DNA of 46,554 bases, taken from a virus. Shown piece after piece: positions 1 through 46,554 of this stretch. A program made the position numbers and the translations under genes. Numbering within the stretch: the first letter of the stretch is position 1; the number at the start of each line of letters is the position of its first letter. The notes beneath the pieces are model-generated. The model was not told the DNA's origin and did not search any database. It worked only from the letters and a program-made list of their open reading frames with translations. Location of the stretch: the IMG/VR virus record IMGVR_UViG_3300045988_054487. One strand, written 5' to 3'.

Positions 1-1082
1 AAAATTGGCTTGGCGGTGCATATTGGACGCCGCCTGAAGTAACTACACGTCGCACACATGGCTATGATTTCCCTATGTGGTTTATACGCCCCTACTTTGC
101 AAAAGAAACGAAAAAAAACGCTGCTAAAAGTAAGATGACACCTAAGAAAAAACCTAAAATGAATAAAGGTAAAAAGATATTACTTGTAGCTGGACATGGT
201 AAAGGTGCTTATTCAAACGATCCGGGAGCAGTAGCTAATGGATATAATGAGCGCGATTTCAACAGAAAAGAAGTTATACCTAGAGTTAAGAAATATCTTG
301 AGAGCGTAGGTAACACTGTCGTTTTATATGGCGGCAAGAAAATGAACCAAGATTTATATCAAGATACGTTGTACGGTCAAAGAGTAGGAAATTACAAAGA
401 CTATGGTTTGTATTGGGTTAAAAACAATGTTAAACCTGACGCAATCATAGAGTTTCATCTTGACGCGGCAGGACCTCAAGCCAGTGGAGGCCATGTAATA
501 GTGAGTGATAGATTTCCTGCCGATGATATAGACAAAGCGTTATCTAGCACATTAGACAAAACAGTTGGCAAAATAAGAGGTGTGACACCTAGAAATGATC
601 TGCTAAACGCAAATGTTACTGGATCGTTAAACCTAAACTATAGATTAATAGAATTAGGTTTTATAACATCTAAAAAAGACATGAATTACATCACAAAAAA
701 TATTGACGACTTCACTAAAAGAATTGCCGAAGCGATTAATGGTAGACAAATCAATGCGCCTAAAAGTAAGCCTTCTAGTAAAAAGATAACTTGGAATTGG
801 GGAGGTACTTTCTACCCTAATGCGCCTAAAGAAGGTATTAGAGTTAGAAGATCGCCCGGCTTAAATGGTGCTATTGTCGAAAGTGGTTCGTGGTTATACC
901 GAAAAACAGATTGGGTTAAATTTGATAGAGTTATCAAAAAGGATGGATATTGGTGGATTCGCTTTAAATATCAAGCGCCGGGATCAAGCAATAAACACTT
1001 CTACTGCGCTGTATGTAAAATTACTGATAAGCAACAAAAAATCAAAAATGAGAAATACTGGGGAACTATAGAGTGGAAATGA
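1..1082 (+). CDS. Endolysin, 3' portion of exon 2 (5'-partial in this window; continues from 46190..46554 across the circular junction): end of CHAP domain, Amidase_3 (N-acetylmuramoyl-L-alanine amidase, about 170-750) and SH3b/SH3_5 cell-wall-binding domain (about 786-1079)
   Basis: The reading frame is open from nt 3 and in phase with the frame at the window end. It has CHAP C-terminal motifs ([17 protein letters not shown]), the Amidase_3 signature ILLVAGHGKG..DPGA, and a C-terminal SH3b-like segment (WNWGGTFYP...GYWWIRFKY). The stop is at 1080-1082, followed by a hairpin terminator. Confidence 0.85.
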   Translation, partial: NWLGGAYWTPPEVTTRRTHGYDFPMWFIRPYFAKETKKNAAKSKMTPKKKPKMNKGKKILLVAGHGKGAYSNDPGAVANGYNERDFNRKEVIPRVKKYLESVGNTVVLYGGKKMNQDLYQDTLYGQRVGNYKDYGLYWVKNNVKPDAIIEFHLDAAGPQASGGHVIVSDRFPADDIDKALSSTLDKTVGKIRGVTPRNDLLNANVTGSLNLNYRLIELGFITSKKDMNYITKNIDDFTKRIAEAINGRQINAPKSKPSSKKITWNWGGTFYPNAPKEGIRVRRSPGLNGAIVESGSWLYRKTDWVKFDRVIKKDGYWWIRFKYQAPGSSNKHFYCAVCKITDKQQKIKNEKYWGTIEWK

Positions 1083-1162
1083 TTTACAAACAAAAATATT
1101 GGGTATATAATAATAACCATAAAACTATTATTCATTTTTCCCACTTAATAAATTTAACTTAG

Positions 1163-1190
1163 CCACGTCGTAATAGACGTGGTTATTTTT
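1163..1190 (+). terminator. Rho-independent terminator after endolysin (stem CCACGTC/GACGTGG, then TTATTTTT)
   Basis: 7-bp perfect inverted repeat with a 6-nt loop, followed by a T-rich run. Confidence 0.7.
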
Positions 1191-1270
1191 ATGTGATACT
1201 ATTAATTACGTAACCTAAAAGGTTATTAATTTAATTGTCCCTTTTAATTTGATACTATATTATATATTAC

Positions 1271-1310
1271 GACAAACGATATCCCCCTCTCGTTTGTCTT
1301 TTTTTATTTT
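1271..1310 (+). terminator. Second rho-independent terminator (stem GACAAACG/CGTTTGTC, then TTTTTTTATTTT)
   Basis: 8-bp inverted repeat with a 12-nt loop and a long T tract. Confidence 0.7.
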
Positions 1311-1314
1311 ACTA

Positions 1315-1343
1315 TTTACATTCTTAAATGATAATGCTATAAT
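1315..1343 (+). promoter_or_regulatory. Early sigma-A-type promoter P1: TTTACA-17 bp-TATAAT with extended -10 (TGcTATAAT)
   Basis: Both hexamers are near consensus, the spacing is 17 bp, TG sits at -15/-14, and a strong RBS and the first early gene follow. Confidence 0.65.
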
Positions 1344-1373
1344 TAGTATGTAATATTTAAGGAGGGAAACAAA

Positions 1374-1559
1374 ATGAAAGAGAGTACCAAAAGTTTTATA
1401 GCCTCTGACGTAGTATTCATTGTAATGAGTATCTTACTAATGAGATTGTTTTATTTCACAACAGCAATAGGAATTTCTATTTTTATCAGCGCAGCGTTTT
1501 ATTTATTTTTTGTAAGTTATGTATTCGATAAGGAGGATAAAAATGTTAGAAACAGTTAA
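1374..1559 (+). CDS. Small hydrophobic (membrane) protein, 61 aa
   Basis: RBS AAGGAGGG 8 nt upstream; two predicted TM segments. Confidence 0.5.
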   Translation: MKESTKSFIASDVVFIVMSILLMRLFYFTTAIGISIFISAAFYLFFVSYVFDKEDKNVRNS

Positions 1560-1785
1560 ATATATTTTAGAAATCATAGAGGAACACGAAATAGATTTTT
1601 ATTTTACAACAGACTATAATGCTATATACGAAAATGGCGTGACGGCTTTTAATTTTACAACTTATAATGACAATTTAACATCAATAAGAGATAATGTCAG
1701 AATTACATCTTTAGAAAGTGAAGAAGTTAAAGAAAAGAAAGTGAATAAAATTTACGAAATTATAACAGAAGGTTATTCTAATTAA
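1543..1785 (+). CDS. Hypothetical protein (about 80 aa; start moved to the ATG at 1543, which has RBS AGGAGGA upstream)
   Basis: ORF-track frame 1519..1785; internal ATG with a near-perfect RBS. Confidence 0.5.
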   Translation: MLETVKYILEIIEEHEIDFYFTTDYNAIYENGVTAFNFTTYNDNLTSIRDNVRITSLESEEVKEKKVNKIYEIITEGYSN

Positions 1786-1800
1786 TTAAGAGGTGGAAAA

Positions 1801-2286
1801 ATGAGCAATATATACGAGTTAACAGAAAGCTACAAACAAGTATTTGACGCTATATCAAGCGGAGAAGATGATCAAGTATATTTAGATACACTACAATCAA
1901 TCAATGACAGCATAGAAGATAAAGCAGATGGTTACATGAGAATTATTAAGAATTTAGAAGGCGATAACGAAGCATTAGACAAAGAAATTAAAAGGCTTCA
2001 AGCAAGAAAGAAAACAAACGAAAATGGCATAAAACGTATGAAAGAAGATTTACAATTAGCAATGGAACAAACAAATAAATTAGCATTTAAAACGCCATTA
2101 TTCAGTTATGGTATACAAAACAATGCACCGTCATTAGACAACATAGACACATCTAAAATACCTAAAAAGTATTTTGTAGAACAAGAACCTAAATTAGATA
2201 AAAAAGCATTGTTAAACGATCTGAAAGAAGGTCAAGAAATAAACGGAGCAACTATAAAACAAACTCAATCATTAAGAGTAAGATAA
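1801..2286 (+). CDS. Siphovirus Gp157-family protein
   Basis: 161 aa and coiled-coil; composition and position, immediately upstream of an ERF-type recombinase, are typical of Sipho_Gp157 proteins in Firmicutes phages. Confidence 0.5.
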   Translation: MSNIYELTESYKQVFDAISSGEDDQVYLDTLQSINDSIEDKADGYMRIIKNLEGDNEALDKEIKRLQARKKTNENGIKRMKEDLQLAMEQTNKLAFKTPLFSYGIQNNAPSLDNIDTSKIPKKYFVEQEPKLDKKALLNDLKEGQEINGATIKQTQSLRVR

Positions 2287-2301
2287 TAGGAGGATTACAA
2301 A

Positions 2302-3015
2302 ATGAAAAAATCAGAGAGTATTGTAGAAATAAGTAAAGCATTATCAGAATTTAGAAAAGAAGTTAAACAACCGATGAAAGACGCTAACAACCCATTCTTC
2401 AAAAGTAAGTACGTTCCGTTGGAGAACGTCGTAGAAGCTATCGACGAAACAGCGCCTAAACATGGATTGTCGTTTACGCAGTGGGCTTTAAATGATAATA
2501 ATGGCAACGTAGGAGTTGCAACATTATTATTACATTCAAGTGGCGAATTTATTGAATATGACGCCGTTTATATGAAACCAGAGAAATTAACGCCTCAGGG
2601 TGCAGGTAGTACAATAAGTTATTTAAAACGTTATGCTTTATCAGCGGTTTTCGGAATTACAAGCGATGTAGACGACGACGCAAACGAAGCAAGTGGAAAT
2701 AACAAGCAGAATAATTATCAACAACGCAACAACCAACAAAGACAACAACCTCAAGCAACAAGAACGAATGATAACAAACTGCCAGTGCAAGACAAAGGAA
2801 AGTTATTACTAGCACAACAAAAAGCAACAGACTTAGCAGACGTCATAAACTCTCAAGATGAAGCAGACGGAAACAACCCTATAACACAAGAAAAGATACT
2901 AAATGGATATGTAAATAAAGTGGGTGCTACTGATTTATCGAAAGCAACAAATGAACAGTTAATTAATATTGTTCAATTGATAGATAAAAATATAGAAAAG
3001 TATAAAAACAAATAA
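2302..3015 (+). CDS. ERF-family single-strand annealing protein (recombinase) with Q/N-rich C-terminal tail
   Basis: The N-terminal 150 aa resemble the ERF fold (…FKSKYVPLENVV…YLKRYALSAVFGI…); the C-terminus is low-complexity and Q/N-rich. Confidence 0.55.
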   Translation: MKKSESIVEISKALSEFRKEVKQPMKDANNPFFKSKYVPLENVVEAIDETAPKHGLSFTQWALNDNNGNVGVATLLLHSSGEFIEYDAVYMKPEKLTPQGAGSTISYLKRYALSAVFGITSDVDDDANEASGNNKQNNYQQRNNQQRQQPQATRTNDNKLPVQDKGKLLLAQQKATDLADVINSQDEADGNNPITQEKILNGYVNKVGATDLSKATNEQLINIVQLIDKNIEKYKNK

Positions 3016-3025
3016 TCAATTTTAA

Positions 3026-3090
3026 GGGGGTATTTAGGGGCGTTTATAAAAATTTAATCCTGTTTTACATTTACGCTTTAAAATACCCCC
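3026..3090. repeat. Long-range inverted repeat GGGGGTATTT ... AAATACCCCC (10 bp arms, about 45-nt spacer) in the ERF-downstream intergenic region
   Basis: Perfect 10-bp reverse-complementary arms read directly from the sequence. Confidence 0.6.
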
Positions 3091-3125
3091 AAATTTTTAA
3101 AAATAAAGGCATATGAGGTAATTAT

Positions 3126-3803
3126 ATGACTGAAGTTTACAAATACAAAGGTAACGGAGACGGAACTTATAACATTCAAATAGATAACGTGAAGATACCA
3201 TTCAAAAATTTAGAAATGTTAACACGTGGCTTAGGAACAGAAGTGGAATTAAAGTTTATTGATCCTGACGACATATCACACAAACAACGTAAACTAATAT
3301 TTGCATTGCTAGGCGATATTGAAGAACACACAGGCGATCCAGTAGAGTATCGTCGACATAGACTAACATTAGAATTTATGGCATATAAGAATATAGATGA
3401 ATTTAGTTTGTCTAATTGCAGCATGACAGACGCTAGAGAGTTTATAGAATTTATATTGGCATTCATATTTAGAAATAATATACCTATCACTTATGACACA
3501 TCAGACTTACTCAAAGAAGATAAAGCCTATTTATACTATGCAACAATTAATCGTAAGTGCGTTATATGTGGCGAAGAGAATGCACAACTTGCACATCACT
3601 ATCACATCGGTAGAGGTATGAACAGAAACAAAATGGATCATTACGGTTACGAAGTATTAGCTTTATGCCATAAACATCATCGCTTACAACACAACATAGG
3701 TATAAGAACGTTTGATAAAAAATACGCTTTAGATAAGTCTTGGATCAAAGTTGATGAGCGATTAAATAAAATGTTGAAGGGACAAAAATACGAGGAGAAT
3801 TAA
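3126..3803 (+). CDS. Hypothetical protein with C-terminal Cys/His zinc-binding, nuclease-like motif (CxxC...AHHYH...CHKHH)
   Basis: 225 aa; the metal-binding residue pattern looks like an HNH or DUF968-type motif; the family assignment is unverified. Confidence 0.3.
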   Translation: MTEVYKYKGNGDGTYNIQIDNVKIPFKNLEMLTRGLGTEVELKFIDPDDISHKQRKLIFALLGDIEEHTGDPVEYRRHRLTLEFMAYKNIDEFSLSNCSMTDAREFIEFILAFIFRNNIPITYDTSDLLKEDKAYLYYATINRKCVICGEENAQLAHHYHIGRGMNRNKMDHYGYEVLALCHKHHRLQHNIGIRTFDKKYALDKSWIKVDERLNKMLKGQKYEEN

Positions 3804-3805
3804 TT

Positions 3806-3988
3806 ATGAGAGAGAAAATAGAAGCAGTAATCAATTCTGATTTATCAGGATACGCAATCGAAAAGCATTGTAAAACTGTATCGCAAAATACAGTAAGCAG
3901 CCTAAGAACAGGTAAATACGAAATAGATAATTTAAGATTTAAAACTTGCGAAGAGTTATCAAAGGTTTATGACGATCTTATTAAATGA
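3806..3988 (+). CDS. Hypothetical small protein (60 aa)
   Basis: Good RBS (GAGGAG); the stop overlaps the terminator hairpin. Confidence 0.45.
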   Translation: MREKIEAVINSDLSGYAIEKHCKTVSQNTVSSLRTGKYEIDNLRFKTCEELSKVYDDLIK

Positions 3989-4008
3989 GTGCTTCGGCAC
4001 TTTTTTTA
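3988..4008 (+). terminator. Rho-independent terminator (AGTGC-TTCG-GCACT, then TTTTTTT)
   Basis: 5-bp stem with a tetraloop, followed by a 7-T run. Confidence 0.7.
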
Positions 4009-4018
4009 TATTCGATAG

Positions 4019-4047
4019 TTTACATTTTATGTTGTAAATGTTAAAAT
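4019..4047 (+). promoter_or_regulatory. Promoter P2: TTTACA-17 bp-TAAAAT with extended -10 (TGtTAAAAT); the spacer contains GTTGTAAATGT, shared with P3
   Basis: Hexamers, spacing and the TG motif; a near-identical 26-nt element occurs again at 8262-8292. Confidence 0.55.
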
Positions 4048-4074
4048 TATTTTAGATTTTAAGGAGGAATGATT

Positions 4075-4344
4075 ATGAGTAATCAAATAACAGTGAATAA
4101 AGATTTAATAACAGAAAGCAGAATGAATGGTAATAATAAAATCGTTTATATGTATTTGAAATTATTAAGCAATGGAGGAGATCTAGTACCTATACCATTG
4201 CAACATATCGCTGACGAATTATTTATAAACGTAAACACTGTGAAATCGTCAATAAAGATTTTAAGAGAGTTTGGATATATTAAAGTTCATAAGCAGTTAG
4301 GAAATAGAGGTAGTATTTTAAACGCATACGAAATAGTTAAATAA
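4075..4344 (+). CDS. Winged-helix DNA-binding protein (replication-module associated)
   Basis: RBS AAGGAGGA 7 nt upstream; HTH-like segment IPLQHIADELFINVNTVKSSIKILREFGYIKV. Confidence 0.45.
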   Translation: MSNQITVNKDLITESRMNGNNKIVYMYLKLLSNGGDLVPIPLQHIADELFINVNTVKSSIKILREFGYIKVHKQLGNRGSILNAYEIVK

Positions 4345-4357
4345 AGGAGATAAAATT

Positions 4358-5248
4358 ATGAGTAACAAAAGATATTATTGGTTGAAATTGAAAGAAGATT
4401 TTTTCGAAGACGAAACAATAGAATTTATAGAAAGTCAAAAAAACGGTGTGAAGTACGTAAACTTTTATTTAAAATTATTGCTTAAATCTTTAAAAAATGA
4501 AGGTTATTTAATTAGATATATTGGAGAAAAACTTATTCCTTACGATCTTGAAGCACTTTCTCGATTAACCAATTGCGACTTCGACACTGTTAGAAGTGCA
4601 ATGGACTTATTCACAGAAATTGGCATAGTTAAAAAAATGGAAAGTGGCGAGATATATTTAACACAAATAAACGAAATGATTGGATCAGAAACCAAAAAAG
4701 CAGAAAGTATGCGTCGTCTAAGAGCTAAAAGAAGAAAAAACGAGCAAATAAATGAGGGTGGTAACAATGTTACCGGCGAGTTACCTGAAGTTACTGAACC
4801 GTTACTCAAACGTTACACAGAGAAAGAGATAGAGTTAGATAAAGAGTTAGATAAAGAGTTAGAGAAAAGAGATAAGAATTTAGATAAAGAGAACAAGAAT
4901 GTTAAGAGTAACAGTGAAGATGAAAAAAAAGAAAGCATACCAGTATCAGAAGTATTTATACTGTTACAAAATGAATATACTAATCAAGTAACGCCAATCA
5001 AACTAGAAAGTTTAATACCAGAGATAGAGAAGATCGGGGAAAATGCTACTGACATAATATCTTTAGCTATTGACTATGCTAAGAACAAGACAAACAATTT
5101 AAATTACCTAGTTAAAATTATTAATAACTGGGCAGATGAGGGTATTAGTACAGTAGAACAAGCTAAAGAAAAAATAAGCGGTAAACAAAAGAAGAATAAC
5201 ACTAGCTGGATAGATGACGAACTTAACACATTCGGAGGGGACGCCTAA
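4358..5248 (+). CDS. Replication initiation protein, or phage replisome organizer, with a DnaD-like C-terminal domain
   Basis: The N-terminus (YYWLKLKEDFF…VKYVNFYLKLL) matches the phage replisome-organizer N-terminal family. The C-terminus has a DnaD-like domain (NYLVKIINNWADEGISTVEQAKE). Internal DNA repeats suggest an embedded origin. Confidence 0.7.
   Translation: MSNKRYYWLKLKEDFFEDETIEFIESQKNGVKYVNFYLKLLLKSLKNEGYLIRYIGEKLIPYDLEALSRLTNCDFDTVRSAMDLFTEIGIVKKMESGEIYLTQINEMIGSETKKAESMRRLRAKRRKNEQINEGGNNVTGELPEVTEPLLKRYTEKEIELDKELDKELEKRDKNLDKENKNVKSNSEDEKKESIPVSEVFILLQNEYTNQVTPIKLESLIPEIEKIGENATDIISLAIDYAKNKTNNLNYLVKIINNWADEGISTVEQAKEKISGKQKKNNTSWIDDELNTFGGDA
4829..4900. repeat. Iteron-like tandem 12-bp repeats (ATAGAGTTAGAT, AAAGAGTTAGAT, AAAGAGTTAGAG, plus degenerate copies) inside the replisome organizer gene; putative origin of replication
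   Basis: Three contiguous 12-mers at 4829-4864 and further degenerate copies up to about 4900; they encode a low-complexity ELDKELDKELEK linker. Confidence 0.5.
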
Positions 5249-5613
5249 TGAGTATGACTAGAAAAGAAGGTCTTAAAATACTAAAGTTAGTAAGCGACTT
5301 ATTTGAGATTGACTTTGACGAAAACAAAGGTAATGCTTGGCTAGATATACTAATGCAAAAAGGCGACTACGAAGAAACAGTAAAAAATATCAAAAGACGA
5401 GCTGTAGACGGTAGCCGCTTCAAACCTAGAATATCTGAAATAGTTATCAAACCAGTTAAAAAGAATGATTTTTATAAAAACTATGATGAAACAAAAACAC
5501 ATGCTTATAAAAAGAAAAACGATAAACAATATGCACAAGTTATAAAGAAGTTTGAAATGTTAAGAGATAAATTACAAAAAGAGGTTGAAGCAGATGAAGA
5601 ACAACGTATATAG
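5248..5613 (+). CDS. Putative helicase loader (small protein between organizer and DnaB helicase, G39P-like position)
   Basis: 121 aa; translationally coupled (TAATG) to the organizer; sits immediately upstream of the helicase gene as in the SPP1 G38P/G39P/G40P arrangement; positional inference only. Confidence 0.3.
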   Translation: MSMTRKEGLKILKLVSDLFEIDFDENKGNAWLDILMQKGDYEETVKNIKRRAVDGSRFKPRISEIVIKPVKKNDFYKNYDETKTHAYKKKNDKQYAQVIKKFEMLRDKLQKEVEADEEQRI

Positions 5614-6865
5614 CTTGAATACTGAACAGAGTATATTAGCTAATCTTATACAAGACAGCAGTTTGATTGACGACTTAAAAATATCGCCTGAAATGTTTCA
5701 AGATCAATCAGCTGCTAATGTTTTAAGATTTATCTTAGAACGTGGAGAAGTCAATATACAAGAAATTTATCAAAAATCTAGGTCAGATCATTCTTTCATG
5801 AGTACGGATATGTTGGGAGCTTTATATAACACCGACGAAGTAACTCGAGTGATGTTTAAAAACGATCAACAAGATTTATTAGAACAATACAAAAGCCGAC
5901 GTGTTCAAGAAATAACGAGAGAATATATTAAAACACCTATGACTAAACAAGAAAGAGAAAACATGCAATCCGAAATAGAGAGCGTCAATAACATATCTAT
6001 GAACGAAGATAATAAGTTAAGTAAACAACTTTTAACTTTTGTTGATGATTTCTTGGACGACAAACCGAAACAATTCATCAAAACAGGATTGTCGAATGTA
6101 GACGCGCAAATATACGGCTTCGAGCCAACACAACTTATTGTCATAGGCGCTAGACCGGGTGCTGGTAAAACAGCTATCGCGTTAAACATGATGTATAATA
6201 TAGCTAGGAATGGTTATCCGGTGTCTTTCTTTAGTTTAGAAACAACGGATCAAAAAATACTTAGCAGACTTGTTTCTAGCACGTCAGGTGTATCAGGTAA
6301 TAAAATAGATTTTAAAAATGACTTGAGTGATAAAGAAGTAACTCAAGTAATGAGTGCTATTGATAGACTAAGCAATTTAGAAAGTAGCGGTTTTCAAATT
6401 ATAGATAGTGGGTACGTCACTATGAATGATATAAGACGTGTAGCAAAAGAAAAGCACGACAAGCCTCAAGTTATATTCATAGACTACTTGCAACTAATCA
6501 AAGTTGAGGGTAGCAAAAAGGATAGACGATTAGAGATTGACGAGATAAGCAGAAACTTAAAACTCATTGCAAAAGAGAATAATTGTGTGATTGTAGCATT
6601 GTCACAATTAAGTAGAGGCGTAGAAAGTAGGCAAGATAAAAGACCTACGCTATCTGATCTAAAAGAGTCGGGCGGTATTGAGCAAGACTCAAATATGGTT
6701 ATGTTTCTTTACAGAGAGGATTATTACGACACAACATTGCAAGATGATACGACAGGAATATCTGAAATAGAACTGAATGTAGCCAAAAACAGAGATGGAT
6801 CAGTAGGCACAGTATTGCTCAATTTCCATAAATTCACACAAAAATATACAAGTAAGGTTATTTAA
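5594..6865 (+). CDS. DnaB-family replicative DNA helicase
   Basis: Walker A GARPGAGKT, followed by the helicase motifs H2 (IFIDYLQL), H3 (ALSQLSR) and H4 (GGIEQDSN). Confidence 0.85.
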   Translation: MKNNVYSLNTEQSILANLIQDSSLIDDLKISPEMFQDQSAANVLRFILERGEVNIQEIYQKSRSDHSFMSTDMLGALYNTDEVTRVMFKNDQQDLLEQYKSRRVQEITREYIKTPMTKQERENMQSEIESVNNISMNEDNKLSKQLLTFVDDFLDDKPKQFIKTGLSNVDAQIYGFEPTQLIVIGARPGAGKTAIALNMMYNIARNGYPVSFFSLETTDQKILSRLVSSTSGVSGNKIDFKNDLSDKEVTQVMSAIDRLSNLESSGFQIIDSGYVTMNDIRRVAKEKHDKPQVIFIDYLQLIKVEGSKKDRRLEIDEISRNLKLIAKENNCVIVALSQLSRGVESRQDKRPTLSDLKESGGIEQDSNMVMFLYREDYYDTTLQDDTTGISEIELNVAKNRDGSVGTVLLNFHKFTQKYTSKVI

Positions 6866-6866
6866 A

Positions 6867-7127
6867 ATGTTTAAAACTATTGACGATGAGAAATCAGCAA
6901 TTAAAAAACTATATAAAGAAACACAAGATCCCGTTCTAGCAATTCATCTTATCGCATTAGGTAGAAGCATAAATGAATTGTTAGAACGTGGAGATTTAAT
7001 TATTTTTGATATTTTGAACGAAGAAAATTTAAAAAAAGTATTGGATAATATTGATTATGATAAAATAAATAAATGGTTAAAACGAAAAGGCTATTTAGAG
7101 GACGATACAGACGATTTATTGTTTTGA
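6867..7127 (+). CDS. Hypothetical protein (86 aa)
   Basis: ORF with an RBS, coupled to the helicase stop. Confidence 0.4.
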   Translation: MFKTIDDEKSAIKKLYKETQDPVLAIHLIALGRSINELLERGDLIIFDILNEENLKKVLDNIDYDKINKWLKRKGYLEDDTDDLLF

Positions 7128-7206
7128 TGATTAATATATCCGAAAAGTCAAAAATAAACGAAAATGACGCCTTAGAATTAAAAATAAAGGCATAGGAGGA
7201 CTTAAT

Positions 7207-7674
7207 ATGTTGAACAGAGTAGTATTAGTAGGAAGATTGACGAAAGATCCGGAATTTAGAACAACGCAAAGTGGTGTAGAAGTAACGACATTTACTTTAG
7301 CGATCAACAGAAATTTTACAAATGCACAGGGAGAACGTGAAGCAGATTTCATAAACGTTGTAACTTTTAATAAACAAGCAGTCAATGTAAACAACTATTT
7401 AAGCAAAGGAAGTTTGGCAGGTGTAGACGGCCGCTTACAATCTCGTAGTTACGAAAACCAAGAAGGACGACGTGTATTCGTTACAGAGGTTGTAGCAGAT
7501 AACGTTCAATTTTTAGAGCCTAAAGGAAACAACAATCAACAGAACAACCAACAAAATAACGGATACCAACAAACAGGACAAGCACAGCAAAACAAACAAA
7601 CACCTATGGGAGATAATCCATTCGCAAATGCTAACGGTCCAATTGATGTGAGTGATGATGATTTACCTTTTTAA
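7207..7674 (+). CDS. ssb: Single-stranded DNA-binding protein
   Basis: OB-fold N-terminus ([12 protein letters not shown]…), a Q/N/G-rich linker and the canonical acidic C-terminal tail DDDLPF. Confidence 0.9.
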
Positions 7675-7724
7675 ATAAAAATATTATTTTATAAAACATA
7701 AAATGAATTAACAGGAGATCTAAA

Positions 7725-8240
7725 ATGATTGAATGGAAACCGATTGAAGGTTATGAAGGAAAATACTATATAAACCAATACGGGCAAATAATAAGTCATT
7801 ACTTTAAAGAGCCCAGAATGTTAAGTATTAAAAGTACAGACAACGAGTATTTAAGAGTAAATCTAACTCACAAAGGGAAACGAAAAAGACGGTCAATACA
7901 CAGACTTGTCGCTGAAACATTTAAACCTAATACAACCGGAGAAGATTTGCAGATCAATCACATAGACGGAGACAAATTTAACAACCATGTAGACAACTTA
8001 GAGTGGTGTACGTGTAGAGATAATATATATCACGCTTTCGAAAAAGGATTGAACCAAAACAACAACAGGATAATATTAACTGATATAGAAACAAGCGAAG
8101 AGACACATTTTATCAGTCAAAGGAGAGCGAGTGAATACTTAGGACAAAAACAAAACTATATATGCAGAATGTTTTCTAAAGGTATAAACATCGTTGAAAG
8201 TAAGAATAGTAAAATATACGAAGTAAAGCGGGAAAATTAA
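7725..8240 (+). CDS. Free-standing HNH homing endonuclease (NUMOD4 + HNH_3)
   Basis: NUMOD4 motif WKPIEGYEGKYYINQYGQI; HNH motif INHIDGDKFNNHVDNLEWCTCRDN. Confidence 0.8.
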   Translation: MIEWKPIEGYEGKYYINQYGQIISHYFKEPRMLSIKSTDNEYLRVNLTHKGKRKRRSIHRLVAETFKPNTTGEDLQINHIDGDKFNNHVDNLEWCTCRDNIYHAFEKGLNQNNNRIILTDIETSEETHFISQRRASEYLGQKQNYICRMFSKGINIVESKNSKIYEVKREN

Positions 8241-8260
8241 TTCCCGTTTTATTATTATTT
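8229..8260 (+). terminator. Rho-independent terminator (CGGGAA-AATTAA-TTCCCG, then TTTTATTATTATTT)
   Basis: 6-bp GC-rich stem overlapping the HNH stop codon, followed by a long T-rich tract. Confidence 0.65.
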
Positions 8261-8263
8261 TAG

Positions 8264-8292
8264 TTTACAATATTTGTTGTAAATGTTACAAT
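8264..8292 (+). promoter_or_regulatory. Promoter P3: TTTACA-17 bp-TACAAT with extended -10 (TGtTACAAT); shares GTTGTAAATGTTA with P2
   Basis: Hexamers and spacing; 26-nt similarity to the element at 4017-4047. Confidence 0.55.
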
Positions 8293-8324
8293 GTATATTG
8301 TAAACGATAGAAAGAGGTGAACAA

Positions 8325-8516
8325 ATGTACTTTTACGACGAAGAGGAAATGCGAAACCGTTTGAAAGAAAAAGGTTTGAGCATTAGAGAATTAAGCAAAC
8401 GAGTTGATTTGCCATACAATACAGTTTACGCGATATTCAAAGGTCAAAGTAACATCGACGGAGTAAGATTGAGAGTTTACAAAAAGATAGTAAATGAATT
8501 GTGGAAAGGAGAGTAA
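8325..8516 (+). CDS. Small HTH (XRE-like) DNA-binding protein, 63 aa
   Basis: Helix-turn-helix segment LSIRELSKRVDLPYNTVYAIFKG; first gene after P3. Confidence 0.5.
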   Translation: MYFYDEEEMRNRLKEKGLSIRELSKRVDLPYNTVYAIFKGQSNIDGVRLRVYKKIVNELWKGE

Positions 8517-8520
8517 GTGT

Positions 8521-8727
8521 ATGGTTAGATTAAGTGATGAATTTTACTTAGTAGATCAAACGAATAAACAACGAAAAATATCTGTAGAGTATTGCAGAGG
8601 TTGTGGAGATAGATATTATTTTAGTGGTATTTATGGAACTGAATTTCAAGACACCAGAGAAAAGTACACCAAAGATAAAATTCTTAATTTTGCTCAAGTT
8701 CACAACTTAGAAATCGAAGAGGTGTAA
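8521..8727 (+). CDS. Hypothetical protein (about 68 aa, CxxC-containing); start placed at the ATG at 8521 with RBS AAGGAGAG
   Basis: The ORF-track frame is 8494..8727; the internal ATG has the better RBS. Confidence 0.4.
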   Translation: MVRLSDEFYLVDQTNKQRKISVEYCRGCGDRYYFSGIYGTEFQDTREKYTKDKILNFAQVHNLEIEEV

Positions 8728-8729
8728 TG

Positions 8730-9164
8730 ATGTTCGAAACAGGTCAATATATCAAATTTAAAATGCAAGATAAACTTGTTATGGGCGAAATAATGTATAT
8801 TACCGAAAATTCAGATACCGGAAACATTAATTTTACTGTAGAAACAGATAATGATTTCATCATTGCAGTAGATCCTAAAGACATTAAAAAAGTTATATTT
8901 AGCAAAAATCAATACACATTAATCAAGAATAAACTTAAGCATATCAATTATTACTTATATACATCAGATGAGGAGAAAGTTTTCGGCGTGAGTATCGCAA
9001 ACGATAACTATTATATTTACAACTTAGCTAGCGATAGATATTGGAATCATGAAGTGACTGAAAAAGTCATGAATAAAAAACAATATAATAATTTCAAACA
9101 CAACAATAATCTCTACGAATTGTCAGAGATCAAAGATCAGTCAGACATATTTGATTTTTTATAG
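8730..9164 (+). CDS. Hypothetical protein (about 144 aa)
   Basis: ORF with an RBS (GAAGAGG); no recognisable motif. Confidence 0.45.
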   Translation: MFETGQYIKFKMQDKLVMGEIMYITENSDTGNINFTVETDNDFIIAVDPKDIKKVIFSKNQYTLIKNKLKHINYYLYTSDEEKVFGVSIANDNYYIYNLASDRYWNHEVTEKVMNKKQYNNFKHNNNLYELSEIKDQSDIFDFL

Positions 9165-9175
9165 GAGGTTAAATA

Positions 9176-9372
9176 TGGATAAAGAAATCAACTTCGATTA
9201 CGAGGTAACTTTAAAGATGAGAGTCAAACGTTCGTCTATAGTCAAAAACATAGAAAAAGAAGAGGAAAAAGAGGACGACTACTGGAGAGAAAGAATAGAC
9301 AACGACGTATTCAGCGAGGTTATAGAAGATCCTAAAATGGAAATCGAAGATGTAGAGGTAGAAAGAATTTAA
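9176..9372 (+). CDS. Hypothetical acidic protein (65 aa)
   Basis: ATG with RBS TAGGAGG; highly acidic. Confidence 0.4.
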
Positions 9373-9385
9373 GGAGGTGTTATCG

Positions 9386-9568
9386 TTGGAATTGAACTTA
9401 CTAGAGCCTGACGATGACATAATTTTTAAATATCCTAAAGGCACGAATTATTTTCCGGGAAAAGTTGTAGCATTACATTACAATTTCGAAGGGGATATGT
9501 ATTTAGAACTAAAAGTAGATACAGAAACAGTTTATATAAATAGCGATTATGACATCGTTAAAATTTAG
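9386..9568 (+). CDS. Hypothetical protein (about 60 aa; TTG start after RBS AAGGAGG)
   Basis: The track's GTG start overlaps the RBS, so the TTG 8 nt downstream of AAGGAGG is preferred. Confidence 0.35.
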   Translation: MELNLLEPDDDIIFKYPKGTNYFPGKVVALHYNFEGDMYLELKVDTETVYINSDYDIVKI

Positions 9569-9580
9569 GAGGATAAACAA

Positions 9581-9862
9581 ATGATTGTATCAAATAAAAA
9601 AATAGAAGCATACGAAGGCAATGAGAATTACGACATTATATCTAATCCAAGTCACTATAATGGTAATGGAGATATTGATTTAATAGAGTTTTGCAGACAA
9701 CAATTTACAGAAGAAGAATTTAGAGGCGCAATGAAATTTACACAAATGCGATATGCCTTAAGAACAGGTAGAAAAGATGATGAATTGCAAGAGCAAAAGA
9801 AATTGAGAGAATATGCTGATAGAAATATCAAAAGAATAGAGAAAGAAAGAGGTATTGAATAA
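9581..9862 (+). CDS. DUF3310-like phage protein (PSHY motif)
   Basis: 93 aa with the segment PSHYNGNGDIDLIEF…KY-like/ALRTGRKDD, characteristic of DUF3310-family phage proteins; assigned from memory. Confidence 0.4.
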   Translation: MIVSNKKIEAYEGNENYDIISNPSHYNGNGDIDLIEFCRQQFTEEEFRGAMKFTQMRYALRTGRKDDELQEQKKLREYADRNIKRIEKERGIE

Positions 9863-10374
9863 TGCAGGTTTATTTAGCAGGAGATATGTTAAGCGAAGGA
9901 CAACAACTTAGGAGAACATATGAAAAAGAAAGAATAGAAGAATTAGGGTTTAAGGTTTACAACCCTTCTGATGATAAAAGTATTAACGATAAAAAGAATG
10001 CAAAACAGGATAATTTAGCTGAAAGAATAGTCGAGAATGACACCAGAGGTATTTCAGAAAGTCACATTCTTGTATTTGATTATCTACCTCATGCACAGGG
10101 AACACTAACCGAACTAGGTTATGTACAAGCTATATTAAGAGAAATGAAAAGAGAAAGTTTTAAACCGCCTTTAGTATTTGTTCAATGTACAGACATAAGA
10201 CAGGGCAACGGACATATACCGACAGAGAGCGACAGATTTGAATTTAGTATAAACCAATATGTATATGGTGTGATATTAGAAGTCACTGAAGGTAGAGGAA
10301 TACAAAGTTTTGATGAGATTTTAGAAACATTAAGAGAAATAAAAAAATTAAATTATTGGAGGATAAACAAATGA
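9862..10374 (+). CDS. Nucleoside 2-deoxyribosyltransferase-like protein
   Basis: N-terminal MQVYLAGDM motif and a candidate catalytic Glu in GTLTELGYVQA; both match the NDT family pattern. Confidence 0.4.
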   Translation: MQVYLAGDMLSEGQQLRRTYEKERIEELGFKVYNPSDDKSINDKKNAKQDNLAERIVENDTRGISESHILVFDYLPHAQGTLTELGYVQAILREMKRESFKPPLVFVQCTDIRQGNGHIPTESDRFEFSINQYVYGVILEVTEGRGIQSFDEILETLREIKKLNYWRINK

Positions 10375-10613
10375 CTAAAAACACATTAAACGATTTGAAC
10401 AACCACTTATTCGCGCAACTCGAAAGATTAGGAGATGAAGAACTAGCAGGAGATGAGTTGAAAGAAGAGCTTGAACGTTCTAGGGCTATATCAGACATAG
10501 CTAGAAATGTTGTGAGTAACGGCAACCTTATTTTACAAGCGCATAAGTTTAAGGATCAAAGAATAGACAATGAAAACCAACTGCCTGAAATGTTAGAGGA
10601 TAAAAAGAGATGA
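10371..10613 (+). CDS. Hypothetical protein (about 80 aa, acidic helical)
   Basis: ATG 8 nt after the RBS GGAGG. Confidence 0.4.
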   Translation: MTKNTLNDLNNHLFAQLERLGDEELAGDELKEELERSRAISDIARNVVSNGNLILQAHKFKDQRIDNENQLPEMLEDKKR

Positions 10614-11683
10614 CACGTTTGACATGGAAACAAAAGCACATTGACTTTGTTAATTCTATATACAAGCAAAACAAAGCAAAAGATGTGACGAAAATGTTTA
10701 ACGATAAATTTGGAACTGATTTAAGTGTTAGTGCAGTAAGTAAGAAAATAAGGTATCTAAAAGGGTTAAACGGAAGTTATAAAAACGAAAGTGAAAGGAA
10801 TGTGAACAATAAACCTATAGGAACGATAAGAAAGGGTTTGAATGGATATTTAGAAATAAAAATAAAAAACATAAAATATAACGGCGATAAAAATTGGAAA
10901 AAGTATCATGAATATATTTGGGAAAAAGAGAATGGTAAAACGATACCTGAAAAATATAAGGTAATTTTTCTTAATGATAACAAGAGAGATTGTCGTATAG
11001 AAAACCTTCGTTTAACAACTCGTCATGTCTATAGAGTTATGATTAGTAAGAAACTATTTTCTAATGATCCTAAAGAAACGATTAAAGGTATAAAAGAAGC
11101 TGAAACATTTATAAAATCTAAAAAGCCTAAGAGAACATCGTTTAATTGGGAAAAGAAACACATTGACTTTTTAAAAAAACATGCAAAAGGTAGTAACACA
11201 AAAGAGATAACAAAAAAGTTCAACGATCATTTCAACACTAATAACAGTGATATGTCAGTACGTACACAAGTGTATAATCATAATTTAAAATTCGATAACC
11301 ACCCCGGAAGATTTAAAAAAGGGAATATACCACCGGGAGAATATAAAATAGGAGACAAAGCTATAGACGGAGACGGTGGTGTGATAATAAAAATAGCAAA
11401 TGATCATCATAATTATAAAAGGAATTGGAAGAAGTACCATATTTATTTATGGGAAAAGTATAAAGGAACCGTACCTGAAGAACACTTAGTCATATTTTTA
11501 AATAATGATAACAGAGACTTTAGAATAGAAAATTTAGAACTTGTCCCTAGAAGTATTTATCAAATGATGATATTAAACGACTTAGTATATGACGATCCAG
11601 AACTTACGAAAACAGGTATTAATATAGCTAAGTTATTAAAAAAACAAACTAAAAATTCAGTGAAAGAGATGAAAAAAAGATAA
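10610..11683 (+). CDS. Tandem-duplicated HNH_3-like protein (two about 175-aa modules; the His general base is replaced in both), a putative DNA-binding/HNH-derived protein
   Basis: Module A (aa 1-175) and module B (aa 176-357) align throughout: W.(Q/K)KHIDF, KxFNDxF…S.SAV, and NWKKYH(E/I)Y(I/L)WEK..G..PE…VIFLN.DN.D.RIENL(R/E)L. The HNH_3 consensus vdHiD appears as VIFLND in both. Confidence 0.45.
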   Translation: MTRLTWKQKHIDFVNSIYKQNKAKDVTKMFNDKFGTDLSVSAVSKKIRYLKGLNGSYKNESERNVNNKPIGTIRKGLNGYLEIKIKNIKYNGDKNWKKYHEYIWEKENGKTIPEKYKVIFLNDNKRDCRIENLRLTTRHVYRVMISKKLFSNDPKETIKGIKEAETFIKSKKPKRTSFNWEKKHIDFLKKHAKGSNTKEITKKFNDHFNTNNSDMSVRTQVYNHNLKFDNHPGRFKKGNIPPGEYKIGDKAIDGDGGVIIKIANDHHNYKRNWKKYHIYLWEKYKGTVPEEHLVIFLNNDNRDFRIENLELVPRSIYQMMILNDLVYDDPELTKTGINIAKLLKKQTKNSVKEMKKR

Positions 11684-11943
11684 TGGATTATATAGAACAA
11701 GCACTTGAAGAAATTGAAGAAAAAATAGGAAAAGAATTAGATCTAAAAAGTGAAACATATTTACTTCAAACACCATCGGCTTATATATACGTTGGATTAG
11801 AAGAAGGCGATGACGGAGAAATGGAATTAAAAATACATGTTACTGGTGGCAACATCACTTATTTAGAAACAGATAACGACATGTTCAAAGACTTATATGT
11901 AAATGTTGATGAGGGAGAGAAGGATAAAAATGGCGACAGATAA
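11683..11943 (+). CDS. Hypothetical acidic protein (86 aa)
   Basis: ATGA overlap with the upstream gene. Confidence 0.4.
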   Translation: MDYIEQALEEIEEKIGKELDLKSETYLLQTPSAYIYVGLEEGDDGEMELKIHVTGGNITYLETDNDMFKDLYVNVDEGEKDKNGDR

Positions 11944-12109
11944 ACAAGTGGAATATGTTAAGGGCTTGCAAAAACAAACTTCACTTACTGATTATAGTCG
12001 TAAAGAAATAAAAGCTATGACACATGAAGAGGTAAGTGATTTAATAGATGAATTACGAGATGACATATTATATAACGAGTTAATGAGTTATGGATTACCA
12101 AATCAATAA
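11930..12109 (+). CDS. Hypothetical protein (59 aa)
   Basis: Internal ATG with an RBS (GGAGAGAAGG). Confidence 0.35.
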   Translation: MATDKQVEYVKGLQKQTSLTDYSRKEIKAMTHEEVSDLIDELRDDILYNELMSYGLPNQ

Positions 12110-12127
12110 ATAAGGAGTGTATAAGAA

Positions 12128-12550
12128 ATGGTAAAGATAAAGAAAAAAACATATAAAGACTTACGCAATCTTATTAATTGGGGGATTAAAAATGATGTAC
12201 GAAGCAAGAAGTATTACAGTTGCCACCATTCTAACAAAGAACATATTTTGCAATTTGATGAACTAGGAAAAATAAGTTTACAAGGCAATGTATCAACGTT
12301 AGAAGCGTTTGAAGTTGAAGTAGAAGTAGAAATCACAGAGGATACAGTAATTCCTAGACTTTTAGAAGTTAGAAATGCAATACCTTCAAAAAGTACAGAG
12401 TGGCAAGATTTAAAATTATTCAAATCTTATTTATATGCTAATCATTCTATTTCGGAATTTAAAGATAAAAATAGTGCCGCTATTTACATCTTAAATGATG
12501 ATATGACAATGACTTTAATTTGGAAGGACGGGGAGATCATTGGAGATTAA
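12128..12550 (+). CDS. Hypothetical protein (140 aa)
   Basis: RBS TAAGGAG. Confidence 0.45.
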   Translation: MVKIKKKTYKDLRNLINWGIKNDVRSKKYYSCHHSNKEHILQFDELGKISLQGNVSTLEAFEVEVEVEITEDTVIPRLLEVRNAIPSKSTEWQDLKLFKSYLYANHSISEFKDKNSAAIYILNDDMTMTLIWKDGEIIGD

Positions 12551-12791
12551 AGATTACAAAGATATTTGGTTCAAGTTGAAAGAAAAGAAATTACAAGAAT
12601 ATGCGGGATTTCATCGTTTATTAAATCAAACTATAAAGCCTGATAGTCAATATCATTTATTTCAGATAGCCAACGCAATGGTAGGTAAAAACGAGGTATA
12701 TCAAGTATTAGAACAAATGGATCTATTAGACGGGACGCAAGAGTTTCAAAAACTATTAAATGATTTGGAGCGTGAGGATAATGAAAATTAA
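12540..12791 (+). CDS. Hypothetical protein (83 aa, TTG start)
   Basis: ORF track; RBS GGGGAG upstream. Confidence 0.35.
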   Translation: MEIKDYKDIWFKLKEKKLQEYAGFHRLLNQTIKPDSQYHLFQIANAMVGKNEVYQVLEQMDLLDGTQEFQKLLNDLEREDNEN

Positions 12792-13044
12792 TATTGAAAA
12801 TGATATTACAGCAGAACTTTTGTTACAAGGAATAAAATTTCATGAAGAAACAAGAAAAGACGGGAAAGCATGTGACAGAATTAAAGAAATAGAAATATTA
12901 CTCGTAAATATAATAGGGTATTTAGGATACCTTAAAAACGAAACAATGACAGATCCTAGAAATTTAAGCGGCAAAGAAATCAGAGGAAATATAGACAATT
13001 TAATCGAAAGAATTAAAGAGGAAATATACGAAATTGAAGAATAA
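12781..13044 (+). CDS. Hypothetical protein (about 87 aa)
   Basis: Internal ATG of the ORF-track frame 12760..13044. Confidence 0.35.
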   Translation: MKINIENDITAELLLQGIKFHEETRKDGKACDRIKEIEILLVNIIGYLGYLKNETMTDPRNLSGKEIRGNIDNLIERIKEEIYEIEE

Positions 13045-13071
13045 TAGGAATTTAAGTAAGGAGTGCTTAGA

Positions 13072-13524
13072 ATGGATAATATGAAAATTAGAGCGTGGGA
13101 TAAGAAAGAGAAAAGAATGTGCAGTGTTGTAGCTATATGGTTTAGTCTTGGCAGTATTATTTTAGAGAGTGGTATATTTGTTTACGAAAGAAAACTTGAT
13201 GAAGTCGAATTAATGCAATCAACAGGCTTAAAAGATAAGAACGGTGTAGAGATATACGAGGGGGACATCATCGAATTTGAGGATGAATCTTTTTGTTATC
13301 CATTCGATGATGAGGCTATAGTTGAAATAATAAATAGAGCACAGGTAATTATAGATAAGGTTAAAGGTGTTTTTTTAGAAAACTTTATGGTAAAAGACAG
13401 TACGATTGCTAAAGAATATAAATATTATTATGATTTGCCAACATCTGAAAAAACAATATTTTTTAAAGAATGTAGTGTTGTAGGTAATGTGTTTGAAGAT
13501 GAAAATTTACTGGAGGACGTGTAA
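13072..13524 (+). CDS. YopX-family phage protein
   Basis: IRAWDKKEKRM near the N-terminus and GLKDKNGVEIYEGDII, hallmark YopX motifs; RBS TAAGGAG 8 nt upstream. Confidence 0.55.
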   Translation: MDNMKIRAWDKKEKRMCSVVAIWFSLGSIILESGIFVYERKLDEVELMQSTGLKDKNGVEIYEGDIIEFEDESFCYPFDDEAIVEIINRAQVIIDKVKGVFLENFMVKDSTIAKEYKYYYDLPTSEKTIFFKECSVVGNVFEDENLLEDV

Positions 13525-13842
13525 ATGACAAAAGATCCGAAATTCGTTGTACATGGATCACAAGTTCAAAAATGGACTGATGATATTCAACAATTAAAGA
13601 AAGAACGTGACAGTTTCCGTAAACAAAGAGATGAACTTATCAATGATATGGCAGAAACGAAAAGGAAAGCAGAGGCGTTTGATAAGATAAAGAAATATAC
13701 ATTAGACAAAATTGAAACGTTAACTACAAGAAAAGAGTTTGCACCAAATTTTAATAACTTTGGATACTTCGGAAACTTACTAATCGCATATAAAAATATT
13801 GAAAATAAGATAAATGATTTGGAGTGTGGTAGTGATGAGTGA
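13525..13842 (+). CDS. Hypothetical coiled-coil protein (105 aa)
   Basis: RBS GGAGGA. Confidence 0.4.
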   Translation: MTKDPKFVVHGSQVQKWTDDIQQLKKERDSFRKQRDELINDMAETKRKAEAFDKIKKYTLDKIETLTTRKEFAPNFNNFGYFGNLLIAYKNIENKINDLECGSDE

Positions 13843-14128
13843 AGAAACTATATACCTAGATGAAAATGACTTACTCAGCTTATTGAATGGTGGTAGTTTT
13901 CATACATTGGTCGGCGAACAAAAAGTAGTTATTAAGCAGTCGTCACTTAAACCACCAGTAGCACCTGCGTTGAATTACAGATATCAAATAGTTGATACAA
14001 AAGCAGAAAGTGAACGTTTTTCAAGAATGATACAACATTCAATTAATTCAAATATTGGAGGAACAATAAATGACAAATACATTAACACTAGATCAATTAG
14101 TAGAACAAGTACAACAATGGAGTATTGA
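13835..14128 (+). CDS. Hypothetical protein (about 97 aa); its 3' end overlaps the MazG gene by 59 nt
   Basis: ORF-track frame; the overlap is unusually long. Confidence 0.3.
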   Translation: MSEETIYLDENDLLSLLNGGSFHTLVGEQKVVIKQSSLKPPVAPALNYRYQIVDTKAESERFSRMIQHSINSNIGGTINDKYINTRSISRTSTTMEY

Positions 14129-14393
14129 TAAAGATTTACACAAAGGTAATTCAGATAGACAAGCGCTTAAATTCTATGAGGAAGCCGGAGAAGTAGCTGC
14201 TGCATTGTCACGTGGTCAAATGGACGCACTGAAAGACGGTATAGGAGATACAGTCGTTACATTAATCATATTAGCGCAACAACATGATATGACATTACAG
14301 GAGTGTTTACAATTTGCTTATGACGAAATAAAAGGAAGAAAAGGAAAGACAATCAATGGAACGTTCATCAAAGAGTCAGACCTTAAAGAATAA
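14070..14393 (+). CDS. MazG-like nucleotide pyrophosphohydrolase
   Basis: All-alpha NTP-PPase signature …ALKFYEEAGEVAAALSRG…GIGDTVVTLIILA…; RBS GGAGGA. Confidence 0.55.
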   Translation: MTNTLTLDQLVEQVQQWSIDKDLHKGNSDRQALKFYEEAGEVAAALSRGQMDALKDGIGDTVVTLIILAQQHDMTLQECLQFAYDEIKGRKGKTINGTFIKESDLKE

Positions 14394-14450
14394 AGATATA
14401 GTAGCAGAGATTAAAAGAATACTTCGCAAAGAGTAACGAGGAGTGAGAAA

Positions 14451-14924
14451 ATGAATATTAAAAAAGCTAGAAAGAAACCTGTAGAAATTGAGTTTATGCA
14501 ATTTAAAGACATGGGGAATGTAGATGATATTGAAACATGGACTAACTTAAAAGCAGTTTATGATTATGGCAACGACGGTAAAATAATGTATATTGATACG
14601 CTAGAAGGTGTAATGACAGCTAATATCGGAGACTATATCGTTAAAGGATTAAATGGAGAATTTTATCCAGTTAAACCTGATATATTAAAAAAAGACATAC
14701 GAGGTGTTGGGGAATTGACACAATACTTAATCAGAGAATTTACAGATAGCATAGGACATATACACAAACACATCGAGCAAGCTAGATTTAATGAGAAAAT
14801 GACACTTGTAGAAGCAGATAGTAAAGAAGAGGCTGACATAAAGAGAATACAAGCCATAAAATTACCTGATATAACGTTAAAAGATAGATTGAAAGGTATT
14901 ATTGGTAGATTATTTAGAAAATGA
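14451..14924 (+). CDS. Hypothetical protein (157 aa)
   Basis: RBS GAGGAG. Confidence 0.45.
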   Translation: MNIKKARKKPVEIEFMQFKDMGNVDDIETWTNLKAVYDYGNDGKIMYIDTLEGVMTANIGDYIVKGLNGEFYPVKPDILKKDIRGVGELTQYLIREFTDSIGHIHKHIEQARFNEKMTLVEADSKEEADIKRIQAIKLPDITLKDRLKGIIGRLFRK

Positions 14925-14940
14925 TTAGGAGTGATCAATA

Positions 14941-15273
14941 ATGATAGTTTATTTACCACATTACGATAACGGGGAAGATTATAGTGATTATTCACATAAC
15001 GTGAGTACCAAAGCATATGTCAGATTAGAAGATGCTATTCAAGAGATAAAAGATAATGGCTTTATTATTAGAGAAGATAAGGATGTAAGTAGCATAGTAA
15101 GTACTGGTTATATAGGGGGAGATGTAGATGATAAGATCTTACCTTTTGCTTTTTACTCAATCAGTTTAGAAGAATATAGAAACAGGTTCAAATATAGTTA
15201 TTTTCCTGACGATAGTAGGGAATTTGCTTATATTAACGAAATAGAATTAGTGGAGGGAGAAACTGATGCTTAA
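14941..15273 (+). CDS. Hypothetical protein (110 aa)
   Basis: RBS TAGGAG. Confidence 0.45.
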   Translation: MIVYLPHYDNGEDYSDYSHNVSTKAYVRLEDAIQEIKDNGFIIREDKDVSSIVSTGYIGGDVDDKILPFAFYSISLEEYRNRFKYSYFPDDSREFAYINEIELVEGETDA

Positions 15274-15424
15274 ACGTATATTAAAGATTTGGTTTATTAT
15301 TATGATGTATGAAGTTGGTAAACTATTAGGCAGGGAGTTGTATTACTACTTAACAGCCAATGATGATATTGAAGCGCCAAACGACTTTAATGAAGAAGAT
15401 CACATACATTTAAACGATTTATAA
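15266..15424 (+). CDS. Small single-TM peptide (52 aa); below the ORF-track size cut-off
   Basis: ATG at 15266 with RBS GGAGGG 8 nt upstream; hydrophobic core ILKIWFIIMMYEVG. Confidence 0.35.
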   Translation: MLKRILKIWFIIMMYEVGKLLGRELYYYLTANDDIEAPNDFNEEDHIHLNDL

Positions 15425-15442
15425 TTAAGGAGTATTAATAAT

Positions 15443-15568
15443 ATGTGGATAATATTACCTATATTATTTGGAAGTATACCAGTTATCAGCTTTATCATAG
15501 GGGTAAAGAGAGCAGATAAAATTAATCAAGTAGTTAAAGGAGAATATAAAAATGTGGATAGCAATTAG
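15443..15568 (+). CDS. Small single-TM peptide (41 aa); below the ORF-track size cut-off
   Basis: ATG with RBS AAGGAG; MWIILPILFGSIPVISFIIG. Confidence 0.3.
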   Translation: MWIILPILFGSIPVISFIIGVKRADKINQVVKGEYKNVDSN

Positions 15569-15755
15569 TGTAGTATTAGGGATTATATCTTTAATATCTA
15601 TATTTGAGAACATGAGTAAAAGCAACACAATAAAATCGCTAGCATACGAGAACGCTTATCTTTTTATATTAATGCACGAAAAAGAGGACAAAAGTATAAA
15701 AGATATTAACGATATGGCGAAAAGTGCTATTGAAAGACAGAGGTTTATAAAATGA
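15552..15755 (+). CDS. Small membrane protein (67 aa)
   Basis: RBS AAAGGAG; N-terminal TM helix. Confidence 0.4.
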   Translation: MWIAISVVLGIISLISIFENMSKSNTIKSLAYENAYLFILMHEKEDKSIKDINDMAKSAIERQRFIK

Positions 15756-16231
15756 TAAATTATGCAAATAGAGGCAAGTTTTTAGAAACTGTCATCAATA
15801 ATACGAACAAGATTTATAAAATGGAAAGTGTGGCTATCATAGATAAGATAGCTACACCTATTAACTACAACAAAAAAGGTAAAAGCGCGTTTTATGAAGC
15901 GAAAAGCACTGTAGATTTTGTAGGGTGCTTAAACGAAGGACGTATGATAGCTTTTGATACTAAACAAACGAAACAAAAGTCGCTGCGATTTGCTAATATA
16001 GGACGACATCAAGAAGAATATTTAAGGAATATAAGCAAATTAGGTGGCATAGCATTTTTTCTTGTATATTTTGAAGCAGTAAATAAATACTACAGAATAA
16101 GCATAAATGATTATATGTATTTTAAAAATAATACAGGACGAAAAAGCATACCGATTAAGTTTTTCGAAGATAATATCACAGAGGTGCGAAGCAAAGAAGG
16201 TTATCCCGTACATTATTTAGACGGGTTGTGA
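15752..16231 (+). CDS. RecU-like Holliday junction resolvase
   Basis: Conserved core DFVG…GRMIAFDTKQTKQKSLRFANIGRHQEEYL…GGIAFFLVYF, parallel to the RecU D…FEAKET…HQ motifs. Confidence 0.5.
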   Translation: MINYANRGKFLETVINNTNKIYKMESVAIIDKIATPINYNKKGKSAFYEAKSTVDFVGCLNEGRMIAFDTKQTKQKSLRFANIGRHQEEYLRNISKLGGIAFFLVYFEAVNKYYRISINDYMYFKNNTGRKSIPIKFFEDNITEVRSKEGYPVHYLDGL

Positions 16232-16265
16232 TTGACTATGAAACCTATATGTATTATATTTATTA

Positions 16266-16284
16266 TAGCAATTATATATTGCTA
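16266..16284. repeat. Palindrome TAGCAAT-TATAT-ATTGCTA immediately downstream of recU-like gene
   Basis: Perfect 7-bp inverted arms separated by 5 nt. Confidence 0.5.
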
Positions 16285-16370
16285 ATGATTTAATCCTTTG
16301 TTTATCTTTTTCTTGTAATTTGTAATTTGATTTTCTCATTATCATTTCTGACTGCATGACTTACTTAGTA

Positions 16371-16400
16371 CGCCGGCTATTTTAGTCGGTGTATTTTTTT
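16371..16400 (+). terminator. Candidate rho-independent terminator (CGCCGGC-TATTTTA-GTCGGTG with two G-U pairs, then TATTTTTTT)
   Basis: GC-rich imperfect stem followed by a T tract. Confidence 0.45.
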
Positions 16401-16466
16401 GTCTGATTTTAATAATGAATAAAACATAACTCGTGTTTATCTCGTATATATTTTGTTATATTTTCG

Positions 16467-16495
16467 TGCATATCTTGTTCGTATTGTGTTATAAT
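16467..16495 (+). promoter_or_regulatory. Promoter P4 with extended -10 (TGtTATAAT at 16487-16495), a weak -35 and an AT-rich upstream region; drives the nuclease/MTase/packaging operon
   Basis: Consensus -10 with TG, same architecture as P1-P3. Confidence 0.5.
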
Positions 16496-16528
16496 AGAGT
16501 ATAAGCAAAAACAGAAAGTAGGGAAGGT

Positions 16529-16693
16529 ATGAAAGGAGCGTACGATGTACACGAAGTCGCAGAATTTTTAGAAATAAGTGTTCAGTCAGTGAGGAAATAC
16601 ATCAAAGAAGGAAAGCTCAAAGCTGTATTGATCGCAAACAAGCACGTTATATCGGAACGTAATTATCAAAAGTTTATTGACGGAGATTGGTAG
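16529..16693 (+). CDS. Small HTH_17/excisionase-family-type DNA-binding protein (54 aa); not in the ORF track
   Basis: MKGAYDVHEVAEFLEISVQSVRKYIKEGKLKAVLIANKHVISERNYQKFIDGDW; a MerR/Xis-like HTH. RBS spacing is suboptimal. Confidence 0.4.
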   Translation: MKGAYDVHEVAEFLEISVQSVRKYIKEGKLKAVLIANKHVISERNYQKFIDGDW

Positions 16694-16701
16694 GTGTAAA
16701 A

Positions 16702-17076
16702 GTGAGAAGCATAGAGGACAGTCTTTATTATTTCAAAGCTAAATGTTATGAAGTTATCGACGGAGATACAGCTAAGTTTATGATCGATGTTGGCTTTGAT
16801 ACATACAGAGATAAGCGAGTAAGATTTTTAAATATAGATACACCGGAAAGAGGACAGGATAACTACAAAGAAGCTACTGACTTTGTTAAAGAACGTATAC
16901 TGAACAAAGAAGTTATCATAAGAACTTATAAAGCTGATAATTTTGGCCGTTATTTAGGTGAGATATGGTACTACGATGAAAAGCATGACAAATATAGATT
17001 GCTAAGTAATGATTTACTAGACAACGGACTGGAGAAACCGGATAGCAAATGGAATAATTATATAAGTATGGAGTAG
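16702..17076 (+). CDS. Thermonuclease (staphylococcal nuclease, SNase-like) homolog
   Basis: DGDT…RFLNIDTPE… motifs of the SNase fold; GTG start (the track gives a TTG at 16687). Confidence 0.6.
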   Translation: MRSIEDSLYYFKAKCYEVIDGDTAKFMIDVGFDTYRDKRVRFLNIDTPERGQDNYKEATDFVKERILNKEVIIRTYKADNFGRYLGEIWYYDEKHDKYRLLSNDLLDNGLEKPDSKWNNYISME

Positions 17077-17091
17077 ATATGGAGGTTTAAT

Positions 17092-17310
17092 ATGTTCAAT
17101 GTTACAAGATCAATGATAGATAAAGCTATAGAAATTGTATCTAAAGAAACTAACAACGACTATTTAAAGGGGGACGAGTGTTATTTAATGCCTAATTATT
17201 ACGTAGGTACTATGAACATTAAAAATTATTTGTTCGAGTACAAAACATATCAAAACCCTGACGAAATACAAGAGAGATATTTTAGTGTTGAAGAACTTAC
17301 GGAGGATTAA
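17092..17310 (+). CDS. Hypothetical protein (72 aa)
   Basis: RBS TGGAGG. Confidence 0.45.
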   Translation: MFNVTRSMIDKAIEIVSKETNNDYLKGDECYLMPNYYVGTMNIKNYLFEYKTYQNPDEIQERYFSVEELTED

Positions 17311-17314
17311 ATAA

Positions 17315-17602
17315 ATGTGGATTAATGTAATGAATTGGTTTGATAAGATAATGAGTGGAGATATAGAAAAACAACCTAGATATTCTATATACTCACTTAG
17401 GTCAAAGTGTATATTCATAAAGGCAGATTATCCGGGATATTTAGAACGGGAATTAATGCAGTATTTGCACCAACCATGTTTCGACGGTTGGTTGTATGAG
17501 ATAGAGATTGTTAAAGGCAACAAAAAGAAACATTTAAGTTTAAGTAATAGAAAAAAACTTAAAGAAGTAGTATTCATATCTGACATATATTTTAAATATT
17601 AG
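17315..17602 (+). CDS. Hypothetical protein (95 aa)
   Basis: RBS GGAGGA. Confidence 0.45.
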   Translation: MWINVMNWFDKIMSGDIEKQPRYSIYSLRSKCIFIKADYPGYLERELMQYLHQPCFDGWLYEIEIVKGNKKKHLSLSNRKKLKEVVFISDIYFKY

Positions 17603-17615
17603 GAGTAAAGCAAGT

Positions 17616-19115
17616 ATGGAAATTATAAACAAAAGTATATATGACATTATAGATTATGATGACAACCCTAGATACAACGATGAAGCAATAGACTATGTGA
17701 AAGAAAGTATTAAAGAATTTGGTTTTAAAGTACCGATTATCATTGATGAAAATGATGTGATCATAGCAGGACATACAAGAAAGAAAGCGGCACTCGAGAT
17801 AGGTATTAAAGAGGTGCCAGTTATTGTTGCCGATGATCTTACACCGCAACAAGTTGACGCATTTAGATTGGCCGACAATAAAGTCGCTGAATTTAGTGAG
17901 TGGGATGAAGATTTATTGATGAGTGAACTCAATAAACTAGATGATTTAGACATGAGTGCGTTTGGCTTTGAAGATATGGAGTTAGATTTAGAAGATACAG
18001 AAATCGAAGAAGAAGAGATTGAAGAAGATGAAGTAGTAGAAATACCGGAAGAACCTAAGTCTAAATTCGGTCAAATATACCAACTCGGCAATCATAGACT
18101 AATGTGTGGTGATAGTACAAGCGATGAAGATGTTAGCAAGTTAATGAACGGACAACAGGCATCGTTAGTGTTTACTGATCCACCTTATGGAGCTAAGAAA
18201 CAAAAAGACGGTGTGCTCAATGATAATCTTAACTATGACAGCTTATTAGAATTTAATAAGTTATGGATACCACTATCATTTAAATATTTAAAAGAGAATG
18301 GCAGTTGGTATTGTTGGGGATTAGATCAACCACTTATGGATATTTACACAGAGATATTAAAGCCTAAGATTAAGAATAACGAGATTGTATTTAAAAACTT
18401 AATCACATGGGATAAAGGATCAGGACAGGGACAAAATTCTGATGCCCTAACAAAATATGCAACAGCAGATGAGAAATGTTTATTTGTCGCTGGAGATGTA
18501 GACAGCATGCCTAACAATTTCTATGAAGGGTATCGACCTATATTGAACGCATTAAAAGAACAAGCTGAAAAAGTAGGATTAGGATCTAAGAAGTACAAAG
18601 AAATCATAGGCGCACAGATGTATAGCCATTACTTCTCAGACTCTCAATTCTCACTAATACCACGAGAGGTATTTGCTAAATTAAAGAAACACTACGGAGA
18701 AGCGTGGGAATTAACATGGGAAGAATTAAGCCGTATGATAAACAAAGCTACACCCGGCCATAATGATTATGTAGAAGAACACAGAATGAAGAGGTCATAT
18801 TTCAATAACACACATGATAACATGAACAATGTATGGCACATTAACAGAATAGTATCAGGCACAGAAGAGTATAAAGACAAAGGTCAACACGTTACGCCTA
18901 AACCATTAGCCCTATGTAGTCGAGGTATTAAATCAAGTTCTAAAGAACAAGAAATAGTTCTCGATTTATTCGGTGGCAGTGGTAGTGTGCTTATATCTAG
19001 TGAGTTAGAAAATAGAACATGCTATACAATGGAATACCAACCTCAATATGTGGATGCAATCATAGAAAGATGGGAAAGACGCACAGGCAGAAAGGCGGAG
19101 TTGCTGAATGGATAA
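17616..19115 (+). CDS. ParB-like nuclease domain fused to a beta-class amino (N6A/N4C) DNA methyltransferase
   Basis: N-terminal ParB/Srx-like motif (…VPIIIDENDVIIAGHTRKKAA…). Motif IV DPPY (VFTDPPYGA) precedes the C-terminal motif I (VLDLFGGSGS), a beta-class order. Confidence 0.8.
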   Translation: MEIINKSIYDIIDYDDNPRYNDEAIDYVKESIKEFGFKVPIIIDENDVIIAGHTRKKAALEIGIKEVPVIVADDLTPQQVDAFRLADNKVAEFSEWDEDLLMSELNKLDDLDMSAFGFEDMELDLEDTEIEEEEIEEDEVVEIPEEPKSKFGQIYQLGNHRLMCGDSTSDEDVSKLMNGQQASLVFTDPPYGAKKQKDGVLNDNLNYDSLLEFNKLWIPLSFKYLKENGSWYCWGLDQPLMDIYTEILKPKIKNNEIVFKNLITWDKGSGQGQNSDALTKYATADEKCLFVAGDVDSMPNNFYEGYRPILNALKEQAEKVGLGSKKYKEIIGAQMYSHYFSDSQFSLIPREVFAKLKKHYGEAWELTWEELSRMINKATPGHNDYVEEHRMKRSYFNNTHDNMNNVWHINRIVSGTEEYKDKGQHVTPKPLALCSRGIKSSSKEQEIVLDLFGGSGSVLISSELENRTCYTMEYQPQYVDAIIERWERRTGRKAELLNG

Positions 19116-19273
19116 GCAAGAAGTTTTAAATATACTTAAGAGATTAAGATCGCAGTGTGTATTGACTAAACAGGAATACAGAACAATCAAAGGACAAACA
19201 AACAACGGAGATGTTGAAGCAGCGTTCAAAGGATTAAAACGATTGCTAAGACGTAAGGGGGTGCAAGTATGAG
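19109..19273 (+). CDS. Small ORF (54 aa) overlapping the MTase 3' end and the terS start; below the track cut-off
   Basis: ATG at 19109; basic protein MDKQEVLNILKRLRSQCVLTKQEY…; no RBS; coding status uncertain. Confidence 0.2.
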
Positions 19274-19802
19274 TGAGAACAAAACAGATGGACGAGTTAC
19301 TAAAGGTAAGTATCACGATTGGATAACAGACGAAGGATTAAGGATTGTTGAAGGTTGGGCTAGAGACGGGTTAAGTAACAAACAGATAGCTCATAACATG
19401 GGTATTGATGAAGCAACGTATTATAAATGGCAGCATAAGTACGACAAGTTTAGAGAGGCAGTAAAGAAAGGCAAAGAGGTTATCGACAGAGAAGTAGAGA
19501 ACGCCCTACTCAAACGTGCATTAGGTTATGAAGCTGAAGAAACAAAGACGTACGTTAAGAAGGGTAAGAACGGAGAACAAACACAACACATCGAAAAGAC
19601 AAAGAAACACATTGCAGGAGATACAACGTCGATGATCTTTTGGCTTAAGAATAGAAAGCCTGACGAGTGGAATGATAGACGCGAGATTACACATACTGGA
19701 TCTATAGACAGCAATGTTAAGATGTTTGAAACAGTAAGCACTGATGAATTGCGTGACATTGTAAGTGATGTTAAAGATATACTACGTGGCGACAATCAAT
19801 AA
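19269..19802 (+). CDS. Terminase small subunit
   Basis: N-terminal HTH (ITDEGLRIVEGWARDGLSNKQIAHNMGI), size and position immediately upstream of the large terminase. Confidence 0.75.
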   Translation: MSENKTDGRVTKGKYHDWITDEGLRIVEGWARDGLSNKQIAHNMGIDEATYYKWQHKYDKFREAVKKGKEVIDREVENALLKRALGYEAEETKTYVKKGKNGEQTQHIEKTKKHIAGDTTSMIFWLKNRKPDEWNDRREITHTGSIDSNVKMFETVSTDELRDIVSDVKDILRGDNQ

Positions 19803-19889
19803 TATAACAAACTTATAACTCGCTCGTCATAGACTTATAATCCGAGCGGAACAAGATATATACAAGATAGGTAAACTAGGAGTGGTTAT

Positions 19890-21275
19890 ATGGTAAATAG
19901 TAAAGAAGTTATTTTAAAGCGAGCGCTATTCGAGTTGAGTAGGCGCTCGTATTTAGATTATGTGGAACAAGTGCATTACTATAAATACTTTCACATGAAG
20001 CATACAAGATACATAACAGAAAGATTGCAACGAATAGCAGAGGGTGAGCAAAAGTATTTAATTGTTGAGCTACCACCACGTCACAGTAAATCACAAACGA
20101 TTACGGAGAGCTTTCCGTCATACTATTTAGGACTTAATCCACGTAATAGAGTAATAGCTACAGCATACAGTGACGGGCTGGCACGTAAGTTTGGTAGGCT
20201 TAACCGAAACAAATTAAAAGAGTTCGGCCAAGATATATTCGGCGTTGGATTGTCAGAGGATAATAGCAACGCTAACAATTGGGATCTAGACAACGGTGTA
20301 GGTGGTATGGTGTCTACAGGTATTGGAGGATCTATAACTGGTATGGGTGCGGACTTATTAATTATAGATGATCCAATCAAAAACAATGAAGAGGCACAAT
20401 CACAAACCATGCGCGACAAAGTGTGGGACGAGTGGGAAACAACACTGTCAACACGATTACATAAAGGTGCAAGCGTCATCGTTGTTATGACACGTTGGCA
20501 CGAAGATGATTTGGTAGGACGATTGCTTGAACGTAGTCCGTATAACTGGGAGCGTATAAGAATACCAGCAATAGCCGAAGATGATGACGACTTATTAGGA
20601 CGTGAGATAGGACAACCATTAGCGCCAGAGCTAGGCTATGACAAAGAGTGGGCGGATCTTAAGAGCAAAGAAGTAGGGACAAAGACATGGCTTGCATTAT
20701 ACCAACAACGACCTACAGACAGTGAAGGGAATATATTCAACCGTAGTTGGTGGCAGTTCTATGATACATTACCGCAATACTTTGATGAGCAAATACTATC
20801 GTGGGACTTAACGTTCAAAGATAACAAAGACAATGACTATGTTGTAGGACAAGTGTGGGGACGTAGACGTGCTAACTATTACTTAATAGATCAAGTGAGA
20901 GATCAAATGGATTTCCCTAATACGTTGGCGGCAGTGAGACAGTTATCTAGTCGTTATCCTATGGCAAGAATAAAACTCATAGAGGATAAGGCAAACGGTC
21001 CCGCAGTTATATCGACACTTAAAAAAGAAATAGCAGGTATCATACCGGTTAATCCTAAAGGTGGTAAGGTATCTAGAGCGCAAGCAGTCACACCATTCAT
21101 TGAGAGTGGCAATGTATTTTTACCTAAGCACAAAGACTTCACATATGATTTAATAGAAGAGAGCGCAAGTTTTCCTAACGGAAAGCACGACGATATGGTG
21201 GATGCCATGAGCCAAGCGCTATCTCGTATGGCAACAAAACAAAGCGCTGGAATATCTAGCGTTAATATTTGGTAG
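19890..21275 (+). CDS. Terminase large subunit (ATPase + nuclease)
   Basis: Walker-A-like PRHSKSQT, Walker B LLIIDDP, a C-terminal RNaseH-like nuclease segment (VVMTRWHEDDLVGRL…), and position next to the portal. Confidence 0.85.
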   Translation: MVNSKEVILKRALFELSRRSYLDYVEQVHYYKYFHMKHTRYITERLQRIAEGEQKYLIVELPPRHSKSQTITESFPSYYLGLNPRNRVIATAYSDGLARKFGRLNRNKLKEFGQDIFGVGLSEDNSNANNWDLDNGVGGMVSTGIGGSITGMGADLLIIDDPIKNNEEAQSQTMRDKVWDEWETTLSTRLHKGASVIVVMTRWHEDDLVGRLLERSPYNWERIRIPAIAEDDDDLLGREIGQPLAPELGYDKEWADLKSKEVGTKTWLALYQQRPTDSEGNIFNRSWWQFYDTLPQYFDEQILSWDLTFKDNKDNDYVVGQVWGRRRANYYLIDQVRDQMDFPNTLAAVRQLSSRYPMARIKLIEDKANGPAVISTLKKEIAGIIPVNPKGGKVSRAQAVTPFIESGNVFLPKHKDFTYDLIEESASFPNGKHDDMVDAMSQALSRMATKQSAGISSVNIW

Positions 21276-21285
21276 GAGGTTTAGT

Positions 21286-22998
21286 ATGTTACTTGAAACA
21301 TTTAGCAATCAAGACATTATTGATGTGCATGGCGATATGTTTTTCTATCGCAGTATGTATAGAGGGGAACATGCCAAGATATTTGAAAGGGCAAAAGATT
21401 TAGTCGATAAGGGAGAAGCAGTAGACGCGATTAGGTTTGGTAGTCAAAGTCGCGCTTCAAAGTTACAGACACCTTACATCGTAGCTAACGTATCGAAGAT
21501 GATTGTTGATATACCCTCAACGTTTATTAATCGTTCGTTAGGAGATATAGTAACAACAGTCAACAAAGAGTACGACGACATGAGCAATACATATGCTAAT
21601 CGTGTTGATGAAGGTTACAAAGAACAAGACAATCAAATGAACGGTACAAACGAACAACAAGAAGCTGGGGATAACTCGAATAACTTTGTGAATAACCAGC
21701 AAGATATACAAGCTATCGAACAAGAAGAGTTAGAACTTAAAAGGTCACATCAACAAGAAGTGTTAGATGAGATAGCAGACAACAGCAAGCTAGTAAGACA
21801 ACATGGTATGAACTTAAGACAATGGCAAGTAGACGGTGGTATTGTAGCGGTACCTGAAATCATAAACGGGAAGCTGCGTATTAGTTTTAAAGAGCGTAAT
21901 GTTTATTATGTTTTAGATGACGGTGTTACATATCAATTGCGTTACAGTATAGAACGTGACGAACAAAAGTATGTGCATGTTCACGAAGAGGTGGAAAACG
22001 AAACAAGTGTAGATGGGACTCATTATCTATATAAAGACAATGGCAATGATAAGTTGGAGTTGATTGAAGATAACGAACTGATAGAAGAGATTATAGGTAT
22101 TCCGTCCGATCATTTACAATACACATTACATGATCGTAACCGTACACTATTTGTTTATTTACCTAACGAGCCTTCGTTTGATAATGAGTATGGTTGGAGT
22201 GCATTGTTCGGCCAAGAAGGAAAGCAAGACGAGGTCAACTGGACTATCACAAGAGCAGCACAAACATTTGAACGTAACGGTAAGCCACGTATCAGTATCA
22301 CTAAAGATATATGGGAGCAATTACAAAATGCAGCGTTAGAAGAAACAGGCGACCCTCGTAAGATCAATCATCGTAATTTAGAAATCACAACAATAGATGA
22401 ACAGGGACACTCACTAGAAATTCATCAGATAGATACATCAAAGATTGGCGATATTCCATATGTTAAAGACATCATCAAGTTCATGCTTATGGAAACACAA
22501 ACAAGTGAGAAAGCAATCGATTTCTTTAGTGAAGGTAAATCATATGCAGAGAGTGGCACAGCTAAGTTCTATGATCTATTCTTATCACTTATGAAAGCAG
22601 AACGATTACGCGCAGAGTATGTAGACTTTATACGTCAAGCGTTTGAGAATTGTCTGTGGTTGGCAAGCGTACAAGATAACACAATCGAGATAGAACGTCC
22701 TGACATTATGCAAAGAGAGATGTTACCTATCACTTCTAAAGAACGTAGAGATATGAACAACGAAAGCTATGAAGCAGGCACACAATCACTTGAAACAACA
22801 TTACGCAATATCAATCCTGAAAAGTCTGATGATTGGATAGAGAATGAACTCGAGCGTATTGAAGAAGGCAAACCGTCTGTAGATAGTTTTAGTTTGTTTA
22901 ACGGTCAACAGTCGTCATTGAACTTCAACGCCAACCGAGATGGTAACGGAAATTATCCAGATGATATTAACAACACGACAGACGGAAGTAGTGAATAA
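21286..22998 (+). CDS. Portal protein
   Basis: 570 aa; positioned between terL and the head-morphogenesis gene. Confidence 0.7.
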   Translation: MLLETFSNQDIIDVHGDMFFYRSMYRGEHAKIFERAKDLVDKGEAVDAIRFGSQSRASKLQTPYIVANVSKMIVDIPSTFINRSLGDIVTTVNKEYDDMSNTYANRVDEGYKEQDNQMNGTNEQQEAGDNSNNFVNNQQDIQAIEQEELELKRSHQQEVLDEIADNSKLVRQHGMNLRQWQVDGGIVAVPEIINGKLRISFKERNVYYVLDDGVTYQLRYSIERDEQKYVHVHEEVENETSVDGTHYLYKDNGNDKLELIEDNELIEEIIGIPSDHLQYTLHDRNRTLFVYLPNEPSFDNEYGWSALFGQEGKQDEVNWTITRAAQTFERNGKPRISITKDIWEQLQNAALEETGDPRKINHRNLEITTIDEQGHSLEIHQIDTSKIGDIPYVKDIIKFMLMETQTSEKAIDFFSEGKSYAESGTAKFYDLFLSLMKAERLRAEYVDFIRQAFENCLWLASVQDNTIEIERPDIMQREMLPITSKERRDMNNESYEAGTQSLETTLRNINPEKSDDWIENELERIEEGKPSVDSFSLFNGQQSSLNFNANRDGNGNYPDDINNTTDGSSE

Positions 22999-23000
22999 CC

Positions 23001-24038
23001 ATGAAGGAAAATCAAGTCAAAGAAATGGTACTGTTTCTACAACGTCAAATATCTTTTTTAATATTGAACGCTAACTTATTAGACGACAAAGAAAAAGATA
23101 AGATGTTACGAAACATAAACCACCTTATAGAGATAAACCATTACAATGTAACAGAGTTGGTCGGAGAAGAGTTAGCCAACGAATACCAACAAGAGTTAGA
23201 AAATGCCGAAGCGTTATTGCAAGAGCGAGGGTTGGAGTTAAGTACAGCCCTCAACTCAATGGCGCAAGACAACGCGATAAGAATTATTGTTAGCGATACA
23301 ATGGCCGACCTATCAGCAGCATATAGAACAGCACGAATAAACATGACGAAGAATATAGAAAAGACTATCGGGGAAGTTAAAGAAGAAATAGCGAAGGGTA
23401 TTATGTATGGCGATACTAGAAAGAAAACAACTAAACGTGTACAAGAGGCATTTCTTAAAGAGGGTATGACATCGTTCGTTACGAGTGACGGTAAACAATT
23501 GCCGTTAGACTTCTATAGCGAAACAGTAGTTAGAACTAAAACACGTACCGCACGAATAAATGCACACGTTAACACTTACGAAGGTTATGGTGTTAATCTA
23601 GTCGAAGTTGTTGGTGCAAGTGATCCATGCCCGCACTGTGGTGCATATCATGACATGGTATTCTCAACAGACGGAAAAGATAAACGATTCCCCCACCTTA
23701 ACGTAAGGAATGTATTTCCGTTACACCCTAACTGTAGATGTAGTGTCATTCCTTTCGTTGCTCAAATAGAAGATGAAGAGGTCGTACAAGATAAGATTAA
23801 TTTATCTAAACAATTTGATCCGACGAAAGATAGAAGAACGGAAGAACAAAAGGCCTCATACAAGAAAATGCAAGACGCTAGAAGGAAAGCAAGACAAGAG
23901 GTCAAAGAATATGATAAAATTAAAAGTATATTAGGTAATGACGCGCCTAAAAATATTGGTGCTTATCGTCGTATGAAACGTAACAAGTCAAAAGGTTACT
24001 TAGAAATACAAAGGCGAATGAGAGCGCTAAGTAGTTAA
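23001..24038 (+). CDS. Minor head / head morphogenesis protein (SPP1 gp7 / Mu F-like)
   Basis: Mu-F-like core …NAHVNTYEGYGVNLVEV…CPHCG…. Confidence 0.7.
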   Translation: MKENQVKEMVLFLQRQISFLILNANLLDDKEKDKMLRNINHLIEINHYNVTELVGEELANEYQQELENAEALLQERGLELSTALNSMAQDNAIRIIVSDTMADLSAAYRTARINMTKNIEKTIGEVKEEIAKGIMYGDTRKKTTKRVQEAFLKEGMTSFVTSDGKQLPLDFYSETVVRTKTRTARINAHVNTYEGYGVNLVEVVGASDPCPHCGAYHDMVFSTDGKDKRFPHLNVRNVFPLHPNCRCSVIPFVAQIEDEEVVQDKINLSKQFDPTKDRRTEEQKASYKKMQDARRKARQEVKEYDKIKSILGNDAPKNIGAYRRMKRNKSKGYLEIQRRMRALSS

Positions 24039-24153
24039 AGCGTATGACCTGACGTAAGTCGTAAAAAGACGTGTCGTTTTGTTGTGTACGTTAACACGAC
24101 ACTCTAAAATTTGCTGATAAAACAGTGTTAAAAAATGTAAAGGAGTTAAGACA

Positions 24154-24786
24154 ATGGAAAGAAAATTTTTAAAAGATTTAGGTATTGAGGACGAAGCTAT
24201 CGACAAAATTATGGACGAACATGGAAAGGCTACTAACCAATTAAGAGATCAACTAAACAAAAACAAGAATGATCTTAAAGAGGTTAAAGAGCAACGCGAT
24301 GAATATCAAAGTAAACTAAAGAACAATGAGTTTAACGAGGACAAACTTAATGCCTTACAAACTAAATATGATGAAGCATTAGGTAAAATCGAGGACTATG
24401 AAGGACAGTTAAACACTCAATCTTTAGAGAAAGACATCATCAAACGTATTCCTAACGCATACGATACAGACGATGTGTTGACGTTATTAAATCGCGATAA
24501 GTTCGAATATGATGACGATGGCAAAGTCACAAACTTAGATGAAGTGTTAGACGCTTTCAAAGAAGCCAAACCTAACCTATTCAAAGACGAAGGCGGACAA
24601 TCAACGCAATCAGCTGGAGAAGGTAAAGGAGAAGGCAATGAAACCGGCGAAGGCAGTGGCGAAGGTTCCGGTGCAGATAAGCGTTATGGTTATAGATCAG
24701 GTGTTACAAAAGGCAACCCTAAAGGCGAAACAGATCATGACAAACTAGGTAAAGAACTAGCTGATAAGTTTGGTAAGATGATATAA
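24154..24786 (+). CDS. Scaffolding protein
   Basis: 210 aa, strongly charged and coiled-coil, with a Gly/Glu-rich C-terminus; sits upstream of the capsid genes. Confidence 0.5.
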   Translation: MERKFLKDLGIEDEAIDKIMDEHGKATNQLRDQLNKNKNDLKEVKEQRDEYQSKLKNNEFNEDKLNALQTKYDEALGKIEDYEGQLNTQSLEKDIIKRIPNAYDTDDVLTLLNRDKFEYDDDGKVTNLDEVLDAFKEAKPNLFKDEGGQSTQSAGEGKGEGNETGEGSGEGSGADKRYGYRSGVTKGNPKGETDHDKLGKELADKFGKMI

Positions 24787-24809
24787 GCTATAGCGTTTTG
24801 TACATTTAC

Positions 24810-24818
24810 TGGTATAAT
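24810..24818 (+). promoter_or_regulatory. Candidate internal promoter, extended -10 TGgTATAAT, upstream of capsid genes
   Basis: -10 hexamer with TG; no clear -35. Confidence 0.3.
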
Positions 24819-24902
24819 AGTTACAGTCACAACATCTAAGGTGCGATACTGTTTCAATCCGTTGTAGACTATTTATATATCTAATCAAGAGGAGGAATAG
24901 AA

Positions 24903-25274
24903 ATGAACTTGAAACCAGTTACTAATCAAGTTGTAGACAACCAACCTAAATTTATTATGAGCGGTAAAAATTTAGAATGGTCTGTAGGTCAAGTTACTTT
25001 AGACGCTTCTAAATTCCAAGAGGGAGAAGTTGTCAAAGCAGGCACAGCTTTATTTAGAGATCCAAGCACTAAACTATATGAAAAAGTTACAGGCGACACA
25101 CCTGAAACTATGGAAGCACCAGTGCTAACTGGAGCAACTGTTGTTATCAAAGGAACAGAGTCTAATGAAACTGTATCAGGTCTTAAAAAAGGATCTGTTT
25201 ATAGCGAGTTGTTAACTGGAGCAACAGACAACTTCAAAAAAGCAGTACAAGGCCGCATTGTATTTGATCTATAA
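24903..25274 (+). CDS. Head protein of unknown role (123 aa; in the position of a capsid decoration or minor capsid protein)
   Basis: Strong RBS GAGGAGG; between the scaffold and major capsid genes. Confidence 0.4.
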   Translation: MNLKPVTNQVVDNQPKFIMSGKNLEWSVGQVTLDASKFQEGEVVKAGTALFRDPSTKLYEKVTGDTPETMEAPVLTGATVVIKGTESNETVSGLKKGSVYSELLTGATDNFKKAVQGRIVFDL

Positions 25275-25309
25275 TACAAGCGATAATACATAACTAGGAG
25301 GAATAAATA

Positions 25310-26329
25310 ATGCCATTTATTACGGAGAATGAAAACTTACAACAAGCTACGTTGCAGTCTTACATTTCTAATCGTGAATCCGAAAAAGTAAGACGCCTAG
25401 CTAAGTCTTATCCTGATGAACAAGTGTTTGAAATTAACAACGCTTTTAACATCATTGAAGATACTGGTATCAAAGCCGGTTCTATTATTGGTTTTGACGC
25501 TGAAACACCAATCAGAACTAAACCTCAATTACAACAAAAATTAGTGTCACTTTCTAAAATCGCACATGCACATCACTACACAGAAGAAGAGTTATATAAA
25601 TACTTCAACCCACGTAGTGAAGCAGAGTCACTTAAAATCATTCAAGACGCGTTCATGAGTATCAATGCTTTAGACGAAGGTATTGAAGATACTAAAGAAT
25701 ACATTCGCGCACAAATGACTTACAATGGTAAGTTAGAGTTAGAAGATCCTAAGTCACAAGTTAAGATTGGATTTGAGTTTGACTTACCAGAAGAAACATT
25801 CATGCAATCAAATGACTTTGCGTCTGACGATGTAAACCCTATCGAAGTGTTAGAACAATTGGTAGAACGTTACCAAGAAAACAACAACCAAATAGCGCCA
25901 GCTTACATGGTTATGAACAGAAAAACATATAACAAAATTCGTCGTAACAAAAACGTTGTGGCACAGTTATATGGTAATGCTTCAGACGGACGTTTAGTTC
26001 GTAATGAAGATATGGAAACAATGTTCGCGGACTTTGGATTGCCAACATTAGAAATCGACGACAATGTAACAATCATTGAAGGATTAACTGAAGATGTACG
26101 TCACAAACATTTAGAAGATGACAAAGTTGTTATGCACGCTGAACAATTAGGTAACACATTAATTGGTCCAGCAGCAGACAATAACTTTGCTATTGGTAAA
26201 TATGTTGTTAACGTACAAGACAGAGATCCAATCAGTGAGAAAACTATTGTTGGAGAAGTAACAATCCCAGTGCTTAAAAACCCTAAAGGCGTTGTTATCT
26301 TAGAAGCTAAAGGAAACGACACACCCTAA
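25310..26329 (+). CDS. Major capsid protein
   Basis: 339 aa; strong RBS; in the position of the SPP1 gp13 equivalent. Confidence 0.6.
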   Translation: MPFITENENLQQATLQSYISNRESEKVRRLAKSYPDEQVFEINNAFNIIEDTGIKAGSIIGFDAETPIRTKPQLQQKLVSLSKIAHAHHYTEEELYKYFNPRSEAESLKIIQDAFMSINALDEGIEDTKEYIRAQMTYNGKLELEDPKSQVKIGFEFDLPEETFMQSNDFASDDVNPIEVLEQLVERYQENNNQIAPAYMVMNRKTYNKIRRNKNVVAQLYGNASDGRLVRNEDMETMFADFGLPTLEIDDNVTIIEGLTEDVRHKHLEDDKVVMHAEQLGNTLIGPAADNNFAIGKYVVNVQDRDPISEKTIVGEVTIPVLKNPKGVVILEAKGNDTP

Positions 26330-26400
26330 GCAACCTCGAAAGGTCGAAGTTGAAACGGGTAGTGATAGCGTGACAATCTCGACTGAATAGAGGTGCTTAA

Positions 26401-26766
26401 ATGTTTGACGCTAAGAAAACTATTGATTACTTCAAACGCACACCAGCATATAAGAATAAAAGCTACGCGAATATGAACGACGATGAATTAGAGTCTGTTC
26501 TATTCGACGCATATGAGGACATCGTTTCACTATATCCTAGTGTGACGGTGTCGCCTCGTATGATAGTTAAACAAATGCTTTTCAAGAAAGAAGCCGACGA
26601 TAGCGGCTTTGGTATGGCTCAAAGACATGGGCTAGCTAGTAGAAAGATTAATGACGCTAGCATTACATTTAGTGGCAACTATAGTTTGTTCGATCCTTAC
26701 GTTTGGCAAATGATACAAGCACAACTAGACGATAGGTTAAGGGGAGGTTTCGGACATCTTGTTTGA
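26401..26766 (+). CDS. Head-tail connector / DNA-packaging protein (gp15-like)
   Basis: 121 aa; first gene after the MCP. Confidence 0.45.
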   Translation: MFDAKKTIDYFKRTPAYKNKSYANMNDDELESVLFDAYEDIVSLYPSVTVSPRMIVKQMLFKKEADDSGFGMAQRHGLASRKINDASITFSGNYSLFDPYVWQMIQAQLDDRLRGGFGHLV

Positions 26767-27106
26767 TCCAATCATTCTTTTTAACGACACAGTAAAAATA
26801 AGAATACCGCAAATCATTGACGGTAAATTAATCAAAGATAAATACGGTAGATCCTTGAGGGAAACAAGAGAAGTCCCAGCTCATGTTAGATATAGCATGA
26901 CAAACTATTACACTAACGACGGAGAAGGACGAACGTCTGACGCTCAAGTGTATATCCCTGATGAAGAAATCACTCGCCTAATTGATTATGAAACACGTAT
27001 CATACACACCAATCCTAGTGGCGATGAACAAACTAGAGCAATACAGAAAATAGAATACGGACAAGATGTAACCGGAGCGAATGTATTTATTAAGGTGTAT
27101 CTATGA
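26759..27106 (+). CDS. Head closure / head-tail adaptor (gp16-like)
   Basis: 115 aa; TTG start overlapping the upstream stop. Confidence 0.4.
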   Translation: MFDPIILFNDTVKIRIPQIIDGKLIKDKYGRSLRETREVPAHVRYSMTNYYTNDGEGRTSDAQVYIPDEEITRLIDYETRIIHTNPSGDEQTRAIQKIEYGQDVTGANVFIKVYL

Positions 27107-27588
27107 GCAATGGACGTATAAGTATCAATATCGAGTTAGAAGGTTTTGAAGAGTTTGCAGACGCAATGGCTAAAATGCCGAAAGTGTTAATGCATAACTT
27201 ATCGAAAGAGCTAGGATATGCAGCATTGACAGCCGAGAGGTTGGCAAGACAACTTGCGCCTAGAGATACCGGAGAACTCGAGGACAGCATACATGCAGGC
27301 GCTATAAAGCGAGAAGGCGGTGCACTTGTTACTTACATTGGTACGAATATGGAGTACGCAAAATATGTTCATGAGTTATCGTCTAATCGTATCGGGGATA
27401 AATACGACAAAGGTGTCAAGATCACTGGCTACTATGTAGACGGTAGAGGACAACGAACACGAGATAAACCAAGCATAAAAGGTTACAAGCCCGGACGTAA
27501 ATATTTAAGAAACGCTATTGTTCTAACCGAGCCATATTTAGAAAAAGCAATGAACAGAGCTATTGAAAAAACATTGGGAGGTGTCTAA
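27103..27588 (+). CDS. HK97 gp10-family tail component
   Basis: Motifs …LARQLAPRDTGELEDSI…GTNMEYAKYVHE…, typical of the HK97 gp10 family. Confidence 0.55.
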   Translation: MSNGRISINIELEGFEEFADAMAKMPKVLMHNLSKELGYAALTAERLARQLAPRDTGELEDSIHAGAIKREGGALVTYIGTNMEYAKYVHELSSNRIGDKYDKGVKITGYYVDGRGQRTRDKPSIKGYKPGRKYLRNAIVLTEPYLEKAMNRAIEKTLGGV

Positions 27589-27971
27589 TGATACAGGAAT
27601 ACATAAAGGACAAACTAGAGCCTAAGTTTAATGACTTAGAATGGAGTGTTGACTATAAAACGTCTGACGGTAATTATGGCGCTGTCTACTATGACGGTGG
27701 CGATATGCCTGATAGAAACGATTTAAAAGGCCGACACGTAAATTACCAAGTTGTTATACAACATGAAGATTTTGAACGTGCCGAAAAAATAGCGTTTGGT
27801 GTGTTTGACATAATTCATGGTATTATAGGTATTAGGACGTATCATTATGACACGCCTTTGTTTGTTCAATACATATATGCTGAAACAGAGCCAATGCGTA
27901 TCGGCGTAATAAACGACAGAATGCTTTATACAATTAATTTCAATGCTTTAGTTTATAAAGACTATTGCTAA
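27588..27971 (+). CDS. Tail completion protein (gp17-like)
   Basis: 127 aa, upstream of the major tail protein. Confidence 0.4.
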   Translation: MIQEYIKDKLEPKFNDLEWSVDYKTSDGNYGAVYYDGGDMPDRNDLKGRHVNYQVVIQHEDFERAEKIAFGVFDIIHGIIGIRTYHYDTPLFVQYIYAETEPMRIGVINDRMLYTINFNALVYKDYC

Positions 27972-27989
27972 AAAATAGGAGGAATACAT

Positions 27990-28829
27990 ATGCTAGCAAG
28001 AGGTGCAACAGCACAAAAATATAATTTTGGTATGGCTGACTTCATTATTGACGAAGGTTTACCAACGGAGATTAGATTTGACGGGCGCTTATGTTCTGAT
28101 AACTCATACTTACAAGCTGACGGTGGGGAAATCAGTTTAGAGCCTGAAACAGAGGACATCGTACTCAAAGACTTTTCAGAAAAAAACTATGACTACGTTA
28201 TCACTGGTTGGGACGGTAAAGTAACAATTAACGCAAGTGCATACACACTTAAATTAATGAGCGCTTTATTCACAGGTACTTATACAGGTGTAGACAAAGA
28301 AGGTAATATCCAATGGATTACTGACGCGCCTATCGGATCTTCAATGCGCGAGAACGCTCACTCAATCCGTATCCACCCAAGACAAATGGGCGATGATCGT
28401 TCAGAGGATATCTTTATTTATAAAGCAGTTAACACTAGCGGCTTTGACAGAGAGTTCGACAACGAACAAGCGTCACATGAAATTGAATTGGCTATCTTGC
28501 CTAAAGATTGTGCGGACGCAAGCAAACCTAACAACTATTTCTTCATCGGAGAAAACCCTAAAGACTTTGACGAAAAAGACATTTATCAAGGTTATTGGAA
28601 CAGTGAAGATGTAGGTACTAACTACAATAAATTACCTTTAGTTGGAGATGTTAGAGATCAAGACGATGACGCTGATGTAGGTACTGACGGTGATCCAACT
28701 GATACAACTGACAACAATCCAACTGGAGACGTAGAAGATCCTGATCCAGACATGGAAAGAAAACCAGATGAGCCTACAGACGTTAACGTAGAGCCGGGAG
28801 AAACAAGCGCAGACGTTAGCGCTCAATAA
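27990..28829 (+). CDS. Major tail protein (with an acidic, low-complexity C-terminal 60 aa)
   Basis: 279 aa; strong RBS; followed by an Ig-like protein, then a terminator, the chaperones and the TMP. Confidence 0.55.
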   Translation: MLARGATAQKYNFGMADFIIDEGLPTEIRFDGRLCSDNSYLQADGGEISLEPETEDIVLKDFSEKNYDYVITGWDGKVTINASAYTLKLMSALFTGTYTGVDKEGNIQWITDAPIGSSMRENAHSIRIHPRQMGDDRSEDIFIYKAVNTSGFDREFDNEQASHEIELAILPKDCADASKPNNYFFIGENPKDFDEKDIYQGYWNSEDVGTNYNKLPLVGDVRDQDDDADVGTDGDPTDTTDNNPTGDVEDPDPDMERKPDEPTDVNVEPGETSADVSAQ

Positions 28830-28860
28830 ATAACGTAAATACCTATAGGGAGGTTATACA

Positions 28861-29463
28861 ATGGCTTTAACACTATTAGTATATAGAGCTGGAGAAGTTA
28901 TCAAACGACAACCAGCAGCCGAAAGAGGACGTACTACAGTTACTATTGACGGTTTAGAAAGTAACACGACTTATGATGAAGGTGACTTCAAATTAGCGTG
29001 GACTGACGGTAACCTAGAAAGCGACAAAGTAAATGTGCCAGAGTTTAAAACAAACAAAATAGGTGTGACTAACATCACATCTACACCTGACACTGTTTCA
29101 CTAACAGTCGGAGAAACACAACAAATCAACACAGTAGTTACACCTGACGGAGCTAACGATAAGTCAGTGACTTACTCAACAAACAATCAACCAGTGGCAA
29201 CTGTCACACAAGACGGATTGATTACAGCAGAGTCATCAGGCCAAGCTACAATCACAGTTAAATCTAACGACGATCCGACAGTAACATTTAAAGTTAGAGT
29301 AACTGTAAAAGATAAACCGGCTGAAGAACAACCAAGCACTGACGACACACCTTCTACAGATCAACCAAGCACTGATGATACAACATCAACTGAACAACCT
29401 AATGAGCCAAGCGAAGATCCTAATGCGGGGGCTGACGGAACATCTGACGCTGAAACTCAATAA
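28861..29463 (+). CDS. Ig-like (Big_2-type) domain tail protein with PSTD/Q-rich C-terminus
   Basis: Big_2-like segment …TVVTPDGANDKSVTYSTNNQPVATVTQDGLITAESSGQATITVKS…. Confidence 0.5.
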   Translation: MALTLLVYRAGEVIKRQPAAERGRTTVTIDGLESNTTYDEGDFKLAWTDGNLESDKVNVPEFKTNKIGVTNITSTPDTVSLTVGETQQINTVVTPDGANDKSVTYSTNNQPVATVTQDGLITAESSGQATITVKSNDDPTVTFKVRVTVKDKPAEEQPSTDDTPSTDQPSTDDTTSTEQPNEPSEDPNAGADGTSDAETQ

Positions 29464-29494
29464 TTAAAAAGGGTTTAACTATATTGCAATATTT

Positions 29495-29527
29495 AGGCTA
29501 GGCGTTGAAGCGCTTAGCCTTTTTTAT
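29495..29527 (+). terminator. Rho-independent terminator after the major tail genes (AGGCTAGGCG-TTGAA-GCGCTTAGCCT, then TTTTTATT)
   Basis: 10-bp stem with one mismatch, followed by a T tract. Confidence 0.7.
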
Positions 29528-29592
29528 TAGTGAAATTGTTTTTGTGATATGATATTATTAAATGAGAATAAAAAAGTTAAAGGAGATCAAAA

Positions 29593-30126
29593 ATGACAAT
29601 TGAACTAATTACACAAACAAACGAAGGAAAAGTAACGAAAACGCATGAAGTGCAAGAAATGAACATCAAACAAGTGGCTAAAGTCGCAAAAGGTGTTTCT
29701 AGAATTGTTAACTTCATTAATAAAAACGATAAATTACAAAATGCTATTAAAACATTCACTGAAACTCGTGCCGAAGTAATTAAAGAAGCACAGGCATATT
29801 ACGAAGAATATAAAGACGAAAAAGATGTACCTGAATACGATGTAGGTGGAGTTACATTACAACGTGCAGCAGGTTATGTATGGAATGACATTTTAGGCGT
29901 ATTAAGCGACCTATTATATGAAATTCCAGAAACAGTTATCGAAGTAGTTGCAGAAGCAAGCAACATCAACCCTAAAATCTTAGAAGCGCAAGACATCGAA
30001 ACATTTATTGATGTTATTGACGAAACTATTCAAGTTAACGACATCGAAAAACTAATTGGACGAGTAAAAAAGTTAGGCAACTCGTTGAAACCGATGTTCA
30101 AGTTCAACAACAAACAGGAACAGTAA
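29593..30126 (+). CDS. Tail assembly chaperone (gpG-like)
   Basis: 177 aa and acidic; lies between the major tail protein and the TMP; contains the slippery heptamer near its 3' end. Confidence 0.6.
   Translation: MTIELITQTNEGKVTKTHEVQEMNIKQVAKVAKGVSRIVNFINKNDKLQNAIKTFTETRAEVIKEAQAYYEEYKDEKDVPEYDVGGVTLQRAAGYVWNDILGVLSDLLYEIPETVIEVVAEASNINPKILEAQDIETFIDVIDETIQVNDIEKLIGRVKKLGNSLKPMFKFNNKQEQ
30066..30072 (+). promoter_or_regulatory. Programmed -1 ribosomal frameshift site A_AAA_AAG
   Basis: Heptamer in the zero frame of gpG (GTA AAA AAG). The -1 frame is open from here through 30506. Confidence 0.6.
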
Positions 30127-30506
30127 ACACTACATCACCTAGCTTAGAAGAAACGATTGTGTATCGTTTGTCTGACAAGTTAGGTGGTAGAAGTGAGGTC
30201 GTGAGTGCGCCTTTCGTTGAGTTACTAAGTTACTTAATAACAAGCATAGAAGAGGACAAAGCGAAAGTAGAAGAAAAACAAGTCGAATACTATCTTAACT
30301 TTATTGCTATGCTTAATAGTAATCCTCAAAACGAAAAGCAAGCTAAAGAAACTGATAAATTTATGAAGAGTATCAAACCTAAACTCAATAAAAACAAGTC
30401 GAAAGATCAAATAGAAACATCGCAAAAAAATTATCAGTGGCCTGAAAGAGTTCGCAAAAAAATGGAACAAAAACAAAGAGAACGAGAACAACAGCAACAA
30501 CAATAA
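30069..30506 (+). CDS. gpT-like extension expressed as G-T fusion by -1 frameshifting (the ORF-track fragment 30159..30506 is its distal part)
   Basis: The -1 frame relative to gpG has no stop between 30060 and 30506; canonical G/GT arrangement. Confidence 0.5.
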   Translation, partial: KVRQLVETDVQVQQQTGTVNTTSPSLEETIVYRLSDKLGGRSEVVSAPFVELLSYLITSIEEDKAKVEEKQVEYYLNFIAMLNSNPQNEKQAKETDKFMKSIKPKLNKNKSKDQIETSQKNYQWPERVRKKMEQKQREREQQQQQ

Positions 30507-30567
30507 TTATCGCCCCCACTGTTAGTCTAATCAGTGGGGGTATTTTATAGTAAAAGGAGGTTGTCGA

Positions 30568-33500
30568 ATGGCAAGTGTAAAGGAGTTATATGCCAAGATT
30601 AGTGCCACTGCCGAAGGTTTTAATAAGACAATGGATAGTATATCTAGCAAGACAAGACAGACAGCTAAGAGTATATCCAGTCAATCCAGTGTCATGAGTA
30701 AAAGCCTAGAAGGTATCGGTAAAGCTGGGCGTAGCTTTGACAACATAGGAAACAAAATACAAAATGTTTCTAAAAATGTTGGTGGCGTTGGCGAAAAAAT
30801 GACTAACTCTATAACTAAGCCAGCAGGCATTGCAGCTGGTGCAGTTGGTGGACTTGTCGGTGCTTTAGGTTTCAAACGTCTTGTCGGAATGGATCAGGCA
30901 GAAGCTAAGTTAAAAGGTATCGGTCTTGCAGGTAAAGACGTTACAAAGATACAAAACCAAGTATCTAAGTCTATCGAAGGTAGTATGACAACTATGGCCG
31001 AAGGTACTGACTTAGCAGCAGGTGCCTTAGGATCAGGTGTTAAAGAAGGAAAAGAATTAGAAAAATACATAAAAGCAGCAGGTAACGCTGCAGTAGGTGC
31101 TAACGTACCTGTATCTGAAATGGGACAAATATTCAGTCGTGTTAAAGGTCAGGGTAAATTGGCCGGAACTGAACTACAAATGATGGAAGAACGTTTACCG
31201 GGCTTCACTTCTACTATGGCAAGAGAAATGGGCTTGTCTATGGAAGAATTTAGAAACAAAGTTTCTGAAGGTGAGGTTGGATATGACGAGTTCTTAAAAG
31301 GGGTTGAAGCTAGAGCTGGTAAATCGGCAGAGGCTCAATCTCAAACATTTATGGGTATGCTTACCAACACTAAAAACTATTTAGGAATGATTGGAGAAGC
31401 ATTTCTACAACCAGCATTTAAAGAGGCTAAAGTTGTATTAGCTGATATCGTTAATACATTAAATAGTGACTCATTAAGACAAAGTGCTGCAGAAGCAGGG
31501 AAAGTAGTAGCGCCAGCGTTCGCTTTTCTAGCTAAAGCAGTCACAGGAACGGTTAAGGCTTTCTTAAATCTACCCGGACCGGTATTAGGCGCAATTGGTG
31601 CTTTAGGTGGTATATTAATTGCAATCGGTCCAGTGCTAACAGGTTTTGCTAAGTTAGGTGGTATGATCGGAGGAATGTTCAAAACATTCGGATCATTACT
31701 ATCATTCGTGTCAGCATTAAACCCAGTCGGACTAATTATCATGGGTATTGTTGCGGCAGTCGCAGCATTAGGAACAGCTTTCTATATCGCCTATCAGAAA
31801 TCAGAAACATTTAGAAACTTCATCAACGGTATAGGCACTATGATAAGTGGTGCTATTGGTTGGGTTAAACAATTCGGCCAAGCAATTGGCGCGCTTTTCT
31901 CAGGAAACACTGGAGAAGGCGTCAACATATTAGAAAAACTAGGATTTAATCAAAGTCAAATATCAGCGATACAGGGTATGGTATCAAGTCTTAAAAGTAT
32001 ATTTACTGAATTAGGACGAGTGTTAGCGATAACATTTAATGAGATGAAAGGCGCTTGGAATGGAGTAGCTAGTGCATTCACTGGATCAATTCCATTTATT
32101 AAAATGGCGTTCTCTAACATGGTAGCAATACTAGGTCCGATATTTATGGCTTTAGTGAATGTTGTTAAGACAGTGTTCACAACTATAATTTCTGTCATTC
32201 GTGGCGCTTTCCAAATGATACAGGGCGTTATACAAATATTTAGCGGTCTTGTACAGGGCGACTGGTCGTTAGTATGGCAAGGCGTAGTAAATATATTCAA
32301 AGGTTTCTTTGGTATATTAGTTGCCTTAGTTAAACAGCTTGTCATGACGCTATTCTATATAGTTAAAGGATTGGCTACTAGTTTAGGTAATGCCTTACGC
32401 ATTGCTTTTGGCGTCGTCAAAAATATCATCGTCGGTATTTTCAACGGTATCAAGTGGGTAGTAGTTACAATATTTAAAGGCATGGTTAATGCTATCGTTG
32501 TCAGCGCACAAACATTGTGGTTGAGAATAACACAAATTTTTAATGCACTTAAATTTGCTATTACAGCTATATGGAATGGAATTAAATTTGTTTCTGTAGC
32601 AGTATGGAATAGTATTAAGTTTTTAGTAGTTGGTTTCGTTCGAACTATGAAAAATTTAATAATGATGATACTTGGCGGACTGAAAGCCGGTATATTGGCA
32701 ATTTGGAACGGAATCAAGTTTGTCACAATGTTTGTTTGGAATTTAATCAAGAATAGAGTTATAGCCAATGCTCGTATCATGAAGAATTTAGTCGTTGCCA
32801 TATTTAGAAGTTTAAAAGCTATCGTTTCTGCTATATGGAACGGACTTAAAAACTTTGTCATCTTAGTATGGAACACATTAAAAAATAGAGTAATTGCAAT
32901 TACTCGTATTTTGAAAAATATCGTAATTTCAGTAATACGAATAATGAAAAATATCGTTATTGCAACATTTAGAATAATGAAGAACATTGTTATTGCAGTG
33001 TGGAACGCATTGAAAAATAGAGTTATCGCAGTTGCTCGTATCATGAAAAACATTGTTATTACAGTTATTCGAACATTGAAGAATGTTGTTATTAGCATAT
33101 TTAGAGCATTGAAAAATGTAGCGATTGCTATTTGGAATGGAATTAAAAATAAAGTTATTTCTTTAGCTCGAACAATGAAGAACGTTGCTATATCAATAGT
33201 TCGCGCAATGAAAAACGCGATACTTGGAATTTGGAAAGCGCTCAAAAACGTAACAATTTCAATTTGGAACGCAATCAAAAATAAAGTAATCGGTTTAGCT
33301 CGCGGTTTGAAGAGCGCTGCACTTAGTGTTTTCCGTTCATTGAAGTCAGGTATTACTGGAATATGGAATGGTATAAAATCTGTTACATCTAAAGTATGGA
33401 ACGGAATTAAAAATGTAGCTATCGGCGCAGCTAAAGGAATGAAAAGTAAAGTCTTAGGTTTATTTGGTTCCATGAAAAACGGAATCAAAAAACAAATTGA

Positions 33501-35400
33501 TAACATCAAAGGGTTTATGGATAAAATGGTTGGTGGCGTTAAGAAAGGACTTAACGGACTAATCAAAGGTGTTAACTGGGTAGCCGGCAAACTAGGTATG
33601 GATAAGCTACCAGAGATAAAACTACATAGCGGTACTGTGGGTGGTGGACGTCTTGTAAGAAACGGAAAACTAAACACAGGCACAATGGCTACTGTAGGAG
33701 ATAAAGGTCGAGGAAATGGACCGGGCGGCTTTAGAAATGAAATGATACGCTATCCTAACGGAAGAATGGCACTAACACCTGATAAAGATACAACAACATT
33801 CTTGCCTAAAGGTTCAAGCGTATATAGCGGCGCACAAACACATTCATTATTGAGTAGCTTACCTAAGTTTTCTACTGGTACTAATCCATTAGGCAACGGA
33901 AACAAAAAGCCTAAGAAAAAGAAAAAAGGCGACAACATATTCGGCGACGCGTGGGACGCAACGAAAGCTGGTGCAGCTAAAGTCGTTGACGGTGGTAAAG
34001 CAGTTGTTAGCAAAACACTCGACGCTGCCGCAAAAGGTAAAGAGTGGTTAAGTGATAAAGTCGGAGATGTGCTTGACTGGATAGACAAACCAGAAAAACT
34101 ATTGGATAAAGTTCTTGAAGGCTTTGGAGTTAACTTAGATGGTTTCGGAATAACTAAAGCTGCTGAATTACCTTACAACATGATGAAAGGTATGTTCGGT
34201 AAACTTAAAAAAGGTGCTATAGAGAAATTTAAAGAATGGTTTGAAGAAAGTAGTAGTGGCGACGGTGGATACATTGACCTTTCTAAAGGTATAAACTTTG
34301 GTTTCGCTAGAACAGCTGCAGAAGCAGCAGCTCAGGGTTATCCGTTCGCAAGACCTCACTATGGTTTGGATATAAATTATAAATACGACAAAGTATATTC
34401 AACGCTTTCTGGTATGGCAACAGGTAGTTCAGGTTGGAACGGTGGTTTTGGTCAAAACATGTGGATAAGAGCCAAAAACGGAGTAGAAGCCATATACGGA
34501 CACCTTCACAAACTAGCCTTTCATGGTAAAAAACGTGTCAAACCGGGAACTTACTTAGGTATTTCCGGTGGGGATCCGGGACGTGACGGACAAAACGCCG
34601 GAAGTTCTACAGGTCCACACTTACACTATGAAATGCGCTGGAATGGAGTTCCTAAAGATCCAACAAGCTGGTTGAAGAAAAACAATGGTGGCGGCAAAGT
34701 CGGTGGCAGTGGATCAGGAAATGCACGTAAGGCAATCAAGAAAGCACAAGCGATTTTAGGCGGACGTTACAAGTCATCTTATATCACTGAACAAATGATG
34801 AGAGTCGCCAAACGTGAATCCAACTTCCAAGCTGACGCAGTCAATGACTGGGACGTCAATGCTAGAGCTGGAACACCTTCTAAAGGTATGTTCCAAATGA
34901 TTGAACCATCTTTTAAAGCATATGCTAAAAAAGGACATGGGAACATATTAAATCCAACTGACCAAGCTATATCAGCTATGCGCTACATTGTAGGTAAATG
35001 GGTTCCTATTATGGGAAGTTGGAAAAGTGCGTTTAAACGTGCAGGAGATTATGCTTATGCTAACGGTGGTATTGTTAATTCGCCAGAGTTAGCATGGATT
35101 GCCGAAGGTGGTTTCAGTGAGTCTGTTATAAGTCATGACCCTAGAAAACGTATGAGAAGTAAAAGCATACATGATAAAACAGGCAAAATGCTCGGTGTTG
35201 ATGATGATACGCAAATGTTACGAGAAATCATTAATATTCTTGAAGCTGGCAACCACTTACAATCTGTTAATAATAACGCTGTTAATAGATTGTTAGATAA
35301 AAACGTCGACATCTATATGGATAAGAAAAAACTAACACAAGCGGTCAACAATCAGTCAGCGGACTTATTCAATTCCGGTATGTATAATCAGGGAGGTTAA
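30568..35400 (+). CDS. Tape measure protein (1610 aa) with an 11-aa tandem repeat core, a C-terminal M23 peptidase domain (about 34336-34670) and a lytic transglycosylase SLT domain (about 34800-35000)
   Basis: N-terminal TMP-like helical region; about 29 copies of an ..IWN.IKN.V.. 11-mer. The M23 domain is YGHLH…GTYLGISG…GPHLHYE. The SLT domain is …AKRESNFQADAVN…GMFQM…. Confidence 0.85.
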   Translation: MASVKELYAKISATAEGFNKTMDSISSKTRQTAKSISSQSSVMSKSLEGIGKAGRSFDNIGNKIQNVSKNVGGVGEKMTNSITKPAGIAAGAVGGLVGALGFKRLVGMDQAEAKLKGIGLAGKDVTKIQNQVSKSIEGSMTTMAEGTDLAAGALGSGVKEGKELEKYIKAAGNAAVGANVPVSEMGQIFSRVKGQGKLAGTELQMMEERLPGFTSTMAREMGLSMEEFRNKVSEGEVGYDEFLKGVEARAGKSAEAQSQTFMGMLTNTKNYLGMIGEAFLQPAFKEAKVVLADIVNTLNSDSLRQSAAEAGKVVAPAFAFLAKAVTGTVKAFLNLPGPVLGAIGALGGILIAIGPVLTGFAKLGGMIGGMFKTFGSLLSFVSALNPVGLIIMGIVAAVAALGTAFYIAYQKSETFRNFINGIGTMISGAIGWVKQFGQAIGALFSGNTGEGVNILEKLGFNQSQISAIQGMVSSLKSIFTELGRVLAITFNEMKGAWNGVASAFTGSIPFIKMAFSNMVAILGPIFMALVNVVKTVFTTIISVIRGAFQMIQGVIQIFSGLVQGDWSLVWQGVVNIFKGFFGILVALVKQLVMTLFYIVKGLATSLGNALRIAFGVVKNIIVGIFNGIKWVVVTIFKGMVNAIVVSAQTLWLRITQIFNALKFAITAIWNGIKFVSVAVWNSIKFLVVGFVRTMKNLIMMILGGLKAGILAIWNGIKFVTMFVWNLIKNRVIANARIMKNLVVAIFRSLKAIVSAIWNGLKNFVILVWNTLKNRVIAITRILKNIVISVIRIMKNIVIATFRIMKNIVIAVWNALKNRVIAVARIMKNIVITVIRTLKNVVISIFRALKNVAIAIWNGIKNKVISLARTMKNVAISIVRAMKNAILGIWKALKNVTISIWNAIKNKVIGLARGLKSAALSVFRSLKSGITGIWNGIKSVTSKVWNGIKNVAIGAAKGMKSKVLGLFGSMKNGIKKQIDNIKGFMDKMVGGVKKGLNGLIKGVNWVAGKLGMDKLPEIKLHSGTVGGGRLVRNGKLNTGTMATVGDKGRGNGPGGFRNEMIRYPNGRMALTPDKDTTTFLPKGSSVYSGAQTHSLLSSLPKFSTGTNPLGNGNKKPKKKKKGDNIFGDAWDATKAGAAKVVDGGKAVVSKTLDAAAKGKEWLSDKVGDVLDWIDKPEKLLDKVLEGFGVNLDGFGITKAAELPYNMMKGMFGKLKKGAIEKFKEWFEESSSGDGGYIDLSKGINFGFARTAAEAAAQGYPFARPHYGLDINYKYDKVYSTLSGMATGSSGWNGGFGQNMWIRAKNGVEAIYGHLHKLAFHGKKRVKPGTYLGISGGDPGRDGQNAGSSTGPHLHYEMRWNGVPKDPTSWLKKNNGGGKVGGSGSGNARKAIKKAQAILGGRYKSSYITEQMMRVAKRESNFQADAVNDWDVNARAGTPSKGMFQMIEPSFKAYAKKGHGNILNPTDQAISAMRYIVGKWVPIMGSWKSAFKRAGDYAYANGGIVNSPELAWIAEGGFSESVISHDPRKRMRSKSIHDKTGKMLGVDDDTQMLREIINILEAGNHLQSVNNNAVNRLLDKNVDIYMDKKKLTQAVNNQSADLFNSGMYNQGG
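32480..33480. repeat. Tandem 33-nt (11-codon) repeats within the TMP gene
   Basis: Protein-level periodicity (A/S)IWNGIKN.VI. / R.MKN.VI. repeated about 29 times; it also creates a stop-free antisense frame. Confidence 0.8.
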
Positions 35401-35403
35401 CAA

Positions 35404-36246
35404 ATGGAGAGTTGTAAGAAAAGCTGGGTAGAAGTAATGTTCAAAAATAAAACGTATAATCTAGCAAATATTGACGGTTTATACATACAAAACATATCAA
35501 CTACACACCCAGTAGGAGAAAACGATCAAATAGAAATTAAGGGGGTTGACGGTGTTATTCCAGCGCCGTCAACATATAAACCCTTCGAACTAGAAATAGA
35601 ACTCATGTATAGAGGCGTAGACGCAAAAGACGTTGAGCTTTTAGTATTCAGACTTAATAACTTTTTAAGTGTAAGAGATCCTTACTATATTAGACATTCG
35701 AACATGCCCGGACTTAAATATGCTGTATTGCCTAATCCTAAAATTGAAGATGAATATAAAACATTAAGAGATAGAACAATAAAAATAACTTTTACTTGTT
35801 ATAAAGGTTATAGCGAAAGTTATGAAGCAACTAACAAGATGAATTTCATCAATGATGGTTGGCAATTCCAAGAAGGTTTAAAAGCAGCAGATAAACTAAA
35901 ATATGTACATTATGATTGGGGTTATGAAATATATAATGGATCAAGCGACTACATAAACCCGTTTAACCAAAGTTTAACTATTAAATTGAACTTAGACGCC
36001 CCTAAAGGTTTTACATTACATAACAAGACAACGGGCGATAAATTTGAATATTATGAGCCATTGAAGAGAAATGAAACGTTTGAATTGCGAGACGTTTATC
36101 CTATAAAAAACTATAGTGAGCATGTAGGACACTTAACTAATTTTGAATGGATTACGTTAGCGCCCGGATATAATGATATAGAAATATATGGACGCGACTT
36201 AGGATATACAAAGAGTGAATGGATATTTAACTTCACATTCAAGTAG
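35404..36246 (+). CDS. Distal tail protein (Dit-like)
   Basis: 280 aa, immediately after the TMP. Confidence 0.5.
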   Translation: MESCKKSWVEVMFKNKTYNLANIDGLYIQNISTTHPVGENDQIEIKGVDGVIPAPSTYKPFELEIELMYRGVDAKDVELLVFRLNNFLSVRDPYYIRHSNMPGLKYAVLPNPKIEDEYKTLRDRTIKITFTCYKGYSESYEATNKMNFINDGWQFQEGLKAADKLKYVHYDWGYEIYNGSSDYINPFNQSLTIKLNLDAPKGFTLHNKTTGDKFEYYEPLKRNETFELRDVYPIKNYSEHVGHLTNFEWITLAPGYNDIEIYGRDLGYTKSEWIFNFTFK

Positions 36247-36258
36247 GAGGTTAGTTAA

Positions 36259-38712
36259 TTGAAAGATTTAGTGTTATCAAATAGAAATTTCACATTTCAA
36301 GAGTTAATAGTCGACTATAACCTAGAGTCGCTATCTATTGAATACAGTTTAAACGATAACAGAGGGATAACTTTTGAAATTCCTAAAACAAAAAGAAATG
36401 CCTTTTTATACGACAAGATATTACCTGATATGCTTTTAATTTGGGAAGATCAATATTACACAATTATCACATCAGACGAAGCAGCTTCAGGAAATCAACG
36501 TACAAAAACAGTAGAAGCTAAGCATATTTTTATGGAGTCACAATATATCTACATTGAAAGAGATTTATCAAAAGACAAAATAAACGAAGATGTTGAAGAT
36601 ATAGAAACAGACGATAATGGCGTTGTCAAAGATAAAAAGAAAAAGAAACCTAACGAAGATGTTTCCGACAGCATAGCAGATAGTAATATAGATGTTGTAG
36701 CAGATAAGATATATAAATTCTTAATTAATAAAGGTATGGCCAAGTATCAAATATATGGGATATTAGGTAACGCAAAAGCAGAAAGTGGAATGAACCCTGC
36801 CGCTGAACAAGTCGAGGGAGATCCTGACAGAGGTGGTAAAGGTCTATTTCAATGGGACGATAGAAAGTACAACTTATATAAATTCGCTGAAAATAACAAC
36901 ACAACATGGCAAGATCCTGACGTGCAGTTAAAATTCATGTGGAGTGAATTAAATTCTACAGAAGCGTATGCAATGAAGAAACTGGAAGCTACAAACAACA
37001 CAAGAGAAGCAGCACTAGCATTTCATAGATATTTCGAACGTAGTGCAGATGACGCAAAGAAAGAGAAACGACGTGTCACTTACGCTTTAGAATATAGAGA
37101 TATGTTCGAAGATAGTGACAATAGCCCTGATGAAGTAGCTAATAGTGATTGGTTGGATATTAGCAAAGGTATTAATTACGGTTTCGGACAGGGTGGCGCA
37201 TATGAACAAGAAACTGGCGTCGCAAGACATGACGGTATTGATTTAAATTACGTATACGATCCCGTTTATTCTGTTATCAAAGGTTTAGTCAAAGTCGGTT
37301 GGGATCCTAGAGGATATGGAAACTATGTAATGATAAGTGACGGTGCTGGCTTAGATGTTATATACGGACATTTAAGCGAAGTACACGTCACAACCAATCA
37401 ACAAGTTGTACCCGGTACACCGTTAGGAATAAGTGGTAACACTGGTTTCAGTACAGGACCGCACTTACATTTTGAAATGAGAAAAAACGGTGTTGCGTTT
37501 GATCCTATGAATTGGATTAGATCAAATAAAGGGGGTACTATTTCTGACGATGATATGACTAATACTGGTGCTACTGAAGATGCCAAAGACCTTTACAGTG
37601 TAGACTCATACTTAGATTATGGCTTTAAAAACAATAAAGCTGGTTTCACTTATGAAATAGTTGGGGATTTCCCTGACTTTAAAGCTATAGATAAGATAGG
37701 GGATAAAAATTTATTACAACACATTGTCGACGGTGCGAACGTTTTCGGTTATATCTATTATGCCGATAACAAGAACATCAAGATATACGATAAAGCTACA
37801 TTCTACAAATTCGAAAACTACCCTATTGTCTTTAAATATAATAGTGATGATTTGCAAGTTAAAACCAATATCACAGATTTAGAAACATTTATAAGAGGAT
37901 ATGGTGGCAAGAAGAATACGAGCGACACTAAAAACTACAATCCAATAAGAAATAAAGATTTAAAGTTAAAAGGTAACTTCAATAAAAAAGGAACATGGAA
38001 CACTGAAGAAATTGGATCATATTATGAAAGTGACTTCGTAGCTAAATACGGAAATGAAACACTACAATGGAATTTGAAAAAAGGTAAACAGGGCGGAACT
38101 GTTACTGTTTACTTAGACGGAGAAAAAGTCAACAGCTTCAATCAATATAATGAAGAGGCTAGTACAGATAAAGTTATACTCAAACGTGGATTAGAAAAAG
38201 GAGAGCATAACATAAAAGTTGAATTTTCCGGCGCTTCTAATGGTGTTGACTATGAAGAAAAGAAACCCGTCATGTATGTTCAAACTAATAAAAGCGATGT
38301 ATTTAATTTAACTGCAGTTTTAAGTGGTAAAGAGGTTTACAACTTCTACGCAGAATACAAATCGCCGCTATACGACACATATACACCAAGAGAAGCGCCT
38401 ACAGTCTATGAAGATAGTGTGAAAAGCGAAGATGAATTGAAAAAGATAATAAAAGAAAAAATAAAGGAAGAGCCAACAGTTGAAGTATCAACGAACTATC
38501 TAAGTTATGATAAAATAGAAGCTAACAGTAAGGTTAGGCTAGTGCATAAGGAAATGGGCTTTAATACCGATTTAGAAGTCGTGGAACTTAAAAAAGGACA
38601 CCCTCGCGTAAACAAACCGGTAGAGGTTACATTCACAAATAACAGAACAGATATATTAAAATATCAACGTGCATTAAACCAAGCTGTTAGAAAAATGGAA
38701 TTAGGAGGGTAA
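36259..38712 (+). CDS. Tail-associated lysin / tail endopeptidase (Tal) carrying a lysozyme-like 'phage tail lysozyme' domain (about 36700-37080) and an M23 peptidase domain (about 37200-37530)
   Basis: Lysozyme-like domain …ILGNAKAESGMNPAA…GKGLFQWD…. M23 domain GIDLNY…YGHLS…GTPLGISGNTGFSTGPHLHFE. TTG start with RBS GGAGG. Confidence 0.75.
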   Translation: MKDLVLSNRNFTFQELIVDYNLESLSIEYSLNDNRGITFEIPKTKRNAFLYDKILPDMLLIWEDQYYTIITSDEAASGNQRTKTVEAKHIFMESQYIYIERDLSKDKINEDVEDIETDDNGVVKDKKKKKPNEDVSDSIADSNIDVVADKIYKFLINKGMAKYQIYGILGNAKAESGMNPAAEQVEGDPDRGGKGLFQWDDRKYNLYKFAENNNTTWQDPDVQLKFMWSELNSTEAYAMKKLEATNNTREAALAFHRYFERSADDAKKEKRRVTYALEYRDMFEDSDNSPDEVANSDWLDISKGINYGFGQGGAYEQETGVARHDGIDLNYVYDPVYSVIKGLVKVGWDPRGYGNYVMISDGAGLDVIYGHLSEVHVTTNQQVVPGTPLGISGNTGFSTGPHLHFEMRKNGVAFDPMNWIRSNKGGTISDDDMTNTGATEDAKDLYSVDSYLDYGFKNNKAGFTYEIVGDFPDFKAIDKIGDKNLLQHIVDGANVFGYIYYADNKNIKIYDKATFYKFENYPIVFKYNSDDLQVKTNITDLETFIRGYGGKKNTSDTKNYNPIRNKDLKLKGNFNKKGTWNTEEIGSYYESDFVAKYGNETLQWNLKKGKQGGTVTVYLDGEKVNSFNQYNEEASTDKVILKRGLEKGEHNIKVEFSGASNGVDYEEKKPVMYVQTNKSDVFNLTAVLSGKEVYNFYAEYKSPLYDTYTPREAPTVYEDSVKSEDELKKIIKEKIKEEPTVEVSTNYLSYDKIEANSKVRLVHKEMGFNTDLEVVELKKGHPRVNKPVEVTFTNNRTDILKYQRALNQAVRKMELGG

Positions 38713-38714
38713 CA

Positions 38715-41336
38715 ATGCAACTATTCACTATGCCCGTTGAATTGGGGCAAGAATTTAGAAAGGTAACCATTATTAATTTTAGAGATATTGTTTTCGAAAT
38801 TAATAAAGGTAAGGTCGCGTTAAACGATCATAAAAACAAAGACAAAGTGGCACATAAAAGTAAACAAATTTCCCACTTTGACAAAGATTTAGAAACAATT
38901 TTAATCAATTTCAAAAAACGATTAGAGTCTCACATCATAGGTGCAAATGGCGACGGTATAGCAGAGCTTACTGATAGCCGAGTATCTAGGGACGGAAAAA
39001 GATTTAATATTTTCAATGACCGTATTGATTACGAATTCCAGCAAACGGAAAAGTTATTCGAACAAAAGTATAAAGAAGTCTATGGTTTGGCTACTCGTCT
39101 AAGAAATGTAAATGACTTTGGTGCTGATCCAACAGGAGAAAAAGATAGTACGGAAGCCTTTGAAAAAGCGTTCGAAAACGGTGGCTATCATGTACATATG
39201 ACTGAAGGTACTTATAAAGTAAGAGGTATTAAATTGCCTAGTAACTCAATTTTAAGTGGGGAAGGCAAAGGCGTTACAACTATTAAAATGAATGATGACG
39301 CCCCTCAAGAAAATATTGTCATTACAAATAGAGATGTAGACGGAACAGCTAAAAACATCACTGTTAAAGACTTTAGTATCAATGGTAATAAGTTCAGACA
39401 AGAAGGCACATTAAAAGCTGCTGGCGGCTCACGTTCAAGTAACTTACGCTATGCAGGTGTTACTAATGGATATATTTATAACATCGAAAGTTATGACGCA
39501 CTATTACATGGTATAGACGTTACATACGCGTCTGATGATTACTTCTATGAAGGAGATAACGTACGTGTTGAGGAGCAATTAGAAAGTAACTTCATTCATA
39601 TCGACAACTGCGAAACGTACGGTTTCGGAGACGACGGTATTACAACACACCACTCTAAATTCTTAAATATCACAAACAACTATTCACACCACCCTACAGG
39701 TGGAGGTAATAATAACGGTATCGAAATAGATGACGGTTCAAGATATGTGATGTTAAGTGGTAATACAACAAAACAAAACTTTGGTGGACTTGAAATCAAA
39801 GCGCATGGTACAGCTACAGCGCCAAGTGGCGTGTTTGTTAACAACCATTTATCTATTGAAGATACAAGAAGTTATAACGTTAGACACATAGGACATCACA
39901 GAGCCGCAACAGATGTTAAGAGTAAATCAGCTCATGACGTTGTGCTTAATAACATTACATCTATTTATCCATACGCAAACAATACATATGAAAATGTTAC
40001 GCCTAGAGCGTTAGTTATTAGTGCTTATGACGGTGTCGTATGTAACAACGTAACATGCATAGGCGACGGACGTTTCCAAGCAGGCCAACCAGCAATAGCA
40101 GTTCAATTTATGAGCCAAAACATTGTCATTAGTAACGTGAACATCACAGGCTTCAAAAACGCTATGGCAGACATGAAAGTATTCGGTGGCAATAACGGTG
40201 GTAATAAAATCAAATTTGCTAACGTTAACATTCACGACTCATCTGTGAATATTGGTATTGCAGGTGGTGCAGGTGTCGAAGGCTTTGGTATTTATAACGC
40301 TAACTTAACTGGATCCGGTAAAGGTAACGGAATAGAACTATACAACCACTACGCAGAAATTGTAGGTGTTGACGCAGTTAACTATGAATACGCAGCAGAC
40401 ATCGCCGGCAACAAATACGAAGTAGTGCCAACATATATGAATGGTGGCGCAAGTATAGCTTCAACAGGTAGTGGTGCAATTTCTGAAAGAAGTGCCGTTT
40501 TAGCTTCTAGTAACGGAACATTCGCATACGACAAAAACTCATTTGTCATTGCGTCTAATATGGGATCAGAGGCTTACGGATCACGTTCAGGTGTTATTAA
40601 TTCATCTAATTCAAGAACTAAAAAAGATGGTTTCGCACAAACAATAATGAACTCAAGAAGTGTCGAGTCATTAGGTAATTATCATTTCCAAATGGGTTAT
40701 GGCGAAGATGAAAAACCTAAAGCCTCAAACACTAAATTCGATGTATCTGCATTTAGCGGTAATGTAAGAACAGCAGGATATTTAAAATCAGGCCAAGACA
40801 TCGGGGATATTGGCGAGTATTTTGAAAGCAAAACTGGAGAGAAAATCGAAAACGGTTATATTGTAACCTTAGAAGGTCGCTACATTAGAAAAGCTGGTCC
40901 AGATGATGAGCCATTAGGTATCGTTTCAGGTACAGCCGCATTAGTTATGGGGGATCAATTATTCCACCATAAATCTAAATATAAAAAAGACGAATTCGGT
41001 GTTGTTATAAAATCTGTTCAAATGGTTGAAAATGTAGATGATGAAGGAAACATACACCGCGAACTTGTAGAGTTACCAGTCGTTAATGAAGATTACGACA
41101 ATCAAAACGAAGAAGATTACATTCCTAGATCACAACGAGATGAATGGTGCGTTGTTGGTATCAATGGTCAAATTTATACAAGAATAGATGAAACTGTTGA
41201 AAACGGCGACAAAATAACTGCCATGAGAGGTGTAGGAACAAAAGACAATGCTAATGGCTATTATTACGTCGAAGAAATCACTACACCATACGACGCAGAA
41301 AAAGGTTACGGAGTAGCATTAGTATTCGTTAAATAG
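38715..41336 (+). CDS. Tail fibre / receptor-binding protein with pectate-lyase-like right-handed beta-helix domain
   Basis: Segment NDFGADPTGEKDSTEAFEKAFENGG…, typical of pectin-lyase-fold phage tail proteins; Gly/Asn-rich beta-helical repeats (NVNI, NITG…). Confidence 0.55.
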   Translation: MQLFTMPVELGQEFRKVTIINFRDIVFEINKGKVALNDHKNKDKVAHKSKQISHFDKDLETILINFKKRLESHIIGANGDGIAELTDSRVSRDGKRFNIFNDRIDYEFQQTEKLFEQKYKEVYGLATRLRNVNDFGADPTGEKDSTEAFEKAFENGGYHVHMTEGTYKVRGIKLPSNSILSGEGKGVTTIKMNDDAPQENIVITNRDVDGTAKNITVKDFSINGNKFRQEGTLKAAGGSRSSNLRYAGVTNGYIYNIESYDALLHGIDVTYASDDYFYEGDNVRVEEQLESNFIHIDNCETYGFGDDGITTHHSKFLNITNNYSHHPTGGGNNNGIEIDDGSRYVMLSGNTTKQNFGGLEIKAHGTATAPSGVFVNNHLSIEDTRSYNVRHIGHHRAATDVKSKSAHDVVLNNITSIYPYANNTYENVTPRALVISAYDGVVCNNVTCIGDGRFQAGQPAIAVQFMSQNIVISNVNITGFKNAMADMKVFGGNNGGNKIKFANVNIHDSSVNIGIAGGAGVEGFGIYNANLTGSGKGNGIELYNHYAEIVGVDAVNYEYAADIAGNKYEVVPTYMNGGASIASTGSGAISERSAVLASSNGTFAYDKNSFVIASNMGSEAYGSRSGVINSSNSRTKKDGFAQTIMNSRSVESLGNYHFQMGYGEDEKPKASNTKFDVSAFSGNVRTAGYLKSGQDIGDIGEYFESKTGEKIENGYIVTLEGRYIRKAGPDDEPLGIVSGTAALVMGDQLFHHKSKYKKDEFGVVIKSVQMVENVDDEGNIHRELVELPVVNEDYDNQNEEDYIPRSQRDEWCVVGINGQIYTRIDETVENGDKITAMRGVGTKDNANGYYYVEEITTPYDAEKGYGVALVFVK

Positions 41337-41346
41337 GAGGTTAACA

Positions 41347-43482
41347 ATGGATATAGATATTAAAAAGAATGGCAAAGTACGTGTGTTAGATACACCGTAC
41401 TTTAAGCCAATCACACAAACAAATATTTCTTTTTCTAACATGGATATTGGAACTGCTAAAATAACTTTCGAATTATTAAAAAACAGTCTACCTTTACAAG
41501 TTAGCGAAAAGAATGTTGACGTTTATAGTTATTTAGAAAGTAAAAATGGCAGCAGCATAGAAGTACCATTACACTTTGAAGATCCTTTAAATGGTATCGT
41601 TAGTATGACAATAGACAAAGATTTCTTAGAAGCGTCTACAAATTCAACTGTAGAAGGTCAGCTTTATATAACGATGAATAAGAAAAATAAAACATACAAC
41701 GACTATTCAAACACTGTAGCATTACAAAAATTTAGTTTTGCAGTTGAGGACGCTTTAATTAATAAAATTAGTGGTAGCGATAAAATATTCTATATTAGAT
41801 CTTTCGACATTTTAAAATCAGAAATCAAAAATAAAATTTATGAAATGGAACAAGACATCGGCAAGATCGAAGAAGTGAAAAAAGAACTTGAAACACTATT
41901 TTATGAGATTAAAGAAGAAATCACTCAAATTAGAAAAGATACTATTAATCAATTGCAAAGTGAATATAAAGAGTATAGCGATTTATTAAATGATATACAT
42001 AATCAAGCATTAACCGATATTGATAATCGTACAAAAGTTTCACTTAATCAAATTGACAATAAAAAAGAAGAAGTCCTTCAATTATTAGAAGAAGGCGAAA
42101 TTATTACAAAATCAATGTTTGAAGAATACAAGTCAGACATTCAAGATCAACTAGACGAAGCATTATTGAAAAATCAAAATGAAATCAAATCATATAAAGA
42201 TGATCTTCAAAATACAATCGACAATTTAAATTGGCAAAAGCATAAATTAACAACTGACGAAGGCAACATCATTTCTGTTACTGACACTGTAGATATGAAT
42301 ACATTAAGCGGTTTAGATAAAACAGGATTTTATTACTGCTCAAACATCACAAATTCGCCTGACAGTGAAAGTACAACAGGTTATATAAACGTTTATAATC
42401 AAAGCTCTACTTTAGGATTTGCTTATTTCATAAATCAAGACGGTCAAACTATATATACCAACACTAAAAACAATGGTTCGTGGGGCGATTGGCAACCTAT
42501 AAGCAAAGATCAAATTGAAGATCTAGAATGGCAAAAATACAAATTAACCGAAGATAACGGGAATCGTGTTTCTTTAGGAACATTAGATAAGCCTGTAGAA
42601 AAACTTTCGGCTGGATATTACGAGTGTACTATACCGTCTAATTCAGAAGTGGTAAACGCGCCCTCCAACAATAGCGGAAGCTCATATTTAGCTGAAATAG
42701 ACGTCACAGTTGGGAATAGTGGTAGGAAACAAATACTTTTAATCCAAAGTTATACAAAAAATATATGGTTTAAGACTATACATACTAATGGTGCTGATAG
42801 AGGTTGGGTTTTAGTAAATAGGGATTACGAAAAAGATTTGGATTGGCAAAAATATAAAATGGTTGATGACAACGGAAAAAACTATACGGTAGATTGCAAA
42901 AATAATGGAACGACATTACATAATTTAGCTCCTAAACATTATTACCTTACTAATGTACCTGATCTACCAAGCGGAGTAGGGAAAGACGGTATGGCTTTAG
43001 TTATATCCGATAATACAGATAAAAATGGACGTATTATTTATTCTCCGCAATCCTCATCAGGTGTTTATATGAAGAACAAAGTTATGGGTAATTGGTCGCC
43101 ATTCGTTAAGGTTACAACTAACTACAGTTCTACTGGTTGGCAAGACTTGCCACTCACAAATGGTATACAAGAATATTCAAGTAGTTATACACCTCAATTC
43201 AAATTGGTAGAAATGAACGACATGATAATGTTCTCTTTAAGAGGTGCTATAAAAAATGTTACAAGCTCAAGACAAATGTTTGCGCAGATACCACCTTATA
43301 TACTAAGAAAGTTAGTGCCACCGCACCCTTATGTGCAATCGGGAAGCGTTAAAAACGGAGAAGCTACATTCGTTCGTTTAAGTATCGAAAGAAACGGAGA
43401 GGTCGGTATCATTGCATTTTCAAAACCTAATGAAATGAACGCGTCTGACTTTTATCCGATTGATACAACAATTGTTATTTAG
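41347..43482 (+). CDS. Tail fibre protein with coiled-coil shaft and three tandem ~100-aa C-terminal repeat domains
   Basis: Long heptad-rich region (aa 140-290), then three repeats each beginning (N/D)L(N/E/D)WQK(H/Y)K(L/M)(T/V).D.GN. Confidence 0.55.
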   Translation: MDIDIKKNGKVRVLDTPYFKPITQTNISFSNMDIGTAKITFELLKNSLPLQVSEKNVDVYSYLESKNGSSIEVPLHFEDPLNGIVSMTIDKDFLEASTNSTVEGQLYITMNKKNKTYNDYSNTVALQKFSFAVEDALINKISGSDKIFYIRSFDILKSEIKNKIYEMEQDIGKIEEVKKELETLFYEIKEEITQIRKDTINQLQSEYKEYSDLLNDIHNQALTDIDNRTKVSLNQIDNKKEEVLQLLEEGEIITKSMFEEYKSDIQDQLDEALLKNQNEIKSYKDDLQNTIDNLNWQKHKLTTDEGNIISVTDTVDMNTLSGLDKTGFYYCSNITNSPDSESTTGYINVYNQSSTLGFAYFINQDGQTIYTNTKNNGSWGDWQPISKDQIEDLEWQKYKLTEDNGNRVSLGTLDKPVEKLSAGYYECTIPSNSEVVNAPSNNSGSSYLAEIDVTVGNSGRKQILLIQSYTKNIWFKTIHTNGADRGWVLVNRDYEKDLDWQKYKMVDDNGKNYTVDCKNNGTTLHNLAPKHYYLTNVPDLPSGVGKDGMALVISDNTDKNGRIIYSPQSSSGVYMKNKVMGNWSPFVKVTTNYSSTGWQDLPLTNGIQEYSSSYTPQFKLVEMNDMIMFSLRGAIKNVTSSRQMFAQIPPYILRKLVPPHPYVQSGSVKNGEATFVRLSIERNGEVGIIAFSKPNEMNASDFYPIDTTIVI

Positions 43483-43495
43483 GAGGCAAAAAGAT

Positions 43496-43840
43496 ATGGC
43501 TATGGAATGGAAACAAGTATTTTTGTATGACGGAACACAAATACTTTTAAAACCTGATTTCTTTGGCAACTATGAATATCCGAAAGAAAAATGGACGGAT
43601 ATTAAACCACCTCAAGGAATTTATACACCGTTTCGTTTTGACGGTGAAAAGTGGATTGGTAGCACTAAAGAAGAATGGGAAGCAAGACAACCTAAAATAG
43701 AAATACCACCAAGCGAAGAGGAAGAACTTCATCTTGAACTTATAAAAACAAACATAGAACTAAAAAAAGAAGTTGCGCAACTCAATGAAGATGTAGCAAA
43801 TCTTGTAACAATGTTAGTTCAAAAGCAAGGAGGCAATTAA
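43496..43840 (+). CDS. Hypothetical protein (115 aa), tail/lysis-region associated
   Basis: ATG with RBS TAGGAGG. Confidence 0.4.
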   Translation: MAMEWKQVFLYDGTQILLKPDFFGNYEYPKEKWTDIKPPQGIYTPFRFDGEKWIGSTKEEWEARQPKIEIPPSEEEELHLELIKTNIELKKEVAQLNEDVANLVTMLVQKQGGN

Positions 43841-43841
43841 T

Positions 43842-43991
43842 ATGTATAGAACATTTAAAAGATTATGGAAAAAAGGACTTTTAGATGAAAAAACAGTGTA
43901 TGACGCAGTTGTGGTTGAGTTCATAACTGCCGAACAATACAAAGAAATAGTCGGAGAGGAATTTGTGCCGCCTAAAGACGATGAAGTGTAG
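43842..43991 (+). CDS. XkdX-family small phage protein (49 aa); below the track cut-off
   Basis: MYRTFKRLWKKGLLDEKTVYDAVVVEFITAEQYKEIVGE…; resembles the XkdX family pattern; RBS AAGGAGG. Confidence 0.45.
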   Translation: MYRTFKRLWKKGLLDEKTVYDAVVVEFITAEQYKEIVGEEFVPPKDDEV

Positions 43992-44001
43992 GAGGGGTAT
44001 T

Positions 44002-44439
44002 ATGAACAAATACTTTACACCGAACGATAAACTAGCTACCCTCTCTCTATTTGGCTTAGGCACATACAATGGTGCTAGAGGCTTTTTTTGGGTACTAAGT
44101 CAAGAAGTGGTGGTACACGATAGCAAATTCTATGTTGCTTTAAATGAATTCATGCCTATATGGATATGGGGCGTTATATTAATGATATTTGGCCTATGTT
44201 TAATACTCTCTAGTGTTTTATATAGTAGAACAGATATAAGCAACAAATCATATTATTTAATGACAATTGGAGGGTTTGGTTGTGGGGTTATGCAATTTTT
44301 AATGGCTTCAGCCAGTTTATACAACGCTATAAACTGGTTGACGCCAATAAACTTTACTATCTTAGCAGCGTGGTGTGGTTTTGTAGGCTATATAGGAGTG
44401 TTAGGAGTAAATGACAAACAACGATTTTCTAAAGATTAG
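44002..44439 (+). CDS. Membrane protein with four predicted TM helices (lysis-cassette associated)
   Basis: RBS GGAGGGG; four hydrophobic segments of about 22 aa. Confidence 0.45.
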   Translation: MNKYFTPNDKLATLSLFGLGTYNGARGFFWVLSQEVVVHDSKFYVALNEFMPIWIWGVILMIFGLCLILSSVLYSRTDISNKSYYLMTIGGFGCGVMQFLMASASLYNAINWLTPINFTILAAWCGFVGYIGVLGVNDKQRFSKD

Positions 44440-44809
44440 AGATTGGGAGTCGGAAAAAAGAGAAATACAAAAGCAAATAAACGAAGTTGACACAAAACAC
44501 ACCGAAAATTACAACAACTTAATCAACAGAATAGATGTACAAACAGTTGTACAACGTAATACATACGAGTCGCAAAAGAAATCTGAAAAGCATTTAGAAA
44601 AAATAAGCGAAAACATTAGCAGTGTTGGTACTAGAGTTACAAAACTTGAATTTGCTAACGAAACAAATGAAAAAGAGATAAAGAAAATGCAAACAACATT
44701 GGAAGAAAAAAGCAAAGGCAACACTAATATTATTGTCGCTTGGATAGGTGTTGTTGGTGTATTACTACCTTCACTAGTCCCTGTGTTTTCTAACTTATTT
44801 GATAAATAA
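44411..44809 (+). CDS. XhlA-like (hemolysin XhlA family) lysis-associated protein
   Basis: N-terminal coiled-coil and a single C-terminal TM (IIVAWIGVVGVLLPSLVPVF), the XhlA architecture; sits upstream of the holin. Confidence 0.5.
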   Translation: MTNNDFLKIRDWESEKREIQKQINEVDTKHTENYNNLINRIDVQTVVQRNTYESQKKSEKHLEKISENISSVGTRVTKLEFANETNEKEIKKMQTTLEEKSKGNTNIIVAWIGVVGVLLPSLVPVFSNLFDK

Positions 44810-44827
44810 AATGGAGGTGTTGAGTTT

Positions 44828-45097
44828 ATGAAACCTGATGTAGGTACAATAACTAGGGTTGTATTATTCATTTTAGCTTGGGTTAACCAAATACTAGCTA
44901 ATTATAATTTATCCCCTATAGAAGCAAGCGAAGAAAATATCAGTGACATTATCACTGGTGCAATTTCTGTTTGGGTATTATGGAAAAACAACAACTTTAC
45001 ACATGCTGCAAAAGAAGGACAACAAAAAATAAACGAGGTCAAATCCGGAAATAACAAACATACAGGTTCGCCCGTTATTGATGAGGAGGATTTATAA
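44828..45097 (+). CDS. Holin (SPP1-family type)
   Basis: Two TM segments (ITRVVLFILAWVNQILA; IITGAISVWVLW) and a charged C-terminus; immediately upstream of the endolysin. Confidence 0.65.
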   Translation: MKPDVGTITRVVLFILAWVNQILANYNLSPIEASEENISDIITGAISVWVLWKNNNFTHAAKEGQQKINEVKSGNNKHTGSPVIDEEDL

Positions 45098-45184
45098 TGA
45101 CTTCAATAAGAACATATAAACAAGCGTCGAAGTATCTAAAGTATATGGAGGGCAAAGCATGGAATCCAGATAGAGCATATGGAT
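45097..45184 (+). CDS. Endolysin exon 1 (29 codons + 1 nt), the N-terminus of the CHAP domain
   Basis: RBS GAGGAGGA 6 nt upstream; the ATG overlaps the holin stop (TAATG). It encodes MTSIRTYKQASKYLKYMEGKAWNPDRAYG, which is collinear with the phi11-type lysin N-terminus (…WLKTSEGKQFNVDLWYGF|QCFD…). Confidence 0.7.
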
Positions 45185-46189
45185 TAATTGATAGTCCATA
45201 TAAAACCTATTGAATTGCTGGGAACCCCTAACGTAAAGTCGAGGGCAATCAGCAGCGAAGCCTTTGTGGTAACAGCGAAGGAACGTTCAACGACTAAGTG
45301 CATACAATCGTATGACAGCGGTAGGTATTCTTGATACATATAAAAAACATGATATAATCAAGACAACAATTACGGAAAGGTGTTTTGATTATGGTTAGTA
45401 GTGTTGAAATCGGAAAAAGATATAACAACGTAAAAATTTTAGAGTATTCTCATAAAAATAAACACAACAAGAAAAAGTACAAATGTAAATGTATGTTATG
45501 TGGCAAAGTTTTTATTACGTTAGGCACTACAGTTAAAACAGGGAGGTTAAAAAGTTGTGGTTGCTTATCTAATAAAAAAGCTAAAGAAAGAATGGAAAAA
45601 CATGGAATGCATGGCACTCAAATATATAATCGTTGGAAGGGTATGAAATCAAGATGCAGGAATAAATCTTACCACGCCTATCATAGATACAATGGTAAAG
45701 GTATAACTGTTTGCGAACGGTGGCAAAATGATTTTATGAACTTTTATAACGATATGAACGATACATTCTTTGAAGGGGCTGAATTAGATAGAATAGACAA
45801 CAGCAAAGGTTATTATCCTGAAAATTGTAGATGGGTTACACATAAACAAAATTGTAACAACAGAGATAAATATAAAAATAACACTGGTTACACAGGAGTG
45901 CATTTCGGAAAGAAAAACAAAACTTATCAGGTTAATATGTGTCACAAAAGAAAAAGTATCTATATTGGAAGTTACAAAAATATAAAAGATGCAGTAAACG
46001 CAAGAAAATCATTTATATTGAAATTCAACAAAGATAATGGGACAAATTATAAATATGAAGAGTATCAAGAATAATGATATAGTCTAGTCTTATATGAAAG
46101 TATAAGGTTTCTAAAACAGAAACTATTTAGCGTTACACAAAATTATAGAGAAATCTATAATCAGAGAGGCGTTAAATATAATACAAACG
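45185..46189 (+). mobile_element. Group I self-splicing intron (about 1005 nt) interrupting the endolysin CHAP domain, carrying an HNH homing endonuclease ORF
   Basis: P1: the exon-1 end AUGGAU pairs with the intron GUCCAU (45194-45199), with a U-G wobble at the 5' splice site. P10: the exon-2 start AUCAAU (46190-46195) pairs with AUUGAU (45187-45192), directly adjacent to the P1 strand, forming a contiguous internal guide sequence. The last intron nucleotide is G (46189). A structured GC-rich core runs from 45210 to 45330. The spliced junction reads [16 protein letters not shown]. Confidence 0.7.
45385..46074 (+). CDS. Intron-encoded HNH-family homing endonuclease with an N-terminal Cys-cluster zinc finger
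   Basis: CKCMLCG…SCGC zinc finger. An AP2-like/HNH-associated motif (IYNRWKGMKSRCRNKSYHAYHRYNGKGITVCERW) and ELDRIDNSKGYYPENCRWVTHKQNCNN; it lies entirely inside the intron. Confidence 0.6.
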   Translation: MIMVSSVEIGKRYNNVKILEYSHKNKHNKKKYKCKCMLCGKVFITLGTTVKTGRLKSCGCLSNKKAKERMEKHGMHGTQIYNRWKGMKSRCRNKSYHAYHRYNGKGITVCERWQNDFMNFYNDMNDTFFEGAELDRIDNSKGYYPENCRWVTHKQNCNNRDKYKNNTGYTGVHFGKKNKTYQVNMCHKRKSIYIGSYKNIKDAVNARKSFILKFNKDNGTNYKYEEYQE

Positions 46190-46554
46190 ATCAATGTTTT
46201 GATACAGCAAACCAATATTGGATGTACTTATTCGGACATATGTTAAAAGGCATAGGCGCTGCAGATATTCCTACATGGAATAACTTCAAAGGAGAAGCAA
46301 AAGTCTATGAAAACACATTAGACTTTCTACCTAAACGTGGAGATTTAGTTATATTCAACAGAAATTATGGTGGCGGTTACGGACACGTTGGTATTGTCAT
46401 AAAAGCAACATTAGATTACATAGTGATCATAGAGCAAAATTGGCTTGGCGGTGCATATTGGACGCCGCCTGAAGTAACTACACGTCGCACACATGGCTAT
46501 GATTTCCCTATGTGGTTTATACGCCCCTACTTTGCAAAAGAAACGAAAAAAAAC
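46190..46554 (+). CDS. Endolysin exon 2, 5' part (3'-partial in the window; continues at 120..1082 via the circular junction), the CHAP catalytic core
   Basis: Encodes (Y)[10 protein letters not shown]…GDLVIF…YGHVGIVI…, with the catalytic Cys in QCFD and the His in GHVG; same frame as 1..1082. Confidence 0.7.
46436..46554. repeat. 119-nt exact duplicate of window positions 1-119 (terminal redundancy of a circularly permuted or circular assembly)
   Basis: Character-for-character identity between 1-119 and 46436-46554. Confidence 0.9.

Follow-up and report, generated by a model that had tools for sequence, protein, structure and literature searches.

In the temperate staphylococcal phages phiPV83 (Peeveelvirus) and IME1348_01 (Rockefellervirus) the lysin gene ends the late operon, and a lysogeny cassette of 4.5–6.3 kb separates the DUF1270 or Gp157 gene from the attP end of the record. 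The cassette comprises attP, an integrase of tyrosine or serine type on the minus strand, a CI-type repressor, cro and an antirepressor. In phiPV83 the order is attP, int and cI (both on the minus strand), cro, ant, DUF1270, DUF1108, Gp157, ERF and SSB, such that the DUF1270 gene stands downstream of cro and ant. In IME1348_01 attP is followed by four minus-strand genes (serine integrase, DUF5067, metalloprotease and an HTH protein), after which come a further HTH gene, ant, a hypothetical gene, Gp157, ERF and SSB. As CI-type repressor phiPV83 has an HTH_3 plus S24 protein, whereas IME1348_01 has a short HTH protein together with a metalloprotease. A third temperate phage, IME1323_01, carries the lysin that is most similar to the one studied here outside its genus (75.7%). 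In the prophage-ordered record of this phage the lysin is found near one end and the integrase at the other.

The closest described phages are Staphylococcus epidermidis siphoviruses. Whether they are strictly lytic decides the use of their genus against S. epidermidis implant infections, and on this question the literature disagrees. For CUB-EPI_14 (2022) no lysogeny-associated proteins were found, all genes were in sense orientation and headful packaging was predicted (PMC9230115). In the Lacachita paper the integrase was reported absent from six genomes of the genus (PMC10286716), and when Sazerac and five relatives were announced in 2026 they were again described as lacking lysogeny genes (PMC13064016). 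The absence of these genes from the genus, being reported in three papers, is thus already known. PhageAI, on the other side of the disagreement, called the genus temperate (PMC9230115, PMC10286716). Lacachita transduces a plasmid, the transductants plate the phage 100-fold less well, its plaques are intermittently turbid, and a 46.7-kb contig of the genus was found inside an S. epidermidis isolate assembly. A plasmid prophage was proposed for it, citing a "ParB" and a "resistance protein" (PMC10286716).

The DNA analysed here (in the following called the window) is the whole 46,554-nucleotide stretch of the IMG/VR virus record IMGVR_UViG_3300045988_054487. Comparison of both ends revealed a terminal overlap of 119 bp, so that the window represents the complete genome, assembled as a circle of ~46.4 kb. 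Its first position falls within the lysin gene, and its plausible genes are all on the plus strand. According to the terminal overlap and a blastn comparison with the intron-less lysin of L015, the lysin gene begins at 45097 and continues across the joined ends of the circle. Judged by its sequence the window is a member of the Lacachita/CUB-EPI_14/Sazerac genus. As measure of membership we took a genome-wide nucleotide identity above about 70% to named members together with a common gene order. Over the part compared, the identity in the first 4 kb was 98.3% to Sazerac, 95.1% to Lacachita, 92.6% to Southeast and 91.8% to CUB-EPI_14, and the gene order over 20 kb was shared with public contigs, Sazerac included. 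Altogether the named members Sazerac (ON550478), Lacachita (OP142323), CUB-EPI_14 (ON325435), Southeast (OQ623150) and S-CoN_Ph27 (OR354850) have 91–98% nucleotide identity to the window, and like the window they carry their genes on one strand and are without integrase. A metagenome scaffold (ENA ERZ28651620 scaffold_73) matches the first 3 kb with 100% identity.

The stop codon of the lysin gene (TGA) occupies positions 1080–1082 and the next ATG is found at 1374, which leaves a non-coding gap of 291 bp. The gap and its surroundings contain the following features:

1–1082, plus strand: 3' part of lysin exon 2 with Amidase_3 and SH3b_P2 domains (Pfam)
1083–1111, plus strand: P1, promoter-like site TTTACA-17-TATAAT (11/12 match), directly after the lysin stop and facing terminator 1
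1160–1192, plus strand: terminator 1, with a 10-bp stem, a 6-nt loop and a T-rich tail (scan, fold)
1193–1270, plus strand: inter-terminator segment, invariant up to 1265 (read from the sequence)
1271–1305, plus strand: terminator 2, with a 9-bp stem, a 10-nt C-rich loop UAUCCCCCUC and then T7 (fold, annotation)
1315–1343, plus strand: P2, predicted early promoter TTTACA-17-TGcTATAAT with extended -10 (11/12 match; promoter scan)
1374–1559, plus strand: DUF1270 membrane protein, the first early gene (Pfam, PHROG, tblastn)
1801–3015, plus strand: Gp157 (Gam-like) and ERF recombinase, used as anchors for comparing temperate relatives (Pfam)

The gap 1083–1373 is the terminator–promoter boundary between the late (lysis) and the early transcription unit. 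It contains a G+C-rich hairpin with a T run as well as -35 and -10 hexamers at 17-nt spacing, which are followed by a ribosome binding site (AAGGAGGG at 1359–1366) and the start codon. An initial annotation of this DNA had described a spacer with two terminators and one promoter after the lysin. The two intrinsic terminators and the promoter P2 were confirmed, while a second 11/12 site, P1, had been overlooked. In the GenBank record of Lacachita the same gap is annotated as promoter, terminator, terminator, promoter, with P1 given as a putative promoter, and both terminators are also annotated in the records of Sazerac and Southeast.

Terminator 1 (stem-loop 1160–1185, then TTTTTAT) was the sole terminator-like site found by the scan between 900 and 1600, where 0.1 sites are expected by chance. 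Terminator 2 (stem 1271–1279/1290–1298) was not picked up by the scan since its loop is larger than 8 nt. It was present in the minimum-free-energy as well as in the centroid fold of 1117–1310 (z = -4.8). The segment between the terminators holds two TGATACTAT repeats (1194–1202 and 1250–1258) and a small hairpin, TAACC-TAAAA-GGTTA, at 1211–1225. P2 is composed of TTTACA (1315–1320), the 17-nt spacer with TG at 1335–1336, and TATAAT (1338–1343). On both strands of the whole genome only three 11/12 promoter matches were obtained, namely P1, P2 and one inside the lysin intron. Weak promoter-like matches in the first 20 kb were not above chance (104 found vs 97 expected). Two more intergenic sites at 4019–4047 and 8264–8292 have the form TTTACA-17-TGnTAnAAT, i.e. 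they are of the same class as P2, and each is preceded by a terminator. Terminator–promoter pairs thus recur in the genome (3987–4047, 8222–8292 and around 16367–16496), which indicates that such modules are its normal punctuation. At the boundary, the two terminators would stop read-through out of the lysin gene, and P2, a promoter of sigma-A type with extended -10, would start the early operon from DUF1270 over Gp157 and ERF onward.

The gene order around the gap is of the temperate type, as had been claimed, and matches that of phiPV83 and IME1348_01: the window shares with them the lysin at the end of the late operon and the succession of DUF1270 or a small ORF, Gp157, ERF and SSB. Its Gp157 is 35–60% identical to those of the two phages. 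The DUF1270 gene matched its Pfam family with 1.2e-5 and 26.0 bits, slightly below the curated cutoff of 27, phrog_369 with 2e-11, and orf13 of phiPV83 with 4e-8 in tblastn. Unlike phiPV83 and IME1348_01, the window lacks the whole cassette. The early operon begins at DUF1270, directly 3' of the spacer, and the cassette is gone without trace. The initial annotation had located the loss at the lysin/early boundary, and the comparators indeed hold the cassette exactly there, between lysin/attP and DUF1270/Gp157. The temperate relatives have their attP site, integrase, CI/Cro switch and antirepressor at exactly this position, and in the window no remnant of them was detected.

Outside the genus no homology to the spacer was found except for short AT-rich chance matches. 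When the spacer was compared by blastn-short with the regions after the lysin and the lysogeny regions of the temperate comparators, nothing beyond chance-level 9–13-mers was obtained. Nucleotide homology to temperate phages that would mark excision breakpoints was thus not detected. The suggestion that such a comparison might reveal a clean excision of the cassette was thus not borne out.

Lysogeny genes were searched on both strands with Pfam profiles, in nearly all ORFs with a length of 50 aa or more (as concatenated ORFs). The tape measure gene and two large tail genes were covered in separate searches, the Pfam part of which gives the 25 commonest families (146 ORFs). Among the plus-strand early and late ORFs of at least 50 aa that were scanned, no match to Phage_integrase, Resolvase/Recombinase or Peptidase_S24 was obtained. 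On the minus strand 73 ORFs of this minimum length were scanned without any significant Pfam match, and a single sub-threshold match was listed, in agreement with the claim that the window has no convincing minus-strand gene. A 442-aa minus-strand ORF antisense to the tape measure gene was considered as a real gene and rejected, as it has no Pfam domain above threshold. Likewise, a divergent CI-type repressor/cro switch was not found, with no domain above threshold in minus-strand ORFs and no Peptidase_S24.

In addition, 41 sequences were used as tblastn queries with E values up to 10. They covered the integrase-to-DUF1108 regions of IME1348_01, IME1323_01 and phiPV83, including the integrases, repressors, cro proteins and antirepressors of these three temperate phages, as well as six early proteins of the phage TPWB-09. 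The sole significant match was the DUF1270 gene (1374–1538, E = 4e-8); the integrases of the three staphylococcal phages gave E > 1 against the window. A frameshifted or split pseudogene remnant of the cassette, which the initial annotation had named as the finding that would speak against it, was rejected, since DUF1270 alone was matched at E values up to 10. Overall, neither the profile search nor tblastn found an integrase, serine recombinase, S24 repressor, cro or antirepressor. The Pfam search was controlled on relatives with 60% identical Gp157, in which it readily detected a tyrosine integrase, a serine recombinase, HTH_3 plus S24 repressors and a Bro-N antirepressor, all of them located within 2–7 kb upstream of Gp157. 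The stated absence of tyrosine and serine recombinases therefore holds for the ORFs searched. Integration of the Xer/dif type was also considered and rejected, as no site within 3 mismatches of the Firmicutes dif was present. No tRNA genes were found in the window.

The claim that the window contains no repressor anywhere requires a distinction. It holds for CI-type and S24 repressors, but four small HTH proteins are encoded, one of which is of Cro/CI type. Together with a RinB homologue these are:

3806–3988, plus strand: transcriptional regulator (PHROG)
4069–4344, plus strand: HTH_36 protein (Pfam), with PHROG matches to N-terminal regions of replication initiators
8325–8516, plus strand: 63-aa Cro/CI-type HTH protein (HTH_3; 25.6 bits vs a cutoff of 23)
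15266–15424, plus strand: RinB homologue (NCBIfam equivalog with 74.7 bits vs a cutoff of 25; Pfam, PHROG)
16529–16693, plus strand: 54-aa HTH_17 protein of excisionase/MerR type (TIGR01764 with 20.2 bits, below the cutoff of 28.8)

The protein at 8325–8516 is the only HTH_3 match and the sole XRE-family protein of the genome. It sits within the early/replication gene block, has its own terminator–promoter pair upstream, and its PHROG matches include transcriptional regulator and repressor families. The HTH_17 protein is without a partner integrase. Neither the four HTH proteins nor the RinB homologue have the size, the orientation or the S24 domain of a CI repressor. Any of the four could nonetheless regulate transcription, possibly damping early transcription, and they could include a repressor. 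RinB belongs to a regulator family that is typical of temperate staphylococcal phages.

We assign a probability of roughly 80% to the following reading: the window is the complete genome of a phage of this genus, the spacer is its late/early boundary, the lysogeny cassette is absent as an old trait of the lineage, and the phage replicates lytically. The earlier interpretation, a genome of temperate type that lacks genes for integration and for CI-type immunity, was mostly right. Without the cassette the phage is unable to integrate and lacks CI-type immunity. It would replicate lytically and package its DNA by headful, which would account for the published transduction, and apparent lysogeny would represent a carrier state. 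The designation as obligately lytic is contested by the transduction and the reduced plating on transductants described for Lacachita (PMC10286716).

The spread of the junction bears on its age. The identical junction was found in at least 14 independent genomes, of which the 13 other than the window differ by at most 6 positions in 291 bp. Among these 13 are phages isolated in Germany and at three sites in the US as well as several assemblies of public metagenomes or sequencing runs. In the alignment Sazerac, Lacachita, CUB-EPI_14 and Southeast have the 291-bp spacer as in the window, again with at most 6 differences. The exact Gp157 protein occurred in 51 blocks of a public assembly collection. 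The longest contigs carrying it were 20–50 kb in 16 blocks and none exceeded 50 kb, the complete-looking ones being ~46 kb in size, such that no chromosomally integrated copy was seen. In all 10 loci listed for the exact Gp157 the 291-bp gap between lysin and DUF1270 was present, and none of them had a recombinase. In a viral-contig collection a single-protein query with Gp157 found no relatives, and the exact 20-mer of terminator 1 was found in one IMG/VR contig only.

A more distant phage, TPWB-09 (PQ358088), is ~70% identical to the window in Gp157 and ERF. As in the window, its endolysin gene is followed by a promoter-like site right behind the stop codon, a terminator and a second promoter, after which come early genes on the plus strand, Gp157 and ERF among them, and there is no integrase at the junction. 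The first site, TTTACA-17-TATAGT directly after the stop, is the positional counterpart of P1, and a second TTTACA-17-TATAGT follows the terminator. The two spacers have the 13-mer ATACTATATTATA in common, at equal position relative to the terminator. TPWB-09 differs from the window in having a single terminator, in four small ORFs that separate the spacer from Gp157, and in genes annotated as Ant and transcriptional repressor further downstream on the same strand. A junction that is common to at least 14 genomes, with the same layout in TPWB-09, indicates that the missing cassette characterises the lineage and does not go back to a recent deletion.

Within the spacer, conservation was pronounced. 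Over positions 1083–1265 only one of the 183 columns was variable across 14 genomes, compared with 12.8% of the columns in the lysin gene (mostly third codon positions) and 11–23% in the first three early genes. When six diverse genomes were compared jointly, this core had the lowest variability of all 183-nt windows in the 9 kb around it, and the next least variable windows include the terminator–promoter gap 3884–4067. The regulatory gaps thus appear to be the most constrained parts of the region. In pairwise comparisons the spacer did not stand out, as the genomes are mosaic and zero-difference windows are common (6–32% of windows); it does so only jointly. The conservation of the core is higher than a pure terminator–promoter spacer would need and suggests a function beyond spacing.

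One such function would be a small RNA of ~75 nt from P1 to terminator 1, maybe with a second one reaching up to terminator 2, that regulates early genes or host mRNAs. Several features would fit: P1 is an 11/12 match of the TTTACA-17 class to which three other intergenic early promoters belong, it faces terminator 1, and TPWB-09 too has a promoter-like site after the lysin stop. The near-invariance of 1083–1265 agrees with such an RNA as well, and a similar unit of promoter, ~100 nt and terminator is found at 16232–16395. The transcripts would carry the C-rich unpaired motifs UUUCCCAC and, in the loop of terminator 2, UCCCCCUC, and a CCC motif is also present in the terminator loop of TPWB-09. 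C-rich unpaired motifs of this kind resemble the UCCC motifs of staphylococcal Rsa RNAs.

Other results count against a small RNA. No Rfam family matched: with Rfam 15 the best score over 1000–1450 was 21.3 bits, far below the gathering score of 35.7, and the others were further below theirs. Predicted duplexes with 49 phage translation-initiation regions were no better than those of shuffled sequence. Given that zero-difference windows are common between pairs of these mosaic genomes and that another terminator–promoter gap is among the conserved windows, ordinary regulatory constraint may suffice. The region, being invariant, offers no covariation. We therefore regard a small RNA as rather unlikely. 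That RNAs from the first 183 bp of the spacer provide an RNA-based damping of lytic development in this integrase-less and repressor-less lineage is a further, highly speculative step; if true, it could account for the behaviour of Lacachita that resembles pseudolysogeny and is under dispute.

The phage might also be temperate without integrating, namely as an extrachromosomal plasmid prophage with a ParB-like partition protein and a phage-resistance gene, as proposed for Lacachita. The reduced plating, the turbid plaques and the contig in an isolate assembly all fit some persistent intracellular state, and together with the transduction and the PhageAI call they form the published case for such a prophage (PMC10286716). 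The size of the public contigs, which when complete-looking are genome-sized and never longer, would likewise be obtained for an episome. The two genes cited in this case were examined in the window. The counterpart of "ParB" is the following:

17616–19115, plus strand: 499-aa fusion of ParB_N with an N6/N4 DNA methyltransferase (Pfam, PHROG, NCBIfam, structure relatives)

In this protein ParB_N covers residues ~15–90, and the remainder is a beta-class N6_N4_Mtase domain (Pfam). It scored 41.8 bits against the partition family TIGR00180 (cutoff 58.45) and matched only positions 23–116 of the 186 model positions, i.e. the N-terminal part. Its best full-length family is phrog_498, a DNA methyltransferase family (8e-112), and its nearest solved proteins are M.MboIIA and M.RsrI. 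The assignment as a partition ParB (ParB/RepB/Spo0J) was rejected on the sub-cutoff score, the methyltransferase remainder and the lack of a detected ParA. The "resistance protein" of Lacachita is Sipho_Gp157, which is now annotated as Gam-like end protection, has ERF as its neighbour and is shared with the integrating phages of the comparison; as evidence for plasmid maintenance it was rejected too.

Plasmid prophages with ParAB of the P1 and N15 type resemble the window in having no integrase and a ParB_N-domain protein, and in nothing more. Unlike in these phages, the ParB-like protein of the window is without HTH or dimerisation part, and no ParA, plasmid replication initiator (Rep family) or immunity region was detected, nor was a divergent repressor gene. 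A PLSDB search with the first 20 kb of the window returned no matching plasmid, only two 3% matches. With the "ParB" being a methyltransferase fusion, the "resistance protein" being Gp157, and neither ParA nor Rep being detected, the gene-level case for plasmid maintenance fails. The sequence-based reclassification of the two proteins is, next to the conservation of the spacer core, an addition of this analysis, and it removes the two gene-level arguments for a plasmid prophage. We consider such a prophage improbable. The phenotypes of Lacachita also fit the carrier state that goes with lytic replication in the preferred reading. Headful packaging with transduction is a practical concern for therapy under either lifestyle.

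Finally, it is scarcely credible that the genome arose recently as a deletion derivative of clear-plaque or laboratory type, in which the cassette was excised from a temperate phage at this site: its gene content and order are as in temperate staphylococcal phages and it retains the RinB homologue and the excisionase-type HTH protein, but the same junction recurs in 13 other genomes with at most 6 differences, TPWB-09 has a common layout at ~70% identity, no pseudogene fragments are left, and the spacer is without homology to temperate phages. The initial annotation had offered a deletion derivative as an option, which as a recent or clean event has to be abandoned. With respect to the named members of the genus, the differences of the window are allelic and mosaic only. 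The lysin intron, for example, is present in the window and not in CUB-EPI_14, and the number of HNH endonuclease genes differs among the genomes of the genus.

A group I intron about 1 kb long (roughly 45185-46189) splits the lysin gene; the Rfam model RF00028 matched at 45175-45430 with 62.9 bits. The intron has its own reading frame, to which the strong promoter-like site at 45331-45358 belongs.

45097-46554 and 1-1082: lysin gene, split by the group I intron
45385-46074: intron-borne ORF, 229 aa

CUB-EPI_14 and two public contigs of the genus (L015, L018) were without the intron, which, judged from these sequences, is therefore polymorphic within the genus. In the Lacachita record the intron is already annotated. 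Free-standing endonuclease genes were noted as well.

7725-8240: HNH/NUMOD4 endonuclease gene
10610-11683: HNH/NUMOD4 endonuclease gene

Their number and position vary among the otherwise near-identical genomes (the window and the public loci L009-L018): one such gene sits, for instance, between Gp157 and ERF in L018, 3' of HNHc_6 in L017 and ahead of SSB in L009-L012. This varying endonuclease-gene content between genomes suggests active homing. In the same comparison the Dam methylase gene was present in some genomes only. At 17616-19115, the "ParB" of the Lacachita paper consists of a ParB_N domain joined to an N6/N4 DNA methyltransferase; the protein scored below the cutoff of the partition-ParB model.

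Directly 3' of the lysin stop codon we observed an 11/12 promoter-like match that points at terminator 1, a stem-loop with a T-rich tail (window 1083-1192). Transcription from this site to the terminator would yield a putative RNA of ~75 nt. Across 14 genomes, positions 1083-1265 hardly vary. The second large gap (297 bp, 16232-16528) is built like the lysin-to-early spacer:

16232-16260: promoter-like TTGACT-17-TATATT, 3' of the RecU stop codon
16367-16395: terminator with a 13-bp stem
After this terminator, ahead of the HTH_17 gene: extended -10 TGTTATAAT

Approximately 100 nt separate the promoter-like site from the terminator, and the gap could harbour another short transcript or mark the middle-to-late boundary.

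One long minus-strand frame runs opposite the tape measure gene, which is repetitive, and gave no family match:

32355-33683, minus strand: 442-aa ORF

This frame almost certainly results from the tape measure repeats. The same 119-bp sequence occupies both window ends (1-119 and 46436-46554); it is the mark of a circular assembly and not a biological terminal repeat.

Staphylococcal-type prophage contigs (L021, L022, L026) were also encountered in GTDB representatives labelled Rheinheimera tilapiae, Micromonospora sp. and Nocardioides sp. Gp157 is ~60% identical in these prophage regions, two of the contigs have a common length of 41,200 bp, and an upstream integrase and CI-type repressor were confirmed in the two examined (L021, L022). 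These contigs look like contamination of the respective assemblies.

Follow-up and report, generated by a model that had tools for sequence, protein, structure and literature searches.

How a staphylococcal phage obtains a complete endolysin from a gene whose reading frame breaks off after 29 codons and resumes about 1 kb downstream is the question raised by the window analysed here, a viral DNA of 46,554 nucleotides (IMG/VR record IMGVR_UViG_3300045988_054487). This window represents the circular genome of a siphovirus of Staphylococcus epidermidis, of the Lacachita/Sazerac type; its bases 1-119 are an exact repeat of 46436-46554, a 119-nt terminal overlap that identifies it as a circular assembly. 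The endolysin gene lies directly behind the holin gene (a Holin_SPP1 ORF, 44828-45097), with its ATG at 45097 overlapping the holin stop codon (TAATG) and a GAGGAGG motif located 8 nt 5' of this start. Scans of the window for tRNAs and tandem repeats returned nothing that bears on the split lysin. The gene is very probably interrupted by a mobile group I intron of 1,005 nt (45185..46189, on the + strand like all features described below), which begins with UAAUUG, ends in G and, judging from its sequence, would be self-splicing. Five independent lines support this reading, namely the covariance score, an intron-less allele, the paired structure, homologues that lack an ORF and the conservation of the ribozyme.

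The boundaries of the element are apparent from comparison with the intron-less lysin gene of CUB-EPI_14 (ON325435.2), a phage 97% identical to the window; this gene aligns without a gap across the junction of 45184 with 46190 (430/453 nt identical). Exon 1 (45097..45184), 88 nt long, covers the codons of Met1-Gly29 and one base of codon 30; it agrees at every position with the opening 88 nt of the CUB-EPI_14 lysin (100% identity). After nt 88 the intron splits codon 30 behind its first base, at a point four bases ahead of the triplet for the catalytic CHAP cysteine. Exon 2 opens with the AU that finishes Tyr30, followed by Gln and Cys32, the CHAP nucleophile. Its first part (46190..46554) is colinear with the CUB-EPI_14 lysin and runs off the end of the window, and the rest (120..1082) carries the Amidase_3 and SH3b_P2 domains as well as the stop codon. 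The predicted junction of the joined exons reads ...GCAUAUGGAU followed directly by AUCAAUGUUUU..., and the spliced coding sequence of 1,416 nt, equal in length to that of CUB-EPI_14, encodes 471 aa, 463 of which are identical in the CUB-EPI_14 protein. A first-pass annotation of the letters alone had proposed the 88-nt, 29-aa first exon, the return of homology at 46190 and the restored frame ...DRAYG-Y-QCFD..., and the intron-less allele bears out all three.

The spliced lysin has the CHAP-amidase-SH3b architecture of staphylococcal endolysins, with an N-terminal CHAP domain containing the catalytic cysteine (Pfam, residues 27-113), a central Amidase_3 domain (171-358) and a C-terminal SH3b_P2 domain (373-471). 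Over its first 151 aa it shares 78% identity with the lysins of the S. aureus phages 71, SA97 and phiETA3. The middle domain of the phi11 lysin is an Amidase_2 domain. Since that of the present protein belongs to Amidase_3, the enzyme is not strictly phi11-type, as the first-pass annotation had called it, and the label fits its CHAP domain only.

The identity of the intervening DNA as a group I intron was examined with covariance models. The Rfam family RF00028 (Intron_gpI) matches the 5' half of the element at 45175-45430 with 62.9 bits (E 1e-13), above the curated gathering score of 50 bits, and is the sole Rfam match in the window. This is the check that the first-pass annotation had proposed for its group I assignment, which it sustains along with the location of a P3-P8 core. 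The placement of the 3' half at 45340-45430 in this match was rejected as it puts P8 and J8/7 inside an endonuclease ORF with mismatched pairs and leaves out P7' and P9; the real elements are found at 46062-46106. A separate search of the downstream region placed 46072-46104 on model positions 219-251 (17.5 bits, E 0.027), and the ORF-less homologue of phage SEP9 scores 91.5 bits over model positions 1-253. At the gathering threshold the loci of Sazerac, SAPYZU_15 and Bacillus phage Nigalana gave no intron report, despite the near-identity in sequence of the Sazerac locus to the 60.9-bit match of Lacachita; the SAPYZU_15 intron reached 27.4 bits in a local E-value search. A second group I intron was not found in the window at the same threshold, a search that split introns could escape.

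The structure begins with a P1 hairpin (45179-45186 / 45192-45199), seen in the sequence as well as in the Rfam alignment, in which the exon-1 end AUGGAU (45179-45184) pairs with GUCCAU (45194-45199), placing a U45184-G45194 wobble at the 5' splice site; the helix is extended by the pairs U45185-A45193 and A45186-U45192. The internal guide sequence (45187-45199) also contains AUUGAU (45187..45192), which forms P10 by six perfect pairs with the exon-2 start AUCAAU (46190-46195). P1 is 100% paired in all seven sequences compared, and so are the six pairs of P10; relative to SEP9 and 6ec each helix carries a compensatory double change from A-U to G-C. The terminal guanosine (omega G) is G46189, the only position that fits both the frame and the intron-less allele. 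Both guide pairings, including the U-G at the splice site, and the final G had been read from the sequence in the first-pass annotation, and they stand.

The 5' catalytic core block (45206..45325), as aligned by Rfam, contains the 5' strand of P3 (45206-11, pairing with 45320-25), P4 (45216-21 / 45249-54), P5 (45226-29 / 45242-45, plus 45232-33 / 45240-41), P6 (45255-56 / 45285-86), P6a (45261-66 / 45276-81), J6/7 (45287-91) and the P7 5' strand GACUA (45292-96). In introns of the IA, or phage, type, the 5' strand of P7 and the 3' strand of P3 are usually separated by the extra helices P7.1 and P7.2. One hairpin occupies this position here (P7.1, 45301-05 / 45310-14); a second P7.x hairpin and a P2 helix were sought in the intron structure and neither was found. 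P8 (45327-45337 / 46062-46072) consists of 11 bp of perfect complementarity, and the short P8 of SEP9 aligns to the same place in the Rfam model. It is followed by J8/7 (AAUGAUA, 46073-79) and the P7 3' strand (UAGUC, 46080-84), both of which fit the Rfam consensus and are homologous to the corresponding segments of SEP9. The peripheral 3' domain (46089..46177) comprises P9 (46089-94 / 46101-06) and three helices whose names are our own labels, P9.1 (46107-12 / 46118-23), P9.2 (46125-34 / 46168-77) and P9.2a (46143-49 / 46154-60). A minimum-free-energy fold of an ORF-less construct recovered P1 (8/8 pairs), P4, P6, P7 (5/5), P8 (11/11), P9, P9.1, P9.2 and P9.2a. Overall, the element combines the covariance score with a P1 bearing the U-G wobble, a P3-P8 core, a terminal G with P10 and an excision that restores the gene, as befits a group I intron.

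Taken over the seven sequences, 99.3% of the pairs hold in the 78-pair structure from P1 to P10, which includes the P3/P7 pseudoknot, against 36-44% in a control in which the partners were slid. Compensatory changes affect 18/78 pairs and are distributed over P1, P10, P3 (two pairs), P6a (four), P7.1 (three) and the peripheral helices P9, P9.1, P9.2 and P9.2a (seven together, relative to SEP9/6ec). As the comparison sets the clade of the window against that of SEP9/6ec, essentially one deep split, these 18 pairs amount to few independent events. P4, P5, P7 and J8/7 do not vary among the sequences compared, so that P4, P5 and P7 are uninformative on covariation either way, and P8 was judged per sequence and excluded from the count because the difference in length between the clades was too great for MAFFT. 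Among four close relatives the ribozyme varies at 6/269 nt, the endonuclease ORF at 62/684 and the exons at 45/453, that is about 2% of sites in the ribozyme versus 9-10% in the other two. The 154-nt stretch 45185-45338, which includes the 5' core block, has two variable sites with pairing kept, and every substitution inside a helix among the close relatives preserves its pair.

The loop of P8 accommodates a predicted homing-endonuclease gene (45391..46074) of 227 aa; its final codons share sequence with the P8 3' strand, and its stop codon (TAA, 46072-74) extends into J8/7. This location divides the catalytic core into two blocks, with the true 3' core (P8 3' strand, J8/7, P7', P9-P9.2 and the terminal G) following the ORF. 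The first-pass annotation had read the approximately 1-kb insert correctly as an intron, yet missed the endonuclease gene in P8 and the resulting two-block core. The protein is predicted to contain a Cys4 zinc ribbon, a PacI-like nuclease domain and a C-terminal AP2 DNA-binding domain, the last of these being a hallmark of HNH-AP2 homing endonucleases. Searches against Pfam HNH and NCBIfam gave no match, and comparison with solved structures detected no sequence match. The motif D133-R134-I135-D136 includes an invariant arginine at what we take to be the position of the catalytic histidine in HNH_3 proteins. Given these results and the arginine at the expected histidine position, nuclease activity stands as a domain prediction. 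By cleaving lysin alleles that lack the intron, for example that of CUB-EPI_14, the predicted enzyme presumably promotes the spread of the intron through homing; the presence or absence of the intron is polymorphic within this 97%-identical genus.

GGAAAGGTG lies upstream of the endonuclease gene, which has its own ribosome-binding site. A putative sigma-70-like promoter (45331..45358, TTGATA-16 nt-TATAAT with a TG extended -10) matches the consensus at 11/12 positions plus the TG and is the best promoter-like site in 44300-46554, with its -35 element inside the P8 5' strand. The hexamers are unchanged in the relatives, where differences are confined to the spacer. The region shows no enrichment of promoter-like sites (5 observed versus 9.8 expected), and the consensus match at 45331-45358 is so placed that it could drive the endonuclease gene.

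The following course of events is proposed. The RNA would fold into a group I core of P1 and P3-P8 with the P3/P7 pseudoknot, the extra P7.1 and P9-P9.2, lacking P2. The guide at 45187-45199 would pair first with the end of exon 1, forming P1 with the U45184-G45194 wobble, and a free guanosine held in P7 would attack after U45184. Six adjacent guide bases would then hold the start of exon 2 as P10 while the terminal G46189 takes up the G site; ligation of the exons would give an mRNA for the 471-aa CHAP/Amidase_3/SH3b lysin. The endonuclease in the P8 loop may be expressed from its own promoter-like site and ribosome-binding site and would direct homing of the intron into empty lysin alleles.

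Whether the lysin needs this splicing at all can be judged from the reading frames of the unspliced RNA. The frame of exon 1 runs into the stop codon TGA at 45211-45213, leaving a 38-aa ORF, and in the frame of exon 2 a TGA at 46075 is followed by a first start codon at 46222 (Met41), downstream of Cys32. The start at 46075 that the first-pass annotation had considered as an alternative is in fact an ATG at 46074-46076, which is out of frame and reads M-I-stop. With no in-frame start upstream of the Cys32 codon the unspliced RNA cannot encode the catalytic cysteine, and it is a sound inference from the sequence that a lysin containing this residue would depend on splicing. The phage could nevertheless live with a dead relic of an intron that no longer splices, making a truncated lysin from ATG 46222 or 46240 that acts via Amidase_3 and SH3b alone. 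Both of these domains are intact downstream, and the GenBank records of Lacachita, Sazerac and S-CoN_Ph27 do place the lysin start at an internal Met and list the 38-aa exon-1 ORF as a 'hypothetical protein'. This explanation is nonetheless very improbable, given that the two internal ATGs are situated 3' of Cys32 and are not preceded by a Shine-Dalgarno sequence, that exon 1 is still intact, in frame and a full match to the intron-less allele, that P1 and P10 covary with the exons, and that the ribozyme segments are 4-5 times better conserved than the flanking coding sequence with pairs maintained in the helices. The intron-bearing relatives were isolated as infective phages (PMC10286716, PMC13064016).

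Splicing might also occur at sites other than 45184 and 46190, through cryptic or alternative 3' sites, and yield a protein altered near residue 30. The intron starts with U45185, which thus provides a second U after the splice-site U, and the residue at the junction is Phe (UUU) in the intron-less allele versus the Tyr (UAU) predicted here. However, only this pair of sites unites the P1 U-G wobble, the terminal G, six P10 pairs and the restored frame; a one-base shift of the 5' site destroys the frame, and the introns of SEP9/6ec, in which P1 and P10 are compensated, have their splice sites at the same positions and likewise encode Tyr (UAC), making this even less probable than a relic. The least credible proposal, to which hardly any weight can be given, is that the insert is not a group I intron but a free-standing endonuclease cassette, an insertion sequence, a group II intron or a false join of two gene fragments made during assembly. 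The endonuclease ORF, with a promoter-like site of its own, does take up most of the 1 kb, and the window was obtained by assembly and has an overlap of 119 nt. Against this stand the above-threshold Rfam score with the conserved J8/7-P7'-P9 block, the identical arrangement in four independently sequenced phages, and boundaries that are explained to the exact base without inverted or direct terminal repeats. The preferred reading therefore remains a group I intron that joins its exons at 45184 and 46190.

The arrangement as such is already well known in staphylococcal phages, where intron-split lysins have been described for about two decades, and as ordinary, textbook biology of these phages it brings no conceptual gain. 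Its practical consequence concerns annotation. In the four GenBank records of relatives examined the exons were left unjoined in every case, with the lysin beginning at an internal Met or fragmented, and the lysins annotated in these records lack residues 1 to 40-45, among them the cysteine on which CHAP catalysis depends. Lysins cloned from them as antibacterial enzymes would be crippled unless the exons were joined at 45184 and 46190.

Lacachita (OP142323), Sazerac (ON550478), Southeast (OQ623150) and S-CoN_Ph27 (OR354850) carry the same intron at the same insertion site with the same endonuclease ORF. Together with CUB-EPI_14, the only one without the intron, these genus members share 96-97.5% identity over 25 kb. 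The ribozyme core of the four is 97-98% identical to that of the window, from which their introns differ by few substitutions, all of them preserving pairing, and the Sazerac endonuclease shares 94% aa identity with its counterpart. The Lacachita record and paper name a 'group I catalytic intron' ncRNA (PMC10286716), a feature that spans the Rfam 5' block only.

Phages of the genus Sextaecvirus (SEP9, 6ec, BE22, CF9 and the S-CoN_Ph series) contain an ORF-less intron at the identical insertion point in the endolysin, as in the window one base into the codon before the Gln-Cys of the CHAP motif, although their genomes of 86-104 kb are those of unrelated phages. These introns are about 72% identical across the entire ribozyme, share its helices and its way of setting the splice sites by P1 and P10, and differ in the absence of the endonuclease gene and the reduction of P8 to a short hairpin; the P8 loops of 6ec and CF9 hold a consensus promoter without the gene. 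The window (intron plus endonuclease), Sextaecvirus (intron without endonuclease) and CUB-EPI_14 (empty site) form a natural series usable for studying intron homing and endonuclease loss.

In Silviavirus, the split CHAP gene of SAPYZU_15 (MW864252) contains a group I intron beside the same Gly-X-Gln-Cys motif, with a related AP2-type endonuclease gene that is also located in P8 (the homologous KSAP11 ORF is 53% identical) and a P7-P7.1 segment nearly identical to that of SEP9. It differs in a splice site read as 2 nt further downstream, between WYGA and QCYD, in its P1 and in a large insertion in the P5 region. Related but distinct introns with differing endonuclease content are thus found at the CHAP Gln-Cys site, or 2 nt off, in three phage lineages unrelated to each other, Lacachita-type siphoviruses, Sextaecvirus and Silviavirus. 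Speculatively, and with low confidence, the few bases before the Gln-Cys codons of staphylococcal CHAP lysins may have received group I introns repeatedly; the zinc-ribbon/AP2 endonuclease could then move between ribozyme backbones, and a ribozyme placed ahead of the nucleophile codon could tie the timing of lysis to RNA folding.

The lysK gene of phage K and other Kayvirus members is likewise split by a group I intron, which encodes I-KsaI, an endonuclease annotated as HNH. Intron-split lysins also occur in the staphylococcal phages 85, G1 and X2, and within this group the comparison of insertion sites covers lysK only. A site shared with the phage K intron was considered and dismissed, as LysK.1 has 209 aa, which puts that intron between the CHAP and amidase domains and away from residue 30 (PMC5618024). 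Group I introns in lysin genes have been reported for 20 of 205 staphylococcal phages, about 10% (PMC6507118; PMC5618024; PMC9430571), and mass spectrometry of purified fRuSau02 particles detected LysK peptides of the N-terminal as well as the C-terminal part (PMC5618024).

Core stretches of the window intron are 80-96% identical to introns in the DNA polymerase and terminase genes of Bacillus, Vibrio and other phages. The introns of T4 td (I-TevI), of the SPO1 DNA polymerase gene (I-HmuI) and of Twort are of the IA type and interrupt essential genes, with the endonuclease ORF looped out from a peripheral helix. Such classical phage group I introns provide the endonuclease with an internal promoter, and their 5' splice site is soon followed by a stop codon in frame. 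They differ from the intron described here in the host genes they occupy, and the endonuclease of the window is set apart by its zinc-ribbon/AP2 type.

The lysin gene is interrupted by a 1,005-nt stretch (45185-46189) which the first-pass annotation took to be a group I intron with splice sites set by a guide sequence; the analysis confirms the observation and supports this interpretation. Exon 1 lies at 45097-45184, where it had been placed, and its end (AUGGAU, 45179-45184) pairs with GUCCAU (45194-45199) to form P1, in which U45184-G45194 is the wobble pair at the splice site. The proposed P10 joins AUUGAU (45187-45192) to its full complement AUCAAU (46190-46195), and the intron ends as described in a G (46189) directly before exon 2. 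The claim that joining 45184 to 46190 restores the frame is upheld in its strongest test, which rests on a comparator not available to that annotation, the sister phage CUB-EPI_14 (ON325435.2) with its uninterrupted lysin gene. The joined exons are colinear with this gene without gaps (88/88 nt identical in exon 1 and 430/453 nt overall), and when exon 2 is followed over the circular junction to window position 1082 the spliced CDS and the CUB-EPI_14 gene have exactly the same length, 1,416 nt, with 463 of 471 residues identical between the two products. The spliced lysin comprises CHAP, Amidase_3 and SH3b_P2 domains, and its junction codon is UAU (Tyr) compared with UUU (Phe) in the empty CUB-EPI_14 allele.

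Comparison of the terminal sequences showed that window positions 1-119 are an exact copy of 46436-46554, from which it follows that the window closes into a circle of about 46.4 kb; its artificial ends are crossed by the lysin gene. It is 96-97.5% identical over 25 kb to the S. epidermidis siphoviruses Lacachita, Sazerac, CUB-EPI_14, Southeast and S-CoN_Ph27. Elsewhere, the 1,610-aa ORF at 30568-35400, which judged from its length and the annotation in relatives is the tape-measure gene, contains, at 32869-33158, about 2.2 tandem copies of a 132-nt unit with sub-periods of 33 and 66 nt.

A group I core, the recovery of which had been proposed as a check, was found by the Rfam Intron_gpI covariance model at 45175-45430 (62.9 bits, E 1e-13; gathering score 50), the only match in an Rfam scan of the window. 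The alignment is convincing in its 5' two-thirds, which cover P1, P3, P4-P6, J6/7, the P7 5' strand and P3'. Its 3' third was rejected, as P8 and J8/7 are forced into coding sequence and mismatched. By inspection, the true 3' elements are located beyond a 684-nt ORF, with an 11-bp P8 (45327-45337/46062-46072), J8/7 (AAUGAUA) and P7' (UAGUC) at 46073-46084, and a P9 hairpin after P7'. The segment 46072-46104 alone matches model positions 219-251 (J8/7-P7'-P9; 17.5 bits, E 0.027), and thus the catalytic core is complete and divided by a gene in the P8 loop. An unconstrained minimum-free-energy fold of the ORF-less RNA recovered P1, P4, P6, P7, P8, P9, P9.1, P9.2 and P9.2a.

BLAST with the ORF-deleted intron identified ORF-less introns of 275-317 nt, about 72% identical, in some thirty SEP9/6ec-type S. 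epidermidis phages of 86-104 kb (Sextaecvirus), and all six copies extracted occupy the identical site in the lysin, ...WYG(U|AC)-QCFD. The SEP9 intron scores 91.5 bits against the whole Rfam model, and its P8, J8/7, P7' and P9 align to the relocated positions in the window. A hand-built structure of 78 pairs, including the P3/P7 pseudoknot and P10, was scored on three window-clade introns (ORF removed) and four Sextaecvirus introns; standard pairs occur in 99.3% of cells, and sliding the 3' partners by 1-3 columns lowers this to 36-44%. Both sides change in 18 pairs (P1 1, P10 1, P3 2, P6a 4, P7.1 3, P9 1, P9.1 3, P9.2 2, P9.2a 1), which represent few independent events since the sequences form two clades, and P4, P5 and P7 are invariant across the seven introns and hence uninformative. 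The P1 and P10 changes are each a compensatory A-U to G-C that includes one exon base, so the guide sequence tracks its exons, in line with the role assigned to it in the first-pass annotation. Among four close relatives, variable positions number 6/269 in the ribozyme segments, 62/684 in the ORF and 45/453 in the exons, and every in-helix substitution retains the pair. A separate Rfam match, RF02897 'Staphylococcus sRNA 808' (207.6 bits), falls within the SEP9 endolysin coding region (locus L006, 3702-3956); the family may have been built from lysin-like coding sequence, and the window's lysin gave no match to it at the gathering threshold.

The P8-loop ORF (45391-46074) encodes a 227-aa protein that matches PHROG 374 'HNH endonuclease' (3e-70), with no match in Pfam, NCBIfam or PDB sequences. 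Its database homologues are mostly unnamed or 'AP2 domain-containing', and tblastn located relatives in 899 phage records. In a 50-sequence alignment C34, C37, C56, C58, D133-R134-I135, N145 and N157 are invariant or nearly so, and the protein is read as a putative zinc-ribbon/nuclease/AP2 homing endonuclease. The ORF is preceded by GGAAAGGTG and by a candidate sigma-70-like promoter at 45331-45358 (TTGATA-16-TATAAT with TG, 11/12 matches, the best of the region), whose -35 hexamer falls within the P8 5' strand. The 3' end of the ORF shares its last codons with the P8 3' strand, and its stop codon extends to J8/7.

In the lysis cassette the lysin directly follows a Holin_SPP1 gene (44828-45097); its ATG (45097) is preceded by GAGGAGG and overlaps the holin stop codon, and owing to this overlap the two genes are presumably co-transcribed. 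The unspliced exon-1 frame closes after 38 codons at UGA 45211-45213, where a ribosome entering exon 1 of unspliced RNA would halt. The exon-2 frame is blocked by UGA at 46075 and its first start is Met41 (46222), beyond the nucleophile Cys32 and with no Shine-Dalgarno sequence found before it. Together, the early stop and the late start suggest that a complete CHAP domain would be made only from spliced RNA. Splicing would take the usual course of two transesterifications, with P1 and then P10 as guides.

In public records, annotation of the sister-phage lysins begins at Met41 or Met46 or is fragmented. The Lacachita (locus L002, 2741-4018) and Sazerac (L010, 2723-4018) endolysins start at an internal Met, that of S-CoN_Ph27 (L003, 2724-4018) is in four fragments, and exon 1 appears as a separate 38-aa 'hypothetical protein'. 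Consequently the deposited lysins lack the catalytic CHAP cysteine. Corrected lysin annotation is one practical value of the analysis, which adds to the first-pass annotation the P8-borne endonuclease gene, the new position of the 3' core, and comparators lacking the ORF or the whole intron; the other is a convenient natural series for homing studies.

Intron-split staphylococcal phage lysins are a recognised class, and the present finding is of this already known kind. Group I introns were reported in the lysin genes of 20 of 205 staphylococcal phages, e.g. 85 and G1 (Oliveira et al., PMC6507118), and split lysins are also cited for vB_SauS_Mh15 and X2 (PMC9430571). The Kayvirus lysK intron encodes I-KsaI, and both LysK halves gave peptides in fRuSau02 (PMC5618024); it lies after residue 209 and thus interrupts the gene elsewhere. 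In GenBank, the phages Lacachita, Sazerac, Southeast and S-CoN_Ph27 carry the same intron as the window at 97-98% identity, and 'a group I catalytic intron' is listed for Lacachita both in its record and in its paper. No lysin-splitting statement, published splice junction or joined CDS was found for this intron in the papers and GenBank records consulted. The intron occurs in four genus members and is missing from one that is 97% identical; this polymorphism, like the copies without the ORF in a second phage genus, would fit a mobile element whose endonuclease spreads it.

Further group I introns were encountered in other genes. In a tail-tip hydrolase region of the S. aureus phage DW2 (L016, 1501-1734), flagged 'may contain intron' by the depositors, a sequence matches the 3' four-fifths of the ORF-less intron at about 75% identity, which places the same ribozyme lineage in a virion-associated hydrolase gene as well. 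The S. warneri phage IME1367_01 (L007, 2463-2729) carries a 97.9-bit intron that interrupts the amidase gene at a different place, with a 193-aa 'hypothetical' ORF immediately upstream of the ribozyme and not inside it. The large terminase of the Vibrio phage vB_VpaM_R16F (L009, 2418-4446), annotated as five fragments, is unusually intron-dense, with four separate Rfam matches (72-94 bits) between the fragments.

Among the ORF-less introns, P8 is only a short hairpin in SEP9 and BE22, whereas in 6ec (L011, about 553-610) and CF9 (L014) the loop contains a consensus promoter, perfect in sequence (TTGACA, 17 nt, TATAAT, with TG), without an endonuclease gene, and resembles what a lost homing-endonuclease cassette would leave behind. 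A second CHAP-domain gene, that of the Silviavirus phage SAPYZU_15 (L004, 1532-2600), is split beside the same Gly-X-Gln-Cys motif; the splice site, as read here, is 2 nt further downstream (WYGA|QCYD). Its intron is related (Rfam 27.4 bits), likewise holds an AP2-type endonuclease ORF in P8, and has a P7-P7.1 segment almost identical to that of SEP9.
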